A DNA stretch of 64,000 nt, from contig NW_020846770.1 in assembly GCF_003704095.1 (NCBI RefSeq), positions 186,001-250,000 on the forward strand, read 5' to 3'. The DNA is from Pocillopora damicornis. Taxonomy: Eukaryota. This document shows, piece after piece, positions 1-64,000 of this stretch (its first letter is position 1; each line of letters begins with the position of its first letter). Both the position numbers and the translations under genes were made by a program. The notes under the pieces are model-generated. The model had not been told where the DNA came from, made no database searches, and saw only the letters and a program-made list of their open reading frames with translations.

Positions 1-694
1 GGCAATCTTGAATAAAATGACACCCAAAAGCGGAAATTGACTAAAGTTGCAAATTAAGAGATTGCCTAGCTTGCTAAAACGTGCTGGATCGTATTTCTGT
101 ATGGTTCACGAGCAACTTTTTCCCCTAAGTACGTAATGACAACAATAATAACAATTTTGTACAATAGGAGGCAAACCTCTCCAGCCATGTCGCCATCCTC
201 ATAGTAGTGTAATCGAATATGACAGTTGGATCTTCGTTGACAGACTAAATTGTGCAATACAGGCTAATTTTTGTTAGGGATAAAAAAAATAATTAAAGAG
301 TTGTCACCGCGAGAGCAAGAGTGAGATCTTGCTGGAGAGAAGAGATTTTGATATTGAATATGATTTCTTGCTCAGCTGAATCAAGTCGAATTTCCCTACG
401 TAATCAAGATGATATGAGTCGTAAGAAAATGTTTCGGTTCACTTCTTTTGCTTGCCTGGCCTTAATTAAGGTGTTAGGGTTTATCAGAGAATAATGCGTC
501 AAAATAATGGCTAAAAAAGGCTATGTTCACATAGCTAACATTCTGGTAAATTTCAGTTTGCTTAGCTCAGTATTGGAGGGAAGTGAAAATATTGCTAAAA
601 TGTGGACCTCTTTAATGGCAGTTACTGGAATATAGGTTGTGGAGCCCAAAATCGAAGCATAATAAAGATTTATAATGAAAATTAACTTATTTAC

Positions 695-783
695 AAACGA
701 AACAAAGCAAAGCAAAATAAAACGAAACGAAACAAAGCAAAGCAAAGTAAAGCAAACCAAACCAAAAAAAAAAAAGCAAAAAC
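695..783. repeat. Pentanucleotide microsatellite (AAACG/AAAGC/AAAAC)
   Basis: Run of aaacg/aaagc/aaaac units; accounts for the spurious F/L/C-rich ORFs 527..760 and 691..957. Confidence 0.85.
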
Positions 784-2276
784 AATAACTGATAAGTAAA
801 ATAAGTTATGAAATACGTTTGGAAGATTTGAACTGACCTTGGATACTCGCGAGTAAACTGATAAGGAACTTACGAAATATCTCATGACTCCACTAAATTC
901 CAAAAATTCAACACAGCAGGATGCGAGCATGCCGGAGAGGCCAGGTGCAATAGGCATTTACTTTGCTTAGTTTGTGAGAAAATGTGTCATCAGTTCAGTG
1001 AGACAAGTGCACCCGGCGATTTTTTACCCTACCAAAGGCGCCGTTGTCCTGCCTTGGAGCAGGACAAATTTTTGTCAGGCGTGAAATCTGAAAGTTTTTG
1101 TTCTCCCGTTCTTTTGTATTTCTAGCAGAGAGAGATAATGTTTTTGGTTTACTTGTAGAGTTTTTTTACAGGATCCTCTCTTGCTTTCCTATGGTATTTT
1201 GTTGCTATTGTTGTTGCCTTTGTTATTAATCTGTAGGGTTGGAATCTCTTGCTCCATAACTCTCTACTTGAAAAGCTGTTTCAACTGGAGATCCGAGATT
1301 TATAGCTTTGTTTCTTATACGATGATTTAGATAGATTGAATAGTGTTCTTCAGCTAAGCTCGAAATAACAATTAAATAACTAACTTAGTTTCTTCGACTT
1401 TGTTCGTTGGAGGAAGTTGGTCGTTATTCGGTACTAGTTTCATTTTAACCTTCTGTGTGATGATCTCTTCTTTTGAATAATATGTACGCTTCGTTTTCGC
1501 TTAAGTCGCATACACTTCCCTCGCGACTATAAGTTGCGTTTAAAGTTGACTAAATCAACAAATCTAACAAATCAAACCATCGACGATAAAAAATTGGGAA
1601 AAAAATAGAAAAACTTAAAACCGTCTGGGTTTCAAATGTCTTAAGAACTAACTCAAATACCTAAAAAATAATTTACATCGCAATCGCATCGGTGTGGCGT
1701 TTCTCAGATTTTTGAATGCTTCCAATAATTACTATCTATCGTAACTTCCTGTCAGATTTCACAAAAGGAGAAGTAGTAGTTGTTATGTCTTTGGACTTAT
1801 CAAAAGCGTTTGACGTCATCCCTCACTCTCTTCTTCTAGCCAAACTGAAAGCTTATGGATTCGGTGAGGAAATTTGCGCCTCTTCGAGAGATTATTTGAA
1901 TGACAGATCACAGAGAGTCAAGATCGGGGATGCTTTCTTTACCTAGGAAACGAGTCAGACCGGGAGTACCACAGGGAAGTGTATTAGGACCTATATTATT
2001 TAATATTTTCTTAAACGATATGTTTTATCATGTAACACGTACCAAGCTGCATGTTTATGCAGACGATCAACAGATATGCGACTCTAATGTAGATCCAGTT
2101 AACCTGGAGGAACGTACGACTACGATTTGCCAGTTGCTAATCAGTGGTATCACAATAATGGCATGACTGCCAATAAAAGCAAGCAGCAAGCAATGGTTTT
2201 AGGCACTACTGATCATATGTTTTCTTTTGCTGCTAAGCCTTCAACAGACATATTGGTATAAGTATTGACAACAAAC

Positions 2277-2470
2277 TATGTTTCGATATCAGGTAATTTA
2301 GTGTTAACAACTGGGTTGAAAACGTAAATTAGCCACCGTAAAGAGTAAAAAAGCTGACGTTTCGAGCGTTAGCCCTTCGTCAGGGCGATTCGAAACGTCA
2401 GCTTTTTTACTCTTTACGGTGGCTAATTTACGTTTTCAGCCCAGTTGTTAACACTAAATTACCTGCTATA

Positions 2471-2515
<45 letters not shown>

Positions 2516-2538
2516 TTTATTCATATGTTTCGATATCA
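2277..2538. mobile_element. Penelope-like inverted pseudo-LTR insertion nested in the LINE, with 15-bp target-site duplication
   Basis: Direct repeat TATGTTTCGATATCA at 2277-2291 and 2524-2538. Inverted arms about 2290-2365 and 2390-2465, followed by an unpaired tail to about 2523. Confidence 0.75.
2353..2386 (-). ncRNA. Minimal type I hammerhead ribozyme-like motif
   Basis: Minus strand reads gcc-CUGACGA-a-GGGC-uaac-GCUC-GAAAC-GUC^agc. It has the core boxes, a 4-bp stem II and the minimal GAAACGUC stem III. Stem I has a C.A mismatch next to the core. Confidence 0.6.
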
Positions 2539-3759
2539 TATATCTCAGTACCATCTGCAAGAAGATAAACAATCAGTTTCGTGTTATGTTAGGGCTTCAT
2601 AAACTGATCTCAAGTGCCACCATTTTACAAATTTACAAAGCTTTTATCCTACCGCATTTTCAATACTGCTCTACAGTTTGGCATTATTGTGGTGCACGTA
2701 ATGCAGAAAAGTTAACCTCAATTCGTTAAGTAGTAAGCATCTCCAGTGCATGTTCATATTGTTACATAAGAGCTTGTTTGTAGAAAACTACCCGAATTAT
2801 ATGAAAACCGAGTTTACTCTTCGTTCTGCAAATTGCAACCTACGTGGTTATCACATCCTGTCACTTTCTCAGCCGATAACAACAACGTATGGTCTACATT
2901 CTTTAATTACTTAGCCGCTAAACTATGGAATTCCCTACCTGCTGGCCTGAGAGCCTAAGAGGATTTATATGACTTTAAGCGGACAATTCTTGGTTATGTC
3001 ATTTTAACATTTAATATCACAAGCATGTATCTTTATATCAATTGTAAAGTACATCGTATTTTATTGTATTTTATATCAGTTTTATTAATGTATTATTTGA
3101 TTAGTATGTAAATTTTATATTCTTTTCAGGATTTTTTATTTTCATTGTATTTTATTATATTTAACACGAAAACATCAGCTTTTGTAGCTACACTCAAATT
3201 TCGCGTTTAAATAAAGTCTATTTATGTACGTATGTATATGTAAGCTATACAACCAAATGTTTGTTGAACTTGCTTCAGTGGTAGAGGAAAACGAAACAAT
3301 GACAGCTGTACTGAATGACCTCATAATGACCTCAGAAGATTGCATTAAATAACATGTTCTCGCGCTCGAAATTTCTATTTTTTTCTTAAACGTTTCAAAG
3401 TATAGGTTAAAGCCGAAACAAGAGATTATTTGTTTGTGATAGGACAACCTTTCATGTAGATCTAAAAGATTCAAAATAAGAAAATCAAGAACATCGCAGT
3501 CTGTCATAGAAACAATTTGCTTTGATAGCTAAATTTACCATTTGCTTGTGGCAATTGTGGAACATCAAGAGGAACTAATGGCCAATTTTTTTTCTCTTGA
3601 GACAATTTAATGGATCTTTTTATTTGGATAAGTTTAGCCATTCTGTAAAAAAGGGATGTAAATGATGATTTTTCATCAAATACCATTGCTAAAGGTCGTA
3701 ATTAGCAGATGCTTACAGTCGTGAAAATATTGTTAACATTTATGTAGAATATTAATGCT

Positions 3760-4430
3760 ACAGTCCAGCATTATACCTTCTCTCGTGTTCTCTTGTATCG
3801 TGCTATATTCAGAGGCATCAATTCATGTGGTGCTTGCGCTTGTCGGGCATGGCGGCGTAATTGCAGTTGCTGATGACGGAGACCGAGGTTTATCTTTACA
3901 TAAGAAAATACTGAGATTGATTGAGACTGCCGTATCTTAAACCAATTAAAGCACAGCCCAGAAACCAAAAACAATTCAGCAGCCCCTGCGCGCCTGAATG
4001 TGACAACATATCGGTATCAGCCCCAGAGGCAAGGCGAGAAGCCTCTCTACACATATTGCAGTAGAAGTCTGTACGGATATTGTTACCAAAAAAATTCCGA
4101 AAAAATTGTTAACTTGACTGCATTAGTATATGATATTTCCTTTCGTGTTTAGCGTCCCCAATGCACTAGTTAACACAAAGAGTGGTTTTGAAATAAGTTC
4201 CATGCAAAGATCACTTATATTATAGCCAGACATCGAAAGAAGGGCGGATGGAAGTCACTTCACGAAGAGCAGTTTAAAAAAAAATTGTTCCAAGATGCAG
4301 TGATAGAGAGAAAGAGAGAAATGGTGAGAACTATGGCAAACCCTTCTGGAATTGTGCTTGTTGGATGTATATGTCTTCATTTTTCCTTCATTGTCTCACT
4401 TGCGGCGGCTCCGTCATTTGAAGTTTCAGG
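3760..4430 (-). pseudogene. Class A GPCR pseudogene, tandem duplicate of the 6286..7218 gene
   Basis: Fragments ISVFSYVKINLGLRHQQLQLRRH and ELMPLNIARYKRT match the intact GPCR, with frameshifts, stops and loss of the TM6-7 region. Both flanks also match (about 4420-4590 vs 7220-7420; 3708-3740 vs 6186-6218). Confidence 0.8.
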
Positions 4431-4777
4431 TGAAGGGAAAATGATTGAAAAGGATTTGAGGGAAACACAGTCTACCATCTATTAGCGTCAATAATCAATG
4501 CAAGATATTGCGACGGTTAATAGTCTCAATCTGTCATTCTGTCATTAGGAGAAGACCCGAAGAAAAAGAACCTTTAAAGCCTATGCAAATTTTTTTTAGC
4601 TCTTTCATTTTTACTATATTCCGCTTTGAAGAAATAAATAATCTGTCAAACTCTTAAGATTTCCAAGACAGCTGGGGAATTGTTATTTCGTACTTGATTC
4701 AGTTAGATGAGAAAAAAGTATGTGGTAAATGCGCAATTTTTGAATCTGAGTTCTTTACTGAGCGGTAAGATTGATTA

Positions 4778-5040
4778 GACTCGTTTTTTTTCCTTTGGTC
4801 TCGAGCGTGCAACAGAGGAAAAAAGTCTGAATCTCCATAAGAAATCGAACCTCAGACCTTCGGGTTCCGCGCTCCGATGCTCTACCACCGAGCCACAGAA
4901 AATGTACGATGAGCGATTTATTCTGATCACGAGCATGACATTTTTGACGTTGGATCTTAGTAGCATGCAGGATGAATGTAACATATGAACCTCGTAATGG
5001 CTTCCCTCACCCTAAAGACTCTGTGGCTCAGTGGACGGAG
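4778..5040 (-). mobile_element. tRNA-derived SINE-like repeat
   Basis: Minus strand has an A box (TGGCTCGGTGG) and a B box (GGTTCGATTTC) in a tRNA-like head. A second head fragment (CTCTGTGGCTCAGTGG) lies in the opposite orientation at about 5019-5034. Confidence 0.65.
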
Positions 5041-6285
5041 AGTCGGATCTTAATCTTGTACTATACTAATCAGTCCTATAGGCTATAAAACCAAATGCAG
5101 TTGGATTTGTATAAGAAGAAGAGCAAAAGGAAACAATCGACACTTTATTGGAGGGAAAACGAGTCATTTATTATCTCTTAATGATATAAGAATATGCGTG
5201 CTGACAAATCATGCTTTCACTGAAAGATCTATAGGAAACGATCATTTCGTATCCTGTCTTCATCTCGTGATAGAGCAGCGACCAAAAGAATCCGTGAACG
5301 GGTAAAACATTCAATTCATGAATTTACATTTTAACTTCTCTAAGTTTTTATTTTGGGTTTTCAGAGCAGTGCACGTCAGTTTTTGGTTCTCTTTTTCAGT
5401 CTAGTTTTCTAGTAGTTTAAAGGCAAATTGAGTTTATGCAGTGATGAAGAAATTTATTAGATTATTCCAATGTATACACATGGCTAACTGACGTTGTGGA
5501 TCTTTACATTCAAATTTGTTGACTGACGTTGTAAATCTTCACATTCTAGTTTTGTAAAACAGTATAATAGTCAGTGTGTCGCAAAGGCTAATTTCCAACC
5601 TGTAATTACAACGTTAAATAAAGACAACAACAAAAGTAAGAGCGGGTTTTTCATTGAAAAGTGCGAAATTTGACCAAAATGGGAGAAAAGCCGCTTTTGT
5701 CCCAAGTCAAGTCATAACCATTCATTGAACGATCAAACTTTATATTGAAGTTATTTACTCTTTGCGGGGTCAACCTTCGAAGGGCTTGAACCATTTTTTT
5801 TTTCATTGAATATTCAAAGATCACGTAATACCCGAAAATTCGATGATAGGTTAGCTTTACAGTCTAAACAGAAAGACTTAATAAGATCGCTATTTAGTGT
5901 CAAAATAATTTAACCTGGACAATTATATTTTGGAATTTTTTCGTCTCAGTCACAGAAAATTTAATGGATCTTTTTTAACAAAAACCCTCACTTTTTGGAT
6001 AATTAATTATCTTATAGTAATCTTTTCTGAAGCAACAAAGGAGTCGATTCATTAACTTTACACTATTCAAATATCTATTGCATGTATAGATTAGTCCGTC
6101 GTCAGACCAAATCACAAAACATGAAAGTAAATAATACAAAAGATAATTCTTAACCCTGTACACCGCAGGAGGTCCAAGTCACCGGATGCTTACACTCATC
6201 TAAATATTGGTTACATTCTGGTAAAGTAATTATTTGATGTGGATTAAAGTTATGATCAGTACACCTAAGAAATCGTGTACCACAA

Positions 6286-7218
6286 CTAAATTGATGCACG
6301 ACATAAGTTTAATTGTCTTGTCGTGTCCTTCACAGCTTGTTTCACTTCTCTTATCCTCCAGCAGTAAAGTATCGGGTTTAGCGATGAGTTAAAGCAAAGA
6401 ATTGTGATTGTAGCTCGAAAGAAAGAAGATCCCAAAGCATCAGGTATTTTACGTGATGTCAATAGCATACCCACAATAGTAAAGGGAAGATAACAAATAA
6501 GCAAAGCAACCTGCACGCATGCAATACTATAGACTGTCTTCTTGTATCGTGCTATATTCAGTGGCATGAATTCATTTCGCGTTTGCACTTGTTGGAAGTG
6601 GCCCCGTAATTGCAGTTGCTGACGACGGAGAAGGAGATAAATCTTTACGTACGAAAAGAACGATATTAATAAAGATAATAACATCAATAAGTTCATTGCA
6701 AAGCGAGCCCAATCAAAATACCCCGTGCCGAATATTAATCCGATCACAGCACAGCCCATGAACCAAATCCATATCATGGTGGCTCCTGCACGACTAAATG
6801 TGACAATATGTCTGTATCTCAGCCCCAAAAGCAGCGCTAGAAGCCTGTCTAAACATATTGCAGTCGATGTTAGTACGGATACTGTTATCAAAAAGATAGC
6901 TATAGCGCTGCTGTAGTATAAAATATTTTCCTGCGTGTTTTGAGTCACAAATGAACTAATTACTGCCAAGCGAGGCAATAGAAGAAGTCCCACGAGAAGA
7001 TCATTGATTGCCAAGCATTGCAATAACAGCTTTGTCGGAGGGTGAATAGAAGTCACTTTGCGGAGAGCAGTTAAGATCAAAGCGTTGCCCAAAAAGGCAG
7101 TGATGGAGAAAAAGATGTTAAGAACAGCAAGAAATATGAAAAATCCTGATGGACCCGTGCTTTTTGGATGTAATCCTATGGTCTCCATTGTCCCACTTGC
7201 GAGGGTAATGTTTATCAT
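6286..7218 (-). CDS. Intronless rhodopsin-like (class A) GPCR, adenosine/melanocortin-receptor-like type, 310 aa
   Basis: Seven hydrophobic segments with GN in TM1, LAIND in TM2, DRL at the DRY position, CYLP in TM6 and NSSLNPILY in TM7. Confidence 0.93.
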   Translation of the reverse strand: MINITLASGTMETIGLHPKSTGPSGFFIFLAVLNIFFSITAFLGNALILTALRKVTSIHPPTKLLLQCLAINDLLVGLLLLPRLAVISSFVTQNTQENILYYSSAIAIFLITVSVLTSTAICLDRLLALLLGLRYRHIVTFSRAGATMIWIWFMGCAVIGLIFGTGYFDWARFAMNLLMLLSLLISFFSYVKIYLLLRRQQLQLRGHFQQVQTRNEFMPLNIARYKKTVYSIACVQVALLICYLPFTIVGMLLTSRKIPDALGSSFFRATITILCFNSSLNPILYCWRIREVKQAVKDTTRQLNLCRASI

Positions 7219-10200
7219 TGGAAGTTTCAGGTGAAGGGAACATCATTTAAAAGGATTTGAGAGAAACAAAGGTTGAAAAGAAGTAGAAGGAACAAGAAAG
7301 AAAATTTAAAAGACAGGATGTATCTTCTGTTCACGTCAATAATTCAGCCTGCGTCAATGACTCAATCTGCTCATCTGTCAATAAGGAAGACCACAAAAGA
7401 AGAAAAAAAACCTTTTAAGTCCAGGTTATCTATTTTTTTTCTATCCTAAGCGATGAATCTGTCAAGCCCTTGTTAAGACAGGAAATTATACAGTCAAACC
7501 TAATTCAGACAAGAATGGCCTTTAATTCTAGCCAATGGTTAATTCGATTGCATTTTTTATAATATTTTCCATGACGCAATGAGGCTCTCATCTTTGGGCA
7601 AAGCAGGAAAATGTCAAAAGAACGGAACTGTCAATAGATAATTGTCTTCAAGCTAACAGAGGTCTTTTTAAAGAGATGGGCCATATGAATCCGAAAAATT
7701 GGAGACTCAAAAGGACTTGAAGAGTCAAAATTTTGAGCACTAAATAGCAATTTAACGCACTCAAAACTTGGAGTTTTAAAAGCCTTACAAAATATGTTTT
7801 TGGGAGCTTCAAATGTAAGCGACTTTTATGTGGCAATTTTTATCAAGCTTCTATGCAAAACTCTGCAAGTAAAAGCAGCTCGGATAAAGAATGTTTCATA
7901 AGGCATTTTAGAACAAAATTGCTCTTAACACTGTTGAGTTACAGAAGGATATTGAAAAGAATCGGTGATTTTGTTCATGAGTTGTGCCCACTTTCTATTT
8001 CCGTCTTCACCATATTGTTAGTTAGTTACCCAGGCGATGACGAGAGCTAGAAATCAAAGGGAAACCCTTTGTTACTCCTAGAGGGAGCGTAGGGTGAACC
8101 AAAACGTGATGCGTAAAAATAAACAACAAGAAAAGGCTCCATTGACGAAGCTAACATACTTTTTCCTTTAAAGTAATCAAAACACTTCTTCCTGTTGACT
8201 TCTGCGCGTGCCCAAAATAGAGCATAAGTCCGCTACGCCAGAGGAAAAAGAAAAGAACGGAAATTATCTTTGTGTACGTGAACTAACGACTCATCGTTAC
8301 TAATCGAAAATGTAATTTATAAACCAGAAGAAAATACCGAGATTTTTTCCAGTGCACCTTCCAGTGCTCCTGGAAGTTTGGCAGTGAGAGAAAAAGGGTA
8401 ACTTGCGGCCTTTTACACAGCTTTTACGCTGTTTTCAGGTTTCCGCGCGAGGTGAATCGATTACAAGCTAGTTAGTTAGTAAAGATGTACTTTGAACAAG
8501 CATGATTGCAGCAGTTTCATCTACTTTGGAGTACCTGAGACGTTGGTATAAGGGATCTCTTGATTGATTTACTTGCTGTAAAGTAGATAGTGAAAATGTG
8601 GCCTGAAAAGGGCTTTGGATGGCAACAGACCTCATTTCTGTATTTTTTTAGGAACGGGACCCTTTTCCTCGCGATTTCTTTACCTTTTCCTTACCTTATT
8701 TATGCTTCTCGATTTCTTCTTTGATACTGAACACTATGCTATTCTGATGTCAAACTCTTTTACGCTAGAACATTTCCGTACGCTCGCACGACCTCTACAA
8801 TTCTCTCTTTTCCGCTTTTCACTCAAATTAATTATTATTTAATTTGTAATTATTATTACTAATTCATATAGTGATTTATTACTACCTATACGTCTTTGAC
8901 AACCACGACAGCAATCCATGAGGAACAGCTTCCCGCCATTACAGCATGCAACGGCTTCTGCTGGATGTTTTCTCACACATCGACAGGCAGTTTACAAGTG
9001 ACAACTTTCACGCAAAAAAAAACAACAACAGTAAAACAATTCAAATTTATCGTTGTTAAGGCTCTACTTTTGGCCCTGTCGATCCCTTCCATAAATCACA
9101 CCTCCTGTGTGACTGTTTTCCCAGGAACCAATAAAAAAATTTTAATTAATCGATTATCCCAGAGGTCATTTTGACCCTGGGCTCAAGATTGAAACTGGAT
9201 CAGATGAGGATTTTGTCTACGCATGCGCTAGAAAAATTAAAATTTTGCCCGTTCGGCGCCATTCTAGTGTTTTGAGTGCGCATCCACGGGTTTGCCACCT
9301 TTTTGAAATGTCTTTTGAAGAGGGATTAAAGAGTATGCTAATTTTACCACCATGCTAACTCTGTGGATACTCTTGCAATTTGCAGGCTCTTAGGAGAGGA
9401 TATTTTAATGATTATAGTGCAAACAAAATGTGGCAAAAGGCCGAAAACTTGAAGTCTGAGATTTGATTTACTAACGATTAAGAGTTAAACATGACACGAC
9501 AAACCCTGAAGGTTAGTGTTATGGGTCTGTCCACAAGAGGGGCCGGGCAGGCGTGACACATGCCATCTCACCGATTTCCTTCAAACTTTCACGGTTTATG
9601 GGGTAACTAAGTCATTCGAGTATACAGAACGGTTCGGGTTCCCGGATAACCCTGGGGTATTAGAGCCCTACATCAAATCTCTGGAATAAAAGGATAAAAT
9701 TAGCTCGAAAAATGCACTTCTAACAAACCTCTCTCACATTATTAGATTGTCATCTCTTTCTTTAAAAACTTCTAGTGTCTTCAGTCAACATTATAAAATG
9801 AACCTTCACCAACACTTTATCTAACTTTGGTTTAAGGAAAATATGTTAATTAACAGACCATTCCGACAAAATACATCAACACAATTTCAGAGAATAAATT
9901 TTTTTAAAATCTATAATTTGATACATATGTAAACAGATAACGATAAAATATTGACACAACTGTTAAAAAGTAACGAAAAGAGATTAAGTGGTAAACAAAT
10001 TTGGTTGTAAGATGGTATTGCGTTGTTCCATAAAATGTCTATACCCCTCCTACCCCTCCTAGGCCGTGTGAGAATTTCAGGGAAGGGAAGCGGAGAGGGA
10101 GGGAGAGGAATGTATACAAGAAACATATACTGCAGCAAGTTCGCCATAAAAGACCGACACACTATTGGAGCTGGTTAGTCAATTTATTTCTGGTTACACG

Positions 10201-10277
10201 TCATATTTTTGCTGGTTAGGAGAGTAAATTTTGCTTGTTTATGGCCGATAATGTCACCTGTTTCCCTGCATAAGTTA

Positions 10278-11229
10278 TTATAGCTCTAATTCAATTGTGA
10301 GTCCAAAGTGATCGGACACAGATTCATTTTTCCTTGTTTCTAACTTTATAATCTCTTTTCTCACCACTGAAACTTTAGAGCTGATGAAAATCGCATCGTA
10401 GTTACCACCATCTTGGTTGGTTTCCATTCTCTCTGGAAAAACAGACTGAAGTCCAACTTGACGCATTATTTTCAAAAGCTGTTGATATTCATCGCTTTTT
10501 TCACTTGTAGTCGGATGGTGGTTGTCAATATTAAAATCTCCAGCCACAATAAAGTGTGAATCTGAATTAAATTCCTGTAGGGCAGCGGCGAGTTCCCTTG
10601 CTTGTGAGAGCCTGGCATTAACTCCATGGGGATCTAAGTGTGTATTAATGACATAAAGGCGTTGGGAATTGACTGAGAACTCTCCAACAACAAAACCCCT
10701 ATAATCAGTAACTTGTAGGATGGAGTAGTTGAGATAACTTCTTGATGTGGTATTTACTAGAGGTATACGACTAAATATAACAATACCACCACTCTGCCCT
10801 ACATATGGTGCGGTAAAATCTGCTATTGACGTTCTGTATCGAAATCCACGTTTCGTCATGGCAGCAACCATTAATGTAGCACATTTTGTGATTACTGCGA
10901 CTCCAGCGTTCAAAACGTACGCCTCTTGAATGAGTACAATGTCAAAATCATTTATTCCTTCTGCAAGACATTCAATTCTTTCTTCAAGACTCAAAATTGT
11001 GTGAGGTTTTAAAAAGTCACACCATAAGTTATAAGTAACCAGCCGAAGGTTCTTTCTGTGAGTCAATGTATGTTGTTCTATTCTGTTACTTTCTTGGACA
11101 ATGTGACGAAAAAGCATTCTTTTTTCGTAGCTGAGTCCTCCACTCCAGATATTGGAACCAAACAGGAAGATTGCCGCAGCTAACGCGCCAATGACAAGTG
11201 TAGGCTTTAAATAGTCCCAAAGTGATTGT
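10278..11229 (-). CDS. Endonuclease/exonuclease/phosphatase (EEP) family protein, sphingomyelinase-like, with N-terminal membrane anchor; main exon only
   Basis: Motifs TYNLW, IQEAY, NTHLDP, AGDFNID, YDAIF and SDHFG. The frame stays open upstream of ORF 10278..11117 through LVIGALAAAIFLF to a phase-2 acceptor (ttcctctatcattgcag, AG at 11231-11230). First exon not located. Confidence 0.85.
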
Positions 11230-12857
11230 CTGCAATGATAGAGGAAAATCAGTTTGTCCCACTGTCATATAAAAGTCTCTTGTTCAGAGCTAGTTTTGTC
11301 ATTCCTAACGGTAAGATTGCTAATAAGGTTTTTAAACGTAAATTCCTATCTAGAAGAATACTTGTAGAACATCATTAATTTTAGAACAGTGTAATTGGTC
11401 CTTGTTGTAACCGTGTATTGTAACCGTGTTTTGTAAAGTCGCATTAACACTTAATTGTTAATATCTGCATGATAGCTTTTTGTGTTCTTTTGTTTCTCTT
11501 TGTTTCCACATTTTGTTGGTAAAAATAGCTTTTGGTGCGTGAAGGGGAAGTGATGGAGGAGAACGTTGCAGTAAACGAGTAGGTACAGAAAGACTCATTT
11601 GTGGTGTAGAGCAGTGTACAAGAAAATAGAAGAAAGATAAGAGACGAAGAGTAAACGTCACAATACAAGCAGCTGTGCACGTTTTACGGGTGAGAAAACT
11701 TTACTCGGCGCGCGAGTTTGCTACAGGTTATGTTGAATTTTATATGGAAGTGTCGTGGTGTGTCGGATGTTTTAGGGAATGGTTCTGATTATGGAACGTT
11801 ATCATTCATGAAATACTGGAAGTGGAGTGGACTTGCGCTGTAAAAGACGTCTGCCTCGGCGGTGACGTGTTGCCTGCCAACGTCGCTCGACTCTACATGT
11901 TCCCTTTTGCTTTGCCTCCGAGAAAATTGGGGGTCTTGGGGAACCAAACTGATTGTTTCCTTTTGTACAGAAATGTCAGGTAAAAACATTGAGCATTTGC
12001 CATTTCGCTGTCAGTCATGCATTTTAACCGATCCCAACTTGCGCGATTTTATAGAGTCGTGAAATGAGTGACTTGCTATAGTGGCGAGCTGCAGCGTTAA
12101 ACAGGAGAGAAAGGCTGCGCTACAGTAATTGATGAAATTGCTGAAACTTAACTGAAGGAACCTCTCGCAAACGAAATCTGAGGGAAGCAAATAATAATAA
12201 AAAAAATTGAGACAACAGAGGTAGATAAGGAGAGAAACAGAATGTAAGCCCATTTTCACGGGTTACAGGTGAATAGTTTGACGATAGGTACTCTCAGTCG
12301 CTGATGCTGTTTCGACTTGTCACGCAGTAGACGTTGCGTGACGAGACAAAAACAACGGCTGCGAAGGGAGCTCCTGCTAGGAAAATTATTTACCACTTAC
12401 ACTACTAAAAAAGATACCTAAACGAACTGATATCGCTATATGACATCGATATCCAACCCGCCGAGCCTCAAGCTAGACGGTAACGGATCAAGGGTGCTTA
12501 ATTAAATGTGTCTGAAGTAACTTGATTTGAAAGACTGGTAAAACAATATAGAGCGGCGACTGCCCATAGAACTCGCACACTGTTATCTGTTATAAGATCA
12601 ATAACAGCTATAGTCCAGTGTTTAGATGCCAGTTTCGCATTTGCATGACAAAAAATAAAGAAACGCTATGCCCAGCACAAAAATTCTGGTATAAAAATAG
12701 TCACTCGAAAAACCGCTCAAAATAATTTGTATGATCCGGTAAATACTCTATCAAACAGTATTATTTACTAATATAACCACCTCTCACCCCTCCTTTGGCA
12801 CTAATAGTCAGTCTCTCACTCCTCCCTGAGTAAAAAAGGCCCAAAACATCGGTGCAA

Positions 12858-12946
12858 AAATGGTCCAAAAAAATAGTCCAAAAAAATAGTCCAAAAAAAT
12901 AGTCCAATAGTCCAAGGGTCCAACAGTCCAGTCCAGTCCAGTCCAG
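12858..12946. repeat. Short tandem repeats (TAGTCCAAAAAAA and CAGTC units)
   Basis: Repeated tagtccaaaaaaa followed by (cagtc)n. Confidence 0.7.
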
Positions 12947-14474
12947 TTCACTTACCTTGCCCATAGGCTCACATAGACCGATCATGTACATCAATTACAG
13001 TACTGAGCTTTTATTTGCATGCCCCTCTTCTATTTTCTTGATTAAATATAATTTTTGCATTAAAAGAAGGGGGAAAGTGTGGCGGATATGCCTGTAGATT
13101 AGTACTTACGAAGTATTTTCCATTTCCATGCGACGCCGGCCCTAGAATTCGATAGCTCTAATGCGACTGTGGTTTTAAAACCTTTGCTTTGTTCGTCAAT
13201 GTTCGGCCGGCGGCTGGCGCTCCTGTAAGTCGAAATTACACTGCAGATGAAAACGTTTCAGTGCTGTTCTGTACTGAGCAGAGAAATATCTATTCCAGTA
13301 GGGAAATAGTGTTAACACGGAATCACTCCTTCACTGATTCCTTCAATCGCTAATGATGAAGACCAGATACTGGTGTTTCCTCTTTTAAAGTGCAAATCTT
13401 TCGATAGAAGCTAGGAGGAGAGCGACCAAAAAAATAAAAATTCGTCACTAATAACATCAAAGCAGTGACTCTGCGCTTACAGAGGTAAAACGAATTATTG
13501 GACGTCGAGAGAACGAAGAAATATCGACAGACAACACAGTAAATTAAGTTCTTGTAAATTTAGTGCTTGACGGCCAATCTGATCCGTTTCTTAAATTCAC
13601 AACAAAGGGGAATAATAAGTTTGTAAATGAGAGTGATTTCACCTGCTTATTCCCCAACATTGGATTTCACGTTTTCTGAAGAATATCGGTCTTATTCAGA
13701 CACTCGGATATTTTAAAGAATCTTAGGACAGAGTCCACGACTATAAATGATCTACACGATCTAGCGATGCACAATTAACCAATGAAATGAAGTGCGTCAC
13801 TGACAAACTGTCACTGATTTGTTTGAATTTTATCCAGCCGTGATTATTGTTAGCTGTTTGATGGCACATGTCTTACCATGCTTGCCTGATGCTTTAGAAC
13901 AAAGACTAATGAATGTGAAATTTGTTTTTTTTCCGAGACGAACGTACTATGTGATACAAGAGGCACAAATTCATTTTTTATGTGGACGGCGAAGCTTGCC
14001 GCCAAGCTTCTCGCGGCTTTGGCTACTCGTTTCACCGCTCCTCCTATCTCAAGAAAGCCGCCATCTCTGCATGTTGAATACCTAAGTTTTAAGGTTGATT
14101 CACCCACCAATTCGTAAAATGGAAAATTTCACATCTGAGCAACATGACAAACTTAAAATATCACGCTCCAGGGGGTCACTTGAAGGGCTGCGATCAGGTA
14201 TAATTACAGAGCGCAGGGCCACTTGTTTTCATCTCATTGAATCACAAAACATCCTTTTGTGTTCCGTATGGTGGATGCTCGAGCGATCATTCAAGGGCTA
14301 GGAACGAGTGTTGTCAGTCACGCTCTCCCTGGCCATTGGCCCACAGATCTTATTATGTTTGCTGTCTCCAGTGCGGTCTTTATGCAATATTTGCGGGAAC
14401 GCAGCGCGAAATACTCCTCGTAGTCAGATGACCAAACGCTTCATTTGTTAACCTGCTTTCGCATGTGTTGGAAA

Positions 14475-16241
14475 ATGGAGCATTCTAGAGCAAGGTAAAT
14501 GTGGTCTAGTATCGAAAAAAGAGAGACCACGGTGTTGTAATAATGACGCCATGGCTTCTCCCTGGTAATAATGGGTAAAATTTCAAAAAGATGCTTTCGA
14601 GTGCACTATTCGAGTGTAAGTAGCCGCGAGTGAATTTTTCAGAGACGACAGATGAGCTCGTTTAACTTGAAGTCTTGAAAAACTGACAAGTGCTTATTTA
14701 CACCAAGTCAAACGAGAAATCATGTCGTTACTTATTTACAATTTGCATGAAAAAGGCATCACAGAAAAACAAGACAGACGAAATTTGGACATCGTACGCG
14801 CTAATTGTAATTTGCACTCGTGTTTATACAGCTTTGTGTATCATGACTCTGAGGCTAAATGCTCCGCTGCCGGGCACGATCTCAAAATAAATTAAATTCT
14901 CGGCAGTCAGAAATTTTCATAGAATTTCCACTAGAACGTTCCTGTAATCTTCTTAAGAATAGCACACATTAGTTAAAAAAAGAATGTCAAGCGTTTTCAT
15001 AAATTATTTTTCTTTATTGTTAGACAAATTCTCCCAGCTTGTGCATCGCTCGGTTGTCGCCACTTAGAAATTTTACACTTCTGGTCAGACTGCCGAGCAC
15101 GGACTCAAATGGACTAAATGCCCTGCAGTTATAAATTGAAATATTCACAGAAATGGAATAGTGAATGAATCGATAATTAATATTATTATCTTGATTTCAC
15201 CATGATCTCTGACAGAGATAAGTGATAAGAAGTGTAAACAATCTGTCAGTCTTATTTCTGCTATCACTGATCAGAAGTTCTTTTAAATTTTCCAGGTCAC
15301 TAAAAATACCTGCTCAACTGCGTAAGAAACATGCACTTGCTGTTGCTACAGTTCCAGTGATGCTCCTTATCATCTACTACGTTTTTAATGCATTACAGGA
15401 TGATAAAAAAATGCTATTTAATCAAGTTACTCAGCATGAGAATATGAAAAAAGGAAATCCTACTTTCAACTTGGAAAGGAATCTACTATTGGTGAGTTAT
15501 AACTTATGGTGCACACTATGGCATTCTCATGGTGTTGAGGAAAGAATTGAAAGTCTTGTTGAGGGAATAAAGGATTTTGACATTGCTCTGATTCAGGAGG
15601 CATACATCTGGAATTTTGGAGTGGCTGTGTTCAAAAAATGTGCGTCACTCCTTGTTGTGGAAATGGAGAAACATGGATTTCACTTTAGAACATCCATCTT
15701 AGATTTTGTCCCCCCCTTTGGACAGAGTGGAGGTGTTGTTATATTTAGTCGTATACCATTAGTAAGAACAATTTCAAAACAATACAACTCCTCAATCTTC
15801 CAATATTTGGTCTATAGAGGTTTTGTAGTTGGAGAGTTCTTCATCAACTCCAAGCCCCTACATGTCATCAACACCCATTTAAATCCTACAGGAGTTGATT
15901 CTCGGGTTCAACAAGCAAAAGAATTGGCCAGGGCCATGAAAGACTTCAATCTGAATTCACACTTTGTTGTGGCTGGAGACTTTAACATTGATAACAATTA
16001 CCCCACAACTAGTAACAGTAGTACGGAATTTAGAAAACTTCTAGAAACAATGAGTGAAACAGGCCTCCACTCTGTTTTTCCAGTACGAATGGAGACTAAT
16101 ATTGATGGTGGTAACTATGATGCAATGTTCATTAGTTCTAATGTTGCTGTGGTGAGAAAAGAGATCATTAAGCTGGTAACCAAAAAGAACAAATTTGTCT
16201 CAGACCATTTTGGCCTTGTAGTTGAACTAAAACTCTGGTAA
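14475..16241 (+). CDS. EEP family protein, sphingomyelinase-like, type II membrane paralogue; probable exons 14475-14494 and 15296-16241
   Basis: Motifs SYNLW, IQEAY, NTHLNP, AGDFNID, YDAMF, SDHFG and TM segment ALAVATVPVMLLIIYYVF. Acceptor ttttccag at 15295 is phase 2 and matches candidate exon 1 ATG GAG CAT TCT AGA GCA AG|gtaaat (inferred). Confidence 0.85.
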
Positions 16242-16320
16242 CATACTTGCACAGTAAGCTTCAATACAGTGTAATTAGTCAGCTGGTACAATACTATTTA
16301 AGATACTCCTCATTTATTTA

Positions 16321-16555
16321 TATATCTGAAGGTTGAACTAACCAATAAGACATAACTTTTCTGTGACTCTGAGTTTCATGCTTACGCAATCATCAGACAG
16401 ATTTTAATGATTAAGATCAGTCTGATGATCGTTTAAGCGTCAAACTCAGAGTCGCAGAAAAGTTATGTCTTTACTGATTACTTGAACCTTCAGATATACC
16501 ACGCTCTGCGAACACATCGAGCACTGTACGGCAAGGATAGACTATAATCAAGATT
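16321..16555. mobile_element. Penelope-like inverted pseudo-LTR insertion in a TA-rich site
   Basis: Imperfect inverted arms about 16321-16398 and 16420-16498, plus an unpaired tail ending at a (TA)n run. Both arms carry hammerhead cores. Confidence 0.65.
16360..16401 (-). ncRNA. Type I hammerhead ribozyme (putative, complete fold)
   Basis: UCUGU-CUGAUGA-U-UGC-GUAA-GCA-U-GAAA-CUC-A-GAG-UC^ACAGA. Stem I is 5 bp, stem II has a GNRA loop, stem III is ACUC/GAGU and the cleavage triplet is GUC. The 10.1-11.1 position is a non-canonical U.U. Confidence 0.7.
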
Positions 16556-16727
16556 TTATATATATATATATATTCTATTCTGGCAAATGCTATTTCTTTT
16601 TCAATCTCGTTTCCTCAAGAGTGTCAGGTTTACTCATTGCAGCTGCCACTTTTATTTGTTATTTGTTAAACTTGAGTCAGTTGCTGGTTCACTGAGAAAA
16701 AGAATCAGTTGTATTTTTGCATTATTA

Positions 16728-16802
16728 TGAAGCAGGCTTCTACTATGTTTTTCCAGTACCAATGGAGACTAATATTGATGGTGGTAAGTATGATGCAAAT
16801 GT
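16728..16802 (+). repeat. Local duplication of an EEP coding fragment (copy of about 16055-16128)
   Basis: tgtttttccagtac(c/g)aatggagactaatattgatggtggtaa(g/c)tatgatgcaa occurs at both positions. Confidence 0.85.
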
Positions 16803-17293
16803 GGTTTATATGATGCATTCTTACTTAAATTTTAGACTGGAATCTTTGTAAACACATGCTCTCATTCTTGATACTTGGCATCCACATGGTTTCTTTTCTA
16901 TGTTTCAAATTAGTCTTCTGTAAGTTAGAAGGCTAGAGCTGTAAAAAGTTTGACACCTTAAATAAGTTACATGTCAATGTAAGTGTAGGTGATTGTATGT
17001 GTATTTGTGGGCTGATCATAAAAACACATGGCAAAACAGTTAATATATGTAATATTTTAATGGCAAAGAGTTTCTTTGAAAGCAATTTCCAATTAACCAT
17101 CTGCACCAGCAATCAATGAATTTGAATAAGTTTCCTTTGAGACTTTGAATATTCTGTGACACGAGATTACTGATGGCTTATGAGAGAATTTCACAAAAGG
17201 GTATCTAATTATTCTACTTGAGAATTGCACAGACAAGCACATCCAGATGGGCATTTGCTGAAGCATTCAGGTAAAAAGTGCACTGGTGCAGAG

Positions 17294-20200
17294 TTAGTGC
17301 CTGTCACCTTTTTTACCAGCCACCTGACAAGAATAAATAATTAAAAACAAATTACTTTTATTGATTATTACAATATAATTGTTAAAACAAACATTTAGAT
17401 AAATATGTGACAAATTAATAACAGTAAAATAAACAAAAACAGTAGTAAATTAAGTAAAATAACAATAAAATGGACAAAGTAACCAATCTTTGTTAACAAT
17501 GTAACTGGAGGTTTCTTACCCTTTTAAATTCCTCCATATTGGTTGAATCCAGAGGGCTGCCAATAAATCCAATATACTCCACAACAGTTGTTTCTTCATT
17601 GCCTTGGTTGTTTTGAAAAAATAACTGCAGAAAACACAAATATTGAATAAATACTATCACAAATAATTCATTGTTTTACTGTGTGAATAAACTGAGGCAA
17701 CAGCCAAAGAATTGTTGTTTCTCTCATGCCAATTGATCTACAGGCTTAGTCAGTCACGACAAGTTGTCAGGACAAATAGCTGCAGAATACACACCTATAA
17801 TTTTTTCTCTAGTCCATAACTATACCAAAAAAAACCTGGCAAAGGACTGGGTTGTTACAGAACTGTTACAGATGACTTTCCCAAAAAAACTTATATGAAA
17901 AATGAATAATTATGCAATGTGTCAGTGTTCAGAGGATAAACAGACTACTAGTGAGAGCAAAAGAAAGACTGTAAAGAACACAGCTTGTATCAGTACTTCA
18001 GCTTATCAAATTTCCTTGGCTAAGGTGAAAGGGTTAGAAAAACAAACTGGTAAATTTAACATGTATAATCCCTCTTTTCAAGATTTAAGGAACATGAAGT
18101 AATAAAAAAGAATTCAATTTAACTAACCGTAAGGCTTTGGACATTTTGAAATTTGACAAACTTCAGTGGAATGATTGCATCCTCTGTTAAATCTTCTGGT
18201 GTTAACCTATTTAACATGGAGTGGTTAATATGGCAATACAGTACATAGCTAAACAAGACTAATTATCACAGCTACTGCTATGAGCTTATCCCAGTTTCTG
18301 TGACATGAAGTGACACGAGTATTGTGACTACTCCTGGATGGGTGCAAGTGGTAACATCCAAATTCTATACCAGATACATGTAGTTCCCAGCAGGTTTTTA
18401 AATTTACATTTTAATTTGCCAGTAAACATTTACACCACGGATGCCAGAGTTAAGTGGTTCTTTTTTTTTTTTTTTTAAGAACACAAATGGGGTAAGCCAT
18501 ATAGGACTGAAACACCTCAAGTTTGTGATTAGGGTTTGCTTGTGATGACCATAAAGGCTGCTGTATATATCTTGTGTTACTTTTACTGGTACAGACAAGG
18601 AAATTATCGAAAATAAAGATGAAGGCTAACTAAGAAGCCACTTGTTCTTATTTGGAACAAATTCAATTGAAATGTCAATAGTTCACTTTGCATCTTAATG
18701 TTTTTGGAAGAGAAGTCAGAACAATATGGCATACTCAAGAGTTTGCAGTGCTTCAAAGCTCTCTGCTGAGTCAAAATCCATGCTTTTTGTGTGGTTAATG
18801 AACAACTTGACTGTCTTTGGTCCTCTACCTGCAGTGAGTGAAAGAGAAAATAAATCAGAAACATTTTATAATAAAATCTAGTAGGTTGAAATGTATTAAC
18901 AAGAACTGGAAGGTTACTGACCCTGCTGTCAGCACCAGAAAATGACCCTTTTTTGATTGACACTTACCATTTCCTGGTCCTTGAATCTTGAGTGAGTGTA
19001 GCTTGATAGTCTGATTGAAAGCTATCGTTATAAGTAACTAAAAAGACAATTGTAGAAATCCTCCATTACTGATCATTATCATAACTCAAACAAGGAACAT
19101 TGTGGCTTGATGAACTTTACAATTCATTGCAGTTATGAGTGTTTTGAGAAAATGCAGTCAGTGGTCAGAGCCACAAATTCTTAGTCTGGAAGGTGTAGCT
19201 AGTGTAAGTGTGGATGACAGCCTGGGTATGAGACAACCTGGTTGGGTTCAACACATTTAATTTTGTTCTTGGGTAGGAAACATTACTTTCTCTGTGCTTC
19301 TCTCCAAAAAGGGATATAGATAAGACTGAAAAACACGTTGAATGTATGGCTGGTATTACTCATGATTAATTAGCTCCCCATCTACAAGGAGTCCAGTTCT
19401 TGAGTCACAAAATAATGCTTTGTTTTATGGGCAACAAGAGTATTTAAGCTTTGGACTTACAGCTCATCAGATCAATACGTTATTTAGAATTTCCAAACAG
19501 CTATCCTCAATTTCAAAATGAGCCCCAGTGCAAAACTTTTCAAGTGAGAGTGAGTTTTGTTTGCATCATAGTAATCATTAATTTTGAATTCATATCAAAG
19601 GCTTCATGGCCTTGACTTCATTTTAAAACAAAGGCATAAGGTACCTTTGAAATGGTCTATTCAAGTACAGCTATTAACAGGAGTAGATTGTGTTCCTCAG
19701 CACAGACTACATGTTAATGGTGAATTAGATTGTTTTGCAGTTTATGTACCTGTTCATCACAGTCACTTTCTAAGAAGTCAGGTCCCTTTGCCAGAGCAGC
19801 TGACAGATGGTGGTCATCACTTTCATTTAAACATTCACATCCACTCTTGTTAATAAATATTCCTAAATCCATCTGAAACATTAGTATTGATATCATAATT
19901 AATACTTAAAATGGATCCAATAAAAGGTAATTTTTGTCAGTTGTGATCTATGCAAAAATATCCCTCATTAAATAATATAATCAGCCCTAGTGCTTCTTGT
20001 GTCTTCCAACTTAATGCTGTTACATACAATACATTTAAAGCACAATTCACAAGGGGTGTTGTGAGCTCTGCACAATCTTTGAGATCTACATTTATTTTAT
20101 TGTGTAAGCCTGCGATTTTCTGGTAATTTCTAATAGAAGGTACCTTTAAAATAATTATACCTACCAGTATGCTCAAATATAGTTGTACAAAGTTAAGTGA

Positions 20201-23200
20201 TTGTGATTACTTCAAAATTGTAAAGATTGTATGAGACTTTCATTAAATCATGAAAATTGTATGATACTCTTGATTTCATGCAAATATGTAAACCATTTGC
20301 TACCTTTCACATAAAAAACTTGGAATGCGTTTAACTTTGCATGTTGTTTGTGCACAACATTCTTCATATTAATTTTCCTAAGTCTGCAGTTTCATTTAAA
20401 TGTCAGCTGTGTACATGTACAATCAATTTTTTAAGAACTCCATGACTTACATATCCCTTAACTCCAGCCTCACTATCACTATCTCCAATCCATTGAATTA
20501 TTTTTTCCTCCAGTTTCTTAGGATCAGCTCCTGACATTTCATCCACCTTCACTTTGCCCTTAAAAAACTGGAATGTGGGCATGGAAGTCACCTTGAGCCT
20601 GGCTGCTATGTCCTACAAAAATTCATTAAAAAGATACCAAAAGATGGTAAATATACATACATACATACATACATACATGCATGCATGCATACATACATAC
20701 ATACATACATACATACATACATACATACTTTATTTGCAGGTTGTAAAATAACAACAAAATGCTGATGTGGACCTGCTATATAATAGTATAGAATACAAAA
20801 AATATGTAACAATTAAGTGTGAAAAATTTAAGACAGTATAACAATAATAAAAGAAAGACATTTCAAACATTATTATTTCAAACTAACATAAAAAATATAT
20901 GAATGCATTCATGTTGTTGTTGGTTGCTGTTGAATTGGTACCAAATGAAATTTTCAACTCTATCAAAAAAGAAAAAAATAGTCCTTTTGCCACAGATGTG
21001 GAACAAAGAAGAAATCTGAATCCCTGAAATATTTGGATTTTGTAATCATGTATACAGCAGTCTATCACTGATCTAGATGTGTACTGTGATTTAAACTGGT
21101 GTGGCAGCAAGGGAAGTGAATAGCAAAAAAGAAACACCAGTAATGGCATTAAGCAGAGCAAGTGCTGGCTCTCAGCCTGAAGCACCTTCTGCAATCTGTG
21201 TACCCACTGTGACAGACTGTTACAAGTGAGGATTGGACTTAACAGCCATCACCCAATGAAACATGAGGTTGTGGTTGTCATCAAATGCTCTAGGGAGAGT
21301 GAGAGTTTTTCACTAACCCATAATTGAAATTATCACAAATTACATCAATTGAGACAAGAGCCTTCAAGCATCCAGTAATAATTCTAAAAAAACAACTTTG
21401 CTTTGATTTGTTTGTTTTGTATTAATGACATTATGTATGTCAAAAGTTTACTTACATCACATTTGTCCACATCAACTTTCAAAAAAACTGCTGCTGTATA
21501 CTTAGTACTATAATTTGAAAAAGTTGGAGCAATTGATTTACAAGGGCCACACCTGAAACAAAGAAAACAAATACCATGTAGCTTTAGGTTAAATATTGGT
21601 AAAATTCTTAGGGTTACTTACTTCTAATGAAGTAAAGCAGATAATGAGCAAGCATCCAGATTGCGGTGAAGGGATTTGTTTAATTCACCTTTTGGGCTTT
21701 AGATTTCACGTGTAGTATCACGTGATTTTTTATGTAAACAAACCCCGAAAGTTCGGACATTGAGTCGAGCTTGCAGCATATGTATCCAAACTTCAGCTTT
21801 GGAAATTTTTCTTAAATAATGTCCCACTTTCAAGAAGCGTGTCTTCGCTCAAAGAATCGCAGTTAGACAAAAGGAGAGAAGGCAAAGGTGGATAAGGTTG
21901 TGTCATCGAGCTGTCCTTCAGGCACACAAACAAGTCACCTCGATGACATAACCTTATCCACCTTTGCCTTCTCTCCTTTTGTCCAACTGCCCCCGGAAAA
22001 TGAAAAAACTTGACTGGGTCACTGTTAGCGTTTCTTACCCAGCAGTTGAGGTATCGTGAATTGTTTTTAAGGTGCCATAAGCTCATCTCTTTGTAGTAAC
22101 CATTATGTTTAGGTATACACTTACTAAACAACTTCAATCATACACGTTCGTAGCGTTGAAATCGGTTTTATTTTGGGAATCAAGGTTTCCTCACGTTCTA
22201 CAGCGATTCGTGGGCACTAATTTCCTGTTGGACGGGGATTTATCCAACAATCTAATATTAAACACCCTGAAAATACCAATCAGATACATCACTGTACGCA
22301 GAACTAGTTTGATTATTCCATGCCAGAACACTTCCTGTAACATTCTTCGCATCTGCTTCAACGGCAGCGAAATGACAACTTGCTTAATAAACGATCAAAT
22401 AAATGACAAAAGAAAGATGTCAATTTTGAGCAAAGACACGCTTCTTGAAAGTGGGAAGTTATTTAAGAAAAATTTCCAAAGCTGCAGTTTGGATACATGT
22501 GCTGCAAGCTCGACTCGATGTCCGAACTTTCGGGGTTTTTTTACATCAAAAATCACATGATACTACACGTGAAATATAAAGCCCAAAAGGTGAATTAAGA
22601 GACAAGAAATCAAGGATTTGGATTTTAGGGACCACACACATGTAGAAGCAACATGTAACTAGAATTGCAGTTAATCAGACCTACTATAGAGAAATATTTT
22701 CATTTTGCTGTCATAAACAATACTATGCTGCACTACTTTTTGTATGTATTTTGTAACTATGTCTGCAATATGCATTATTCTTCATATTTAGAATATTTGC
22801 TTCTTTTTTCAGTTATTTCATGGTTACATATGGTTACATACATTTACATGTAAATCTAAACAGAGGAATGAAATATATTTCACCCTTTCACTCCTATGAT
22901 CTAATCAGTAATTCCCCTTACTATCTGCCATATCATTCTCATAATGTTAGCTAGGAGAATTTGGTATTGGACCAACAAATAATCCTCGGATTATAATTTT
23001 TCTCTATTCTCATTGCTTGTCCACTGAACATTATATTGATATTGCAAGGAGAAATTGTGTCTTAGTCACTCATGGGAGTTAAAGGATTAGTCGATTAGCA
23101 CAAAGTGCTCACTTGCAAGTTGTAGACACTAAACTATAGCACTTCATTAGAATACAGAGCTTTGAACAACTCTTCCTTGAAAGTTTCTAGCGGTTATTCG

Positions 23201-23676
23201 CAATAATTGAGCTGGCTTGAAAATATATTCGGGCAAAGGAAGAAGTTGTTGAAAGACATTACAACTTTAAGGAACTTTATCTTTAGCAACTGCTGAGTCA
23301 TGACCCACCGGCTTGTCTTGCCGAATTTGTGTAAGTATGATAATATGACAAAAAAAACATCGGCTACAAAGAGGTCAATTTCACTTCCTTATTTGCGCTT
23401 GCTCACAAAACGTAATGAATATCCAAACAGGCCAGTCGGTAGCAAACTCATTTTGTCAATTGTTAAGACAAAACATTTTTGCATATCCGGGCCATGCACA
23501 CTGACACTTCCTCAAGAATCCAACCCTTCTCTTTGGGAGCGATTCACAGTTATGCAATTTTCTACTTACCAAGATGCTGTAAAGTCTACAACTACCAGTT
23601 TGGCGCCAGCTTTCGCCATTTCCGACTGAAAATGGCCGTCATTTTCTATAACTATTACATTGTCCGATGCCGCCAT
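17294..23676 (-). CDS. TXNL1: Thioredoxin-like protein 1 (Trx domain + PITH domain), 9 exons
   Basis: Exons 23676-23570, 21552-21456, 20612-20451, 19872-19750, 19037-18968, 18828-18735, 18206-18128, 17624-17520, 17323-17294, all GT-AG and in frame. WCGPC active site, [25 protein letters not shown], ending [12 protein letters not shown]. Confidence 0.96.
20654..20728. repeat. (ATAC)n microsatellite in a TXNL1 intron
   Basis: Tetranucleotide run with a short ATGC interruption. Confidence 0.95.
21680..22598. mobile_element. Non-autonomous DNA transposon with about 170-bp terminal inverted repeats and a decayed THAP domain, in TXNL1 intron 1
   Basis: TIRs about 21680-21853 and 22425-22598 (ttaattcaccttttgggcttta...taaagcccaaaaggtgaattaa). 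Internal minus-strand remnant MVTTKR*AYGT...NSRY...VKFFHFPG...[13 protein letters not shown] resembles a THAP zinc finger. Confidence 0.85.
22879..23090. mobile_element. About 210-bp MITE (CCCTT...AAGGG family), diverged copy
   Basis: Similar to 31264-31475: caccctttcactcc at the left end and gggagttaaagga at the right. Confidence 0.65.
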
Positions 23677-23786
23677 CTTGACCGAGGAGAAACTTCTTTG
23701 GCTGAGAAGGACTAAAATCGATTTTGAAGTATACCGCTGAGCAAGATTAATGTAGGCGCGCGGAATGTTGACAAGCAAGAACCAAG
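23670..23786. promoter_or_regulatory. Bidirectional promoter/5' UTR region shared by TXNL1 and WDR7
   Basis: Start codons at 23676 (-) and 23787 (+) are 110 bp apart. A YY1-type CCGCCATCTT overlaps the TXNL1 ATG. Confidence 0.75.
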
Positions 23787-40427
<16,641 letters not shown>

Positions 40428-53427: not shown

Positions 53428-56400
53428 TTAAGCATAGGAAAAAGGATGCAATTTCCTATGTTTTCTGCTTTGCAAAACGCTTTTTTCATTCATTCTTTCA
53501 TTTTTTTCTGTCTCGTTCTTTATAGGCAAAATCCATGGCGTGCGTGCCAAAATATGCATTATTGTTTTCACACGATGGCACAAAAGGGCTAAAAACTGGG
53601 CAAAGATTATCCCCCCATAGGTGATTAGGAAGCTAAGTGCGATGACATCGAGCCCTAAAATCTTGAGGTCTCTCTTTTCTACCAGCGTCAGTATAAGTAC
53701 CATCCAAAACATGTTGCTGACACTGAATACCCACAGCGCTGTTGTTCTAAGCTTCCGGAGGTTTTCTTCGGGAGAAGACGTGAACGCTAAAGCTGTGTTA
53801 TGCGGAGAAAGAAATCCTTCTTCAAGTAATTCTTTCCAGAAGGTTATTTCGTCTTCAGGATAGTCCTTGCTATCACGCTTGACAGGCAGAACACTATTCA
53901 GTGTATGCTCCGTGCTGAGGATTGTCATCTGTACGTGTCCTGAAAATGAAACAAGAATACTGGGTTATTACAAATCAGTCTACTTGGACGAGAGCGGACG
54001 AAGTAAGCAAAATATTGATTGAACCATAACGTAACGTGGGGAGGCAGCTTAGACTAAAAGAAAAAAACGGCGTCGAAATAAATTCGGACGTTACAGTTGT
54101 TGCCACAAACTTCTTAGCCCTGTTTCTACCAGTATTATGTTGATGGAAATTTATCAGAAAAGGTGAAGAAGTGGTTTGTACACACCAAATTACCAAAACC
54201 TTGCCATATGTGATGATCAAAACTGGGTGTAATAGCCGTTTCCAAGTTCTCACGAGTCTAAGATCTAGTGTCGAAATTAAGGCTCGAGTCGGTAACTAAA
54301 TGAAACAGTCGTGGTAATTAAAATAAGCAAAGGTTTCTCGTAAATTACAGACTTTGAATTCAGCTCGCAAACGACGATTCTTTTTGTTTCATTGCGCAAA
54401 TTACAGTTAGCCCTCGCTACGAATCAGCAAGAAGAAATATTGATAATTAAAAAAAGAGTAAAAAATGATGACATCAGTACAGCTGAGGCAAGGCTGCATG
54501 CGGACGCCGAATGAGAACGGTGGAATGTTAGGGAAGTTGTCCCTCCAAACATTCATACTTTATGAGTCTGGCAATTCTCTCTCGTTCGTAATTTCTCCTC
54601 GAACAGTAATTTGTGGTCTTTTTCAGAAACGGCTGGTTCTATCCGCTCAGTTGCTGCAGCCTTCTTGGGACTGCTCGCTTTAACTGTTGTTCAATCATGG
54701 ATAATTTTTTCTATTAACGAAAAACAACTGCGCTACACTCAGTGGCCATGATATTTCCGTTCTGAAACTTTGCACTCCGCTCTCACGCACGCTAAAAGTT
54801 TACGCTGATTATTGATATGTTTATTGATACTACGCAATCGAACAACGTTTTTCTGTGCATCATGATCCGAGTGTTCTCTGATAAAGAAACCTGAGCTGGA
54901 TCATTTCAAAGGAATGCAACCTTAGATTGACCGCTGCTGGTCGGCTTGCAAACATTTCAGACAAAGAAATCTCCGAAATAACAATACCTTTCCCAAATGG
55001 GTGGTGGTAGGTTGTTGAACTAATTATTTAATCAGTTAATAAGTACAATGCTTACGAAGCACGCATAGATTTTCCTATGAATCATCACAAGTGCAACTCT
55101 AATACCATCGCTACGTCAAACAAGGATAATGAAAAGGTCCTGGCAAACAACCGCATCATGCAGAATATTAGAGTACTACGTTGCAATGATTTAAACTTTG
55201 CTTACCTTTCACCTGTAAACTGCAAACAGCCTTAACCAGCCTTTTAAAATGGCCCGGTTTTTCGATTCCAAAATTTTTCCTTGCGGATTCCTTGAAATCC
55301 TTTTTGGGCTCGTTTTTCAACTTTTGAAGTTGCCATAGATGCTTAAATTTCTCACCGAATTTGGAATGATAATCTTCGAGATGGTGCTTTATCAACCAGC
55401 CTTTAATGTTTTCCTGATAACAAAGGTTAATCAAGGAACATCAGCATTCACCATTGGGCATTCGTTGTAGTTAGTATCTTTATCGATTTTGTTTCTTCCC
55501 TTATTGGCAGTTGGAACAAGAATGCAAAAGCAGATTTTCAGATATATGTGAATTCTGGAATCTTAAAAAAAGCATTGTTTTTAAAACGCTATTGTTTAAA
55601 CTGTAAGATATTGCGTTAATGAAATCCTTGGTTTTCCAATACAATAAGAATGGTTTTCTCAATAAACAGTCCGTAGCATAATGACAGCTGTGAAATTTCA
55701 GCTTTTCACCATGGCTCGTTTTTGCACTCCAAAGAAGTCATTGGGTTAACTGGTGATGATGACCACCTCATGGGTTTCAAAGGTAATCCAACCGTTTGCA
55801 AACTGCCTTCGAAGAGGCCAAAACGTCGACCACGATTCTGGCAAGACATCTTGGCTTCCTGAATTATGATTCGTTTAGTAAACTTACTGGTATTTCTTGC
55901 TTTGAATCATCTTGAGGAATCCTCTTGATATACTCCATGAGCCTTGAATGATCCTCTTCATTGATTCCGATCTGCTCAAGATCCTAGCAGATCAAAGATA
56001 AATGTATGGATTTTTTTTTTTATTAGCACAAACAAATGATTTTAATTCATTTATTCCTGCAGCGATTACAATATTTTGGGGTACAAATGCCACGGGTTGT
56101 TCGGATGTGAAAAGAGAAGGATATTCGGAGTTTGAGTGGCCAGTGAAAGCGCTCCTTCATACGATATCCACTGCTTTAGTATATGTATGAATATCATTTG
56201 GATAATCTTTTGAAAAAAGAAAAAATTCAAATAATCTTTTGAAAAAAGAAAAAATTCAACCCTTTTTAATGCTAGTCTGCATGATTTTATAGTTTCTTAA
56301 AACCTTTTCCAAATAAGTAATTGATACATACGTTGGAATGTGTGTATCTTTTTACATTACAAGTGCCTCTTCCGCTCAACTATACCAAAGTCAAACTTAC

Positions 56401-59400
56401 TTCCTCCTTTATTCCGACCAAGTCGTCTATAAATTCATATCCATTGTCAAAGAAACGTTGGTAATATTTCTAAGAAGAGAAAAACCCATCAATCAGATAC
56501 TAAAATCAAAATGATAATCAACTAAAAAAATTGAATTTAAAAAAATTTGAAAAGACGATACCACGCCGATAACACGCCAATCACGGTATTTGTCTAGAGA
56601 CAGTCCACAAAATTTGAAACAAGAAGAAAAACTACGACCTTTCCACCCCTTAGTTAAAAATAGTTTGAGAGAAATGACTCATCAGAACCAGCGCTCAAAT
56701 TTCCCTTTCTGTTCCCCTATTTTTTCTTGCTTCAACATAAGGGTAACGAATCGGAAAGATCATCTTAATCGTTTAAGCTGTAAGTTTTACAATTCCCGCC
56801 AAGCTCTGATTGTAGAGTTTGCTCCTATGTTCAGTCAGTTTTGACTTGTACTCGCCTTTATACGTATCATTCTTGCGAATTTTGGAGTCCTTTTCAGTTC
56901 ACGTTATTAAATATTATCATATATCTGCATGATTTGTGTAAGGTTCATTGTCCGTAAGGTAATGTGTATTGTATGAAGATATATAATTAATTTAGCATTA
57001 TTTCAACTAATTTAAGATTTTGTACCTCAAGTTTTATTTCACCTAGGAAATCTCCCAACTGCTCACTGGGTATGTGTTCGTCATTCGACTTTGAAAGGTT
57101 CATCGCTTCAAGAGTTCAAAGAATTTATTTTTGTTAATTATTGAAGTTGATGGTGTAAGAAATAGTGATATAATTTTAACTATGAGGAAAGGTTGGCTTG
57201 TAACAAAATTTACGATATTATTGATAAGAACCGCCACCCCTGTTGTTAGCCTGTATCGTTCCTGAAACTATAAATCTTTTTTTTTTTTTCATCTTCTAGA
57301 GATCACTATAAAACTGTTCAGCTTTAACAAAACGATCAAGGTTACATGTCATTATAGTTCACTTTTGACTTTTGGTAAACAAAAAAGTGTAATTATAGTT
57401 CATACTATCCTGCAATGACTTGGCCTTTCAGTTTGTCGATTATTTTTGCCGTCAGCCTCAATACAGAATACTTTAGCACTGACCTTTTAAACCAAAATTT
57501 TGGTTATCACAAAGAAGGCTGTGATTATCTAACCTTGCATCGATTTCCTTTGAGGTAACATTTTTAAGCTTGACGACAGAAGTTTTATTTAATCTATTTA
57601 TTCGAAAGACGAAAAGAATATCTTGTTTTACCTGTTGAGTGGGTTACGTCGAGTTCACCTTTGGCCTCACTGCTTAGTAATTCTTCCACAGACGTGGTTT
57701 TCGCATTTCCCTCATTGTTTTCTTGTTCTGCCGACCCTGTGTTCGTGTTAAGACCTGGTGGTCCTGGTTCCTAAAAATTCATCCCGAATCGTCACCATTT
57801 ATTATTTTCACGATGACGATGTATAGCTTATTCGATGGTTTAAAATAGAACACGCATGGAAGTTTTGCGACTTCCTTTATATTTCAAGTGTCCTTTCTTT
57901 GCTTTATAAAATCTGCCATGTAATGTTAAATAAGCCAAATAACAAATAGAAGGAAGAAGCCTGATAACACGAATAAAGTGTTCTTTCAATTATCCACATA
58001 AAAAGTTGCAATTGCCCATAGTCGATCAAAGTCCTCCCTTACGTGTTTCTTTTGTGTTTATGTCATTGTAAAGTTAGTTCGCACGGCTTACCTTGGAATC
58101 TGAGAGTTTCTTCCTCTCATCTCCACCCCCATCTGATCTGGTCCAATGACAACATAAGTAATACTCCCATAATGAATTTTGGCTGCTTTTCTTTCCTGAG
58201 GTTTCTTCTCTTGTTCCTAACCAAACAAATATAACACTTAACAAAGCTTGGTCGAGATGAAAAACGAGTGAATAGATAAACATTCTCAAACAGATCTCCA
58301 CCTCTCAACTAATTTAGTTTTGTGGAGGTTCGATGAAGTGGAAGGGGTACAAAATGCTCGAGCTTATTTGGAAATTGCTATAATTTAAAACTAACAAAAT
58401 TCTCGCTATGAAGCGCAGCAAATTGGCGTCAAGTAGATGTGGGAACCTTTTTTTTGGTTTTTTACCAGTGTATCAATCATTTCTCACTAAAGGGGAAGCA
58501 TCGAGATTGTGTACTCAGAGAAAACGGTTCGTTAAAGGGCACCTATCTTATATCTTATCTTGTTTCCATTGTTAAGCCTGGCCTCTCCCAAGCCCTTGCA
58601 ATATAGTGCACAGCAACCACGAGTCTATAAAGCTTAATTGCAGATAAGTACGTTTGGGCTTAGGAATTCGATCCTGACTGTTTCAGAAAACAGCCTTCAT
58701 AAGAGACTTTGTTAATTCGTTAAAAGCCTGAAACATGCATGAACTTCACTGGTTCACAAGGGTAATTTCCCGCTTTCATATGCACGAAAGTCTTCTAGAA
58801 AAGTACGCCTATTAACAATTCAGGTGATGATCAAAAGAAAAAGACAACATACCCCAAGAACTATCAGTTAGATTGCAGATAGCGTAAACTGTCAGCAGAA
58901 GATAGCCAGATGGAAGGCAGAGGAAGTACCAAATTCCATGAAACAAGCAGGTAACTTCTCTTGGATGCAAGAGAGCAGAGACTACAAAGATTGTTATCAG
59001 TCCACCTAGGTACAGACTGCTCACCCCCGCCGGAAGATGGTGTTCTAAAGGTTTTGTTGTCGTTGTTAACGATGTCGTTTCTATCTGCATCGTCGTTGCC
59101 ACAGTTGGCTCAACTTTCCTTTCCTTTAAATCGTTGGAAATTTGGACAGCCAATCCGACCGCCACAGTGCACATGATTACTGAGAAAAAAAATGTCAGTA
59201 TCTTTGACACTTTAAGCTGCCACTTTGGGGGAGTGTAAAGGCATATTAAGACGTAAACAGCAACAACAAGGCTAAGGAGCACCGATGTTGTTATGTGGTT
59301 GACTGGAACACCTGCAAGTACCATTCCACCCACTATGACCAAAATGACCGTGGAACCTCTGAAATAAAGGGAATTATGTTATAATTATGGACTTTACTGA

Positions 59401-60128
59401 GTTGTCGTCAAGAAAAAAAAAAGTAAGGTAAGAATAGATGAAATCGTGCTCCTCAATGCAAAATTATTTTTCAAATACTAATAGAAAAGTGAAATCTAGT
59501 TCAACTTTTTTTCATTCTGTGAAAAAAAGCACTCTAAATACCATTCCCTAGATCCATGGTTTTTTTTCATTAAATGGCTTACCACTTTTCTTTGCGTTTG
59601 CAGGTTTGCTCGCTTAGAAGAAATTAGAATTCATGACTTCTATTCTTCGTTTTTTCATAACTTTTAAAACCGGATTGAAATTCTGTTTCCACTTTATAAG
59701 GTGTTTTTGTCGGCAGGCTCATGGCAATGGCAAGGAGATAAAAAAAATCTCAATGACACAGAAATGGATTGATGAATAATACTTCGATAAAAATAAGTAG
59801 AATCTTGAATTTAGAGTTACTTACACCAATATTTAACGTTTCTGATAAAGTTTACAAATGGGCATAACTTACCCAATTACTGTGGAGAAGACAAGGAACG
59901 CTTGATAAACAATGAATAATAAAGAAATATGCTCGTTGTTATTCAATGTCTGCTTCCATTCGGTAATAAGTAGAACGAGGTTGGCTAGTGTAGATGGCGC
60001 CCATCGTTTTCGTTGTTTATAGAACTCATCAAAACTCCCTGGGCAATAAGTACTGTTCTCTGCAGCAGCACAATATGTCAATCGCCAGCCATTTTGTATC
60101 ATCAGTGTGCACATCCAGCGGTCTTCCC
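53428..60128 (-). CDS. Chitin synthase (GT2), 3' half with two SAM-like domains; 5' part not visible
   Basis: Exon 60128-59873 has GEDRW and FYKQRKRW. Exon 59358-58853 has TM helices and LPSGYLLLTVYAICNL..SWG, and WGTRE continues at 58216. SAM-like exons at about 56469-56401, 55984-55888 and 55413-55206. Terminal TM exon about 53938-53428. Confidence 0.88.
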
Positions 60129-61850
60129 CTTGAAAAAATTATTGCAACTTAGATGAGACAAATCACGGCACACAATGATAGATTGATAAATAGATTCTTT
60201 CTGAAAAANNNNNNNNNNNNNNNNNNNNNNNNNNNNNNNNNNNNNNNNNNNNNNNNNNNNNNNNNNNNNNNNNNNNNNNNNNNNNNNNNNNNNNNNNNNN
60301 NNNNNNNNCATAGGATATCTTATCAATTCCTTTTATAACCTAATCCGTAAAATTAAGAGGATAAAACTTTCTAGGTGAGCTTTAGACCCCATCAATCCAT
60401 TGAGGGTCCAAAACTTTCCAACCAGCTATAGAACATACTGACACCTCCAATGGGATCCCATTGTCTTACCAAGCTGNNNNNNNNNNNNNNNNNNNNNNNN
60501 NNNNNNNNNNNNNNNNNNNNNNNNNNNNNNNNNNNNNNNNNNNNNNNNNNNNNNNNNNNNNNNNNNNNNNNNNNNNNNNNNNNNNNNNNNNNNNNNNNNN
60601 NNNNNNNNNNNNNNNNNNNNNNNNNNNNNNNNNNNNNNNNNNNNNNNNNNNNNNNNNNNNNNNNNNNNNNNNNNNNNNNNNNNNNNNNNNNNNNNNNNNN
60701 NNNNNNNNNNNNNNNNNNNNNNNNNNNNNNNNNNNNNNNNNNNNNNNNNNNNNNNNNNNNNNNNNNNNNNNNNNNNNNNNNNNNNNNNNNNNNNNNNNNN
60801 NNNNNNNNNNNNNNNNNNNNNNNNNNNNNNNNNNNNNNNNNNNNNNNNNNNNNNNNNNNNNNNNNNNNNNNNNNNNNNNNNNNNNNNNNNNNNNNNNNNN
60901 NNNNNNNNNNNNNNNNNNNNNNNNNNNNNNNNNNNNNNNNNNNNNNNNNNNNNNNNNNNNNNNNNNNNNNNNNNNNNNNNNNNNNNNNNTTGAGTTTCAG
61001 TTGCGCTGAGCATTAGGTAAGCTTAATTCAAGCCGTTATTTCTATTCTTTGATAAGATTTTGATCGCGTAACGAATATGGCAATTTGTACTCACCACAAA
61101 CTTCTAAAAATCCTAGCTTTAAATGGCCACTCGATCGTTGTTTGAACCAGTCGATATGTCAACTGTTAATTGTCCCTTCTTTTAACTCCACGGTGCAAAC
61201 GACTTTCTTTTCATTTAAAACACTCACGCTATTCTCGTTTTCCCATTGAACCACAATAAAACCCATCCTTAGAGGTGTTATATTAAGCAAAACAGTTAAG
61301 AAAAGAAACAACTTGAAGCAAGAGCGGTTCACCGATGAAAAGTACATTCAAAGATGAGCGCCAAATNNNNNNNNNNNNNNNNNNNNNNNNNNNNNNNNNN
61401 NNNNNNNNNNNNNNNNNNNNNNNNNNNNNNNNNNNNNNNNNNNNNNNNNNNNNNNNNNNNNNNNNNNNNNNNNNNNNNNNNNNNNNNNNNNNNNNNNNNN
61501 NNNNNNNNNNNNNNNNNNNNNNNNNNNNNNNNNNNNNNNNNNNNNNNNNNNNNNNNNNNNNNNNNNNNNNNNNNNNNNNNNNNNNNNNNNNNNNNNNNNN
61601 NNNNNNNNNNNNNNNNNNNNNNNNNNNNNNNNNNNNNNNNNNNNNNNNNNNNNNNNNNNNNNNNNNNNNNNNNNNNNNNNNNNNNNNNNNNNNNNNNNNN
61701 NNNNNNNNNNNNNNNNNNNNNNNNNNNNNNNNNNNNNNNNNNNNNNNNNNNNNNNNNNNNNNNNNNNNNNNNNNNNNNNNNNNNNNNNNNNNNNNNNNNN
61801 NNNNNNNNNNNNNNNNNNNNNNNNNNNNNNNNNNNNNNNNNNNNNNNNNC

Positions 61851-62525
61851 CTTCACACCTGTGAGTGAGTCATTTGTTTTCAAACAACTTAAGACCTTGA
61901 AAATAAATAAAGCGATTGGCTTGGACAAGATCAGTTCAAGACTTCTCAAAGATTCTGGCGGGAGTATCGCACCTGTATTAACAAGATTATTTAATCGCTC
62001 CCTTGACTCTAGTGTTTTTCCAGCCATTTGGAAACAAGGCAAAGTAACAGCACTTTTCAAGTCTGGTGACAAATCTGACTGTAATAACTACAGGCCCATT
62101 ACAGTACTTCCGACAGTTAGTAAGATTCTCGAGAGAGCTGTGCATCAACAACTTTATGGCTATTTGACTGAGTCAAACTTACTTACAACAAAACAGTTTG
62201 GCTTTCGCCCTAAACTATCAACCGAAGTTGCTTTGGCTCATTTCACAGACAGAGTTCTGGAAAAACTTGATAATGGAATGTTGACTGGTGCAGTATTCTT
62301 TGATCTTTCGAAAGCTTTTGATACTGTCGACCACAGCCTCCTATTAACAAAGCTCAAGCAAATTGGTGCTTCTGATAACGTAACTGGATGGTTTAGATCT
62401 TATCTCAGCAATCGCGTTCAGCTGACTGGTGTTGGTGATGTGCAATCTACACTAAGACCAATTTAGGTTGGCGTTCCTCAAGGGAGCATCCTCGGCCCTT
62501 TGTTGTTCTTGGTCTATATCAACGA
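61851..62525 (+). mobile_element. LINE reverse transcriptase fragment (CR1/L2-like), bounded by gaps
   Basis: KAIGLDKI, WKQGKVTALFK, NYRPITVLPTVSKILER, QFGFR, DLSKAFDTVDH, then an in-frame stop at 62464-62466 before VGVPQGSILGPLLFLVYIN. Confidence 0.92.
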
Positions 62526-62625
62526 NNNNNNNNNNNNNNNNNNNNNNNNNNNNNNNNNNNNNNNNNNNNNNNNNNNNNNNNNNNNNNNNNNNNNNNNNNN
62601 NNNNNNNNNNNNNNNNNNNNNNNNN

Positions 62626-63175
62626 CACCGGGTGAAGCTTAAGACTGGTAAACTTAGAAAAATCATTTCTTATTATTTCCTGGTTCGTAAGTCTTTGAGC
62701 AAAATTATCATTGTCTAATTGCGTAAATGGAAATGATTGCTGTGAACAATTATCGTAAATCGGATAACTACAAGGAATCATATAACTCGCATCTGCACTC
62801 ATGCATTCAGTATGAAAATTACTCCCACAAGTTTGACAATTAATTTCACACCCATTAATAATTGAATCACATTTAAAGCAGTTAAACATTTGCTATAAAA
62901 TTGAGGTTTGAACTAGTTTGATTATAGTCTTACTGTTCAAGCTGGTCGTGCGTGAACCGGTCATTCGATATGTCGTAAATCCTTCCATTCCTTGAGCTCA
63001 ACTATTCTCAGGTCATCCTTTAATTTACACTTAATTTTCCCATTGGTAAACCAAGCTGAGTCTACCGAGTGTTTTTCCTTCAGCTTCTTTAGCCTTTTCG
63101 CTAAATCTTGCGTCATATCTTCCAGAATAACTACCTTTTTGCCCTTTAATTGGCGTATCTTCAGGAGCAGACGTT
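62626..63175 (-). mobile_element. LINE ORF1 C-terminus and start of ORF2 (Cys-rich, PHD-like)
   Basis: Minus strand LKGKKVVILEDMTQDLAKRLKKLKEKHSVDSAWFTNGKIKCKL...* is followed by ORF MFNCFKC...CQTCGSNFHTEC...FPF (from 62889). Confidence 0.65.
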
Positions 63176-63720
63176 ATAAAATTAATCTGCATCCAATGCT
63201 TTTCCCTATAAAAAAGATGTATGTAATATTTATTTCTTAACTTTTTTAAACACTTCCAAATCGTTGCAGATTTCTCAGAATTATTTGTAAATAGCTACCA
63301 TTTCATTACTATTTAGCTTTTCAGAGGGCCGCGGGGTTGTCAGTTATTTAATTATTAACTGGCTTATTTATGTACGTAGTAACTTGGTATTTTGCGTCTT
63401 TCCTTATTGGCTTGTTTTCATACATTCAGTCGAGGCGATAAAATAACACGGATTCTTACGTTTCCTTCCATTCCAATCGACAGGGTGAGTCTCGAAAAAA
63501 AAACATCAATCGGTATTTAGAGCGATAGATTATCCAGGTTTTTTTAAGGACCCTTTGGGAAAAAATGATTAATTAATGCTGTTTCTAAAGAGCACAAGCA
63601 AACTGCGATTGAATTTTTCTCGGGAAGGACCTGTGTTTCGTAAGCTTATCCGATATTACCTTTGAAGCTGTCCTTATCCACCGTGATTTGTCTGATTTAA
63701 GTTGCAATAATTTTTTCAAG

Positions 63721-63976
63721 GGGAGGACCGCTGGATGTGCACATTGATGATACAAAACGGCTGGCGATTGACATATTGTGCTGCTGCAGAGAACAGCACT
63801 TTTTGCCCGGGGAGTTTTCACGAGTTTTATAAACAACGAAGGCGATGGGCGCCATCAACACTAGCCAACCTTTTTCTACTTATTGTCGAATGGAAGCAGA
63901 CATGGAATAACAACGAGCATATTTCTCTTTTATTCTTTGTATATCAAGCGTTCCTTGTCTTCTCTACAGTGATCGG
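63721..63976 (+). CDS. Chitin synthase catalytic exon, second copy in inverted orientation
   Basis: Acceptor ttttttcaag, then GEDRWMCTLMIQNGW...FYKQRRRWAPSTLAN...STVIG|gtaagt. Near-identical to exon 60128-59873. Confidence 0.88.
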
Positions 63977-64000
63977 GTAAGTTATGTCCATTTTTAAGCT

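What the first reader, a model, noticed from the sequence alone, without database searches (positions are those of the whole stretch)
16360..16401. Complete type I hammerhead ribozyme between the converging 3' ends of the EEP gene and TXNL1
Seen: the minus strand folds into a hammerhead with stem I UCUGU/ACAGA, CUGAUGA, stem II UGC-GUAA-GCA, GAAA, stem III ACUC/GAGU and GUC. Predicted cleavage is between 16365 and 16364. It is in TXNL1 sense, about 0.9 kb past the TXNL1 stop and downstream of a candidate AATAAA (tttatt at about 16651). Known: Penelope-like elements and retrozymes carry type I hammerheads. Inference: it could cleave TXNL1 read-through RNA before it runs antisense into the EEP gene. 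The U.U at 10.1-11.1 is a core variant and the stem III loop is very tight, so activity may be weak or need dimerisation.
Basis: partly seen in the sequence, partly recalled or inferred. Interest (0 to 1): 0.8.

Follow-up and report, generated by a model that had tools for sequence, protein, structure and literature searches.

The report
Penelope-like retroelement hammerhead, truncated inverted pair
The hammerhead ribozyme motif is real, but it is the standard ribozyme carried at the end of a common Penelope-like retrotransposon, here present as two truncated head-to-head copies in the TXNL1 3' UTR, and is very unlikely to be a purpose-built terminator.

Summary
It has all core nucleotides, stems of 5, 3-4 and 3 bp, and GUC with cleavage between 16365 and 16364.

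It is not a locus-specific device. It lies in one arm of a 178-nt near-perfect palindrome (16321-16498), and each arm is a copy of a dispersed repeat with at least 150 copies in this 234-Mb genome.

In longer copies the repeat sits about 100 nt downstream of an RT plus GIY-YIG ORF. That ORF has the Hydra-clade Penelope-like element (PLE) signatures: a CxCX5C linker, DKT, CxxC/CxH, and (TA)n targets. One locus shows hammerhead-ORF-hammerhead with 2.1-kb spacing.

Sister subfamilies carry the same hammerhead with a canonical G10.1-C11.1 pair and compensatory stem II changes. Position 7 varies, and position 17 is C, A or U but never G.

The window copy is a 5'-truncated inverted pair inserted in a TA microsatellite, with a ~57-nt tail on one arm only.

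PolyA RNA contigs place it inside the TXNL1 3' UTR. In that transcript the antisense arm would lock the hammerhead into a hairpin of -106 kcal/mol, against -56 kcal/mol with the hammerhead enforced.

Rfam hammerhead models do not score it. This is a known kind of element and of low interest.

The parts
16360..16401 (-). Type I hammerhead motif with an intact core. It has U.U at 10.1/11.1 and a helix III that is 8/9 self-complementary. C17 is at 16365.
   Evidence: The family model R1 scores it 88.9 bits.
16321..16410 (-). Left arm: short-form, 5'-truncated copy of the PLE 3' end. It ends in ...TCAGATATA next to TA-rich target DNA.
16410..16498 (+). Right arm: an inverted copy of the same unit. 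Its hammerhead is dead because G12 is replaced by C at 16441.
16499..16555 (+). Optional 3' extension ('tail') of the PLE unit, present on this arm only.
   Evidence: One search shows the extension shared by 10 copies. One search shows that 6 of 6 dimers carry it on exactly one arm.
16556..16576 (.). TA microsatellite remnant, the insertion target at the right border. The left border (16300-16320) is also TA-rich.
   Evidence: (repeat I4), and the family-wide (TA)n flanks.
16313..16318 (-). AATAAA in TXNL1 sense, immediately past the element. It is a candidate distal polyadenylation signal.
   Evidence: Use of this signal is not shown.
16651..16656 (-).
   Evidence: TXNL1-spliced RNA contigs continue past it.
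16356..17321 (-). TXNL1 last exon, with the stop at 17296-17294 and the 3' UTR as far as RNA contigs reach.
   Evidence: joint 17321/17518 and records 4, 10 and 16. for the stop.
15297..16241 (+). Last coding exon of the EEP (Exo_endo_phos) gene. Its RNA contigs run on to 16297-16458, into the palindrome.
   Evidence: (PF03372, E 1.6e-13).

Best explanation
The motif is the hammerhead ribozyme that a Hydra-clade Penelope-like retrotransposon (PLE) carries in its 3' region (pseudo-LTR).

Shown: at this locus two 5'-truncated copies of that 3' region sit head-to-head in a TA microsatellite, between the converging EEP and TXNL1 genes and inside the long TXNL1 3' UTR.

Inferred: the inverted pair arose in one integration event. 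The PLE endonuclease cut both strands of the self-complementary (TA)n target, and each 3' end primed reverse transcription on PLE RNA from one of two alternative start sites. This would explain the tail on one arm only. The two cDNAs were then joined a few nucleotides 5' of the hammerhead.

From the literature: within the element's life cycle the ribozyme is thought to process multimeric or read-through PLE RNA, acting as a dimer through its self-complementary helix III or with help from the element's protein.

Inferred: the window copy is a dead-on-arrival fragment. In TXNL1-sense RNA it is sequestered in a ~80-bp hairpin with its antisense partner, so it is not expected to cleave and has no dedicated role in TXNL1 or EEP expression.
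For: Repeat family:
- At least 86 BLAST matches and at least 150 covariance-model matches in the genome. All 150 scored candidates hit.

Link to a PLE:
- In L006, L010, L020 and L022 the unit lies about 100 nt downstream of an ORF ending in a GIY-YIG-like domain.
- At least 150 ORF copies are present.
- The AlphaFold model of a homolog hits reverse transcriptases, including telomerases, group II intron RT, R2 and LINE-1 (E 5e-7 to 1e-4).
- Weak GIY-YIG hits fall at the expected C-terminal position: Pfam E 0.0054 and TIGR01453 E 0.062.
- Hydra-clade signatures are present: CxCX5C, DKT, CxxC and CxH (against PMC8557442).
- (TA)n flanks are seen across the family.
- L030 has hammerheads 2094 nt apart on the same strand, flanking the ORF.

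Hammerhead validity:
- Subfamilies B and C carry the same ribozyme with G10.1-C11.1 and compensatory stem II changes.
- N7 is C 50, U 41, A 1. H17 is C 59, A 25, U 8, G 0.
- Covariation beats 500 of 500 shuffles and all slid controls.

Architecture:
- 18 head-to-head pairs among the 150 hits, with junctions 11 nt inside to 22 nt outside the model's 5' ends.
- The tail is on exactly one arm in 6 of 6 dimers.
- This matches the published PLE features of inverted 5'-truncated copies and a one-sided tail, and cleavage and extension of both strands from two RT start sites.

Sequestration:
- Fold energies.
- No cis partner in the window.
Against: - Rfam's hammerhead models do not score the motif.
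- The window subfamily lacks the G10.1-C11.1 pair that Cervera and de la Pena list as highly conserved in PLE hammerheads.
- Pfam and PDB sequence searches do not formally name the ORF. The structure model is of low overall confidence (pLDDT 56), and the GIY-YIG assignment rests on weak hits plus motifs read by eye.
- The twin-priming origin and the reason for the fixed junction are inferences.
- RNA data are unstranded contigs. They show neither RNA ends nor the absence of cleavage.
- Co-transcriptional or protein-assisted cleavage in vivo cannot be excluded.
Confidence: 0.85

Rival explanations
1. One reading: the hammerhead is a functional cis element that cleaves TXNL1 read-through RNA before it runs antisense into the EEP gene.
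For: - The core is intact and the motif is in TXNL1 sense.
- The region is transcribed, and TXNL1-spliced contigs reach it.
- Transcripts of the convergent genes meet inside the element. TXNL1 contigs end at 16356-16504 and EEP contigs end at 16297-16458.
Against: - The motif is inherited from a repeat with at least 150 copies.
- Contig ends inside an inverted repeat are expected assembly breaks.
- One contig (X8) runs straight through 15294-17321.
- The hairpin with the antisense arm is about 50 kcal/mol more stable than any fold containing the hammerhead.
- The monomer hammerhead fold is -3.7 kcal/mol, against an MFE of -9.5 kcal/mol.
- No cis dimer partner is present.
- The U.U at 10.1/11.1 removes the G10.1 pair.
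- PLE hammerheads are weak or protein-dependent in vitro.
Confidence: 0.04
2. The short 90-170-nt units are not mere truncations of autonomous PLE RNA. They are a dedicated non-autonomous, retrozyme-like or SINE-like RNA, for example one transcribed from a start site just 5' of the hammerhead and mobilised in trans by the PLE. The window pair would derive from that RNA.
For: - Monomers and dimer arms begin within a narrow interval, roughly 3-20 nt 5' of stem I, in two subfamilies.
- One direct pair with 171-nt spacing exists (C3204).
- Retrozymes are proposed to be PLE pseudo-LTR derivatives (preprint 10.64898/2026.07.22.740005).
- Cnidarians express such RNAs (PMC7229834).
Against: - Copies with longer 5' extensions grade into the ORF, as expected for simple 5' truncation.
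- No tandem array is present at this locus.
- No transcription start or circular RNA evidence was obtainable.
Confidence: 0.2
3. The palindrome is a Stowaway-like MITE (a DNA transposon with terminal inverted repeats and a TA target), and the hammerhead resemblance is accidental.
For: - It is a near-perfect 178-nt inverted repeat flanked by TA.
- Its best Rfam similarities are to MITE-derived plant miRNA hairpins, all far below gathering score.
Against: - Single arms occur alone far more often than pairs.
- The arms are collinear with the 3' end of an RT-encoding element.
- The arms are asymmetric, with a tail on one side only.
- The hammerhead shows covariation and position-specific variability across subfamilies.
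Confidence: 0.02
4. The long hairpin formed by the inverted pair in the TXNL1 3' UTR has been co-opted, for example as a Dicer substrate giving small RNAs against PLE transcripts, or as a 3' UTR stability element.
For: - The ~80-bp hairpin is very stable (z-score -15.8).
- It is present in polyA RNA libraries.
- Head-to-head pairs are common in the genome.
Against: - There are no small-RNA data.
- The arms have diverged to 85-87% complementarity, as expected for neutral decay.
- Nothing distinguishes this pair from the other pairs.
Confidence: 0.06

Closest known systems
Minimal/dimeric type I hammerheads in the pseudo-LTRs of Penelope-like elements (Cervera and de la Pena 2014, PMC4209133)
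   Same: - Type I topology with a short stem I (5 bp) and no loop-loop contacts.
- Short helix III with self-complementary sequence, suited to dimer formation.
- Located in the PLE terminal repeat.
- Mostly found as dispersed single motifs or as pairs on opposite strands.
- Several consensus families per genome, with covariation.
   Different: - The window subfamily has U.U instead of the highly conserved G10.1-C11.1. Sister subfamilies keep G-C.
- Helix III is longer (3 bp plus a 3-nt loop, with 9 nt that are 8/9 palindromic) than the 1-2 bp typical of min-HHRs.
Hydra clade of C-terminal EN+ PLEs (Craig et al. 2021, PMC8557442)
   Same: - CxCX5C linker, DKT motif, CxxC and CxH around the EN core, and no cysteines inside the GIY...YIG stretch.
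- Short element, with about 2.1 kb between the flanking hammerheads.
- (TA)n insertion targets.
- Closest named homologs are cnidarian (Nematostella, Oculina).
- Hammerheads are present.
   Different: - The clade assignment rests on motifs, not on a phylogeny.
- The one-sided tail here is about 57 nt in the window, and up to about 80 nt counted to the TA run, against the 30-40 bp described for PLEs.
Metazoan non-LTR retrozymes (Cervera and de la Pena 2020, PMC7229834)
   Same: - A small non-coding unit carrying a type I hammerhead.
- Abundant in cnidarian genomes.
- Thought to be mobilised by PLEs.
   Different: - Retrozymes are direct tandem repeats of 170-400 nt that give circular RNAs and usually have canonical, efficient hammerheads.
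- This locus is an inverted pair with no same-strand neighbour.
Rfam Hammerhead_1 (RF00163)
   Same: Same core, topology and cleavage site.
   Different: It does not reach the family's gathering score and is not even listed at E<=10.

Membership tests
Hammerhead ribozyme, type I | Conserved core: C3 U4 G5 A6 N7 G8 A9, G12 A13 A14, the A15.1-U16.1 pair, and H17 (not G) | tested here: met
   All are present at 16396-16365 (-). Across 92 family copies N7 and H17 vary freely (H17 is never G) and the other core positions are 92-100% conserved.
Hammerhead ribozyme, type I | Three helices around the core, with the open ends in stem I | tested here: met
   Stem I is 5 bp, stem II is 3 bp plus U.U, and helix III is 3 bp. 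Overall 92% of cells are paired. Nine pairs show changes on both sides, and 0 of 500 shuffles reach the observed values. The alignment was fitted to the model, so this leans in favour of the structure.
Hammerhead ribozyme, type I | G10.1-C11.1 closing pair of stem II | tested here: not met
   The window copy and subfamily A have U.U. Subfamilies B and C have G-C, and two copies have U-A.
Hammerhead ribozyme, type I | Scores at or above the gathering score of an Rfam hammerhead model | tested here: not met
   No hammerhead family was listed at gathering score or at E<=10 on 401 nt. The RF00163 genome scan gave nothing over the cut-off, but only 73 of about 31,500 candidates were scored.
Hammerhead ribozyme, type I | Site-specific self-cleavage 3' of position 17 | not testable with these tools
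   Only assembled, unstranded RNA contigs were available.
PLE-type dimeric/minimal hammerhead | Lies in the terminal repeat (pseudo-LTR) of a Penelope-like element | tested here: met
   It is about 100 nt 3' of the RT-EN ORF in L006, L010, L020 and L022. L030 has hammerheads on both sides of an ORF, 2094 nt apart.
PLE-type dimeric/minimal hammerhead | Short helix III whose sequence is self-complementary, so that two copies can form an extended helix III | tested here: met
   ACUCAGAGU is 8/9 self-complementary. The intermolecular duplex is -8.8 kcal/mol, and the monomer hammerhead fold is only -3.7 kcal/mol.
PLE-type dimeric/minimal hammerhead | Extra unpaired nucleotide between A9 and 10.1 | tested here: inconclusive
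   The U after A9 could be that nucleotide. A matching extra U would then precede G12, which has not been described. Reading the two as a U.U pair is equally possible.
Hydra-clade Penelope-like element | Single ORF with a reverse transcriptase followed by a C-terminal GIY-YIG endonuclease | tested here: met
   The RT fold is supported by Foldseek hits to telomerases, group II intron RT, R2 and LINE-1 (E down to 5e-7). The GIY-YIG assignment rests only on weak hits at residues 448-493 and on motifs. Pfam and PDB sequence searches were otherwise blank.
Hydra-clade Penelope-like element | CxCX5C linker, DKT instead of DKG, no CCHH cysteines in the EN core, and CxxC and CxH motifs | tested here: met
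   CxCX5C is present in L031, L006 and P0109. DKT is present in P0020, which is 82% identical to the L031 ORF. CxxC...E and CxH...N are present in L033, L006, L020 and P0109. All were read by eye against the description. DKT was not seen in a copy from this genome.
Hydra-clade Penelope-like element | Insertion into (TA)n, inverted 5'-truncated copies, and a tail at one end | tested here: met
   (TA)n flanks. Eighteen head-to-head pairs among 150 hits. A one-sided tail in 6 of 6 dimers.
Non-LTR retrozyme | Direct tandem repeats of 170-400 nt, each with a hammerhead | tested here: not met
   The window has only the two inverted copies. One direct pair with 171-nt spacing exists elsewhere in the genome (C3204).
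MITE (TIR DNA transposon) | Always occurs as a unit bounded by two terminal inverted repeats, with no relation to a retroelement | tested here: not met
   Most copies are single arms. The arms are collinear with the PLE 3' end.

The most novel reading that the evidence does not exclude
Subfamily A is a naturally propagating hammerhead lineage. In my sample of 92 copies it has 38 members, 29 with an otherwise intact core. It has replaced the metal-site pair G10.1-C11.1 by U.U and may still be catalytically competent, perhaps only with PLE protein or as a trans dimer. In addition, head-to-head pairs such as this one in the TXNL1 3' UTR could act as hairpin-versus-ribozyme switches or as sources of small RNAs against the element.
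Probability: 0.07. Interest if true: 0.5.

Novelty: new member of a known kind. Interest (0 to 1): 0.2.

Why it matters
It mainly matters as a correction. A textbook-looking ribozyme between two convergent genes invites a regulatory story, but here it is retrotransposon baggage, one of at least 150 copies.

Three modest points of value remain:
- It adds a well-resolved example of Hydra-clade PLE insertion architecture: a TA target, twin inverted arms meeting just 5' of the hammerhead, and a one-sided tail. This fits the recent in vitro finding that a PLE protein cuts and extends both DNA strands from two RT start sites.
- It shows a hammerhead lineage that tolerates U.U at 10.1/11.1, a cheap natural variant to assay.
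- It shows that Rfam hammerhead models miss this class, so family-aware searches are needed when annotating cnidarian-type genomes.

Tried and rejected
RNA family searches:
- Rfam at gathering score and at E<=10 gave no hammerhead family. It returned only sub-threshold similarities to MITE-derived plant miRNA hairpins, which reflect the palindrome.
- An RF00163 scan of the whole genome gave one sub-threshold hit elsewhere.

Naming the ORF:
- Pfam on the PLE ORF pieces and on homologs gave nothing, apart from a weak GIY-YIG hit.
- A PDB sequence-profile search was blank.
- NCBIfam gave only weak RT and group I intron endonuclease hits.

Ideas considered and dropped:
- The MITE reading was dropped once single arms and the ORF-linked copies were seen.
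- The tandem-retrozyme reading was dropped for this locus because there is no same-strand neighbour.

Limits of the evidence:
- The RNA contigs cannot give strand, RNA ends or cleavage. Their ends inside the palindrome are probably assembly breaks, so I draw no conclusion about cleavage from them.
- The compensatory C-G to U-A change in stem II within subfamily A is weak evidence on its own, because both changes are CpG transitions.
- The lower substitution rate at core positions (2.4% against 12-15% elsewhere) is inflated by model-based retrieval and by junction effects at the 5' flank.

Handling of the spliced model:
- I joined the TXNL1 exons only inside a local script, to translate them and find the stop.

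Full report
**Observation.**
  - Stem I is UCUGU (16401-16397) paired with ACAGA (16364-16360).
  - CUGAUGA is at 16396-16390.
  - Stem II has U.U at 10.1/11.1, then U-A, G-C and C-G, closed by GUAA.
  - GAAA is at 16377-16374.
  - Helix III is a three-base-pair stem around CAG.
  - GUC ends at 16365, so cleavage would fall between 16365 and 16364.
- A type I descriptor I wrote finds this as the only hit in the 64-kb window.
- Against a dinucleotide-preserving Markov null, the relaxed descriptor gives 0.225 hits per window. Only 3 hits in 600 simulated windows match the observed quality of stem I of at least 5 bp and a near-palindromic helix III. The motif alone is therefore suggestive rather than conclusive.
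- Rfam does not call it.
  - No hammerhead family appeared at gathering score on the window.
  - None appeared at E<=10 on 16200-16600.
  - None was over the cut-off in a partial RF00163 scan of the genome.

**Context in the window.**
- The motif lies in one arm of a near-perfect inverted repeat, 16321-16498, with arms 85-87% complementary and 1 nt between them.
- As RNA this folds into a single hairpin of -106.3 kcal/mol (z-score -15.8).
- The other arm carries the mirror copy of the motif on the plus strand with C in place of G12, at 16441.

**It is a repeat family.**
- The arm is a dispersed repeat in the window's own 234-Mb assembly, with 86 BLAST matches.
- With a covariance model built from 34 copies, all 150 candidates that the tool scores were hits. 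So 150 is a lower bound.
- Most copies are single arms.
- Eighteen head-to-head pairs occur among the 150 hits. They always have the 5' ends facing each other, and the model's 5' ends lie between 11 nt of overlap and 22 nt apart.
- The unit comes in two forms.
  - The short form ends in ...TCAGATATA.
  - The long form has an extra tail and ends in ...AATCAAGATT.
  - Both are followed by (TA)n or TA-rich DNA.
- In all six subfamily-A dimers I could inspect, exactly one arm has the tail. Given the overall frequency of long forms, about 0.36, this is expected by chance about 1% of the time.
- In the window the left arm is short. The right arm carries the tail (16499-16555) and abuts a TA run (16556-16576).

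**The repeat is the 3' end of a Penelope-like element (PLE).**
- In longer copies (L006, L010, L020, L022) the unit continues upstream, across about 100 nt, into an ORF whose C-terminus has GIY...YIG-like, CxxC and CxH motifs.
- That ORF family has at least 150 copies in the genome, many in adjacent inverted pairs.
- It has more than 2,000 homologs in public data. The few named ones come from Nematostella and the coral Oculina. The genome is therefore probably an anthozoan cnidarian. This is an inference.
- Sequence libraries barely recognise the protein.
  - Pfam GIY-YIG scores E 0.0054 at residues 450-493.
  - NCBIfam group II intron RT scores E 0.016 at residues 85-261.
  - NCBIfam group I intron endonuclease scores E 0.062 at residues 448-488.
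  - The PDB profile search was blank.
- An AlphaFold model of a homolog has low overall confidence (pLDDT 56), but its RT core is at 70-90.
- Foldseek matches that model to reverse transcriptases, including telomerases, group II intron RT, R2 and LINE-1 ORF2p, with E from 5e-7 to 1e-4.
- The ORFs show the diagnostic features that Craig et al. 2021 give for the Hydra clade of PLEs.
  - A CxCX5C linker.
  - DKT in place of DKG. I saw this in homolog P0020, which is 82% identical, and not in a copy from this genome.
  - CxxC and CxH motifs around the conserved E and N.
  - A short element.
  - Insertion into (TA)n.
- In L030 two hammerheads lie 2094 nt apart on the same strand, flanking the ORF. 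This is the canonical pseudo-LTR-ORF-pseudo-LTR layout.

**The hammerhead is a real, evolving ribozyme lineage.**
- Aligning 99 model matches resolves three subfamilies.
  - A, the window's type, has U.U at 10.1/11.1 and a CGC-GUAA-GCG or UGC-GUAA-GCA stem II.
  - B has GCGC-UUAG-GCGC.
  - C has GUGC-GUAA-GCAC.
  - B and C keep the canonical G10.1-C11.1 pair.
- Variation falls where the hammerhead allows it.
  - Position 7 is C in 50 copies, U in 41 and A in 1.
  - Position 17 is C in 59, A in 25, U in 8 and never G.
  - The other core positions are 92-100% conserved.
- The counting test supports the structure.
  - 92% of cells are paired.
  - Nine pairs have changes on both sides.
  - None of 500 shuffles reaches the observed values.
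  - All slid controls are lower.
- Three caveats apply.
  - The alignment was fitted to the model.
  - Retrieval favours intact cores.
  - Within subfamily A the C-G to U-A change is a double CpG transition.
- Individual genomic copies decay as expected. The core is intact in 29 of 38 A copies and 38 of 51 B/C copies.

**Comparison with the literature.**
- Cervera and de la Pena 2014 described minimal type I hammerheads in PLE pseudo-LTRs. They reported:
  - a short stem I;
  - a short palindromic helix III;
  - likely dimeric action;
  - low activity in vitro;
  - frequent single copies, and pairs on opposite strands.
- Craig et al. 2021 described inverted 5'-truncated copies, a tail at one end only, microsatellite targets, and hammerheads in Hydra elements.
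- Frangieh et al. 2024 studied a purified PLE protein in vitro. They showed that:
  - it cleaves and extends both DNA strands;
  - it starts reverse transcription at two internal sites whose interval is the tail;
  - its hammerhead needs the protein to cleave;
  - the hammerhead is dispensable for insertion in vitro.
- The window locus fits all of this.
- My reading of its origin is an inference from these papers and from the anatomy, and is not shown. I propose that both strands of a cut (TA)n target primed reverse transcription from the two alternative start sites, and that the cDNAs were joined just 5' of the hammerhead.
- Why the junction clusters there is open. It could reflect a defined RNA 5' end or AT-rich self-complementary microhomology.

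**Transcription and the regulatory idea.**
- PolyA RNA-seq contigs from three studies confirm TXNL1 splicing, with introns at 17322-17517, 17625-18127 and 18205-18732.
- Contigs joined to those exons continue through the last exon, past the AATAAA at 16656-16651, down to 16504, 16414 and 16356.
- EEP-gene contigs run on to 16297, 16385 and 16458.
- One spliced contig covers 15294-17321 without a break.
- The TXNL1 stop is at 17296-17294.
- These contigs are unstranded and break at repeats, so they say nothing about cleavage.
- Energetics argue against activity here.
  - The isolated hammerhead fold is -3.7 kcal/mol, against an MFE of -9.5 kcal/mol that mispairs the core.
  - Within the palindrome, the best structure containing the hammerhead helices is -56.4 kcal/mol, against -106.3 kcal/mol for the hairpin.
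- In TXNL1 sense the antisense arm is transcribed first.
- No second same-strand copy exists in the window.

**Verdict.**
- The identification as a PLE/retrozyme-type type I hammerhead is supported and made precise: a Hydra-clade PLE, subfamily with U.U at 10.1/11.1, present as a truncated inverted pair in a TA microsatellite.
- The proposed terminator function is not supported.
- This is a new member of a well-described kind and of low interest.
- The U.U variant and the regular dimer architecture remain minor points worth a bench test.

Noticed in passing
window 2277-2538: A second, unrelated hammerhead-like palindromic insertion (CUGACGA ... My type I descriptor does not accept it, because stem I does not pair in that register. 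It may fold as a long-stem-III form or act only as a dimer.
   Followed up: partly
window 16728-16798: A 71-nt fragment that is 92% identical to the 3' coding end of the EEP gene (16055-16125). It is in the same orientation and lies inside the TXNL1 3' UTR on the other side of the PLE pair. It looks like a small pseudogene remnant of a local duplication.
   Followed up: partly
window 10278-11117 (-) and 15222-16241 (+): Two paralogous Exo_endo_phos (PF03372) genes in divergent orientation about 4 kb apart. RNA contigs show that the second has an upstream exon, with a splice acceptor near 15295-15297.
   Followed up: partly
L010:1867-1908 (+); L014:465-507 (-); L036:2367-2409 (+): At least two further, unrelated hammerhead families occur in this genome. 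Their helix III sequences are perfectly palindromic (ACGCGU and ACAAGCUUGU) and both have G10.1-C11.1. The genome carries several PLE/retrozyme ribozyme lineages.
   Followed up: no
G000:C3204:53633-53689 and 53804-53860 (+): Two same-strand copies of the hammerhead unit, 171 nt apart. This is the only short direct pair seen among the 150 hits and could be a retrozyme-like tandem.
   Followed up: no
L012:738-794 (+) and L012:1532-1588 (-): Two copies of subfamily A in which 11.1 is A, giving a Watson-Crick U10.1-A11.1 pair instead of U.U.
   Followed up: no
window 4830-4902 (-): A marginal tRNA match (29.6 bits against a gathering score of 29). It is the only Rfam hit at gathering score in the window.
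   Followed up: no
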